Of a DNA stretch of 26,397 nucleotides, positions 1 through 26,397 are shown piece after piece. The position numbers were made by a program, and so were the translations under genes. How positions within the stretch are numbered: position 1 is the first letter of the stretch; every line of letters begins with the position of its first letter. The notes beneath the pieces are model-generated. The model was not told where the DNA came from and ran no database searches. It saw only the letters and a list, made by a program, of their open reading frames with translations. Source of the stretch: Candidatus Auribacterota bacterium (GTDB taxonomy: Bacteria > Auribacterota > JACPWU01); the NCBI GenBank assembly GCA_041906865.1, contig JAYRIK010000087.1, forward strand, positions 1 to 26,397, given 5' to 3'.

Positions 1-3000
1 ATGGGCATTTGCTAAATCGACCAATCGATATAACACCCCTTTTTGAAATTTAAATTTTTCTTTTGTTTTTAACTCCCCCTCTGAAGGAATGTCTTCATTC
101 GGAGACATTCCTTCCTCCATCGGCATCACTGCCCCAATCAATTGCACCCGATCCGTAAAAGGAGTCCCAGTAATCGTCTCCACATGCACATTCTTTTTCT
201 CATCTTGATATTTCTGAATAGCTTTTTCCAAATTGTCTAAACTGTTAATAGGTTGAATAAAAAGGGTAGGAATATCACTCTCAAAAGACCGAGAAACTTT
301 GGAATAGGTATCATCTTCATCTTCAAGAGATCTCATTATCCATCTTCCTTCTAAGTCATGCTTAGAAGCAATTAAGCATAAGAAATCCTGAGAATCTAAA
401 TAAGCATCTAAATGAGAAATTCCTCTCTCTCCCAATATTTTTTCATTAAACAGTGTTTCCTCCATTCCCACCCAAGCTCTTATTCCTGTATAACTTCCAG
501 AAACAAGAACAAACTCCCCTGTCGAATTCAACAAACATTTTACATCCACTTGTTTATCGTGATCAGTTTCTAATAATTTTAAATCCCTTATGGAATACTT
601 ACCTGATACCTCTTCTTTATACACCTTCAACAATCCATATCCACTTCCACAGACAAAAATTAATTTGCCTTCTTTATCAAGTAACGCATCTAGAGACATC
701 GGGTCAGATATACCGCCTATTGTCGAAACATCCAAACAACGACTTCCATTTTCTTTTAGAATATTTATTGTTCCTCCACTTTCTAGCACTAAAACGATAA
801 CTTGTCCTGTAGGCGTCAATAGAATTTTATACTTGCTCCATCCTCCAGGAGCAGGTTTAAACCCTATATTTCTAAGGACAAACTGACCTTGTGTATCTTC
901 TTTTAATAGAGACATTTCTCCTGAGATATCTTCTCGGTAAACAATGTTTAAATTTCCATTTGCATCAAAACATGCATCAAATTCTAAATTTGAACCCTTT
1001 TTAACATGAATTCTTTCAAGAATTTTTTCTCTAAATTGACGGGCTCCCTGTTTTTCAAAAAGATGTATTTTCCCATTTTCATCTGTTCCAATAATCGTCA
1101 AACGATTAGCATGCCTTAAAACTTTGACATGAAGAAGCTTGCAAGCTAACCATTGAGTAGATTGATTACTGTTTGGATAAAACATTCCTATTCCCTCTTG
1201 GAGATTAGCAGAGAAAAAGATAATAGGTCCATTCTCTCCAGAGATAATCTGATCATACCCTTGCATAGGAACAAAATTTTTCTTTTCAGTCGCAGTTATA
1301 ACCTTCTGTTCCAATCCACTGATTTTATGCTCAAAATTTCGAACAGAAACTGTTCTGGGTTGCATCTGGACTTCTTTGATGTCACTCGGAAGAAGTTGAA
1401 CCATTTGAGAGTTCTTATCATAATCTGAAGAAGGCATCATATCTCGATAAATCGTTTCTGCTCTTCTCCAAGCTTCTTCTAGGGCGGCCTGTCGATTCAT
1501 CGTTTTCACTAAAATAGAAGAATGTTTCACAAATTCTTCACAGAAGCGTCTCTGTTCTCGAATCGTAATCGTATAAAGGGCTGGATCCTCAGAACTATCG
1601 CGAAGAGGTTTCAGCTCCTCTTTCATTTTTTGATGAAATTCGCGTAGACGTTTAGCAACTTCTCTTTTTTCAGAATCTGTTAAAGAGGAAGCATCCAAAG
1701 CAGGCAAAGAAGCAATACTTTTTGCTAAAGATTTTTTGTTAATAAATTTTCGAAGTGCATCTCCCAAAAGACCTTTATAAGGATGGGCTGGATCTTGCTC
1801 TCGTAATTTGTCTGAATCTGGATAATTCTCTGGATAAATCTTCTGTTGTAAGAGAATCGCCTTTTCATGACCTAGAACAGGGCAAAGAAATTCATGCAAG
1901 AAATATTCTTCGACAAGTGTGTTATGAGGAATAGCTTTTAACTCTCGAATCAAATCTTCTGCAAAAAAAGTTCTTTTTTCTCTGGGAGAGCCCTTTCCTA
2001 AAAAATAATCTTCTTCTGCTTCGACAATACCCTCAAAAACACGAATCTTATGCTGCCCGTTCTTCAGATTGTTTAATTGGCGTCTGAATTCTTTTTTCTT
2101 GTCTTGTGGAAATTCTGGATGATTCACAATAGATTCTAAAATTTGTTCAATAATAAATTGATCATTCGAATCGATCTCGTGTTTCTCAATTTCATCTTTT
2201 TGAGCCTTAAAAATTCTCGCTGAAACTTTTCCTTCACGACTTTGAATAAATCCATCGGACCCATCTAAAAATCTAAGATAAAATCTTTCATGACGCCTGA
2301 CCATACGACCCAAAGAAAATTTCTTCCGAATAAATCTTCTCCCTGCTCTTCCCAATTCAGTCCTTTTGACTGAATTTTCAAGTAACAATGCAACTTTATT
2401 TACAAATTCATCTGTATCTCCTGGATTTACAAGATAACCTGTCTTTCCATTTTCTATAGCTTCAGGAATACCTCCTTTGTTATAGGCCACTACAGGCTTT
2501 TGCATCGCCTGAGCTTCTAAAAGCACCCGTGGCAATCCTTCATCTTCTTGAGTAGGGCATACAACCACTATGCTTCTTGCATAATAATCTCTCATCTCCT
2601 CTCGAGAAAGATGTCCTGTTAAAACGATATCCTCTTCCAAACCATAAGATTTTGCTAAAATCTTGATTTTCTCGTCTATTCCCGAAGAGAAAATACCTCC
2701 AGCAAATACAAGTTTAAACCTGAATCCTTCGTCTCTCAGTCGCTGAGCAATTTTTAAAAATTCCAACTGTCCTTTTTCAGAATAAATTCTTGAGGGTAAA
2801 AAAATCACAGGAATATTTTCTAAAATAGAAATCCTTTCAGGATGAGCATCAAGAGGATTCCAAAAATCCATATCTACTCCATTTGAAAGATTCACAAAAC
2901 GAGAACGAGTATGTAGAGGAACATTTACTGAAGAGACACCTGTAACACCATCTACTGAATCAAGCATCTTTCTTGGATAATGCCGCTCTATGGAAGAATT

Positions 3001-5511
3001 CCCCCCATGATGCTGAGCCAAACAGGGAATTCCTTGTTCTTTCACCCGTTGAACAAGCTCTACTCCATTCACAGCTCCTAAAGAATGAATCATCACTAAA
3101 TCAACAGAATATTTTTTAATAATATTTAGAAGACTTTCTATCTCTGCTCCTGTTCCATAGAATCTTCTAAAAGCCGGCAGATTAGACAAAACAGGAGAGA
3201 ATGGCGTTGTTAGAAGCCAACTACGGAGAGAACCCTTGATACCTGATCGATTTAACCATTTAACAACTTCACTATACAATCTATTTTCGGCCTTACTCCA
3301 AGATCGTGAATTAGAAAAATCTTTTCTCAAAATAGGGACTAAAATAAGTTCTCCTTTCCCTACTTTTATTCTTTTCTCTTTTTCATTAGGATCGGTTGTC
3401 AAATACATTTGAACAATGGTCATGCGATTTCGTTCAAGAAGCCCTCGATTCAAAGCATCCAAATGAGTTTGAGAACCTCCTACAAGATCTATCGTATCTT
3501 GAAAAACACGAAAGATTGTTTTCCCATCTAGAGGACCGGGCCTTGATTCTATCTTCTCCAATTTCTTCTGTGCAAAATCAGATAAAGGATCATTTAAGGT
3601 TTTTAAAACACGAACAACTAATTTCCCTAGTTCACGGTCTTTACGGATTAACTGAACAATATCCTTTTTAGAAAGGATATTTCCTGATGGCTTTACTCTA
3701 GCAACATCCAAATCTTTGAGAGTTTCCTCAACTACACGCTTTATAAAATCACTTGCACCTGCGCCGTGATTCTTCTGCCAATTCATAAGCCAATTACGAA
3801 CAAACTCTTTTCCATATTTTGAAGCTCCAGAACGAGATAATATCTGAGCAAATCTTTTGAGATCTCTTTCCTGAACTTCGGGTCGGTTTTCTCGAGCAAG
3901 TTCATCGAAAAGATAGGAAAGAGCCAACTTATCGTCATGCGAGGGGCGTTGTGCGTCGTATATATTCGCATGACGCAAGCCGCTTGACGCATGACGGTTT
4001 TTCAATTCTTCCATCATTAACTGTTGATAAACCTTTCCATCTAAATCCGTAGAAGTTTTAGGAGTTAAAACCGCATAACCTAAATCTTCTTTTTTCAATC
4101 GCTTCGTGACAGAAGATGTGTGAAAACCGCCTGTGATTAATACCGTTACCCGTTTCCCGTTCGCCGATTTATTCTGAGCGATACTCTCTAATGTTTTCTT
4201 CATCATTATTTCATCTCTTTTGCAGGCAAGTTCATAAAAGCGTTGCGCTAAAGAAAAAAGAGACTTTATTTTGTCATCCCCCGATGTAACATCGGGGGAT
4301 CCATTCACATTTTTATCTTTTTTAAATCTATCCCACTCCTCTCTTGAAGCTTCCAAACGTAATATTTTTTCTAAAAGAATTTCTTTTTGTCTCCTCTCCA
4401 AAAGATTTTTGGCTTCAGGAGTATTTGCTAACGATACTTTCAAAGAATCCACCCACTCTCCCAATTCACGAATCATGGCTTCATGATCAAGAGATGTTTC
4501 TTGCTCAAGAAGACCAACATACTTTGTTAACTCAGAAGATCTTTCTTTTAAAACACCTGCTTTCCCTAATAAAAAGTGAAAATATTCCAAGCTAGGGATT
4601 TTTTCAAGTCGATACTCCAAACTCTTTTTCACAAGAAGCGCTAAATCATTTTTAGATGAATGATGCGTCAAATCTTCTAAAAGCGCCTGTGCCTCTTTTT
4701 TTACCTTTTCCCTTGATAAAGATCTCTGAAGATTCAAAATGTGTATATAAGAATTAAGATTAGGAGAATTAGAAATCAGAGAAGTCTGATGTTCGACGTT
4801 CTGTTTTAAGAGATCTTGAATATATTCATCAAATTTTATTTTTCTATCCTGATAAGATCTCTCCTTTTCAAAGATTTCTAAAAGTTGTTTCGAAAAGATT
4901 TTTTGAGCAATCCTGAAAAAATCTTTATCAACTTTTGCTAAAAAAGAATCCATCAGACTTTTCTGATCCATCACTTCTTTAAAAGCCTTCAAATTTTCCT
5001 GATATAATTTTTCATCTTCAAGCCCTACAATGCGAACAGGAATTTTTGAATATTGTGTGATAGCAAAAAATTCTGCTGCACTTAATCTACCTTCTCTTAA
5101 AAAAGTGAGTGCTGCCTCTTCTTTCAATCTTTGATCAGGGAATGAACCAAAAAGACTCGTGTCTATTTCCCCCTTAGCTCCTTCAACTAAAACTAAAAAC
5201 CCGTCATGCGATAAAACATTCGAATCATCATGTAATTTTTTCCATAGCGTTTCTAAAATCTTCGATACATTCATTTGTGCTTCAGAGTTACAATGAAGAT
5301 CTTGAATATGAATAACAAAAGGACTATTTTGATGATTACTTTTGGAGAACTCTCCAACATGAGCAAATGGAGATATTGCTGAGTCTAAAAAAGCTTCGTT
5401 TATGAATGGGATAGTGCTTGAAGCCGGAGCAGAAAAAGAGGGTGAAAACTCTCCAGAATGGACGATTAAAGAAATAGCTAAAATTAAAGAAAAACCTTTT
5501 CGAAAAGCCAT
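1..5511 (-). CDS. Giant multidomain exported protein, 3'-truncated by the window edge (>=1837 aa): signal peptide, Omnitrophota-type header domain, GT4 glycosyltransferase, HExxCxxxxH region, beta-rich/propeller-like region
   Basis: Manual translation of the minus frame from ATG at 5509-5511 (AAGGAG upstream) to base 1 finds no stop. N-term MAFRKGFSLILAISLIVHS; motifs IHIQDLHCN (aa 67-75), LVEGAKG (E110), KRDEIM (R432), LITGGFH (458-464). GT4 motifs GGSQTH (678), SRIYSEKG (907-914), EGLPRVLLEA (EX7E, E991-E999), PVVAYNKGGIPE. HEFLCPVLGH at 1206-1215. Confidence 0.93.
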   Translation of the reverse strand, partial: MAFRKGFSLILAISLIVHSGEFSPSFSAPASSTIPFINEAFLDSAISPFAHVGEFSKSNHQNSPFVIHIQDLHCNSEAQMNVSKILETLWKKLHDDSNVLSHDGFLVLVEGAKGEIDTSLFGSFPDQRLKEEAALTFLREGRLSAAEFFAITQYSKIPVRIVGLEDEKLYQENLKAFKEVMDQKSLMDSFLAKVDKDFFRIAQKIFSKQLLEIFEKERSYQDRKIKFDEYIQDLLKQNVEHQTSLISNSPNLNSYIHILNLQRSLSREKVKKEAQALLEDLTHHSSKNDLALLVKKSLEYRLEKIPSLEYFHFLLGKAGVLKERSSELTKYVGLLEQETSLDHEAMIRELGEWVDSLKVSLANTPEAKNLLERRQKEILLEKILRLEASREEWDRFKKDKNVNGSPDVTSGDDKIKSLFSLAQRFYELACKRDEIMMKKTLESIAQNKSANGKRVTVLITGGFHTSSVTKRLKKEDLGYAVLTPKTSTDLDGKVYQQLMMEELKNRHASSGLRHANIYDAQRPSHDDKLALSYLFDELARENRPEVQERDLKRFAQILSRSGASKYGKEFVRNWLMNWQKNHGAGASDFIKRVVEETLKDLDVARVKPSGNILSKKDIVQLIRKDRELGKLVVRVLKTLNDPLSDFAQKKLEKIESRPGPLDGKTIFRVFQDTIDLVGGSQTHLDALNRGLLERNRMTIVQMYLTTDPNEKEKRIKVGKGELILVPILRKDFSNSRSWSKAENRLYSEVVKWLNRSGIKGSLRSWLLTTPFSPVLSNLPAFRRFYGTGAEIESLLNIIKKYSVDLVMIHSLGAVNGVELVQRVKEQGIPCLAQHHGGNSSIERHYPRKMLDSVDGVTGVSSVNVPLHTRSRFVNLSNGVDMDFWNPLDAHPERISILENIPVIFLPSRIYSEKGQLEFLKIAQRLRDEGFRFKLVFAGGIFSSGIDEKIKILAKSYGLEEDIVLTGHLSREEMRDYYARSIVVVCPTQEDEGLPRVLLEAQAMQKPVVAYNKGGIPEAIENGKTGYLVNPGDTDEFVNKVALLLENSVKRTELGRAGRRFIRKKFSLGRMVRRHERFYLRFLDGSDGFIQSREGKVSARIFKAQKDEIEKHEIDSNDQFIIEQILESIVNHPEFPQDKKKEFRRQLNNLKNGQHKIRVFEGIVEAEEDYFLGKGSPREKRTFFAEDLIRELKAIPHNTLVEEYFLHEFLCPVLGHEKAILLQQKIYPENYPDSDKLREQDPAHPYKGLLGDALRKFINKKSLAKSIASLPALDASSLTDSEKREVAKRLREFHQKMKEELKPLRDSSEDPALYTITIREQRRFCEEFVKHSSILVKTMNRQAALEEAWRRAETIYRDMMPSSDYDKNSQMVQLLPSDIKEVQMQPRTVSVRNFEHKISGLEQKVITATEKKNFVPMQGYDQIISGENGPIIFFSANLQEGIGMFYPNSNQSTQWLACKLLHVKVLRHANRLTIIGTDENGKIHLFEKQGARQFREKILERIHVKKGSNLEFDACFDANGNLNIVYREDISGEMSLLKEDTQGQFVLRNIGFKPAPGGWSKYKILLTPTGQVIVLVLESGGTINILKENGSRCLDVSTIGGISDPMSLDALLDKEGKLIFVCGSGYGLLKVYKEEVSGKYSIRDLKLLETDHDKQVDVKCLLNSTGEFVLVSGSYTGIRAWVGMEETLFNEKILGERGISHLDAYLDSQDFLCLIASKHDLEGRWIMRSLEDEDDTYSKVSRSFESDIPTLFIQPINSLDNLEKAIQKYQDEKKNVHVETITGTPFTDRVQLIGAVMPMEEGMSPNEDIPSEGELKTKEKFKFQKGVLYRLVDLANAH
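83..114. repeat. Perfect 12-bp inverted repeat inside the giant CDS
   Basis: GAAGGAATGTCT (83-94) / AGACATTCCTTC (103-114), 8-nt loop. Confidence 0.6.
3933..3996. repeat. Inverted heptamer repeat (RTGCGTY / ACGCATR family), in-frame in the giant CDS
   Basis: CGTCATGCG..GCGTTGTGCGTC..CGCATGACGCAAG..ACGCATGACG; same units at 22975-23020 and 26114-26185. Confidence 0.75.
4273..4303 (+). repeat. REP-like palindrome family A (GTCAT...ATCCA, 31 nt), in-frame in the giant CDS
   Basis: GTCATCCCCCGATGTAACATCGGGGGATCCA, 11-bp perfect stem; same length and ends as the reverse complement of 6868-6898. Confidence 0.8.
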
Positions 5512-5621
5512 GCTTTGGATATAGCTCCTTTTTGGAAAGACAGGTAATATTGTAGCTCATTTTTAGCACAATTTCAAGTTTTAATTATTTTTTATAACTT
5601 ATTTGCATAAAGAATCTTAAA

Positions 5622-6881
5622 ATGATAATTAATTTTATAAACCTCCTTAAATCTTCTGCTTCCTTACCTTGTCTCAAAAAAGCTCTAAAAACTCTTCAAA
5701 TTCACCACAAAAAATATTTGATTCTCTTAAAAACGGAAGAAATAATTCTTTCGCTCAATGAAGTTGCACAACTTTGGTTAAAACCAAAATCTCCCGTTCG
5801 AAAAGAAGCGATAAAATTGCTATCGTTGACAACAGGAGGCTCTAAAGAAATCATTTCTGAAGGACTTGATTTAGCTTTTCAAGAAGTCACTCAAAAAAAA
5901 TTAAAAAAAGCATTAAAACAACTTGAGAACTTTCCTCGGCCATGCGTATCTACTTTCATTTTTGCAGGAATTATTCCTACTCCTATGCTTTTCGATATAT
6001 TTCTTGGGCTTCTTTTAAAATCTTCTGTCTTTGTGAAATGCCCTTCACGCGCTCCTCTCTTTCCTATTCTGCTAATACGCTCGATTCAAAAAGTAAATCC
6101 AAAACTTGGAAAATGTATTACGGCTTTTCATTGGCCTGGAGGAAAATCGAATTTTGAAAAAGATTTATTTAAAAAATCTGATCTTATTCATGCTTATGGA
6201 ACTGATGAGACGATTGAAAAAATTTCAGAAAAAATCTCTTCTTCAAAAACTTTTTTGTCTTTTGGACATAAATTAAGTTTTAGCATTATTTTAAAAGAAC
6301 ATATGACGAAACAATTTATAGACTCGCTCACTCAAAAAGTTGCTTACGACATTTCTCTCTATGATCAGCAAGGTTGCATGTCTCCCCATGTAATCTATGT
6401 ACAAAAGGGAGGTAATATTTTAGTTCATGATTGGGCAAAAAAATTGGCGGATGCGATGCAGAAAATTCTAAAAAAACTTCCTACTGGAAAAATTTCTTTG
6501 GGCGAAGCCTCCCAAATTCATCAAATTCGAGGGCAAACAGCACTATCTTCAGATAAATCCTGTATTTCAAGTCATCCTACCCCTGAGTGGACAATCATTT
6601 ATGAAGAAAATCCCTCATTTCATGCATCTTGTCTCAATCGAGTGATTTTTGTAAAACCTTTTTCGAATCTAAATGAACTTCATAAAATTTTAAAAAAAGA
6701 AAAGGGAAATTTCCAAGCGCTTGGTTTTTCTACAGATGCGAAGAAGAAAAATTCGATCAAAGACTTTGCAAGAAGTTTAAAAGTTCCCATGCTCCAGCAT
6801 ATTGGGGAAATGCAGAAACTTTCTTTTGAACAGCATATTGAGGAAAGACTAGAGAAATTTAAAAAAATGGATTCCCGATAA
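5622..6881 (+). CDS. Acyl-CoA reductase, LuxC family (ALDH-like fold)
   Basis: Motifs AYGTDETI, SFGHKLSF and YDQQGCMSPH (putative catalytic Cys) match LuxC-type reductases. No luxE/luxD in the window. Confidence 0.8.
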   Translation: MIINFINLLKSSASLPCLKKALKTLQIHHKKYLILLKTEEIILSLNEVAQLWLKPKSPVRKEAIKLLSLTTGGSKEIISEGLDLAFQEVTQKKLKKALKQLENFPRPCVSTFIFAGIIPTPMLFDIFLGLLLKSSVFVKCPSRAPLFPILLIRSIQKVNPKLGKCITAFHWPGGKSNFEKDLFKKSDLIHAYGTDETIEKISEKISSSKTFLSFGHKLSFSIILKEHMTKQFIDSLTQKVAYDISLYDQQGCMSPHVIYVQKGGNILVHDWAKKLADAMQKILKKLPTGKISLGEASQIHQIRGQTALSSDKSCISSHPTPEWTIIYEENPSFHASCLNRVIFVKPFSNLNELHKILKKEKGNFQALGFSTDAKKKNSIKDFARSLKVPMLQHIGEMQKLSFEQHIEERLEKFKKMDSR

Positions 6882-6898
6882 AAGCACTCGGGAATGAC
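6868..6898 (-). repeat. REP-like palindrome family A overlapping the reductase stop codon; may act as a terminator
   Basis: Reverse complement GTCATTCCCGAGTGCTTTTATCGGGAATCCA; stem ATTCCCGA/TCGGGAAT. It supplies most of the final codons M-D-S-R-stop. Confidence 0.8.
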
Positions 6899-6915
6899 AA
6901 GTTATTTGATCGAGA

Positions 6916-6947
6916 GAAAACATGCCGGGAGACGGAATTGAACCGCC
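6916..6947 (-). repeat. 32-nt direct repeat of the tRNA-Phe 3' end plus 7 nt of trailer (att-like)
   Basis: GAAAACATGCCGGGAGACGGAATTGAACCGCC at 6916-6947 is identical to 7167-7198. Confidence 0.92.
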
Positions 6948-6952
6948 CCCAC

Positions 6953-7100
6953 GTCATCCCAATATTCATCGGGATTCCCCAGAGGGAAAACCAAGGTTTT
7001 TCCTCAAGGCGCTCATCCTTCACAATGTTCAGGATTCGCTGTACTCCTTTTCCTATAAGGAATCATTTCACTCATTGGGGAGACCAGGTGTTCTCCCCAA
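6953..7100. repeat. Mosaic of short hairpins between the two tRNA-Phe 3' copies
   Basis: GTCATCCC..GGGATTCC (6953-6978, degenerate family A), GAGGGAAAACC/GGTTTTTCCTC (6982-7005), ATCCT/AGGAT (7015-7035), TTGGGGAGA/TCTCCCCAA (7075-7100). Confidence 0.7.
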
Positions 7101-7173
7101 ACCCCTCTCTTGTGTCGGCTAAATTTTAGACTCTAAGTGGAGACAAAGGGAAAACTATCTGAGAGTGAAAACA

Positions 7174-7246
<73 letters not shown>

Positions 7247-7275
7247 ATTTAAAATCAAAACGAGGCATTCGTAGA

Positions 7276-7839
7276 TTAAATCTTACCGACAAGGTTTAAA
7301 CCAGGCTTCAGTGTTTTCTGTCCAGGTTCCCAACTGGCGGGACAAACTTCACCTTTATTTTCACGCACAAACTTTGCAGCCTGTAATTTTCTTAAAAGCT
7401 CTTTAGCATTACGACCCATACTATTATCTTGAATCTCAATGGCCTTTAACAGTCCATCTGGATCGATGATAAACGTCCCTCTCAAAGAAAGCCCGGCTTC
7501 TTCAATATATGTTCCAAATTCACGACACAGTTTCCCTGTGGGATCTGCAATCATAGGATACTGAACCTTCTTGATAGCAGTAGACGTATCATGCCAAGCC
7601 TTGTGTGTATAAACGGTATCTGTGCTCACAGAAAAAATCTCTACACCTAATTTCTTAAATTCTTCATAATGTTTGGCAGCATCTTCAAGCTCTGTTGGAC
7701 AAATAAAAGTAAAATCTGCTGGATAAAAAATTAAAACCATCCATTTACCACGATAGTCTGCAAAACGAACTTTTTTTATTTCATCGTTATGATAAGCATC
7801 GACTTCAAAATCTTGAACTTTCTGATTAATCTGAATCAT
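7276..7839 (-). CDS. ahpC: Alkyl hydroperoxide reductase subunit C (2-Cys peroxiredoxin)
   Basis: FYPADFTFICPTEL peroxidatic motif and GEVCPASW resolving Cys; AGGAGG RBS. Confidence 0.96.
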   Translation of the reverse strand: MIQINQKVQDFEVDAYHNDEIKKVRFADYRGKWMVLIFYPADFTFICPTELEDAAKHYEEFKKLGVEIFSVSTDTVYTHKAWHDTSTAIKKVQYPMIADPTGKLCREFGTYIEEAGLSLRGTFIIDPDGLLKAIEIQDNSMGRNAKELLRKLQAAKFVRENKGEVCPASWEPGQKTLKPGLNLVGKI

Positions 7840-7847
7840 ATTTATTC

Positions 7848-7887
7848 CTCCTTTAATCTTGAGAAAATCCGGGAGTAACGGGGCTCG
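7848..7887 (-). repeat. 40-nt imperfect direct repeat of the tRNA-Asp 3' end plus trailer, including part of the ahpC RBS
   Basis: CTCCTTTAATCTtgaGAAAATCCGGGAGTaACGGGGCTCG vs 8041-8080 CTCCTTTAATCTacgGAAAATCCGGGAGTgACGGGGCTCG; 36/40 identical. Confidence 0.9.
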
Positions 7888-7894
7888 GCGCCTT

Positions 7895-7963
7895 CGTCCC
7901 TTCGGGACTCCGGTCGGCCATCCGCTCCTTTCAATGTCTCACATCTGCCACCGGCAGATGTGA
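7895..7963. repeat. Hairpin cluster between the tRNA-Asp 3' copies
   Basis: GTCCC-TTC-GGGAC and TCACATCTGCC-ACC-GGCAGATGTGA (7939-7963, 11-bp stem). The TCTGCC-N3-GGCAGA core recurs at 12264-12278. Confidence 0.75.
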
Positions 7964-8062
7964 TTGTTGGTTAGGCGGAGCTCCTATTCGATCCCCTCGA
8001 TTCAACCAACCTATTCCTTTACTCTCTTAACTGTCTTTTACTCCTTTAATCTACGGAAAATC

Positions 8063-8136
8063 CGGGAGTGACGGGGCTCGAACCCGCAACCTCTGCCGTG
8101 ACAGGGCAGCGCTCTAACCAATTGAGCTACACCCCC
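8063..8136 (-). tRNA. tRNA-Asp (GTC), CCA not encoded
   Basis: GGGGGTGTAGCTCAATTGGTTAGAGCGCTGCCCTGTCACGGCAGAGGTTGCGGGTTCGAGCCCCGTCACTCCCG folds into a cloverleaf with anticodon GTC and discriminator G. Confidence 0.97.
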
Positions 8137-8384
8137 TTTAGAAAAAATGCTAGCCTTCTCCTTAAATACCCTCTACCAAATCCTGTTTTTAATTGCTTTT
8201 CTCTAATTTGAGCGTCCTGTTCTGATAAACATGCTTCATAATATGCAAGTCGCCAAGAAACCATATGACTTGTCGTTTTCGTTTTACCTCTCTTATGTTC
8301 CCCTATACGTCTACGTAAATCATGGGTAAAACCAATATAAAATCGATTTTCGGCTTTGCTGTACAAAACATATACGTACCACAT
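8127..8384 (-). CDS. Stand-alone GIY-YIG nuclease (85 aa); stop codon lies within the tRNA-Asp 5' end
   Basis: MWYVYVLYS..FYIGFTHDLRRRIGEH..YYEA..AQIREKQLK fits the YhbQ/UPF0213-like GIY-YIG pattern. Start moved to ATG 8384 because the track's extension runs through a hairpin and tRNA fragment. Confidence 0.92.
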   Translation of the reverse strand: MWYVYVLYSKAENRFYIGFTHDLRRRIGEHKRGKTKTTSHMVSWRLAYYEACLSEQDAQIREKQLKTGFGRGYLRRRLAFFLKGV

Positions 8385-8392
8385 AGCATGCT

Positions 8393-8457
8393 CCCCGCCA
8401 AAAGCTTCGCATTTATGCGGGCCCGTTCCAATGTTCGCTATGCGAACTTTGGTCGGG
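8393..8457. repeat. Structured element upstream of the GIY-YIG gene
   Basis: Near-inverted ends CCCGCCAAAAG / CTTTGGTCGGG enclose hairpins CGCAT-TT-ATGCG and GTTCGC-TAT-GCGAAC. Confidence 0.7.
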
Positions 8458-8479
8458 TAACCAATTGAGCTACACCCCC
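8458..8479 (-). repeat. 22-nt direct repeat of the tRNA-Asp 5' end (acceptor 5' strand into the D-loop)
   Basis: TAACCAATTGAGCTACACCCCC at 8458-8479 is identical to 8115-8136. Confidence 0.92.
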
Positions 8480-8556
8480 CCAACTTACAAAATCAAAATT
8501 TTTATTCAAAAACACCATTTGATGAGGCTAAAATCTACTCACCTTCACTGAAAAAG

Positions 8557-9813
8557 TCAATGTGCAATACAAACTTCCGCCATATTTTCAATAATAGCCT
8601 GACCAAACTCAGAACATTTCAAAAGTTTTGCACCCTGCATTTGACGCTCTAAATCATACGTCACACGCTTCTGTAAAAAAGTCTTCTGAAGGGCTTGAAC
8701 AACCAATTCCGAAGCTTCAATCCAATTCAAATGTTCTAGAAGCATGACTCCTGACAAGATCAAAGAGCTGGGATTGATACGATCCTGCCCCGCATATTTA
8801 GGCGCAGTTCCATGTGTAGCTTCGAATACAGCCACATCATCACCAATATTGGCACCAGGTCCAAGTCCCAATCCCCCAACTTGAGCCAAAAGAGCATCTG
8901 ACATGTAATCCCCATTTAAATTGGGTAAAGCCAAAACACTATATTCCAAAGGTCTTAAAAGGACTTGTTGAAACATAGCGTCTGCAATCACATCATTTAC
9001 TAAAACTTTGGTTTCAGGTGCTTTCCCTCCAAAATTCTTTTCTACCTCTTCCCATACAATAGTTTCATTAGCAAATTCTTGTTTAGCCACTTCATATCCC
9101 CATTCACGAAAAGCACCTTCCGTAAATTTCATGATATTGCCTTTGTGAACAATCGTCATAGAATGACGTTTGTGTTGAATGGCATATCGAATAGCCATAC
9201 GTACTAATCTCTTGGTTCCAAAAACACTGATAGGCTTAACGCCTACACCAGAATCAGAACGAACTTTGCATCCCATCTCTTCATTGAGAAAGCGAATGAC
9301 TTTTTCAACTTCTTTAGAACCTTGTTTCCATTCAATGCCCGCATACACATCTTCTGTATTCTCACGAAAAATAACCATATTCACATCTTGTGGCCTCTTG
9401 ACAGGACTTGGAACTCCTTCAAAATAACGCACAGGCCGTACACAAGCAAAAAGATCTAGCTCCTGACGAAGTGTCACATTGAGACTGCGAATGCCTCCTC
9501 CCACGGGAGTTGTTAAAGGGCCTTTAATGCCAACTCTAAAGTCTTTCAAATCCTGCAAAGTTTCTTGAGGAAGCCATTGTCCTGTTTTCTTGTAAGCTTT
9601 CTCTCCAGCAAAAACTTCTAACCATTGAATTTCTCTACTTCCTCCATAAGCCTTTTTCACTGCAGCATCAAACACAGGTTGTGCTGCTGCCCAAATATCG
9701 GGACCTACGCCATCTCCTTCGATATAAGGAATAACAGGTCTATCAGGAACTTTCAGAAAAGCGCCCTCTTTTGTAATTTTACTTCCTTTTTTCAAAATAT
9801 CCTGACGTGTCAT
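8557..9813 (-). CDS. icd: Isocitrate dehydrogenase (NADP), E. coli-type homodimeric
   Basis: [61 protein letters not shown]. Confidence 0.97.
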
Positions 9814-9837
9814 ATAAAATCCGTATTTTATTTATGT

Positions 9838-11004
9838 TTAAATTTTCTTCAAAAAAGCTTCTATTCGATCTAACCCCTTCTTAATATTCTCCATCGAAGT
9901 CGCATAAGAAAGACGAATATGATCATCACTCCCAAAGGGAGCTCCTGGAACCAAAGCCACATGTGCTTCTTCTAAAAGCATTTGAGAAAGTTTGGCGGAA
10001 GGGATACCCAATCTTGAAATATTTGGGAATACATAAAAAGCGCCTTCCGGTTTTCTCACACTTACTTTAGGAATTGCATTGAGCCGATCAACAATATAAT
10101 CCCGTCTTTCTTGAAAAGCTTTCACCATTGGCTTAATACAGTCATCTCCACCTCGAAGTGCGGCAACTGCAGCCTTTTGAGAAATCGATGTTGGATTGGA
10201 GGTGCTATGACTTTGTAAACGATTCATAGCACTCACCACATGTGCCGGTCCTGCTGCATAACCAATACGCCAGCCCGTCATGGAATAAGATTTGGAAACA
10301 CCATTGATAATCAATGTTTGTTCTTTACCAAAAGAAGCTAAGGTGGAATGTTTCAACCCATCATAAAGAACCTTTTCATAAATCTCATCTGAAACAACAT
10401 AAATACCATCCGAAAAAGCAATTTTTGCAATTTCCTTTAATTCATTTTCATGATAAGCAGCACCGGTTGGATTCGACGGGCTGTTCATGATAATCACTTT
10501 GGTTTTACGACTCACCACTTTCTTAAGATCATTGGGATCTATTTTAAACCCATTTTCTTCTCGCGTACGCAAATAAACAGGAGTCGCATTGGCCAATTTT
10601 ACAAGTTCAGGATACGTCACCCAATAAGGAGATGGAATGATGACTTCTTCATCTTTATCACACAAAGATAAAATAGCATTAAATAAAGAATGTTTAGCGC
10701 CACAAGAAACAATCACATGTTCAGGACCATAATCCAGTCCCTGATCTTTTTTTAATTTTTCGCAAATGGCTTTTTTTAATTCAGCCGTTCCGGGTGTCGG
10801 CGTATATTTGGTAAAACCTTCATCAATGGCTTTCTTGGCCGCATCTTTAATATGTTGAGGCGTATCAAAATCAGGCTCTCCTGCAGCAAAATTAATTACA
10901 TCAATCCCCTGGGCCTTAAACTCTGCTGATCTTGCATTAATGGCCAAGGTTTCAGATTCACTGATTCCCATCACACGCTTTGATAAGCCTGTCAAACCTT
11001 TCAT
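9838..11004 (-). CDS. aspC: PLP-dependent aminotransferase class I/II, probably aspartate aminotransferase
   Basis: GEPDFDTP, NSPSNPTG, SDEIY, GVSKSYSMTGWRIGY (PLP Lys). Confidence 0.9.
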   Translation of the reverse strand: MKGLTGLSKRVMGISESETLAINARSAEFKAQGIDVINFAAGEPDFDTPQHIKDAAKKAIDEGFTKYTPTPGTAELKKAICEKLKKDQGLDYGPEHVIVSCGAKHSLFNAILSLCDKDEEVIIPSPYWVTYPELVKLANATPVYLRTREENGFKIDPNDLKKVVSRKTKVIIMNSPSNPTGAAYHENELKEIAKIAFSDGIYVVSDEIYEKVLYDGLKHSTLASFGKEQTLIINGVSKSYSMTGWRIGYAAGPAHVVSAMNRLQSHSTSNPTSISQKAAVAALRGGDDCIKPMVKAFQERRDYIVDRLNAIPKVSVRKPEGAFYVFPNISRLGIPSAKLSQMLLEEAHVALVPGAPFGSDDHIRLSYATSMENIKKGLDRIEAFLKKI

Positions 11005-11025
11005 TGATCAACTCCTTATGAAATC

Positions 11026-12243
11026 TTACTGAACCGTAGCCCCGTAAAAATTTTCAATTAATGGTCGAATATCATTATCTGCAATATTCAAAATTTTAAT
11101 TTCTCTCTCTGCATTGGCAACCGAATCAGAAGCATGAGCAGCATTGACCAAAATATTTTGGCCATATTCTCGACGTACTGTCGCAGGAGCCGCTTTATTG
11201 GGATCTGTTAACCCTAGCACTCCACGTATTTTTGAAACAGCGTCTTTCCCCTGATAAACCAAAGCGAGACACTTTTGTTGGCCAGGAGCCTTTCTAACAG
11301 CAGGATCCTTCACTTCTGAAGGATTATACCCTGTCATAAATTGAACAATTTTATTAAATTCATTTTGAGCATATATAGGGGATAACTCTGCACCTGCTTT
11401 TTCAATAAAAGAATCTGGGACCACAAAATCAAATCTTGCCGATAAAGCTGCACTGACTTGTTCTTTTACGCGAGGTGTCATTTTTTCCTGAAGAACTTTT
11501 TGCACAGGGCCATAAAACTCTAATGCCTGATCAATGCTCATCTGTACCAAACGTGCCCCAATGATATAAAGTCCTGTTTTGGAAAACATATCAATGATAT
11601 TGCCCACACGACTGGTAGGTCTTTGAAAATTTTCTGGTTTAATCAAAACTAAAACTTTCTCAGGGTGCACACCTTCTCCATGCTTCACAACTTTTTCTAA
11701 AATTCCCCCATCTTCATCTGAATACTTTGCCCAAAGTGCTAAGCTTTTCTGGGAAACCTTCCCATTGGGGATGACCAAAACAGCGGGTTCAAAATAGCGA
11801 ACCATTCCTTTTTTATCTAAAACGCAATCCCCATATGTATCTCGAATGGTTTCGCCACTGATGGTCATCGATGTAATATGCCCAACCACTTCATCTCTAA
11901 TTTTTTGAACTGCATTTTCCCCTTGAAAAAGAAGCATGAGAACACGCCGTCTCTGACCTGTTTCACTATCAGGTGAAAAATTTTCTAAAACATAATTGGC
12001 AATAAGATCTCTGATTAAAGCTTTACCTTCTTTATTATCGGCTCGAATATCTAAATCATCCTGAGTATCTTGCTTTCGAATCTCATCTACAAAATCACGC
12101 ACCAAGGCTTGACTTGGAGAAAATAGACGAACTCCGACCAATTCCTGATCTGTACGACCTAATAGTCTTGCAACCACTCCACCTGTTCTGGATTTAAGAA
12201 TGGTATAAGGGGTAATTAAAACATATGCGAGTTCTTTTGCCAT
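11026..12243 (-). CDS. ndk: Long, tandem-domain nucleoside-diphosphate kinase
   Basis: Two NDK-like units. The C-terminal unit has PATVRREYG..NAAHASDS; the N-terminal unit has GETIRDTYG but no equivalent His motif. Start set at ATG 12243 (AAGGAG upstream). Confidence 0.82.
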   Translation of the reverse strand: MAKELAYVLITPYTILKSRTGGVVARLLGRTDQELVGVRLFSPSQALVRDFVDEIRKQDTQDDLDIRADNKEGKALIRDLIANYVLENFSPDSETGQRRRVLMLLFQGENAVQKIRDEVVGHITSMTISGETIRDTYGDCVLDKKGMVRYFEPAVLVIPNGKVSQKSLALWAKYSDEDGGILEKVVKHGEGVHPEKVLVLIKPENFQRPTSRVGNIIDMFSKTGLYIIGARLVQMSIDQALEFYGPVQKVLQEKMTPRVKEQVSAALSARFDFVVPDSFIEKAGAELSPIYAQNEFNKIVQFMTGYNPSEVKDPAVRKAPGQQKCLALVYQGKDAVSKIRGVLGLTDPNKAAPATVRREYGQNILVNAAHASDSVANAEREIKILNIADNDIRPLIENFYGATVQ

Positions 12244-12263
12244 GACTTCACTCCTTCGATTTT

Positions 12264-12293
12264 TCTGCCAAAGGCAGATCCGCCTCAGGCGGA
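12264..12293. repeat. Tandem double hairpin (REP-like) just upstream of the ndk RBS
   Basis: TCTGCC-AAA-GGCAGA followed directly by TCCGCC-TCA-GGCGGA. Confidence 0.75.
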
Positions 12294-12440
12294 GATTATT
12301 CAATTTTCTTTAATCGGGGGTGGATTGTAGCAAATAGAAAAAGAATACTCAATTGCTAATCATCCCAATCACCTGCTGTTAGCCTTACAAGTTTCAACAA
12401 GCCAGGGGATACTCTTCAATGAAATACAGAATGGGGGCAT

Positions 12441-12476
12441 AAAAAAACAGGCAGGAGACATCTCTCCTGCCTGTTT
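12441..12476 (-). terminator. Rho-independent terminator downstream of the small Cys4 gene
   Basis: 14-bp stem AAACAGGCAGGAGA/TCTCCTGCCTGTTT, 4-nt loop, U-tract on the minus strand. Confidence 0.85.
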
Positions 12477-12488
12477 GCTTTAAAAAAA

Positions 12489-12632
12489 TTACTTCTTAGG
12501 AAGAATCTTAAACATACCCGTACCACAGCTTGGGCATTTGCCTTGAGCAGCTTTCTTACCATTTTTCATAACTACTTCTTTAACTTCTGTCATCTCTTTC
12601 TTTGCCTTACACTTCACGCAATAGCCTTCCAT
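12489..12632 (-). CDS. Small zinc-ribbon protein, DUF5679-like (47 aa); not in the ORF track
   Basis: MEGYCVKCKAKKEMTEVKEVVMKNGKKAAQGKCPSCGTGMFKILPKK; two CxxC pairs, GGAGG RBS, own terminator. Confidence 0.9.
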   Translation of the reverse strand: MEGYCVKCKAKKEMTEVKEVVMKNGKKAAQGKCPSCGTGMFKILPKK

Positions 12633-12737
12633 GATTCCTCCGTTCTTTTTAAAGTCAAAAATCTACTCATTCATTTAGATAGGGCATCTTCATCCTACTT
12701 TTTTAAGTAGAACTTTGTCAAACGTTATTCAAAGACC

Positions 12738-12829
12738 GGATATTGTGGTTAGTGGATAGGGAATTGATAAAACCAGAAATTGCGAATCACTGTTTTAAAC
12801 ACGATCCCCTATTCACAATCCCCAATACC
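12738..12829. repeat. Degenerate inverted heptamer-repeat arms (TGGATAG / CTATTCA type)
   Basis: GGATATTGTGGTTAGTGGATAGGGAATTG faces GATCCCCTATTCACAATCCCCAATACC; 7-nt periodicity seen by eye. Confidence 0.5.
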
Positions 12830-12835
12830 CTGTCA

Positions 12836-13963
12836 TTAAAACTTCAGTCTTCCTCCCAGCATTGGGCCCTGAAGCGTCACCTCGCCAGAATTATCATCTT
12901 CTTCAACTTTTAAAAAGAGGTATCGATAATCAGCAGACAATTCTAAAGTGTCCCAAAAGGTATAAGCCAAACCTGCTTGAATGTCAAAAACTTCTGCTTT
13001 CACATCACTGATGTCAAAACTCATCCCACGCATTCTGGCATGCGCTTCAAGGTTTTCCGTAAGATTAAATCCTGCTTGAACACCTAAGGTCACTGTTCCA
13101 GCATCCAAAGAAGAACTCACAGAACCAATTAAATCATCGGAAAGTTTCCCATCCAAATGAATATATTCGCCTCCCACCGCGAAACCTAAATATCCCCAAG
13201 ATCCATTGAATGGATTAATTTCAACCCAACCGCTAAATCGATCCACATCTAACTCTCCTCTGACGGTATCAGAAATATCAAAAAACCTTCCATCAAAAGC
13301 AATGGATTCATCTATCACTTTACTTCCTTCAATCCCAGCTGTCATATATTCTGCCTGAAATTTCAGCCAGGATAAAGGCTGAACCCAAAGTGAAATAACG
13401 GGGATTCCCACCATATCATCTACACCCAAATCATCCACCAGATCAATATCTGTCCCAATAATGCCAGGCACAGAAATTTGAGCTTTCGCGTCTAAAAATG
13501 CAAACCACCAAGCTAGTCCCACACCTATAAACTTCCTTCTTTTTTCACTTTCAGACTTTTCAGCAGGAACCGCCGCAGAAGCAACTGCAGCCGGCGGGGG
13601 TGAAGAATGCATGGGTTCTTTTTCAAGAATCGGTTGAGCTTCTTCTAAATGATCGTTTAATTCAGGAGAAGAAGGCGCTGGAGGAGGAACATATTTAGGT
13701 TGAGACACTGGAGTTAAAGAAGATTCAGAAATCCTCAGTATTTGCCCAACTCGGAGGCGATTTTTATTTTGAATATGATTTTTTTCAGCAAGTTCCTTCA
13801 CAGAAATACCATAATGACGAGCAATACCATATAGCGTATCGCCTTTTTTGACAACATACGTATCTACTGATTCGTTGCGACTTTGTGCTTTGATTGACAC
13901 AGGTAAAGCAAAAAGAAAGAAAAGTAATAAACAACTCACGCTTTTTTTCATATTATTCCTCAT
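12836..13963 (-). CDS. Signal peptide + LysM domain + Pro-rich linker + outer-membrane beta-barrel (TIGR04219-like)
   Basis: LysM TYVVKKGDTLYGIARHYGISVKELAEKNHI..LRVGQILRI; barrel GTDIDLVDDLGVDD..GPMLGGRLKF with C-terminal Phe. Alternative start at 13951. Confidence 0.82.
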   Translation of the reverse strand: MRNNMKKSVSCLLLFFLFALPVSIKAQSRNESVDTYVVKKGDTLYGIARHYGISVKELAEKNHIQNKNRLRVGQILRISESSLTPVSQPKYVPPPAPSSPELNDHLEEAQPILEKEPMHSSPPPAAVASAAVPAEKSESEKRRKFIGVGLAWWFAFLDAKAQISVPGIIGTDIDLVDDLGVDDMVGIPVISLWVQPLSWLKFQAEYMTAGIEGSKVIDESIAFDGRFFDISDTVRGELDVDRFSGWVEINPFNGSWGYLGFAVGGEYIHLDGKLSDDLIGSVSSSLDAGTVTLGVQAGFNLTENLEAHARMRGMSFDISDVKAEVFDIQAGLAYTFWDTLELSADYRYLFLKVEEDDNSGEVTLQGPMLGGRLKF

Positions 13964-13975
13964 ATATTCCTCGTT

Positions 13976-16192
13976 TTAAAAAAGATTAAAGGGTGATTTT
14001 TTGCTTTTCCCCTCACCTGCATCACTTTTACTTTCACTTCCAAAAAGTCCTTTCAAAGGATTATTTTTTGAATTTGTCCCTGACGATTCTGTGTCTGAAG
14101 ATTCTGTTGGAGAAGATTTTTCTCCTCCTAGAAGTTGACTTAACGGATTAGAACCTTTTTTACCTTCTGATTCACCTTCTTTTTTCTGTCCTAAAAGACT
14201 CCCTAACTTATCCCCCAATTGGCCCTTGGCCAGAGAAGAAACAAGACCTGCGATGTCGGGCAGCACCACAGGTTTATCCAAAGGGCCTGTGATTTGAGCT
14301 GGAATAAGCAAACCTTCTTCCTCCATCGGCAAAACTGAAGATTTTTTGCCTTGCAGCATTTTCTCTGTAAATTTTTTTGAAAAAACCACTTGGGCTTGAA
14401 TATTGGATTGAAGAGCAAAATCTACAGTTCCTTTTCCACGGAATTGAAAATCTTCTGAAGTTAAATTTGCTTTTTCTAAATTGATTCTCCCACTCCCAAT
14501 CAAAAGATCTACTATAAAATCTTTAAAAGGAGTTACGGTCTCTTGAGTTTTTGCTTCCTCTTGCATTTGAGCCAAGCCTGGCAAAACACTTGCAAGCAAA
14601 GGATTATTCAGCTTTAACAAAACCTCACTTTTAAGATTTTTTCCAACCAATTCTCCTTTTTTAACTTCCAAATTGGCTTTTCCACTTAAGTTTTTTTCAA
14701 GATCACTTCTTTCAAGTCCTGCACCTTGAATTTGTGCTTGTCCCGTAAGAACTCCTCGTATTTTTTCTTCTCCTAAATTTGCAACTGAAAGCTTCTCAAG
14801 TTTTAATCCCTGAAGATGTGAATCAAAATCATATTGTAATTTGGGGCTCTGAAGATTCACGTGTCCTGAACCTTCAATATTTCCATCAGAAGTATTAAGG
14901 GAAAATTTCTCAAAAGACAAAATCCCTTTGTCCAGTAAGGCCTTTAAGGTCACATCTGTCAGGACATTCTTCTTAACAGTTACATTTTTTAAATGTGCAT
15001 CAAATGTACCATGAGCTTTTTGAAAAGATTGATTGCCCACCAAGGGATTTTCAGAAACACTCCCACTTGGAGAAGAGGAAGATTTTGCTCTTGCCGATGT
15101 TTTCTTTGTAGGAGCTTCAGAAATTTTTTCAGGAGCTTGAGTTGAAACCAGCATAAAATCATTTAAATCTAATTTTTCAGAAGCCAAATCAAATTTAAAC
15201 TGCGGAGCTTCTCCATTCGAAAATTCTCCAGTAAGCAGAAGATCTGAGTTTCCCAACTGAAGATTGAGTTCATTCAAAACAAATTGGCTGGGTTTTTTCC
15301 AATTAAGTTCTCCCTTCAAACGTAAATTCTTACCAGAAGGAAGAAGTTGAAAAGTTAATTCCCCTTTTGCAGTCAAAACATCTGCTTTGCCTTGGACATG
15401 TCCTTGAAAATTTAATTCTTCAAAACTTCCATTTTGCCATGTATCTGCCGCAACAACACCGTTCAAATCTTTTGCGCTAAAATGCTCTAAAGAAGCGTCT
15501 AATTCAGCTTCAAGAAGAGCAAGATTCCCTAAAGATCCCACTTTACCTTTGAAAGAAAACTCAGACTTTTCTCCAATTTTTCCTGATAAATCAATAGAAC
15601 ATCCTTTAACTAATGAAAAATTACGAATATCTAAATCTACATCATGAAGACGAAAAACGATTGCCTCACCTGAAGCCTGTTTTTTCTCAGAAGTCAATTC
15701 TGCATCCTTAATCTGAATTAAATCGATTGAAATATCGGGTTTGGAAGCTTGAGTTTCTTCAGGCCCTTGATTCTCTACTTTTTGTTCAGAAGAAGAGGTC
15801 GGTGAAGAAACCTTCATCAAACTTGAAAAATTATAAGTCCCCTCACTTTTCTCAACCACGTTTAATTTGGGATGATTTAAAACAATAGCTTGAATAATCA
15901 CTTTTTTACTCAAGAGAGGAAAAAGTTTTGCGCGAACTTGAAGGCCTGCCAAACTTGCAAAAACATTTTCGGAATTTTCTTCATAAATCATCAAGTCTTT
16001 AAGATTAAGACCGATGGAAGGAACAACACTTACACTTAAACCTGACAAAGAAATTTTACGCCCTAATTTTTCACTTAAAATCGTTGTCACCTTCTCACGA
16101 ACAAAGGGACGATTCACCATAAACTGGGCTACAAAAAAAAGACCCACCAATAAAAGAACAAAAACAATGGAAAGACGAACAAGAATTTTCAT
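13976..16192 (-). CDS. AsmA-family protein (bridge-like lipid-transfer superfamily)
   Basis: N-terminal TM anchor, then LSEKLGRKISL..GLQVRAKLFPLLSKKVIIQAIVLNHPKLNV; C-terminal PFKDFIVDLLIGSG..IPAQITGPLDKP. Start moved to ATG 16192. Confidence 0.88.
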   Translation of the reverse strand: MKILVRLSIVFVLLLVGLFFVAQFMVNRPFVREKVTTILSEKLGRKISLSGLSVSVVPSIGLNLKDLMIYEENSENVFASLAGLQVRAKLFPLLSKKVIIQAIVLNHPKLNVVEKSEGTYNFSSLMKVSSPTSSSEQKVENQGPEETQASKPDISIDLIQIKDAELTSEKKQASGEAIVFRLHDVDLDIRNFSLVKGCSIDLSGKIGEKSEFSFKGKVGSLGNLALLEAELDASLEHFSAKDLNGVVAADTWQNGSFEELNFQGHVQGKADVLTAKGELTFQLLPSGKNLRLKGELNWKKPSQFVLNELNLQLGNSDLLLTGEFSNGEAPQFKFDLASEKLDLNDFMLVSTQAPEKISEAPTKKTSARAKSSSSPSGSVSENPLVGNQSFQKAHGTFDAHLKNVTVKKNVLTDVTLKALLDKGILSFEKFSLNTSDGNIEGSGHVNLQSPKLQYDFDSHLQGLKLEKLSVANLGEEKIRGVLTGQAQIQGAGLERSDLEKNLSGKANLEVKKGELVGKNLKSEVLLKLNNPLLASVLPGLAQMQEEAKTQETVTPFKDFIVDLLIGSGRINLEKANLTSEDFQFRGKGTVDFALQSNIQAQVVFSKKFTEKMLQGKKSSVLPMEEEGLLIPAQITGPLDKPVVLPDIAGLVSSLAKGQLGDKLGSLLGQKKEGESEGKKGSNPLSQLLGGEKSSPTESSDTESSGTNSKNNPLKGLFGSESKSDAGEGKSKKSPFNLF

Positions 16193-16335
16193 GAATCCCC
16201 CTAAAATTTTAAACTTCAAAATAAATTTAAGAAAATTCTGACCTTTTAATGAAGAAGATGCAAGAGGATAATTTAAAGAAACTTAAACTACGAAGACAAA
16301 AACTTAAAATGAAGAAATGTTTATCAATTCATTTT

Positions 16336-17370
16336 TTATGATTTGACCCAACCCAAAGCACTCGCCAGAGACCGAACGGATTTTCGAAAACTAGTCACGG
16401 AATCATTGACCGCCGTAGGCTCGTATCCCGAATGAACCATGCAATTCTCACATTTTGGATTACCACTTTTATGGCCGTACTTCGACCATTCTGTGGCTTC
16501 CAAGAGTTCTTGGAAAGTTTCTGCATAGCCCGCCTCTGCCATCAAGTAACATGGCTTCTGCCAACCTAAAACGCTGTAATTAGGATTCCCCCAGGGGGTA
16601 CATTCATAATCTTGCTTGCCCATTAAGAATTCCAAATAAAAAGGAGAATGATTAAATTTCCAACGTTTTCTCAAAGAAGATCCATTGGCATTAAGAATAT
16701 TCGAAAAAAGTTTTTGAGTTTGTCCTCTTTTAAGAAAATGTTCTTGATCGGGAGCCTTTTCATAAGCATAACCTGGAGAAACCATCATTCCATCAACCTC
16801 AAGTTCAGTGAGCCGGTCAAAAAGATTAATGATTTCTTGAGGATCTGTTCCATCAAAAACTGTAGTATTAGTCGTAACGCGAAAACCTTTGGCTTTGGCT
16901 GTTTGAATCGCACTCACTGCTTGTTTGAAAACACCTTTGCGATCCACCGCCTTGTCATGAAGATTTTCCAGGCCGTCCATATGAACACTAAATGTCAAGT
17001 AAACAGAAGGTTTAAATTTATGAATGTGTTTTTCAAGAAGAATAGCATTGGTACAAAGATAAATAAATTTTTTACGTTCGATCAGGCCCTGAATAATTTC
17101 TTCGATTTGAGGATGTAAAAGAGGTTCTCCTCCAGCTACTGAAACAATCGGAACACCGCACTCTTCAACTGCATGAAAACATTGCTCAGGTGTTAAATTT
17201 TTTCTTAAAATTTCGGCCGGATATTGAATTTTTCCACAACCCGGGCAGGCCAAATTACATCTAAAAAGAGGTTCCAGCATCAAAACCAAAGGATAGCGCT
17301 TTCTTTTTTGTAAGCGCTGCTTTAAAACATATCCGCCCACTTTTGCAATTTGTCGAATTGGAACTCCCAC
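16336..17370 (-). CDS. hpnH: Adenosyl-hopene transferase HpnH (radical SAM, hopanoid side-chain biosynthesis)
   Basis: [23 protein letters not shown] (CxxxCxxC), [32 protein letters not shown]. Confidence 0.93.
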
Positions 17371-17479
17371 AGAATACCCCTTTTATATAATAGGCAAACA
17401 CTTTATCTATAATCTAAATCATAGTCAACGTTAGAATCCATTATGCATAATGCATATAAGGCACCCCCCTTATCATGGC

Positions 17480-17515
17480 AAAAAAAGCGCCTAGGTATGG
17501 GGGCAACCTAGGCGC
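17480..17515 (-). terminator. Rho-independent terminator downstream of the Tyr-rich peptide gene
   Basis: 10-bp stem GCGCCTAGGT/ACCTAGGCGC followed by U7 on the minus strand. Confidence 0.82.
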
Positions 17516-17536
17516 CGGTACTACGAACAACTGTGT

Positions 17537-17761
17537 TTAGCAGCCGTAATCGTAGTAAACTACAGGGGCTGAATAATAACCATAATCATAGTAGTATCGA
17601 GGATAGCAATAGTCATATCTCGGAGCATAATAAGTCCGATGGTATCCTCCCCAAGGACGATAGCAAGATCGATGATAACAATCTGCATTGGCTGAGGAAA
17701 TCATTCCTTCGGTAAAAAGAAGCCCTACGATAGCGATTAACAAAGCAATTGTTTTTTTCAT
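17537..17761 (-). CDS. Small secreted Tyr-rich peptide (74 aa)
   Basis: MKKTIALLIAIVGLLFTEGMISSANA signal (ANA-D cleavage), 48-aa mature part with 17 Tyr and 4 Cys. AGGAG RBS at ATG 17761, terminator follows. Confidence 0.82.
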   Translation of the reverse strand: MKKTIALLIAIVGLLFTEGMISSANADCYHRSCYRPWGGYHRTYYAPRYDYCYPRYYYDYGYYSAPVVYYDYGC

Positions 17762-17978
17762 ATTATTAACTCTCCTTTCAAGTTCGAGTTTCATCTCTCT
17801 TAAGAAGCATGAAGCATGCCAAAACACAAAAAAGACATTTAATTATATTTTAAATGATTGGAATAGAAGTAGTTACAACTTCACAAAAAGACAGCGGCAA
17901 CTCTACCTTCTTTCTTTCTATTCTCCATTTTGAAGCATTTTTTTCGATGAAACTGCTTCAAAAAAATTTAAATAAATT

Positions 17979-18077
17979 TATTCTTCGAGCGAAGTCGATT
18001 CATCGGCTAAGTCGAGAAGATGCCATTCTAATCAGGATAAGATATTAGAAGAACTTTCGTTCTCGACAAGCTCGAAC
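17979..18077. repeat. REP-like family C inverted pair (TTCGAGC..GTCGAGAA)
   Basis: TATTCTTCGAGC..AGTCGAGAAG (17979-18019) plus reverse unit TTCTCGACAAGCTCGAAC (18060-18077); same ends as 19709-19767. Confidence 0.75.
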
Positions 18078-18139
18078 AATAAAACTAGTATTACAAAACT
18101 ATTTCTAATTCTTAGAACCATTTGAAGGAGAATTGAGGT

Positions 18140-18448
18140 ATGAGCCACTATGTGAAGTTAGCAAACATGAAAGAAATTTCAGTCGGATCTGGGAAAGCTA
18201 TAGAAGTTGAAGGAATCCCTATCGCTTTATTTAATGTGGACGGAAGCTTTTACGCGATTGCGAATAATTGTAAACATCGTGGCGGCCCATTAGGAGAAGG
18301 AAGTTTAGAAGATAAAGAGGTAATGTGCCCCTGGCATGGTTGGCAATATGATGTTACTTCTGGAGAATGCAGTTCTGTCCCTAGCGCTTCTGTAGCTAAA
18401 TACAATCTTAAAATCGAAGGAGAAGAGATTTTTGTTGAGCTTTCGTAA
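18140..18448 (+). CDS. Rieske [2Fe-2S] ferredoxin (NirD/dioxygenase-ferredoxin-like)
   Basis: CKHRGGPL..VMCPWHGW ligand boxes. Confidence 0.92.
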   Translation: MSHYVKLANMKEISVGSGKAIEVEGIPIALFNVDGSFYAIANNCKHRGGPLGEGSLEDKEVMCPWHGWQYDVTSGECSSVPSASVAKYNLKIEGEEIFVELS

Positions 18449-18454
18449 AATCTA

Positions 18455-19657
18455 TTAAAGGCCTGAATTACTTTCCTTGGGTGACTCCCTTTCTACTTCA
18501 ATATGAACAGTGAAAATAGTCTTTGAATCAACATTCAAAAGTTGCTTATGATTAAAATGTTGAAATGATCCTTGAGACTGTAACCAATAAATCAAAGTTT
18601 TCTCTTCATCATCATTTCCTACAATAATTTGAAGATCGTTTTCTTGTTTAACTAAACTTCCACCTTTTTCCTCCAGAAACTGTGTAAGTCCATCGATGGC
18701 TAAATCCTCATCCGACACAATCCAAATCCATTTTTGTATTTCCTTTTGCGAATCATTTATAGAATCAAAAGAAACTGTTTTTGCTTTTTCAGGAGAAGCT
18801 CCCAACGCATTTGATCGCACAGGTATTGCTTGACGAGCGGCCAAACCTGCCCCAACTGAAGTCTCTTCTTCGATGACACTCGAAGATTCAGATCTTGGAG
18901 CAACTGCCATATCTTCTGTTGGTAAAGACTCCCTCTTTGCTTCTTTAACACTTGCTTCTCGATAAGAGTCTTCTTTCTGAATAGTTGAACTTTCAGCGCT
19001 TCTTACTTCAGAAACACTTCCTGGTTTCATCAATGATAAAGGCTGTGATTCTTTTAAATCTTTCTCTTCTGTCAAATACGTATTTGAAGCACCCTCTGGA
19101 GCTTTGGCTTTATCTTCTGAACCCCTTATCTCTCTAGAAAGTTGTCCCCTATTTTCAAATTGTCTTCCTTCCCCAATAGGTAAAGGTTTCTTTGCATCGT
19201 TGGGGACATTTTCAACAATAGAAGAAGTAGGCAATTCTCTTTTTCTAGACAAAATAGGAGCTTCAAGTTCATCTGGAGAGGAAGCAGTTCCTATAAGTTC
19301 TTTCACAATGACAGGTCCTTTGGGAATAGGATGACGCGGCAGCATTTCATGAAACACAAAAAAACCAACGATTAAAAGAGCTGCTAACTGAATAGGAAGG
19401 ATCAAACGGCGAGAAAGAAAAATATTTTTAACTTTTTCTTCTCCTTTCAAACGTTTCTGAACAGCCTGAGCAAAACCAGCAGGGGCATGCACTCGTGAAA
19501 AAGTCTTAACTCCTCTCAAAAGTTTTTGAGTCTTTTGAAGAAGGATTCGACAGGTTTCGCATTGGCTCAAATGTTCTTCAAAAGCTTTTCTTTCTTCACC
19601 TAAAAGCTCTTGATCTAAAAAAGCGTCTATTTTTTGAACAATATCTTTACAATTCAT
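18455..19657 (-). CDS. Zinc-finger (zf-HC2) transmembrane anti-sigma factor with a long low-complexity periplasmic tail
   Basis: HLSQCETC (HxxxCxxC), single TM LILPIQLAALLIVGFFVF, directly downstream of the ECF sigma gene. GGAGG RBS before ATG 19657. Confidence 0.88.
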   Translation of the reverse strand: MNCKDIVQKIDAFLDQELLGEERKAFEEHLSQCETCRILLQKTQKLLRGVKTFSRVHAPAGFAQAVQKRLKGEEKVKNIFLSRRLILPIQLAALLIVGFFVFHEMLPRHPIPKGPVIVKELIGTASSPDELEAPILSRKRELPTSSIVENVPNDAKKPLPIGEGRQFENRGQLSREIRGSEDKAKAPEGASNTYLTEEKDLKESQPLSLMKPGSVSEVRSAESSTIQKEDSYREASVKEAKRESLPTEDMAVAPRSESSSVIEEETSVGAGLAARQAIPVRSNALGASPEKAKTVSFDSINDSQKEIQKWIWIVSDEDLAIDGLTQFLEEKGGSLVKQENDLQIIVGNDDEEKTLIYWLQSQGSFQHFNHKQLLNVDSKTIFTVHIEVERESPKESNSGL

Positions 19658-19699
19658 AAATGCCTCCCACGTCTCAAGGCACAACACCTGGCGTACGTA

Positions 19700-19779
19700 A
19701 AAATGAGACTTCTCGACTCCGCTTCGCTCTGCTCGAAGAATAATACTGTTCGAGCGCAGTCGAGAACATTACTCATTTT
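19700..19779. repeat. REP-like family C pair with 8-bp inverted ends, between sigma and anti-sigma genes
   Basis: AAAATGAG (19700-19707) / CTCATTTT (19772-19779) bracket CTTCTCGACT..GCTCGAAGAATA and GTTCGAGCGCAGTCGAGAAC. Confidence 0.75.
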
Positions 19780-20369
19780 CATTGTTGCTCCTTTAATAGC
19801 TCTCTTAAAGTCTTTCTCGCCCGCGAAAGCCTTGATTTTACTGTTCCAACATTCAAAGACAAAATATTCGCAATTTCTTCATAAGAAAGTTCCTGCATAT
19901 CTCTTAAAATAATTACTTCTCGAAACTCGGCATCCAATTTTTTCAAACCCTCATCAATGGCCTCCAACATCTCTTTAGAAATAGCCTGCTCTCGGGATAA
20001 AGGAGCTTCATCCACAGGATCTATTTCAAACTCTCCTTCTTCATCCGAATACTTTGAAAAAGAAACCCATTGGCGCAACTTCTTCCATCGAAGCTTGCTC
20101 TTGGCTAAATTGATGGCAATGCGATAAAGCCATGTCGAAAATTTTGCATCCCGTCTAAAACTTTCTAAACTTCTAAAAGCCTTCACAAAAGCCTCTTGAG
20201 CCATATCTTCGGCTTCTCCAAAATCTCTTAAAATCTGAAATATCATGGATACAATGCGATCCTGATACTTCAGGACAAGCTGATTAAAAGCCTCCAAATC
20301 TCCTCTTTTAGAAGCTTCCACCCAGACTTTTTCCTGAGCCCAATCTTGCATTGAAATCTCATCATCCAT
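19779..20369 (-). CDS. ECF RNA polymerase sigma factor (RpoE/SigW-like)
   Basis: Region 2 AEDMAQEAFVKAF..FSTWLYRIAIN; region 4 LSYEEIANILSLNVGTVKSRLSRAR. Confidence 0.95.
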   Translation of the reverse strand: MDDEISMQDWAQEKVWVEASKRGDLEAFNQLVLKYQDRIVSMIFQILRDFGEAEDMAQEAFVKAFRSLESFRRDAKFSTWLYRIAINLAKSKLRWKKLRQWVSFSKYSDEEGEFEIDPVDEAPLSREQAISKEMLEAIDEGLKKLDAEFREVIILRDMQELSYEEIANILSLNVGTVKSRLSRARKTLRELLKEQQ

Positions 20370-20373
20370 TAAT

Positions 20374-20401
20374 TTAGACGCCTTTCGTGAAGAAAAGTTC
20401 C
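20374..20401 (-). promoter_or_regulatory. ECF-type promoter driving the sigma gene (autoregulation)
   Basis: GGAACTTTT-CTTCACGAAAG-GCGTCTAA; GAACTT-N16-TCTAA matches the RpoE/AlgU-type consensus. ATG lies 4 nt downstream. Confidence 0.85.
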
Positions 20402-20450
20402 CATTATTCTACTAAAAATAAAAAGCCAAAAAACAATTATCATATTTTAT

Positions 20451-20478
20451 GGAACTTTTTTCAAAAACACGCGTCTAA
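20451..20478 (+). promoter_or_regulatory. ECF-type promoter driving the divergent secreted-protein cluster
   Basis: GGAACTTTT-TTCAAAAACAC-GCGTCTAA; same 9-nt and 8-nt boxes and spacing as the minus-strand copy. Confidence 0.85.
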
Positions 20479-20542
20479 GTAAGTAGAAATCGACATTACT
20501 TATTTGATACTATTTGTGTAACTTTAACGGGAGGAAAATGAA

Positions 20543-21010
20543 ATGATAAGAATAAGAGATATTAAGCCTATTCTACTTTTATTTTTTCTTATGAGTTCTT
20601 CTTTTTGTAAAGCAGATAATTTTTCAAATAACCCCTCTCAACCAGAAAAAGAGGCTTACAACTTACTTCTACATGATGAAACTTTTTGCTTCTCAGGATT
20701 GGGAGAATCAGGAATTCCTAGTCCAGAAATTGGAGCCATGAAAACAATTCTTGCATCTACTCACGCAAAAGAACAATTAATTTCCCTCTATGATGAAGGA
20801 TCGACGATTGCAAAACTATATGCTTTGATAGGAATTTGGCATTTGAACAAAGAAGAATTTTCCTCTAGGGCCGAAAAAATAAACAAGGAAGATTCTGCAG
20901 TCCCTGAAATCTCTGGCTGTAATCCAAGACCTATACCCAAAAGAGTTGCGGATATTCTTGCAGCTATTAAAGGAAATGTTTTTGAATGGCATCTTAAAAA
21001 TCATCAATAG
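20543..21010 (+). CDS. Secreted helical hypothetical protein, tandem paralogue 1
   Basis: Signal peptide; 87/118 identity to 21022-21477 over the core by manual alignment; two conserved Cys (FCFSG, ISGC). Confidence 0.85.
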   Translation: MIRIRDIKPILLLFFLMSSSFCKADNFSNNPSQPEKEAYNLLLHDETFCFSGLGESGIPSPEIGAMKTILASTHAKEQLISLYDEGSTIAKLYALIGIWHLNKEEFSSRAEKINKEDSAVPEISGCNPRPIPKRVADILAAIKGNVFEWHLKNHQ

Positions 21011-21021
21011 AGAGGACTTCC

Positions 21022-21477
21022 ATGAAACTTACAGGAATCATTTTATTTCTATTTTTTCTTACAACCTTTTCTAAAGCGGATGATTCGATGAAAAATGCTT
21101 TTTCTTCAGAACAAGAGGCTTACAATTTACTTTTAAATGATCAAAATTTTTGTTTTTCAGGATTAGGAGCCTCAGGCCACAAAAGCAAAGAAATTGTCGC
21201 AATAAAAAATATTCTTGCATCTCCTCATGCGGTTGAACAACTGATATCACTTTATGAAAAGGGTTCTACGGCTGCCAAGCTTTATTCCCTCATAGGACTT
21301 TGGCATTTAAAGAGAGAAGAATTTTCATCAAGAGCTGAAGAAATTAAAAAAGAGAATCCTCAGGTTTCTGAAATTTCTGGTTGTGACCCTACCCCCTATC
21401 CTAGAAGAGTCGCAGATATTGTTGCAGCTATTAAAGGAAATGTTTTTGAATGGCATCTTAAAGAAAAAGCCAAGTAA
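21022..21477 (+). CDS. Secreted helical hypothetical protein, tandem paralogue 2
   Basis: Signal peptide (SKA-DD), GAGG RBS; shares a 41-nt identical block (20958-20998 = 21422-21462) with paralogue 1. Confidence 0.87.
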   Translation: MKLTGIILFLFFLTTFSKADDSMKNAFSSEQEAYNLLLNDQNFCFSGLGASGHKSKEIVAIKNILASPHAVEQLISLYEKGSTAAKLYSLIGLWHLKREEFSSRAEEIKKENPQVSEISGCDPTPYPRRVADIVAAIKGNVFEWHLKEKAK

Positions 21478-21495
21478 AATTTAAGGAGAAACAAA

Positions 21496-22962
21496 ATGAA
21501 ACTGAATCTTATAAAAACAAAAAAAATCTTCACCTCATACTTAAGTCTTCTCGCATTTTTTTATTTATCAAGCGCTCACACAGGAATGGCAGAGCTAAAA
21601 TCTCAGCAATCGACTCTTTCCGATCGAAAAAGCGTGAATATCACGATTTATAATTCGGATTTGGGATTGGTGAAGGAAACACGAGCCCTTAAACTTGAAA
21701 AAGGACTTTTGAATTTGGCTTTTATGGATGTAGCGTCCAAAATTCAAACAGAAACCGTTCATATTAAATCTTTATCTGATCCCGCAAGTCTTTCCATTCT
21801 TGAACAAAATTACCAATACGATTTACTCAGCCCTGAAAAATTGCTTGAAAAATACATTGGCAAAAAAATCAAAGTTTATCGTTGGAATGATGTGACAGGC
21901 AAAGATCAAGAATATGAAGCCGAAGTTCTTTCGAACAATAATGGGACCATTCTCAAAATAGGAGATGAAATCACCTATGGTTTTCCTGCACGCTTCTCTT
22001 TCCCTGAAGTCCCTAAAAATCTTATCTCCAAACCCACTCTGGTTTGGCTTTTAGAAAATGAACTCCCTGAACAAGAATTAGAAGTGTCTTATTTAACGGA
22101 AGGAATGACCTGGAAATCAGACTATGTTTTAACCGTCAATAAAGATGAAAATGGTGGAGATTTCAACGGCTGGGTCACATTGAATAATACCAGTGGGACA
22201 ATTTATGAAAATGCAACCTTGAAACTGGTTGCAGGAGATGTTCACCGCATTCCAAAACCTTTAGGTTATTTAGGCTGTGTCGAAGCAGAAACAGCCGCTG
22301 CTCCCCGCATGCAAAAAGCACGTGCGGACTTCAAAGAAGAATCTTTTTTTGAATATCATCTCTATACCCTTCAACGCCCCACCACTCTTTTAGACAACGA
22401 ACAAAAACAAGTTTCACTCTTGGAAGCCCCGAATATCAAGCTTGAGAAGAAACTGATTTTCTACGGACAACCTTACTATTATCGTGGTTCTTACGGTCAA
22501 GTGATGTCCAATCAAAAAGTGGGGGTTTATCTAGATATTGAAAACAAAAAAGAAAATGGAATGGGCATGCCTCTTCCTAAAGGTAATGTTCGTGTTTACA
22601 AAGCTGATACAGAAGGATCTCTTCAATTCATTGGAGAAGATTCCATTGATCACACGCCCAAAGACGAAAAAGTGCGCATCAAAATGGGAGAAGCATTTGA
22701 TGTGGTAGGCGAACGCAAACAAATGGAATGGAAAGCTGAAGGTATTTGTGGTTCTGAATCTACTTGGGAAGTAACACTTAAAAATCATAAAGACCAAGAT
22801 GCTGCAGTGGAAGTTGTAGAACCTATCAATGGCGACTGGAAAATTCTTTCCTCTTCCCATCCTTATGAAAAAATAGATGCTCATACATTCACATTCAAAA
22901 TTGTAGTTCCCAAAAATGGAGAAGTCAAAATTCAATATCGCGTTCAAATTGATTGGTGCTAA
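21496..22962 (+). CDS. DUF4139 (with DUF4140-like N-terminus) exported protein
   Basis: VNITIYNSDLGLVKETR, ILEQNYQYDLLSPEKLLEKYIG, SYLTEGMTWKSDY, PLPKGNVRVY, FIGEDSIDHTPKDE; signal peptide; AAGGAG RBS. Confidence 0.88.
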   Translation: MKLNLIKTKKIFTSYLSLLAFFYLSSAHTGMAELKSQQSTLSDRKSVNITIYNSDLGLVKETRALKLEKGLLNLAFMDVASKIQTETVHIKSLSDPASLSILEQNYQYDLLSPEKLLEKYIGKKIKVYRWNDVTGKDQEYEAEVLSNNNGTILKIGDEITYGFPARFSFPEVPKNLISKPTLVWLLENELPEQELEVSYLTEGMTWKSDYVLTVNKDENGGDFNGWVTLNNTSGTIYENATLKLVAGDVHRIPKPLGYLGCVEAETAAAPRMQKARADFKEESFFEYHLYTLQRPTTLLDNEQKQVSLLEAPNIKLEKKLIFYGQPYYYRGSYGQVMSNQKVGVYLDIENKKENGMGMPLPKGNVRVYKADTEGSLQFIGEDSIDHTPKDEKVRIKMGEAFDVVGERKQMEWKAEGICGSESTWEVTLKNHKDQDAAVEVVEPINGDWKILSSSHPYEKIDAHTFTFKIVVPKNGEVKIQYRVQIDWC

Positions 22963-22974
22963 TAAAAATCGTAT

Positions 22975-23020
22975 TGCGTCATGCGTTGTGCGTTCTACGT
23001 AAAAAACATAACGCATGACG
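22975..23020. repeat. Inverted heptamer repeat (RTGCGTY / ACGCATR family), intergenic
   Basis: TGCGTC-ATGCGTT-GTGCGTT..ACGCATG-ACG, preceded by TAAAAATCG as is the 26114 copy. Confidence 0.75.
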
Positions 23021-23041
23021 GACAAAGACAAGGAGATATGT

Positions 23042-26000
23042 ATGAAAATCTTAAAATTAGTTCTAGTAATACCGCTTATATTTCTAACTCTGCTCTCTTT
23101 AAAAGCAGATACGCCTACAAATGGATATATTTCCCTTACTGCTTCGGATGGAACAGGACTTGAATTAAGAGACATGAAAGTAAAAGCTGTGGTCGATGGG
23201 ATGACAGCTTTTACAGAAATGGAATTAACTTTCTATAATCCTGAAAATCGCCAAAGAGAAGGACATTTTTCTATTCTACTTCCTCCTAAAGCTACGATGA
23301 GTCGATTTGCCATGATGATCAATGATCGTTGGCAAGAGGGTGAAGTCGTTGAGACTCAAAAAGCACGCCAAGCCTATGAAGATTTTCTTCATCGCAAGCA
23401 AGATCCTGCTTTATTGGAACAGGACAATGGGAATATGTTTAGAGCTCGTATTTTCCCAATTCCTGCCAATGCTGAAAAAAAGTTGATTGTGTCCTATTCT
23501 GAGTTATTGGTAAACAATCATGCAACTTACGTTTTCCCTCTCAAAGGACTCCCCCAACTCAAAGATATGTCCATCAAGGTTTTTTATAAAGATAAATCTG
23601 TTCCAACAGGGAAAGATGTTGGAGTTGTCTCGTCTCTGGGCGGACAGGTAAAAAATTGGAAAGTCATGAGTGTTGAAAAGAAAGATTATCAACCAGATCA
23701 GGATTTTTCTTTAAGCTTCCCTTTTGTACAAAAAGATATTTATGCACTTCGTGTGGAGAATATGGCTGCCGTAAAATTTCAACCTTTTCCCGTAGGTTTA
23801 AAATGGAAAAGTAAAATTTTAAATGACTGGGTAATTCTCTATGATACATCGGCATCTCAAGCACTAGATTATGAGAAAAATATAAACCAATTTGGAAAAC
23901 TCCTTCAAGAGCTGTTCGATGAAAAAGCAGCAAATTCTATCTCAGTGATTGCTTTCGACCAAGAAATTCAAAAAATAGCCGAAATCACCAAGCCTGAAGA
24001 GATTGAAAAAATTCTTATCTCTTTAAAAGAACGCCAAGCATTAGGTGCTTCTAATTTTGAGAACGCCTTCACAAAGCTATCCGAGTTAATGAACTCTCAA
24101 GCTGAACGTCTCCTGATTATTTCGGACGGAGCAGCCACAGCTTTTGAAACTGATAAAATAAAGTTGTCAGAGAAACTCGGGCAAATAAAATCCATTCAAA
24201 GAACGGATTGTTTGGCCTTATCCACTTATCGCAATGAAGATTTTTTAACCACTATGTCCCGATCAAGTAAAGAAGCGGGTGTTGTCCTCTACGGGAAAAT
24301 GGAGCAAGAAGTAATGATTAAAAAATTAAGGACGCCAACATGGAAAGAAATGACCATTGAAGTCCCAGGAGCCGAATGGTTTTGGCCACAGAAGCTCGAA
24401 GGCCTCCAACCTGGGGATGAAATCGTGGTGTTCGCCGAAATTGCCAAGGACAAACCATTTCAAATTAAATATCTCGACCAAACGATCCGTCTACAGCCTG
24501 AATCAACCGAAGCACAACTTCTCAAACGAGAATGGGTCAAGGCCCGCATTCAAAAACTTCTTGAAAGTGAAACAACTTCTCAAGACAAAGATATGAAAAG
24601 TGCTTTCCATAATGAAGTTGTCCGACTTTCAGAAAAAGAACGTGTTCTCTCCCCTTACACATCTCTTTTGGTATTAGAAACAGAGTGGGATTATCAACGC
24701 TACAGCATTGATCGAAATGCGTTAGCTGACATTCTGACAATTGGACCTGATGGTTTGACTCTCATCAACCGCAAAAGTGAAGACATTGTTGCTGTACGAC
24801 CCCCAGCCCCAGGACAAGGGAATTTAGTCAGGGCAGAAGTCGCTCGTAAACAGGCATCTCCGACATCTGGTCAGTCAAATTTTGAGGGAGAGCTAAATGC
24901 GATTATTAATGAAGGCCGACAAAATTCAGACGTTTCCTTTTCATCCGATGCCAAAGCTAAAGAAGAAGGGGACTTAGGCTCTGCAGCGCCCTCAAGAAAA
25001 GTAGAACAAGCTGTAACGGGGGCTTCTTCAACTCAAAATCAAGTTATGGAAAGACGTGTGATGGAGAATGTAGCGCCAGCTAGACAAAGAGTCACTACGC
25101 CTCCTTCAAATCCAGTCCCCTCCATCTTCTCTGAACAAGTGAGTGGGACAAGCAATATTGAAACAAATGGAAAAGAGCCATGGATTGGCGATTATGCCCA
25201 AGCCAAGAAAATGATGAAAGATTCAGATCTTAAGTCCACCAAGGAATTTATTTTACAGTGGAGAACAAAAAATCCTGCCGATGCATTAGCCCTTATTGCC
25301 CTCGGAGAAGTAGAAGCAAAAATGGGCAATGGGCTTGCTGCAGCCCGTGCTTACGGTTCATTGATTGATCTCTTCCCTTCTCGAGCTGATATTCGACGTT
25401 GGGCCTCCGAACGTCTTTTAGAAATTACCGAAGGACAGACCTTGGCTAAAGATTCTTTGATCAAAGCAAATGAACAAAGAAAAGATCATCCTTCAGGATA
25501 CGTATTGCTTGCCACAGCAGAAATGATCACGGGTCATTTGGATTCGGCCATTAACATTCTTGTCGCAGGTTTAAGTCGTCAATATCCTGATAGATATCCT
25601 CAAGTAGATCGAATCATGAAAGAGATGATTGGTTTAATTCTGTCATCTAAACAGGGTCAACATTTACTTAAGGATGAGGCTATTCAAGAAATTATACGAA
25701 AATACAACGTTGATATAAAAATGAAACCTCAACTACGATTTCTCTTAACTTGGGAAACAGATGCCAATGATGTCGACTTTCATATTTATGACAAGGACAA
25801 GAATCACGCATTTTATCAAGGCAAAATCCTAAGTTCCGGTGGCGAGCTTTATGCAGATATCACACAAGGATACGGTCCTGAATGTTTTGCTGTAGAAAAT
25901 CCGAAAGCTTTCCCCTATCAGCTTCAAGCCCATTATTATTCTCGCGGCCCTATGGGATATGGTATGGGCTTATTGCAAGTTGTTCGTTTTTCTGAGGATT

Positions 26001-26095
26001 TAAACTTGTCAATCGAGAATAGACCTTTTATCATCATGCAAGATCAAGCCTTTGTGAATTTAGGAGAAGTGCATTCTCAAACTGCAACAAAGTAA
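23042..26095 (+). CDS. Exported VIT + vWA-like + TPR + DUF2135 (YfaP-like) protein
   Basis: VIT: TEMELTFYNPENRQREG..RFAM..EGEVVE..ARQAYE..DPALLEQ..RARIFPIP. vWA: LYDTSASQ. C-terminal LRFLLTWETDANDVDFHI..YADITQGYGPECF. Start moved to ATG 23042 (AAGGAG). Confidence 0.85.
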   Translation: MKILKLVLVIPLIFLTLLSLKADTPTNGYISLTASDGTGLELRDMKVKAVVDGMTAFTEMELTFYNPENRQREGHFSILLPPKATMSRFAMMINDRWQEGEVVETQKARQAYEDFLHRKQDPALLEQDNGNMFRARIFPIPANAEKKLIVSYSELLVNNHATYVFPLKGLPQLKDMSIKVFYKDKSVPTGKDVGVVSSLGGQVKNWKVMSVEKKDYQPDQDFSLSFPFVQKDIYALRVENMAAVKFQPFPVGLKWKSKILNDWVILYDTSASQALDYEKNINQFGKLLQELFDEKAANSISVIAFDQEIQKIAEITKPEEIEKILISLKERQALGASNFENAFTKLSELMNSQAERLLIISDGAATAFETDKIKLSEKLGQIKSIQRTDCLALSTYRNEDFLTTMSRSSKEAGVVLYGKMEQEVMIKKLRTPTWKEMTIEVPGAEWFWPQKLEGLQPGDEIVVFAEIAKDKPFQIKYLDQTIRLQPESTEAQLLKREWVKARIQKLLESETTSQDKDMKSAFHNEVVRLSEKERVLSPYTSLLVLETEWDYQRYSIDRNALADILTIGPDGLTLINRKSEDIVAVRPPAPGQGNLVRAEVARKQASPTSGQSNFEGELNAIINEGRQNSDVSFSSDAKAKEEGDLGSAAPSRKVEQAVTGASSTQNQVMERRVMENVAPARQRVTTPPSNPVPSIFSEQVSGTSNIETNGKEPWIGDYAQAKKMMKDSDLKSTKEFILQWRTKNPADALALIALGEVEAKMGNGLAAARAYGSLIDLFPSRADIRRWASERLLEITEGQTLAKDSLIKANEQRKDHPSGYVLLATAEMITGHLDSAINILVAGLSRQYPDRYPQVDRIMKEMIGLILSSKQGQHLLKDEAIQEIIRKYNVDIKMKPQLRFLLTWETDANDVDFHIYDKDKNHAFYQGKILSSGGELYADITQGYGPECFAVENPKAFPYQLQAHYYSRGPMGYGMGLLQVVRFSEDLNLSIENRPFIIMQDQAFVNLGEVHSQTATK

Positions 26096-26113
26096 ATGGG
26101 TAAAAATCGGGAA

Positions 26114-26185
26114 GCGTTGTGCGTCATGAGAGCTGCATAAAAAAAAGCATCTATTCTCATAACGCATTACGCATCTCGCATAACG
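26114..26185. repeat. Inverted heptamer repeat (RTGCGTY / ACGCATR family), intergenic
   Basis: GCGTTGT-GCGTCAT-GAG.. facing ACGCATT-ACGCATC-TCGCATA-ACG. Confidence 0.75.
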
Positions 26186-26200
26186 AGGTACAGTTTTAAT

Positions 26201-26397
26201 ATGATTTCCCTATACGCTAAAACTGATGACGAAGAAATTTCAGCTGCTTTTCAAGAGTTAGGACCTGCTCAGGAAATTAAGCAAATTACTTTCCCATGGA
26301 AGGGGCAAGAAGTTCTGTGTGATGTCACAGGTTGGCAAAATGAACCGGGGCCTCAAAAAACTCCCGCATTTGCTCAACCCATCACAGACTCGGGAGA
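26201..26397 (+). CDS. Hypothetical protein, truncated by the window edge
   Basis: GAGGT RBS, then MISLYAKTDDEEISAAFQELGPAQEIKQITFPWKGQEVLCDVTGWQNEPGPQKTPAFAQPITDSG..., open to the window end. Confidence 0.6.
   Translation, partial: MISLYAKTDDEEISAAFQELGPAQEIKQITFPWKGQEVLCDVTGWQNEPGPQKTPAFAQPITDSG

Follow-up and report, generated by a model that had tools for sequence, protein, structure and literature searches.

Omnitrophota are widespread, uncultured and very small bacteria that are thought to live on other cells, and their oversized genes are both their most striking and their least understood feature. Passages of three sources bear on such genes: giant ORFs were described by Seymour et al. 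(2023; PMC10066038), giant multi-enzyme proteins of the 'Archaeovorin' type by West-Roberts et al. (2023; bioRxiv 10.1101/2023.11.21.568195), and 'multi-enzyme metabolic clusters' within Omnitrophota giants by a 2026 preprint (bioRxiv 10.64898/2026.06.07.730766). The size class treated there is that of proteins of at least 10,000 aa or genes of more than 90 kb, or of proteins of at least 30 kaa. According to passages of the two preprints, the N-terminal regions of these giants 'generally lack identifiable domains'. A second point of reference is the TIKI superfamily, whose 2His/2Glu residues follow a set order, with an acid-x-His after the first core strand, a Glu some 30 residues further on and a distal His (PMC6254334); a TIKI-fold RRSP domain occurs in MARTX toxins (PMC6254334).

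The locus described here joins elements of both. The reading that we favour, with somewhat more belief than doubt, is that it encodes a modular protein of at least 4005 aa with a Sec leader, a TIKI-type head and swappable cargo. The label 'Omnitrophota-type', as used below, is taken from the source names of homologues.

The frame, its leader and its head

The window, 26,397 nucleotides in length, is the whole of contig C87 from a metagenome-assembled genome of 284 contigs that is 82% complete. Positions 1–5511 are covered by a single open frame on the minus strand, which begins with an ATG at 5511 and extends for 1837 codons without a stop before the contig edge. Compared with the 81%-identical orthologue of a sister genome, the frame gave a dN/dS of 0.22, against 0.02–0.03 for housekeeping neighbour genes. 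Its composition is uniform, and a GGAG lies 14 nt ahead of the ATG. Together with a promoter-like site and a Pfam-recognized GT4 domain, these data bear out the initial annotation, which had reported an uninterrupted minus-strand frame at this place and had taken the small ORFs listed there for shadows. The frame was confirmed as genuine coding sequence under purifying selection, and window 1–5511 forms the 5' portion of a single, very long gene; because the minus-strand frame is really coding, the plus-strand ORFs of 83–115 aa nested in it are indeed shadows. The features of the gene, from its promoter side to the contig edge, are:

5549..5577, minus strand: promoter-like site TTGAAA-17-TACAAT (matches the consensus at 10 of 12 positions; no more than a consensus match)
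5446..5511, minus strand: start codon and Sec-type leader, aa 1–22 (two K/R, a hydrophobic core, then small residues)
4012..5364, minus strand: family-defining head, aa ~50–500 (alignment A1, AF2 model, VIA-align, AFDB clusters, conservation)
3442..4011, minus strand: linker, aa 501–690 (no Pfam match and no paralogue; dN/dS 0.20)
2227..3441, minus strand: GT4 (GT-B) glycosyltransferase, aa ~691–1095 (PF00534, PF13692, NCBIfam GT4; dN/dS 0.15)
2227..2250, minus strand: breakpoint relative to the sister orthologue, aa ~1095 (homology stops after ...FLDGSDGF)
1717..2214, minus strand: mini-zincin-like module, aa ~1100–1265 (recurrent domain, AF2 model, structural matches)
1255..1716, minus strand: helical region, aa 1266–1419 (long helices at lower AF2 confidence; no family match)
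307..1254, minus strand: beta-rich region, aa ~1420–1735 (six D/N-x-x-G-x-h-x-h-h repeats)
1..306, minus strand: final ~100 residues up to the contig edge (perhaps a piece of a degenerate AAA_5-type unit)

Simple rules, and no trained predictor, were used to assess the leader. Its two K/R are followed by a hydrophobic 10-mer with a Kyte–Doolittle value of 2.93; it contains no Cys and is therefore not a lipobox, and the window frame behind it was found to hold no internal TM-like segment. The sister orthologue begins at the same place, a leader of this kind is present in 143 of 165 family members, and A-x-A-type sites come after the hydrophobic core in many paralogues. These leader features agree with the signal peptide that had been proposed and suggest that the protein is exported by Sec.

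For the head, an AF2 model was obtained (pLDDT 82.6; strands at residues 65–71, 105–109, 159–164, 455–461 and 478–484), in which an alpha/beta core is interrupted by a helical insertion of ~270 aa. The conserved residues are D71-x-H73, E110, E147, E165, R432 and GGFH461–464, and D71-x-H73, E110 and H464 each come after a predicted strand. Across 171 members, D71 is kept in 162 (N in 8), H73 in 169, E110 in all 171 and H464 in 170. Comparison of the model with the PDB by VIA-align returned ChaN (2g5g, Z 8.8), EreC (7.8), HopBA1 (7.7), 2qgm (7.2) and 2rad (6.9), TIKI/ChaN/Ere-type structures making up five of the top nine matches, at Z values that are modestly higher at best than the stated background of 7–8. 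The best PDB match by Foldseek was also EreC, weak at E 0.056, and the AFDB clusters related to the head at E 1e-25 are automatically annotated as TraB/GumN or ChaN. Searches of Pfam and NCBIfam gave no match of the head to PF01963, PF04187 or PF05139 (TraB, ChaN, Ere) at E ≤ 0.1, and a PDB sequence search with the head family profile gave nothing meaningful.

As modelled, the head is a TIKI/ChaN/erythromycin-esterase fold with an intact catalytic-type residue set. A header domain of ~450 aa had been noticed before; it is present, and the model refines it from a neutral header to a domain of predicted fold and catalytic type. The parallel-sheet alpha/beta core is common to the head and the TIKI/TraB–PrgY/ChaN/Ere superfamily, for which EreC (6xcq), ChaN (2g5g), Bcr135/136, HopBA1 (5t09) and MARTX RRSP served as comparators, and the head matches the superfamily order of acid-x-His, Glu ~30 residues later and distal His at strand ends (PMC6254334). 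It differs from the superfamily in the ~270-aa insertion that splits its core and in having Asp (D71) in place of the first Glu. Whereas TIKI enzymes stand alone or are carried as toxin cargo, in thousands of long modular proteins the domain here serves as the constant head at the N-terminus.

Head-bearing ORFs number 17–20 in this genome, i.e. up to 19 besides the window gene, and the cargo of these paralogues includes UDPGP, transglutaminase, three types of methyltransferase, HAD and GT4. Database proteins with unrelated Pfam cargo, 28 in number, share only aa ~60–500 with the window protein. A search with the head profile found 10,442 cluster representatives (7,496 at E ≤ 1e-30); in the best 150 of these 10,442 matches, with lengths of 675–7165 aa, the head was N-terminal in every case. 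Among 79 genomes of the phylum, 20 contain the family, with 24–51 candidates in each, and head-led frames of 10–24 kaa occur there, the longest reaching 24,620 aa. The idea of a fixed header plus variable enzymes, put forward in the initial annotation, is strongly supported by these numbers, and header-bearing paralogues proved to be many. The window protein thereby belongs to a very large Omnitrophota-type family with a leader of Sec type, a shared head by which the family is defined, and interchangeable cargo. Its members appear from their sequences to share an export signal and a hydrolase-like head, and the family is unpublished as far as the searched literature goes.

Cargo domains and the probable continuation

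The C-terminal GT-B half of the glycosyltransferase was recognized by PF00534 (117.1 bits, cut-off 26.4; E 8e-34) and PF13692 (102.4 bits), and full-length GT4 models of NCBIfam align from about aa 792–870. Its N-terminal half was seen by PF13439 weakly and below the cut-off (19.4 bits against 28.5). Across aa 659–1082 there is 38% identity to another GT4 fusion protein. The E-x7-E motif of retaining GT4 enzymes, taken as GT4-defining, is present as EGLPRVLLE at aa 991–999 (window 2515–2541). The sister orthologue, of 1111 aa, stops right after this domain, with 17 unrelated residues and then a stop codon beyond the breakpoint; one of the two lineages has therefore acquired or shed at least 2,900 residues at the edge of a domain. 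A repeat of ~130 nt beside the sister gene was also considered, and was found to be intergenic and unrelated to the protein.

Beyond the breakpoint, the mini-zincin-like module is a recurrent domain, with 12 copies in six other genomes and five in four family proteins. Its conserved core is the motif HEFLC...H at aa 1206–1215. E1202, H1206, E1207 and H1215 are the invariant residues of the module, H1206, E1207 and the distal H1215 being invariant in 16 copies; Cys1210, kept in most copies, occupies the place of the second His of HExxH, and a KG.LG.ALR motif lies at aa 1246. The AF2 model of the module has pLDDT >90 over residues 1–165. Its closest structural matches were selecase (Z 9.3, 106 of 109 residues), projannalysin (8.4) and proabylysin (8.2), followed by Ste24, ZMPSTE24, BlaR1 and BepA at Z 6.2–7.0; the top Foldseek match was again selecase (E 0.22, probability 0.85). 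No Pfam match and no meaningful PDB match by sequence or profile were found. A Pfam hit to 'Unstab_antitox' at aa 1120–1155 (E 7e-6 with the fragment alone), seen in one of 16 module copies, was set aside as a chance helical match.

The module has the same compact fold as the minigluzincins selecase (4qhf), projannalysin (4jix) and proabylysin (4jiu), 98–106 of whose ~105–109 residues align to its ~165 aa at an rmsd of 2.6–2.9, and it carries an invariant H-E on the helix equivalent to that of the minigluzincins and their M48/M56 relatives (Ste24, BlaR1, BepA). Canonical HExxH with a downstream Glu ligand is absent from the module, and because the motif is HExxC...(4)...H and not HExxH, it was not assigned to the minigluzincins, to which it has no sequence-level relation. 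Unlike free-standing minigluzincins, it is embedded, at times three times, in giant proteins. On the model, it may work like a zincin with a Cys/His/His site.

The repeats of the beta-rich region are blade-like and spaced 40–52 aa apart, and the region is probably a beta-propeller; a weak language-model likeness of aa 1400–1837 to PLL/BNR/FG-GAP propellers (score 0.83–0.86, below 0.9) is a lead only. The last ~100 residues match giant frames of genome G027 (E 3e-4) and, weakly, contig C50. Their AAA_5 identity is tentative, because BLASTP links them weakly (E 0.03) to the middle one of the AAA units encoded on C157 (described below). A word-indexed search of a large database returned no homologue for aa 1095–1837, and a protein-atlas look-up with aa 1095–1400 was uninformative (score 0.76). 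The GT4 domain, probably complete, the metal-site-like motif and the beta-rich region listed in the initial annotation were thus all recovered, the second as the core of a recurrent domain and the third as six blade-like repeats.

Most likely, judging from sequence and gene order, the window gene continues on contig C157 and encodes a protein of 4005 aa or more. Positions 2–6505 of that contig hold a 5'-open frame of 2168 codons, whose stop lies 12 nt before a convergent LuxE gene. In order, the frame encodes beta-hairpin repeats, two AAA_5 units, a HELRH motif and a VWA/MIDAS domain. PF07728 (AAA_5) scored 46.3 bits (cut-off 22; E 5.5e-12), with the Walker motifs GEPGGGKTD and VFVIDEG in the first unit and GETGVAKTT and VVILDEAN in addition. 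PF00092 (VWA) scored a marginal 24.3 bits (cut-off 23.8; E 4e-5), and DVSRS is present. An RSELR-type linker motif was found in neither the C87 nor the C157 part of the protein.

Proposed export, continuity and origin of the chain

In the favoured reading of an exported modular protein, the head would be an active hydrolase in all members, and its substrate would be either the protein itself, in maturation or processing, or a component of the envelope or of a partner cell. The cargo would work on the surface of the cell, or else inside a partner or prey cell from which NDP-sugar and ATP would come. Cleavage of the chain between blocks of cargo might be the task of the embedded zincin-like modules. 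Of the reading given in the initial annotation, the structural half is thus supported, and the modular effector or surface weapon that it proposed is a conjecture, export being predicted from leader features.

LuxC and LuxE flank the gene within a polysaccharide cluster, in which it is next to an aminotransferase, GT2, a Wzx-like flippase and three GT4 genes, and this arrangement is conserved in the sister genome. Because the gene lies inside such a conserved cluster, a housekeeping envelope role is allowed. Against the export reading, the NDP-sugars and ATP on which GT4 and AAA_5 depend would be lacking outside a cytoplasm, and the LuxC–LuxE polysaccharide context suggests an ordinary envelope-biosynthesis role for GT4. 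The favoured reading as a whole is also weakened by the missing Pfam matches and weak structural scores of the head, the non-canonical motif of the zincin-like module and the absence of an RSELR-type linker.

An alternative that we consider unlikely, and to which we nevertheless give appreciable weight, is that the protein is a cell-bound enzyme of envelope biosynthesis. Its N-terminus would be an uncleaved anchor or would not be used for export, its bulk would be cytoplasmic, GT4 would serve the polysaccharide genes, and the extra modules would scaffold or regulate. The position of the gene fits this alternative, as does the fact that cytoplasmic cofactors are required by GT4 and AAA_5 and, among the paralogues, by kinases and methyltransferases; many Omnitrophota giants are, in passages of the 2026 preprint (bioRxiv 10.64898/2026.06.07.730766), predicted to be membrane-anchored with a cytoplasmic bulk. 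However, K/R before the hydrophobic core and acidic residues after it place the bulk outside by the positive-inside rule, many paralogues have the A-x-A-type sites described above, and there is no second TM segment to return any part to the cytoplasm. The annotated relatives of the head, ChaN and TraB/GumN, are mostly extracytoplasmic, and the ~20 paralogues carry unrelated cargo and lie on separate contigs.

Delivery as a polyprotein was also considered and is, in our estimate, unlikely. A precursor exported by Sec would be matured by its own head and HExxC modules into separate enzymes, which would be passed to, or would act in, a host or prey cell, with NDP-sugars, SAM and ATP coming from the cytoplasm of that cell; the AAA_5–VWA tail would be an attachment or unfolding engine. 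Between close species, whole blocks of cargo would be swapped at domain boundaries as the repertoire of an arms race, of which the orthologues of 1111 aa and at least 4005 aa would be an instance.

Two separate genes are a distinctly unlikely arrangement, in which the window ORF would stop shortly past the edge (at ~1.9–2.5 kaa) and C157 would carry an AAA_5–VWA gene of its own, or a third contig would lie between. C87 and C157 have no k-mer overlap and no contig bridging them, and Logan contigs of the source run, which comes from an activated-sludge sample, end at window base 1; because no read or contig joins the two, the gap could contain a stop codon. No relative turned up when metagenomes were scanned with the last 278 residues of the window frame. 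The window frame ends in what resembles the middle of an AAA-type unit, while C157 opens with beta-hairpin repeats; a stretch of sequence must be missing between them. In this genome, the frame of contig C255 (at least 4821 aa) has a C157-type tail without the head. The tail was found in none of 172 other head-family proteins fetched, so the combination of head and AAA_5–VWA is uncommon. Against separation, the frames are open at facing contig ends, in the orientation that synteny requires, and the orthologue in the sister genome ends at the same LuxE-adjacent point with nothing between its stop and LuxE. Moreover, an uninterrupted ORF of 6914 aa in the sister genome joins leader, head (E 6e-112) and a collinear AAA_5–AAA_5–VWA tail in one chain. 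The initial annotation, which had the protein continuing past the edge, is very likely right: in place of a stop just beyond, there is a probable continuation of 2168 aa with further domains.

That window 1–2247, past GT4, is a chimeric assembly or a decaying, functionless fusion is extremely improbable: the nearest orthologue entirely lacks the region beyond GT4, read depth is 4–8x and the word search found no homologue for it, but a Logan contig of the source run, assembled independently, covers window 1104–3000+ in one piece with zero differences, including the junction at ~2247, the 743 and 2168 codons are free of stops, composition is uniform, the zincin-like module retains every invariant residue of a domain known from six other genomes and is modelled at pLDDT >90, and the Walker A/B and MIDAS motifs on C157 are intact.

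If thousands of proteins, of 0.6 to more than 24 kaa, share one exported hydrolase head, the whole class acquires a single handle: a profile by which members can be found and counted, a defined catalytic set to mutate, and a domain of a size that can be expressed and assayed. The locus also amounts to a natural experiment in how such proteins grow and shrink: of two congeneric genomes, one has the gene with an extra block of at least 2.9 kaa, attached precisely at the edge of a domain, and the other has it without. For the idea that the chain is 'cut into pieces', the zincin-like module that recurs between blocks of cargo is a concrete candidate, and the paradox of ATP- and NDP-sugar-dependent enzymes behind export signals bears directly on a possible injection of enzymes by these organisms into other cells.

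Comparison with known systems

The C157 part resembles MoxR–VWA pairs and midasin in its two AAA_5 units with Walker A/B and its C-terminal VWA with DxSxS, and a weak match to a midasin-type lid was found. Unlike in those systems, these parts are probably fused to an exported enzyme chain, a link to the window ORF that synteny supports; the chain also differs from midasin in having only two to three AAA units and a HELRH motif between these and the VWA.

With MARTX and other modular multi-effector toxins there is a functional analogy only, that of a long, here putatively exported chain with interchangeable enzyme modules and built-in protease domains. The window protein has neither RTX repeats nor a cysteine protease domain, it shows no homology to these toxins in sequence or architecture, and its TIKI-type domain is the constant head and not cargo.

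Neither a TIKI-like head nor an AAA_5–VWA tail came up in term searches of the two giant-protein preprints, nor did paralogues in that of West-Roberts et al. (2023), and passages of both lack the zincin-like module. The giants in those passages belong to the same lineage type and combine a signal peptide with GT group 1, peptidase-like, methyltransferase, HAD and PGM domains in one chain; they are poorly conserved, fast-evolving and assembly-breaking, as here. The window protein and C157 together fit the description of a signal peptide followed by many enzymes, with a TIKI-like head, GT4, a zincin-like module, two AAA_5 units and VWA. In length they stand apart from the published class, at a probable 4005 aa or more for the window protein and 1111 aa for its sister orthologue, while the same head leads frames of 10–24 kaa elsewhere.

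The open frame and its domains

An ATG at position 5511 opens a minus-strand frame of 1837 codons (window 1–5511) that reaches base 1 without a stop, so that the single uninterrupted frame described in the initial annotation was confirmed. Upstream of the ATG lie a promoter-like TTGAAA-17-TACAAT and a GGAG, and the first residues are identical in P0002, the orthologue encoded by the congeneric sister genome (GCA_964640155.1). Against this orthologue (81% identical) the gene showed a dN/dS of 0.22, with 0.25 for the head (the family-defining N-terminal domain), 0.20 for the linker and 0.15 for GT4. The small opposite-strand ORFs (83–115 aa) inside this frame under purifying constraint are shadows, as had been proposed. 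For the neighbours AhpC, isocitrate-type dehydrogenase and aminotransferase, dN/dS was 0.02–0.03, so the window's protein is constrained, yet changing about 10 times faster than housekeeping proteins. Unlike these neighbours, the LuxC-like gene (5622–6881, plus strand) evolves at the giant gene's pace (dN/dS 0.285, 79% amino acid identity to the sister). Because the window is all of contig C87 in a 284-contig MAG (G000; 1.89 Mb, completeness 82%), the gene was truncated by assembly. The encoded parts, all on the minus strand, are as follows.

aa 1–22: leader, two basic residues and then a strongly hydrophobic core
aa ~50–500: head
aa 501–690: linker, no Pfam match
aa ~691–1095: GT4 glycosyltransferase (PF00534, 117 bits; NCBIfam GT4 families; E-x7-E at 991–999)
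aa ~1100–1265: compact zincin-like module
aa 1266–1419: helical stretch
aa ~1420–1735: beta-rich region, six blade-like repeats at a spacing of 40–52 aa, with weak propeller leads
aa 1736–1837: C-terminal stretch at the contig edge, with weak likeness to part of an AAA-type unit

Cysteine is absent from the leader, and a scan of the rest of the window's protein gave no other transmembrane-like segment. The predicted signal peptide, the ~450-aa header, the GT4 domain and the beta-rich region of the initial annotation were all recovered, and its "metal-site-like motif" proved to be the conserved core of a recurrent domain, the zincin-like module.

Folds of the head and the zincin-like module

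The AlphaFold model of the head (pLDDT 82.6, pTM 0.77) has an alpha/beta core whose strands are interrupted by a helical insertion of ~270 aa. Exhaustive structural comparison placed ChaN at the top (Z 8.8), with EreC at 7.8 and HopBA1 at 7.7; together with the Ere-like 2qgm and 2rad, these make up five of the nine top matches. EreC was also the best, weak match by Foldseek against the PDB. AlphaFold-DB clusters matching the head at E ~1e-25 are auto-annotated as TraB/GumN or "Tiki superfamily ChaN," and UniProt automatic annotation likewise gives TraB/GumN or ChaN for some relatives. Members of the TIKI superfamily combine a parallel-sheet core with a 2His/2Glu set, consisting of E-x-H, a Glu ~28 residues later and a distal His (RRSP paper, PMC6254334). 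The head resembles them in D71-x-H73, E110 and H464, each after a predicted strand, but has D-x-H where the TIKI set has E-x-H. These four residues, as well as E147, E165 and R432, are kept in 162–171 of 171 family members. The Pfam TraB, ChaN and Ere models gave no match to the window's protein; because fold and motif agree, the head is read as a divergent member of the TIKI/ChaN/TraB/Ere superfamily that is probably active.

Giant frames from six other genomes contain further copies of the ~170 residues behind GT4 (three in one frame of 3,773 aa, two in one of 6,885 aa), as do four head-family proteins. Across 16 copies E1202, H1206, E1207 and H1215 are invariant; Cys usually occupies the second-His position of HExxH, and a KG.LG.ALR motif lies downstream. 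No match was found among Pfam or PDB sequences. The modeled module (pLDDT >90 across residues 1–165) matched three minigluzincins best, namely selecase (Z 9.3, 106/109 residues; also the top Foldseek match), projannalysin (8.4) and proabylysin (8.2), followed by Ste24, ZMPSTE24, BlaR1 and BepA. Minigluzincins share the fold but not the motif: as the canonical HExxH is absent, the module was not classed with them despite its zincin-like fold. By analogy with peptide deformylase, which has a Cys/His/His site, the module may plausibly bind a metal through His/Cys/His, with a Glu as general base. At locus L007 of another genome (G019:C35) the module is directly followed by a glucosamine-6-phosphate isomerase/6-phosphogluconolactonase-type domain (Pfam E 1.9e-5), consistent with its placement between cargo enzymes. 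A 194-nt contig from an unrelated second sludge metagenome of another study (run X2) is identical to window 1824–2017, zincin-like motif included, so the organism or gene segment is present in another sample.

The head family

The proposal of a fixed header plus variable enzymes was supported by database and genome searches alike. Twenty-eight database proteins (1,000–3,100 aa) align to the query solely over aa ~60–500 at 23–29% identity, and their unrelated Pfam cargo comprises protein kinase, PEP-utilising, FHA, phosphoglucomutase, metallophosphatase, HD, methyltransferase, HATPase, DUF89 and transglycosylase domains. Besides the window's gene, 19 ORFs of G000 bear a head. Contig ends truncate 17 of the total of 20, which gives 17–20 genes overall. 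Paralogues with an intact start nearly all have a basic-then-hydrophobic leader, followed in several by A-x-A-type sites, and cargo among the paralogues includes UDPGP, a PGK-like stretch, a transglutaminase core, HAD, and AprA-type, PrmA-like and class-23 methyltransferases.

A profile built from 40 heads was scored against 1.84 billion cluster representatives and matched 10,442 proteins, 7,496 of them at E<=1e-30. In all of the best 150 (675–7,165 aa) the head is at the extreme N-terminus. The family is present in 20 of 79 genomes of the phylum, which cluster by taxonomic family, with 24–51 first-look candidates in each (up to 17 scored per genome). Frames opened by a head reach 24,620 aa, and the sister genome has one of 16,184 aa. 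Long, repeat-rich genes of this family are where the G000 assembly breaks (depth 4–8x), so MAG-based counts and lengths are too low. A large family is built on one plan, in which a leader-bearing chain carries the head, cargo enzymes and protease-like modules.

An in-frame repeat of ~90 nt, encoding IYSSSE...SR(R/Q)ARTVK, occurs in loops of four head paralogues (C164, at aa ~470–495 of the head ORF, C67, C21 and C51). Among many further G000 copies are intergenic ones at window ~17974–18084 and ~19704–19743, and window 1–5511 has none; the repeat appears to be a small MITE/REP-like element tolerated within coding sequence. A separate ~130-nt family (sister L003:8412–8546) has 30 copies on many contigs of the 1.9-Mb G000. 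No copy lies inside a long open frame, so they all seem to be intergenic.

The probable continuation on C157 and possible modes of action

The window's gene and P0002 share the upstream neighbours NDK, aminotransferase, dehydrogenase, AhpC and LuxC. P0002 ends at 1111 aa, 1 base from a convergent LuxE that is followed by a polysaccharide cluster; the giant gene separates LuxC from LuxE in both genomes. Protein homology stops at ...FLDGSDGF (aa ~1095), the GT4 end, beyond which P0002 adds 17 unrelated residues before its stop. Blocks are rapidly gained or lost at domain borders. Sister nucleotide homology reaches window 2247 and restarts, in the expected orientation, at 6528 of the G000 contig C157. 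The initial annotation had the protein continuing past the edge: the frame is open at base 1, and synteny would place its continuation in a 5'-open frame of 2168 codons (C157 2–6505) whose stop lies 12 nt before LuxE. That frame contains:

seven beta-hairpin repeats of ~39 aa
AAA-type P-loop unit
weak midasin-lid match
degenerate unit
clear AAA_5 unit (E 5.5e-12)
HELRH motif
VWA domain with DVSRS

HELRH, at aa ~1400 between the AAA_5 units and VWA, lies in a region with no supporting Pfam match. Together with VWA it recalls the partners of MoxR ATPases, putative metallopeptidases paired with VWA.

We give slightly better than even chances to an exported modular protein. Most of the ChaN, TraB and Tiki relatives lie outside the cytoplasm; with its leader features and lack of a transmembrane segment, the chain would be exported by Sec. 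A catalytic head would be common to all family members, and the cargo may act at the surface or inside another cell. The effector or surface-weapon role proposed in the initial annotation is a hypothesis for this protein. Self-processing by the head or the zincin-like modules is an attractive candidate idea; an RSELR linker motif was not found in the window's protein. The weak point of export is that GT4 and AAA_5 require cytoplasmic cofactors, so the chain would either reach another cell's cytoplasm, which fits the host-dependent or predatory lifestyle proposed for Omnitrophota (PMC10066038), or stay unexported. The same requirement speaks for a cell-bound biosynthetic protein serving the adjacent polysaccharide cluster, which we regard as possible but unlikely.

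That C87 and C157 hold two genes is still less probable. No bridge between them was found by sequence overlap, metagenome scan or Logan contigs of the source run, and sequence is surely missing between them, so it is from sequence arrangement that we strongly infer one chain of at least 4005 aa. This is made more credible by an uninterrupted 6,914-aa ORF in the sister genome, in which a leader and a head (E 6e-112) are joined to an AAA_5-AAA_5-VWA tail collinear with that of C157 at ~30% identity. An artefact is very improbable, since one Logan contig assembled from the source run (activated sludge; 4–8x depth) covers window 1104–3000+ with zero differences and spans the junction, so the breakpoint was not created by assembly.

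The AAA_5-VWA tail is uncommon in the head family, the AAA_5-AAA_5-VWA arrangement occurring in 0 of 172 other members checked. A second giant G000 frame (C255:159–14621, plus strand; at least 4821 aa, 3'-open, leader-like start) has a paralogous AAA_5-AAA_5 tail (28% identity); the TIKI-like head is absent, so it represents a different class of giant protein.

In the sections covered, the two preprints on Omnitrophota giants (West-Roberts et al. 2023, 10.1101/2023.11.21.568195; 2026 catalogue, 10.64898/2026.06.07.730766) mention neither the TIKI-like head nor the AAA_5-VWA tail nor the zincin-like module. West-Roberts et al. describe the N-terminal regions of giants as generally without identifiable domains. 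Giant multi-enzyme proteins that bear signal peptides and carry glycosyltransferase, methyltransferase, peptidase, HAD and PGM domains are already known from Omnitrophota through these preprints and Seymour et al. (PMC10066038).

Follow-up and report, generated by a model that had tools for sequence, protein, structure and literature searches.

The tRNA-Asp gene of an uncultured sludge bacterium has probably been colonized by two independent selfish DNA elements, each of which would have survived because part of the tRNA was duplicated on its arrival, so that one copy stays intact. The first of these belongs to a widespread family of mini-cassettes that combine a double hairpin with the gene for an 85-aa nuclease devoid of a DNA-binding domain. 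The second (positions 7998-7888) is a lineage-restricted, ORF-less element with a predicted three-way junction, located beside a second copy of the tRNA segment that extends from the T-loop to the 3' end. The evidence comes from the anatomy of the locus, the absence of both inserts in sister genomes, the family-wide link of the cassette to tRNA genes, the horizontal spread of its nuclease, and the turnover of the second element.

Organization of the tRNA-Asp locus

The features identified in the window (the entire 26,397-nt stretch of DNA that was analyzed) are all on the minus strand and are listed in Table 1. The order given in the initial annotation, namely, 22 nt of the tRNA 5' end, 65 nt of hairpins, a GIY-YIG ORF, the intact tRNA, a hairpin cluster, and a 3' copy, proved correct throughout, with the coordinates, the repeats, and the ARAGORN and Rfam results all in agreement. 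The repeats are far above chance level. Rfam searches of the window matched only two tRNAs and otherwise yielded, at E ≤ 1, just two chance-level matches, with none in the hairpin regions.

Table 1. Features of the tRNA-Asp locus in the window
Feature	Positions	Strand	Evidence and remarks
Distal 3' copy: tRNA-Asp from T-loop to 3' end, with one C>T change, plus ancestral flank	7845-7887	-	43 nt, 88% identical to 8080-8038
ORF-less structured element (model R1)	7888-7998	-	R1 match, 111.5 bits
AT-rich spacer	7999-8037	-	No recognizable match to the tRNA-Asp 3' flank
Proximal copy of the 43-nt duplicated segment	8038-8080	-	From T-loop C56 to the tRNA 3' end plus ~23 nt of flank
Intact tRNA-Asp(GTC)	8063-8136	-	ARAGORN; Rfam RF00005, 70.5 bits
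Nuclease gene (85 aa, single-domain GIY-YIG)	8127-8384	-	PF01541, E = 9e-16
Cassette double hairpin	8393-8457	-	GC hairpin 1, 8457-8422; GC hairpin 2, 8421-8393; adjacent
Dead 5' copy, tRNA-Asp nt 1-22	8458-8479	-	Exact 22-nt direct repeat of 8115-8136

The cassette insert comprises 321 bp (8457-8137) flanked by the dead copy (tRNA-Asp nt 1-22) and by the intact gene, and it lies between the tRNA promoter region and the tRNA. The dead copy adjoins the original upstream flank and breaks in the D-loop after GGTTA. The double hairpin is followed by GAGC (8393-8390), the 3' strand of the D-stem, so that the cassette hairpins sit within the D-loop of the dead copy, of which nt 1 to 21 or 22 are left upstream. 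The sequence GGCGGGGAGC in front of the ATG, tentatively read as a T-arm remnant, turned out to be a conserved cassette motif. A Shine-Dalgarno-like GGGGAG is found 8 nt 5' of the start codon of the nuclease gene, and its stop codon TAG (8129-8127) coincides with U8-A9-G10 of the tRNA. The gene does borrow its stop from the tRNA, as had been noticed from the sequence: its last codons, GGG GTG TAG, are tRNA nt 2-10. The locus in the window thus displays the defining anatomy of a tRNA-lodged mini GIY-YIG cassette, i.e., a 5' fragment, GC hairpins, and an ORF that ends in the tRNA.

On the other side of the gene, the hairpin cluster between tRNA-Asp and the distal 3' copy (8037-7888) spans 150 nt and contains no ORF. 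Its structured part contains an inverted copy of the T-loop and the 3' strand of the T-stem (7996-7987) and, after it, two modules of GC hairpins, with the invariant GGCGCC (7892-7887) at its end. The flank of the proximal copy deviates from the ancestral flank, which is kept in the distal copy and in the genome of a congener, G001. In the distal copy, this flank is identical to that of the empty site in G001 and carries the ribosome-binding site of a peroxiredoxin gene (7839-7276). The tRNA-Asp sequence itself is the same in the window and in G001.

The cassette nuclease and its family

The predicted product of the cassette gene belongs to the GIY-YIG superfamily, matching PF01541 over residues 1-71 with a score of 58.4 bits (cut-off, 22.6). 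It contains no further Pfam domain and, at 85 aa, is in keeping with the size of the single-domain Ssn-type proteins (~90 to 100 aa); no NCBIfam model matched it above its cut-off. In profile comparisons, its best solved relatives were the UPF0213 proteins 1zg2 and 1ywl, SLX1, and I-TevI. Residues Tyr5, Tyr16, Arg26, His30, and Glu62 are invariant in an alignment of 34 homologues, and we take them to have the catalytic roles of their counterparts in I-TevI. The same alignment revealed that the C termini of the homologues are encoded by tRNA 5' ends. The source genome also encodes, on contig C250, a paralogue with 41% identity to the cassette protein that is flanked on both sides by canonical GTCAT...ATCCA hairpins. 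This identity and the profile matches to UPF0213 structures are indirect indications of a possible place in the cd10448 clade of the Ssn family.

Members of the cassette nuclease family are found in several phyla, and 80 species-level loci were available for comparison. The initial annotation had anticipated an association of the homologues with tRNA fragments, and such an association is present: approximately 56 of the 80 loci have a same-strand tRNA that abuts or overlaps the end of the ORF, 23 have the nuclease stop at tRNA position 8-9, and at least 18 have a 5' tRNA copy of at least 16 nt. One clade of nucleases, from Verrucomicrobia, shows the mirror-image arrangement at the tRNA 3' end. 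The type of tRNA is clustered on the nuclease tree, requiring 39 changes versus 52.8 in shuffled data, a value reached by none of the 200 shuffles. The hairpin layout upstream of the gene, CCCGCC.AAAG-(inner hairpin)-CATT.GGCGGG followed by CCCGCC.AAATG-(inner hairpin)-TTTTGGCGGGGAGC, is retained in Patescibacteria and at other loci.

The closest relatives of the nuclease, with 60 to 73% identity, come from Saccharimonadota, Patescibacteria, and other phyla, and near-identical proteins are encoded in metagenome-assembled genomes of Bacillota and Elusimicrobiota. The only GIY-YIG genes in G001 are uvrC and one unrelated small gene, so that this congener has no cassette nuclease. Judging by these comparisons, the nuclease is distributed horizontally, at odds with the host phylogeny.

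The layout seen at tRNA-Asp is repeated in the source genome at tRNA-Val (contig C2), and a genome from the same family, G003, has it at tRNA-Ser with a truncated ORF. In addition, ORF-less remnants consisting of hairpins and a 5' copy precede tRNA-Thr(cgt) and tRNA-Pro(cgg) in the source genome. Together, these remnants and the truncated ORF form a decay series.

The T-loop element

The element on the 3' side of tRNA-Asp belongs to a repeat family that could be described by a structural model (R1), with 37 copies in 6 genomes, in which 93.6% of the cells are paired versus 35 to 44% in slid controls. Compensatory changes were seen in 24 of the 32 pairs, and this covariation supports a three-way junction. 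Its closing helix is formed by an inverted copy of the T-arm of the respective tRNA that pairs with the duplicated 3' copy. The core of ~110 nt, with the junction GGCGCC beside T-loop C56/G57, is found at more than 20 tRNA species and at tmRNA, each time with tRNA-specific copies. The right junction is constant, and the duplication varies in length from 17 to ~76 nt. At loci other than the one in the window, the spacers are diverged duplicates of the tRNA 3' flank; the spacer at tRNA-Val(tac) of G001, for instance, is ~80% identical to the true flank.

Genomes that have the element carry 10 to 16 copies, each of them downstream of a tRNA or tmRNA gene, on its T-loop side and on the same strand. 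It follows 10 of the 27 tRNAs found in the source genome and has 16 matches in G001, including one at the tmRNA gene. Within the phylum, R1 was detected in only 6 of the 79 genomes, which represent just two families, and some of these genomes lack the cassette nuclease. The source genome and G001 differ in its presence at the tRNAs Asp, Arg-ccg, Arg-tcg, Thr-ggt, Lys-ctt, and Gln-ttg, so the element is rapidly gained and lost between congeners. Between orthologous copies in the same two genomes, the cores are 97 to 99% identical, which equals or exceeds the conservation of the coding flanks, whereas the spacers diverge; these values come from four loci plus a hand-read alignment of the Val locus, with two of the six loci left out. 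Such conservation of the core could mean that the element serves the host and is not purely selfish.

The source genome and the 97%-complete genome of G001 were searched for mobility enzymes with the PF01797 (Y1 transposase) and PF00078 (reverse transcriptase) profiles only. Neither profile had a match in either genome; Y1 transposases are encoded in G002, G003, and G027. Accordingly, a Y1/HUH driver of the IS200 or RAYT type was rejected. G001 thus holds its 16 R1 copies without a cassette nuclease, Y1 transposase, or reverse transcriptase. For the window, the earlier remark that no transposase is present agrees with the lack of Y1 in these two genomes and with the 150-nt insert being devoid of ORFs.

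Empty sites and mobility

The search for empty alleles that had been suggested for this locus was successful in both G001 and G002. G001, which belongs to the same genus and has flanks 92 to 94% identical to those in the window, contains icd, tRNA-Asp, and ahpC with neither insert; its upstream flank continues directly into the tRNA, forming a clean empty site with no scar. In G002, the tRNA-Asp locus has no room for either insert and no R1 match. At tRNA-Val, G001 has an empty site for the second cassette and yet contains the orthologous 3' element. The cassette therefore combines two properties of homing genes, a presence/absence polymorphism with intact empty alleles (Asp in G001 and G002, Val in G001) and a horizontal distribution.

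The proposal of a compact mobile unit needs to be divided accordingly. A mobile, tRNA-tied cassette is borne out by the empty sites and the relatives in other phyla; however, the 5' and 3' parts do not form one unit, as the latter belongs to a separate repeat family. Among public sequencing runs, of which only assembler contigs were searched, there was no empty-allele joint, no RNA evidence, and no population with both alleles. The cassette is present in one run resembling the source, and junctions of the 3' element of tRNA-Asp occur in three other sludge runs.

Alternative explanations

Several other readings of this locus were considered. In one of them, much like the single unit proposed in the initial annotation, the nuclease gene, a replacement tRNA, and the 3' hairpin module would have entered the T- or D-loop of a resident tRNA as one composite element. 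In its favor, the outer pieces of tRNA-Val on contig C2, nt 1-55 on the 5' side and nt 56 onward on the 3' side, together make up one tRNA split in the T-loop. Moreover, both cassette-bearing tRNAs of the source genome also carry the 3' element. However, the 5' copy in the window ends in the D-loop and not in the T-loop, most 3' elements are found without a cassette, and the 16 elements of G001 reside in a genome that lacks the cassette nuclease. The tRNA-Val of G001, where the 3' element is in place and the cassette site is empty, led us to reject a single composite insertion, which we regard as quite improbable. The 3'-end duplications that start in the T-loop are also the hallmark of islands that integrate into genes for tRNA or tmRNA, and the source genome is rich in several families of hairpins, so that the inserts might be read as attL/attR scars around a deleted island or as decayed tandem tRNA duplications with REP-like hairpins present by chance. 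This is highly improbable, given the clean, scar-free site in the sister genome and the recurrence of 5'-end duplications with an ORF fused at +1 in dozens of distant genomes. The 150-nt insert, which has no ORF, does not look like an att scar either: one core with a precise junction recurs at more than 20 tRNA species and tmRNA, and no single integrase att site can explain that pattern. Least plausible of all seems a retroelement-like route, in which the 3' element would spread through target-primed reverse transcription from a nick in the T-loop; it would account for the fixed right junction and the variable length of the duplication. Mature tRNA does not contain the 3' flank that forms part of the duplications, and this model was rejected for the lack of PF00078 in both the source genome and G001, even though the latter has lineage-specific copies.

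Another explanation, also unlikely, is that the 3' element, and perhaps the cassette hairpins as well, represent a host-beneficial signal of tRNA operons (a terminator, a 3'-processing or stability element, or a decoy) that spreads by duplication, with the nuclease acting as an Ssn-like host factor. In its favor are the strong conservation of the core in orthologous copies next to diverging spacers, the strong covariation, with one C-G to U-G change tolerated, and the invariable position of the element downstream of tRNA or tmRNA genes on the same strand. In addition, Ssn enzymes are known to act on genomic hairpin repeats and to modulate transformation (PMC11893778). Nevertheless, a signal of this kind is difficult to reconcile with the variable presence of the element at orthologous tRNAs of congeners, its restriction to about one-third of the tRNAs, and its lack in 73 of the 79 genomes of the phylum. 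In addition, duplicated target sequence is what insertion events typically leave, and the nuclease gene is patchy across phyla. Colonization by two independent selfish elements accordingly remains the preferred reading.

Proposed mechanism

We infer nuclease-initiated, repair-mediated copying that duplicates the target. The nuclease is probably specific for structured or single-stranded DNA, by analogy with the related Ssn enzymes, and may introduce a nick into a loop of tRNA genes. Host repair would subsequently use an occupied allele, or a similar tRNA, as the source from which the cassette is copied. Against this mechanism, a GIY-YIG enzyme that acts by hydrolysis is by itself unable to join DNA. 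The boundaries of the duplications coincide with landmarks of the tRNA: +1, the D-loop, the anticodon loop, the T-loop, and the 3' end. Recombination between the direct repeats could later remove the ORF alone or the entire insert. RNase P, by cleaving at +1, would strip the stop codon from the nuclease mRNA, so that nuclease levels could stay low.

A bolder and rather doubtful idea unites the cassette with the T-loop element: both would represent a single, undescribed class of mobile DNA that recognizes the folded cloverleaf of tRNA and tmRNA genes and not their sequence. A tiny structure-specific GIY-YIG enzyme would nick the loops and the acceptor-stem ends of the extruded single strand, and the loop would then receive copied double-hairpin modules. 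Because the stretch from one nick to the other would become duplicated, an essential single-copy gene would be invaded and not killed. The inverted T-arm copy might then serve as a guide or clamp that matches the target.

Comparison with known systems

Full-text literature searches found nothing on tRNA-fused GIY-YIG cassettes or T-loop repeats. Among the most similar systems are the free-standing GIY-YIG homing endonucleases of T-even phages, notably SegB, which is encoded in the tRNA gene cluster of phage T4 (PMC2330249). In both cases, a GIY-YIG gene lies among tRNA genes and is not intronic, and SegB promotes its own inheritance by cutting DNA that lacks it. SegB is a protein of ~220 aa that includes a DNA-binding domain, and its gene is not known to have a duplicated tRNA part, a fusion to a tRNA, or flanking hairpins. 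In contrast, the cassette protein, a putative nuclease, consists of the 85-aa catalytic domain alone.

The Ssn family comprises single-domain GIY-YIG nucleases that cut single-stranded DNA at specific sites and have flanking hairpin repeats, as in the SsnA/NTS system (Chenal et al. 2025, PMC11893778). Shared with the cassette are a single-domain gene for ~90 aa beside GC hairpins and the occurrence of such hairpins as ORF-less copies elsewhere in the genome. However, the cassette hairpins differ from the published Ssn SRM pattern, which had no match within 1.5 kb of the cassette gene and 6 matches genome-wide versus 1 to 5 in shuffled sequences, i.e., no enrichment. Canonical SRM hairpins were therefore rejected as a component of the cassette and were found only at the paralogue on contig C250. 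The Ssn paper makes no mention of tRNA (PMC11893778). Ssn systems show neither the target duplication of the cassette nor its stop codon shared with a tRNA.

In fungal mitochondria, the endonuclease ORFs known as mORFs bring along a replacement end for the host gene. As in the cassette, a selfish nuclease ORF resides in an essential gene, part of which is present twice. The mORFs are fused in frame to protein-coding genes of organelles, whereas the cassette occupies a bacterial tRNA gene, contains hairpins, and has a duplication that is apparently derived from the target.

For the T-loop element, no earlier description was found in the literature searched. Islands at tRNA and tmRNA genes similarly duplicate the 3' part from the T-loop, include tmRNA among their targets, and keep the gene intact. 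However, R1 inserts are just 110 to 190 nt long, encode no integrase, have one core at more than 20 tRNAs, and possess a closing helix made of an inverted T-arm. REP/BIME sequences, REPINs, Rickettsia palindromic elements, and MITEs are likewise short, GC-rich, structured, ORF-less, and multicopy, and R1 could, like these, be moved in trans. It differs from them in its strict confinement to the T-loop side of genes for tRNA and tmRNA, its long and variable target duplications, its three-way junction closed by target sequence, and the lack of RAYT/Y1 in the source genome and G001.

Implications

Few sequences of the cell are as conserved and as essential as tRNA genes. Selfish cassettes of 0.3 kb nonetheless invade these genes in many phyla and leave them intact, and no report of this was found. 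For genome annotation, the cassettes are a source of tRNA fragments, fused ORFs, and pseudo-att sites. The family could explain the role of many orphan single-domain GIY-YIG proteins and might yield nucleases of very small size whose targets are structurally defined. The T-loop element offers a model of repeat DNA that targets the structure of RNA genes, and its turnover between two congeners opens the way to experiments. Finally, the stop codon shared between nuclease gene and tRNA suggests a simple way in which expression of the parasite could be tied to tRNA processing.

Two separate insertions at the tRNA-Asp gene

The repeats, hairpins, ORF, and intact tRNA described at the tRNA-Asp locus in the initial annotation were each recovered. 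On the 5′ side of the tRNA lies a cassette that consists of a double GC hairpin and the gene for a GIY-YIG nuclease, whose final codons and TAG coincide with tRNA-Asp nucleotides (nt) 2 to 10. On the 3′ side lies an ORF-less structured repeat, referred to here as R1; the tRNA 3′ copy behind it begins at C56 in the T-loop, takes in the rest of the tRNA and ∼23 nt of flank, and is immediately followed by the ribosome-binding site of a peroxiredoxin gene.

Features of the tRNA-Asp locus and of related loci (G000, the source genome of the window; G001, a congener)
Feature	Location	Strand	Remarks
Dead 5′ copy of tRNA-Asp	8479-8458	minus	Exact direct repeat of nt 1-22, ending in D-loop
Two adjacent GC hairpins	8457-8422 and 8421-8393	minus	
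85-aa ORF	8384-8127	minus	GIY-YIG domain (PF01541, E 9e-16)
Intact tRNA-Asp(GTC)	8136-8063	minus	
Hairpin-rich 150 nt	8037-7888	minus	
43-nt 3′ copy	7887-7845	minus	88% identical to 8080-8038
tRNA-Phe locus	6916-7246	minus	
ORF-less cassette remnant, G000	C136:2410-2622		Upstream of tRNA-Thr(cgt)
ORF-less cassette remnant, G000	C271:2770-2915		Upstream of tRNA-Pro(cgg)
Paralogous small GIY-YIG gene, G000	C250:9540-9918 (L125)		
tRNA-Arg cluster, G000	C264:2818-3834 (L009)		
tmRNA gene with R1, G001	C6:61980-62630 (L179:681-1331)	minus	
tRNA-Val(tac) with tandem R1, G001	C1:433932-434274 (L180)		

These parts had been interpreted as a single compact tRNA-homing unit, a reading that was only partly supported: most R1 copies occur without a cassette, G001 lacks a homologue of the cassette nuclease, and in G001 the tRNA-Val gene carries R1 beside an empty cassette site. 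The 3′ hairpin cluster is a repeat family separate from the cassette, newly recognized here.

The window corresponds to contig C87 of an 82% complete metagenome-assembled genome (MAG) of 1.89 Mb, and its sequence is present in activated-sludge sequencing runs. The best matches to its Icd protein come from MAGs labeled Chlamydiae or Chlamydiota (78% and 67% identity), a tentative pointer to its taxonomy. A search for the empty alleles expected for a mobile element did find them, for the tRNA-Asp gene in G001 and G002 (a genome of the same family) and for the tRNA-Val cassette in G001. In G001, which is 97% complete and has flanks 92 to 94% identical to the window, icd, tRNA-Asp, and ahpC are all in place; the upstream flank directly joins tRNA position +1, ahpC starts 30 nt past the tRNA, and the downstream flank is the one that follows the distal 3′ copy in the window. 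The tRNA-Asp locus of G002 has space for neither insert and no match to the R1 model. By parsimony, both insertions appear to have arisen in the G000 lineage; precise deletion via the direct repeats is a possible alternative origin of the empty sites.

The 3′ end of the tRNA-Phe gene in the window is duplicated as well (at least 20 nt, together with flank). This duplication brackets a ∼220-nt hairpin mosaic, which differs in type from R1 and contains an NTS/SRM-like hairpin. Its counterpart in G001 lacks this duplication.

A family of tRNA-linked GIY-YIG cassettes

The closest homologues of the window's nuclease (60 to 73% identity) come from Patescibacteria/Saccharimonadota, Elusimicrobiota, Verrucomicrobiota, and other phyla. 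The suspected linkage of small GIY-YIG genes to tRNAs held up in a survey of 80 loci from species-representative genomes: at about 56 of them, a same-strand tRNA overlaps the ORF end or lies within 50 nt of it. The nuclease stop falls at tRNA position 8-9 in 23 loci and 1 to 16 nt ahead of the tRNA in ∼20 more, and at least 18 loci have a tRNA 5′-end copy of 16 nt or longer located 40 to 170 nt upstream of the ORF. The C-terminal residues of the homologues (GV, GT, GS, GN, GVAQW, and others) are translated tRNA 5′ ends. What separates the 5′ copy from the ORF is retained across phyla: the tRNA breaks off behind the D-loop GGT(T)A, a pair of hairpins follows in a fixed layout, and then comes GAGC(GC). 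As the last motif represents the 3′ strand of the D-stem, the dead copy carries the hairpins within its D-loop. No description of such a family was found in literature searches.

In a tree of 77 nucleases, the type of tRNA clusters (39 changes versus 52.8 in shuffles, with none of 200 shuffles reaching 39) but still changes between tRNAs whose D-arms are similar; the window's nuclease belongs to a Val/Ile/Ala/Thr clade. Two tRNA-Asn-linked nucleases from MAGs labeled Clostridia and Elusimicrobia (L055 and L059) are nearly identical (branch lengths of 0.02 and 0.012), which points either to a recent transfer between phyla or to mis-binning of the MAGs.

Contig C2 of G000 carries a second cassette, of another subtype (25% identity), at tRNA-Val(gac). 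Here too a 5′ tRNA copy precedes the ORF and the stop is at U8-A9-G10; a small hairpin replaces the anticodon arm of the 5′ copy. G003, another genome from the taxonomic family of G000, shows this layout at tRNA-Ser(gct) with the ORF truncated. In one cassette subfamily (Gly), the break is in the anticodon loop. A Verrucomicrobia clade has a mirror-image cassette in the order tRNA-Val, ORF starting in the duplicated 3′ flank, partial tRNA with hairpin, and 3′ copy. In one of its members, an Akkermansia muciniphila MAG contig (L089), the GIY-YIG ATG is inside the duplicated 20-nt 3′ flank and the 3′ copy is 26 nt long; this arrangement looks vertically maintained across Verrucomicrobiota. Decay of cassettes is documented by the two remnants that retain only the 5′ copy and the double hairpin; at tRNA-Pro(cgg), the dead copy resumes past the hairpins, to about nt 32.

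Known systems and proposed mechanism

In its working, the cassette locus appears closest to free-standing homing endonuclease genes such as SegB of the T4 tRNA cluster (PMC2330249), from which it is set apart by its size, the duplicated target, and the fusion to a tRNA. It is also similar to Ssn-type nucleases with hairpin repeats but lacks the SRM hairpins that define Ssn loci. R1 resembles REP/MITE-type repeats and miniature att-flanked inserts but fits none of these classes. A paralogue 41% identical to the window's protein, on contig C250 of G000, is bordered on both sides by GTCAT...ATCCA hairpins conforming to the published SRM motif of Ssn loci and adjoins a uvrB-like gene; these neighbors make a canonical Ssn locus probable.

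At many different tRNAs, the duplication boundaries fall at tRNA landmarks (+1, D-loop, anticodon loop, T-loop, and 3′ end) that exist only in the folded single strand. The window's nuclease consists of the catalytic domain only, and its relatives include the structure-specific SLX1. For other relatives, the Ssn enzymes, hairpin-guided cleavage of single-stranded DNA has been demonstrated (PMC11893778). The most likely scenario is that the putative nuclease nicks loops of an extruded tRNA-gene strand, after which host repair or restarting replication would copy the hairpin-ORF module from an occupied allele. An event of this kind at the essential tRNA gene would survive only if it also duplicated the part that was severed, and the direct repeats could later recombine and so delete the ORF or the entire insert. 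The earlier idea that tRNA processing would cleave the nuclease mRNA can be made more specific: by cutting at +1, RNase P would sever the stop codon and yield a non-stop mRNA.

Spread by a reverse transcriptase or a Y1 transposase is unlikely, as searches of G000 and G001 (PF00078 and PF01797) found neither gene. An integrase scar is ruled out by the presence of the same R1 core at more than 20 tRNA species.

Structure and turnover of R1

The R1 arrangement is found within about 100 to 210 nt behind 10 of the 27 tRNAs detected in G000. It includes a spacer rich in AT; an inverted duplicate of its own tRNA's T-loop and T-stem 3′ strand; a hairpin module whose closing stem, GCYCC with GGRGC, covaries; a second module that holds a small inner hairpin and is built on the invariant stem GGCCGACC with GGCGCC; and, immediately past GGCGCC, a direct copy of the tRNA from T-loop position 56/57 to the 3′ end. 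In an alignment fitted to the model, and thus somewhat in its favor, 93.6% of cells in 37 copies are paired versus 35 to 44% with the partners slid. Compensatory changes occur in 24 of 32 pairs, with the outer helix covarying according to the identity of the tRNA. The Asp core most closely resembles that of the Leu-aag copy in G001 (90% identity); the inverted T-arm of the Leu copy fits tRNA-Leu and that of the Asp copy fits tRNA-Asp at 9 of 10 positions, so this part is locus specific. In the tRNA-Arg cluster of G000, R1 copies have small extra hairpins (TCCGCC-N3-GGCGGR) in the tRNA 3′ copy and the inverted T-arm copy, i.e., hairpins nested within hairpin elements.

At tRNA-Val(tac) of G001, two 100% identical R1 units, each with 3′ and flank copies, are arranged in tandem, which looks like unequal crossing-over between direct repeats. 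The spacer there is a copy of the true 3′ flank with 80% identity; only the inverted T-arm copy and the core are foreign, and the duplicated target segment can reach about 76 nt. R1 also follows the tmRNA gene of G001, where the inverted copy is of the tmRNA T-arm and the direct copy is of the tmRNA 3′ end; this identifies the T-arm as the target.

Among 79 genomes of the phylum searched with the R1 covariance model, copies were found in G000 (10), G001 (16), G002 (5), and G003 (2), all of one family, and in two genomes of a second family (2 to 3 each); the other 73 had none. G000 and G001 share R1 at Arg-tct, Gly-gcc, Leu-tag, Ser-gct, Thr-tgt, and Val-gac; Asp, Arg-ccg, Arg-tcg, and Thr-ggt carry it only in G000, and Lys-ctt and Gln-ttg only in G001. 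Orthologous cores are 97 to 99% identical and the spacers more diverged, as judged from four cleanly parsed loci and a hand-read Val alignment, two of the six loci having been mis-parsed. Such conservation of the cores against diverging spacers leaves room for a host function of R1.

Follow-up and report, generated by a model that had tools for sequence, protein, structure and literature searches.

The closest known counterparts of the locus analysed here are the sigma-E (RpoE) system of E. coli and the AlgU system of P. aeruginosa, the SigW-RsiW pair of B. subtilis, and the EcfG/NepR loci of Alphaproteobacteria. RpoE/AlgU regulons comprise roughly 50–100 genes, local regulons are common for ECF sigmas, and the SigW promoter reads TGAAAC-N16-CGTA, which differs from the motif described below. 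As a rule, an ECF sigma activates its own operon and is encoded next to the genes that it controls (PMC7826278; PMC7083833). E. coli sigma-E promoters have the −35 element GGAACTTTT, a strongly preferred 16-nt spacer to TCAAA, and an A/T-rich upstream region; their canonical discriminator is 5–6 nt long with a purine start, and a distance of 25 nt from −35 to +1 is at the bottom of the range seen for E. coli (Rhodius et al., PMC1312014). On the protein side, S172 and R176 of sigma-E read G-34 and G-35, the two G’s of GGAAC, while R171 is the partner of the C in that motif, a base that correlates with R or K at this residue; F or H occupies the position of sigma-E F175 in nearly all group IV sigmas (Lane and Darst, PMC1540707).

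The DNA under study, hereafter the window, is the entire 26,397-bp contig C87 of a metagenome-assembled genome (G000; 1.89 Mb, 82% complete, 38% G+C). The DNA runs that contain the window sequence come from activated sludge, and the phylum, Candidatus Aureabacteria, now Candidatus Auribacterota, belongs to the PVC group. The genus is represented by two genomes, and the sole other one, G001, is 97% complete and serves as the sister species in the comparisons below. The features of the locus are, in order along the window:

18455–19657 (−): zf-HC2 anti-sigma factor, 400 aa, single-pass, HxxxCxxC (Pfam zf-HC2; start revised by alignment with G001)
19658–19778 (−): 121-nt gap between the sigma and anti-sigma genes, with a strong hairpin element (MFE −41.4 kcal/mol, z = −2.5)
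19779–20369 (−): ECF (group IV) sigma factor, 196 aa, RpoE/AlgU/SigW-like (Pfam, NCBIfam and PDB matches)
20374–20381 (−): −10 box GCGTCTAA of the putative sigma-side promoter (identical in G001 at the same 4-nt distance; GTCTAA invariant across lineages)
20393–20401 (−): −35 box GGAACTTTT of the putative sigma-side promoter (identical in G001; GAAC invariant in a 10-promoter alignment)
20402–20450 (no strand): 49-bp stretch between the two −35 boxes, 84% A+T, length not conserved
20451–20459 (+): −35 box GGAACTTTT of the putative target-operon promoter (window scan; identical in G001; GAAC invariant in the 10-promoter alignment)
20471–20478 (+): −10 box GCGTCTAA of the putative target-operon promoter (window scan; identical in G001; GTCTAA invariant across lineages)
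20479–20542 (+): predicted 5′ leader of the target operon; its GGAGG lies 8 nt ahead of the start codon (ATG, 20543)
20543–21010 (+): small secreted protein, paralogue A, 155 aa (no Pfam match; 69% identical to paralogue B)
21022–21477 (+): small secreted protein, paralogue B, 151 aa (no Pfam match)
21496–22962 (+): DUF4139 protein, 488 aa (Pfam PF13598, 32.5 bits, cut-off 31.8; Atlas feature search agrees)
23015–26095 (+): exported VIT-vWA-TPR protein, 1026 aa (Pfam VIT and VWA)

The motif GGAACTTTT-N11-GCGTCTAA stands once on each strand, at 20374–20401 (−) and 20451–20478 (+), and the gap between its two elements is 11 nt in both copies. The original prediction had described exactly this arrangement (49 bp apart, 17 identical positions, equal spacing), with one copy facing the sigma/anti-sigma genes and the other facing the paralogue-DUF4139-VIT cluster, and both the sequence and the gene positions agree with it. 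The (−) copy stops 4 nt short of the ATG of the sigma gene, and the (+) copy stops 64 nt short of the first gene in a four-gene co-oriented run. When the window was scanned with up to three mismatches allowed, the twin sites were the sole two matches (0.15 expected; two or more in 0 of 100 shuffles), and they were again the sole two in the whole 1.89-Mb assembly with up to two mismatches. Both copies read GGAACTT-N16-TCTAA and conform to the sigma-E-type consensus GGAACTT-N16-TCnAA, taken from PMC1312014. Their −35 GGAACTTTT is also the −35 of sigma-E promoters in E. coli and of AlgU promoters in P. aeruginosa, and they share with these promoters the 16-nt spacer from GGAACTT to TC(T/A)AA and an A/T-rich upstream region (PMC1312014). 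Unlike in sigma-E promoters, the −10 is GTCTAA rather than GTCAAA. It is possible that the A+T-rich stretch at 20402–20450 is a UP-like region shared by both promoters.

The likeness to RpoE/AlgU, which had been proposed for the promoter motif GAACTT-N16-TCTAA, is true of the promoter by the published consensus and extends to the sigma factor by its NCBIfam and PDB matches. The protein has regions 2 and 4 only, matched in Pfam by Sigma70_r2 (residues 31–94) and Sigma70_r4_2 (136–188), which with its length of 196 aa places it in the ECF (group IV) class; it scores 105.6 bits against TIGR02937 (cut-off 42.9). Its best NCBIfam match is RpoE (TIGR02939) at 152.2 bits, below the equivalog cut-off of 236.15, so that it falls outside RpoE/AlgU proper. 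SigW is second best, in NCBIfam as in the PDB, where the closest proteins are P. aeruginosa AlgU, B. subtilis SigW, and E. coli sigma-E. No closer relatives beyond G001 were found among GTDB representatives or JGI metagenomes. Aligned to the sigma-E structure (1or7), the recognition helix reads GTVKSRLSRAR, against GTVRSRIFRAR in sigma-E. The residues that read GG and C are thus conserved, with the equivalents of S172 and R176 kept and K at the R171 position, while the F175 position holds S, which is atypical for group IV and sets this sigma apart from RpoE.

The pairing with a co-encoded, sigma-binding anti-sigma factor that characterizes ECF families is found here in the zf-HC2 gene directly downstream and in a complex prediction. 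The anti-sigma is a single-pass membrane protein whose HxxxCxxC domain is N-terminal, as in other zf-HC2 (ZAS) anti-sigmas. We place its start at the ATG at 19657, which is preceded by GGGAGG and matches the N-terminus of the G001 protein (window 19655–19687, −); on the same evidence the GTG at 19687, which would give the longest ORF, is probably wrong. No RseA_N match was found in this downstream anti-sigma, which is of the zf-HC2 type and, unlike the partners of RpoE/AlgU, not of the RseA/MucA type. The sigma/anti-sigma complex model scores 0.78, against 0.24 for the best control, and passes a threshold that 51 of the 78 solved complexes cleared, as did 2 of the 108 mismatched pairs, although this pass may partly reflect likeness to solved complexes. 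In the model, the N-terminal domain of the anti-sigma is predicted to clamp the sigma and to contact both of its domains. The extracytoplasmic part of the anti-sigma had no detectable relatives, even among other VIT-linked systems, which distinguishes it from SigW-RsiW/ZAS pairs. We also asked if this sensor domain and the small secreted proteins encoded in the neighbouring operon are paralogous; comparison revealed no similarity. The hairpin element at 19658–19778, flanked by AAAATGAG and CTCATTTT, could attenuate expression of the anti-sigma relative to the sigma; G001 lacks it, and there the sigma and anti-sigma genes share a 4-nt overlap.

On the (+) strand, the four co-oriented genes are separated by gaps of 11, 18, and 52 nt; no terminator was predicted inside the operon, and no sigma-70-like promoter was predicted for it. 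The leader at 20479–20542 is 84% identical to that of G001 (54 of 64 positions), a higher identity than that of the DNA preceding the −35 box. A comparison of the leader with Rfam gave no match, and its folding does not go beyond that of shuffles (z = −0.07). The small secreted protein is duplicated in the window genome only, being single copy in G001, the sole close relative. A profile search with the two paralogues yielded 507 remote relatives of ~150 aa, all unnamed and in no Pfam family; some of these are tandem repeats within longer proteins. Weak NCBIfam MchS3 matches to the small secreted proteins were also seen, as were HEAT-like clusters among the lower-ranked Atlas matches. The gene contexts of the remote relatives are unrelated. 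For the DUF4139 protein, a link to the Pseudomonas MuiA family was not supported, as no NCBIfam model matched, and we found no literature linking DUF4139 with ECF sigmas. The VIT-vWA protein ends in C-terminal TPR-like repeats. A small, cytoplasmic-looking ORF (26201–26397, +) that begins 105 nt past the VIT gene is cut off by the contig end. Its identity to a 111-aa ORF of G001 is 97%, and it is more conserved than the neighbouring genes.

Comparison with the sister species separates the boxes from their surroundings. The G001 proteins are 90% (sigma), 55% (anti-sigma), 94% (DUF4139), and 84% (VIT) identical to those of the window, and both box pairs lie at orthologous places. All 34 box positions are unchanged, against 10 of 22 spacer positions (Fisher p = 1.2e-6). 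The distance between the copies, on the other hand, is 231 bp in G001 versus 49 bp in the window genome, because a mobile repeat has inserted between them. This extra DNA is one member of a multi-copy repeat that is present at least 40 times in G001 and at least 14 times in the window genome. In G001 it occupies L033:10335–10505 (G001:C2:168334–168504) and is GC-rich and ~100–170 bp long, and the data suggest that the repeat family separating the two promoters is REP/MITE-like. Since the boxes are kept while the spacers have diverged and the distance between copies is free, the boxes would work independently, as −35/−10 pairs. The comparative evidence hence fits two independent ECF promoters, in line with the way the twin sites had been read in the original prediction.

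Beyond the genus, the GGAAC-N17-GTCTAA box turns up again in front of orthologues of the sigma, VIT-vWA, and DUF4139 genes. In G026, a genome of another family (92% complete), the box occurs exactly twice genome-wide: one site directly adjoins an ECF sigma/zf-HC2 operon, and the other is 53 nt upstream of a VIT-vWA-TPR orthologue (53% identical). These divergent sites are separated by 1.1 kb that includes an exonuclease gene. The sigma/anti-sigma operon of G026 runs on into a gene for an 832-aa Ser/Thr protein kinase with TPR repeats (L274:10644–13142), which suggests a second signalling layer in that lineage. The metagenome contig L279 carries, on one strand, a box, the sigma, the anti-sigma, a second box, and a VIT orthologue (45% identical), so that its two boxes are direct, not inverted, and 1.9 kb apart. 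Contig L280 has an anti-sigma fragment, then the box, then VIT, and in L281 the box in front of VIT deviates slightly (N18, GTCTTA). The box is therefore present at all four loci examined for close VIT orthologues, those with 45–53% identity (L279, L280, L281, and G026), and at these box-bearing loci an ECF sigma/anti-sigma pair usually adjoins. Where the loci of more distant VIT homologues from other phyla were examined, both the sigma and the box were missing. From these comparisons the VIT-vWA-TPR gene is, as far as sequence can tell, the most constant target of this promoter type.

DUF4139 orthologues occur in ~18 genomes of the phylum and are never next to a sigma gene. In the three species of genus g8, TGAAC-N17-GTCTAA nevertheless lies at −62 to −35 of the DUF4139 orthologue, and the sigma orthologue of that genus has GGAAT-N17-GTCTAA with a normal 30-nt leader. 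Across the 29 loci of sigma homologues in the phylum, the pattern [GT]GAA[CT]-N16-18-GTC[TCA]A, counted within 250 nt upstream, appears in the sense orientation at 17 and in antisense at none. An alignment of 10 promoters from six lineages leaves GAAC and GTCTAA as the sole invariant parts, from which we derive the consensus GGAAC(TTTT)-N12-GTCTAA.

The expectation that the motif could be used to find the rest of the regulon was not borne out, as the genome scans run with it gave no further members. Scanning G001 with GAAC-N17-GTCTAA returned only the two orthologous sites, compared with 10 matches for a reversed control pattern. A looser pattern with up to two mismatches gave 151 matches in the window genome, none convincing besides the twin sites. 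A third GGAACTT-N16-TCTAA site from a looser genome scan (C213:6451) is antisense in a 979-aa ORF and was judged a chance match. A GAAC-N17-GTCTAA match at C19:6579 covers the first codons of an ORF for a CoA-binding protein (MNVAVVGASNK) and has no G001 counterpart. In g8, the second conserved match sits inside an aminotransferase gene and was likewise set aside as a regulon member. One g8 species only has GAAC-N17-GTCTAA 113 nt upstream of dnaK (L168; G047:C129:28636–28662), a site that may be a chance occurrence or a lineage-specific regulon member. Given that the scans revealed no further members, the regulon appears to be local and to consist of the two local operons only; this sets it apart from the large RpoE/AlgU regulons. 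Members could be missing from the window assembly, as it is 82% complete; G001, at 97%, shows none.

Taken together, we consider it highly probable, from comparative sequence evidence, that the twin sites are two independent divergent promoters read by the adjacent ECF sigma. By what is known of the family, the membrane-bound zf-HC2 anti-sigma would hold the sigma in the resting state, and an envelope signal would free it. The sigma-RNA polymerase holoenzyme would then use region 4.2 to bind GGAAC(TTTT) and region 2 to bind GTCTAA. It would transcribe its own sigma/anti-sigma operon, giving positive feedback with a built-in brake, and would also transcribe the operon of the two small secreted paralogues, the DUF4139 protein, and the large exported VIT-vWA-TPR protein. 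The autoregulation that we infer for this sigma resembles that of the rpoE and algU promoters.

The promoter that an autoregulated ECF sigma has of its own carries AAC in the −35 box and a −10 box of the CGT/GTC type. In front of the sigma gene the conserved motif does occur, at an atypical distance from the ATG. The junctions between the −10 box and the first in-frame ATG are:

20362–20381 (−) of the window: 4 nt from box to ATG in G000
L033:10260–10279: 4 nt in G001
L274:8660–8680: 0 nt in G026
L279:3359–3370: 1 nt in L279

The string TCTAAAT(N)AATGG recurs at the sigma start in G000, G001, and G026. With the box 0–4 nt from the ATG and a discriminator of 5–6 nt, the transcript would start on or inside the ATG codon. 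In G000 and G001, a leaderless mRNA from the A of the ATG needs a 4-nt discriminator, which appears just possible and would set −35 and +1 25 nt apart. For G026 and L279, leaderless initiation at the first ATG does not appear geometrically plausible, and a downstream start codon would therefore be needed there; candidates are a GTG at codon 7 in G026, with nothing obvious in L279 or in G001. In the window, the candidate start codons are the ATG at 20369 and another ATG at 20351, to which an ATA is aligned in G001. No Shine-Dalgarno sequence was seen before the sigma ATG, whereas neighbouring genes have GGAGG. Both this absence and the 0–4 nt spacing in four lineages, short of the sigma-E discriminator, would be expected if only the (+), target-side copy works and the sigma-side copy is too near the start codon to give a translatable message, in which case that copy would be a relic, or would act by sigma-dependent interference with, or occlusion of, a transcript from further upstream. 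We regard this as unlikely. The sigma-side boxes are conserved as strictly as the target-side boxes, and they recur before sigma genes across the phylum, including the g8 orthologue with its normal leader. The 25-nt distance from −35 to +1 is within the E. coli range (PMC1312014). Nor is there a conserved sigma-70-type promoter upstream to supply the alternative transcript: a weak sigma-70-like match in the window (TTGAAA-17-GATAAT, − strand, between the boxes) is absent from G001.

A still less likely explanation, to which we give very little weight, is that the sites are real ECF promoters read by another sigma, either the ECF sigma of contig C74 or one encoded in the 18% of the genome that the assembly lacks. 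The assignment to the adjacent sigma rests on adjacency and family rules, and many sigma paralogues of the phylum carry similar GGAAC-N17-GTC(T/C)A motifs, which makes cross-recognition conceivable. The genome, however, shows two ECF sigmas only. The C74 sigma, the one other ECF sigma, is 31% identical to that of the window, has no such box upstream, and has M at the R171 position, the one that pairs with the C of GGAAC (PMC1540707). The box, moreover, travels with this sigma type in G001, G026, L279, and g8. On one strand the two copies do form an inverted repeat, and the genome is rich in REP/MITE-like repeats, yet it is highly improbable that they make up a palindromic operator bound by a regulator dimer, or that they are terminal inverted repeats belonging to a small mobile element, given that the arm-to-arm distance is 49 versus 231 bp between species, that the arms are bipartite with variable 11-nt centres, that there is a single copy per genome, and that the L279 copies are direct and 1.9 kb apart.

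With two divergent promoters read by the adjacent sigma as the favoured reading, the locus resembles the EcfG/NepR loci of Alphaproteobacteria in that its sigma operon and an adjacent target unit bear matching −35/−10 boxes. It differs from them in its targets (VIT-vWA-TPR, DUF4139, and small secreted paralogues), in phylum, and in the −10 word. An autoregulated ECF operon with a neighbouring target unit bearing matching boxes is a standard architecture (PMC7826278). As a self-activating and presumably stress-responsive switch it is of an ordinary kind, and since this is textbook ECF logic, it opens no new question about regulation. The main text of the ECF classification (Casas-Pastor 2021, PMC7826278) mentions no group with a VIT-domain neighbour. 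We tentatively suggest, holding it somewhat short of an even chance, that the sigma, the zf-HC2 anti-sigma, and the exported VIT-vWA-TPR protein may form a conserved ECF module, so far undescribed, that Candidatus Auribacterota shares with related uncultured bacteria. The regulon of this module would essentially be one exported giant protein, with DUF4139 and the duplicated small secreted protein recruited to the same operon in this genus, and its sigma message would start at or within a few nt of the start codon, implying leaderless or non-canonical translation.

For a phylum without cultured members, the locus provides a first promoter consensus, GGAAC(TTTT)-N12-GTCTAA, and a putative two-operon regulon for an Auribacterota ECF sigma. 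It ties VIT-vWA-TPR and DUF4139 proteins, which are functionally uncharacterized, to an envelope-type sigma/anti-sigma switch. This regulatory link suggests when these proteins are made, and overexpression of the sigma would be a simple handle for studying them.
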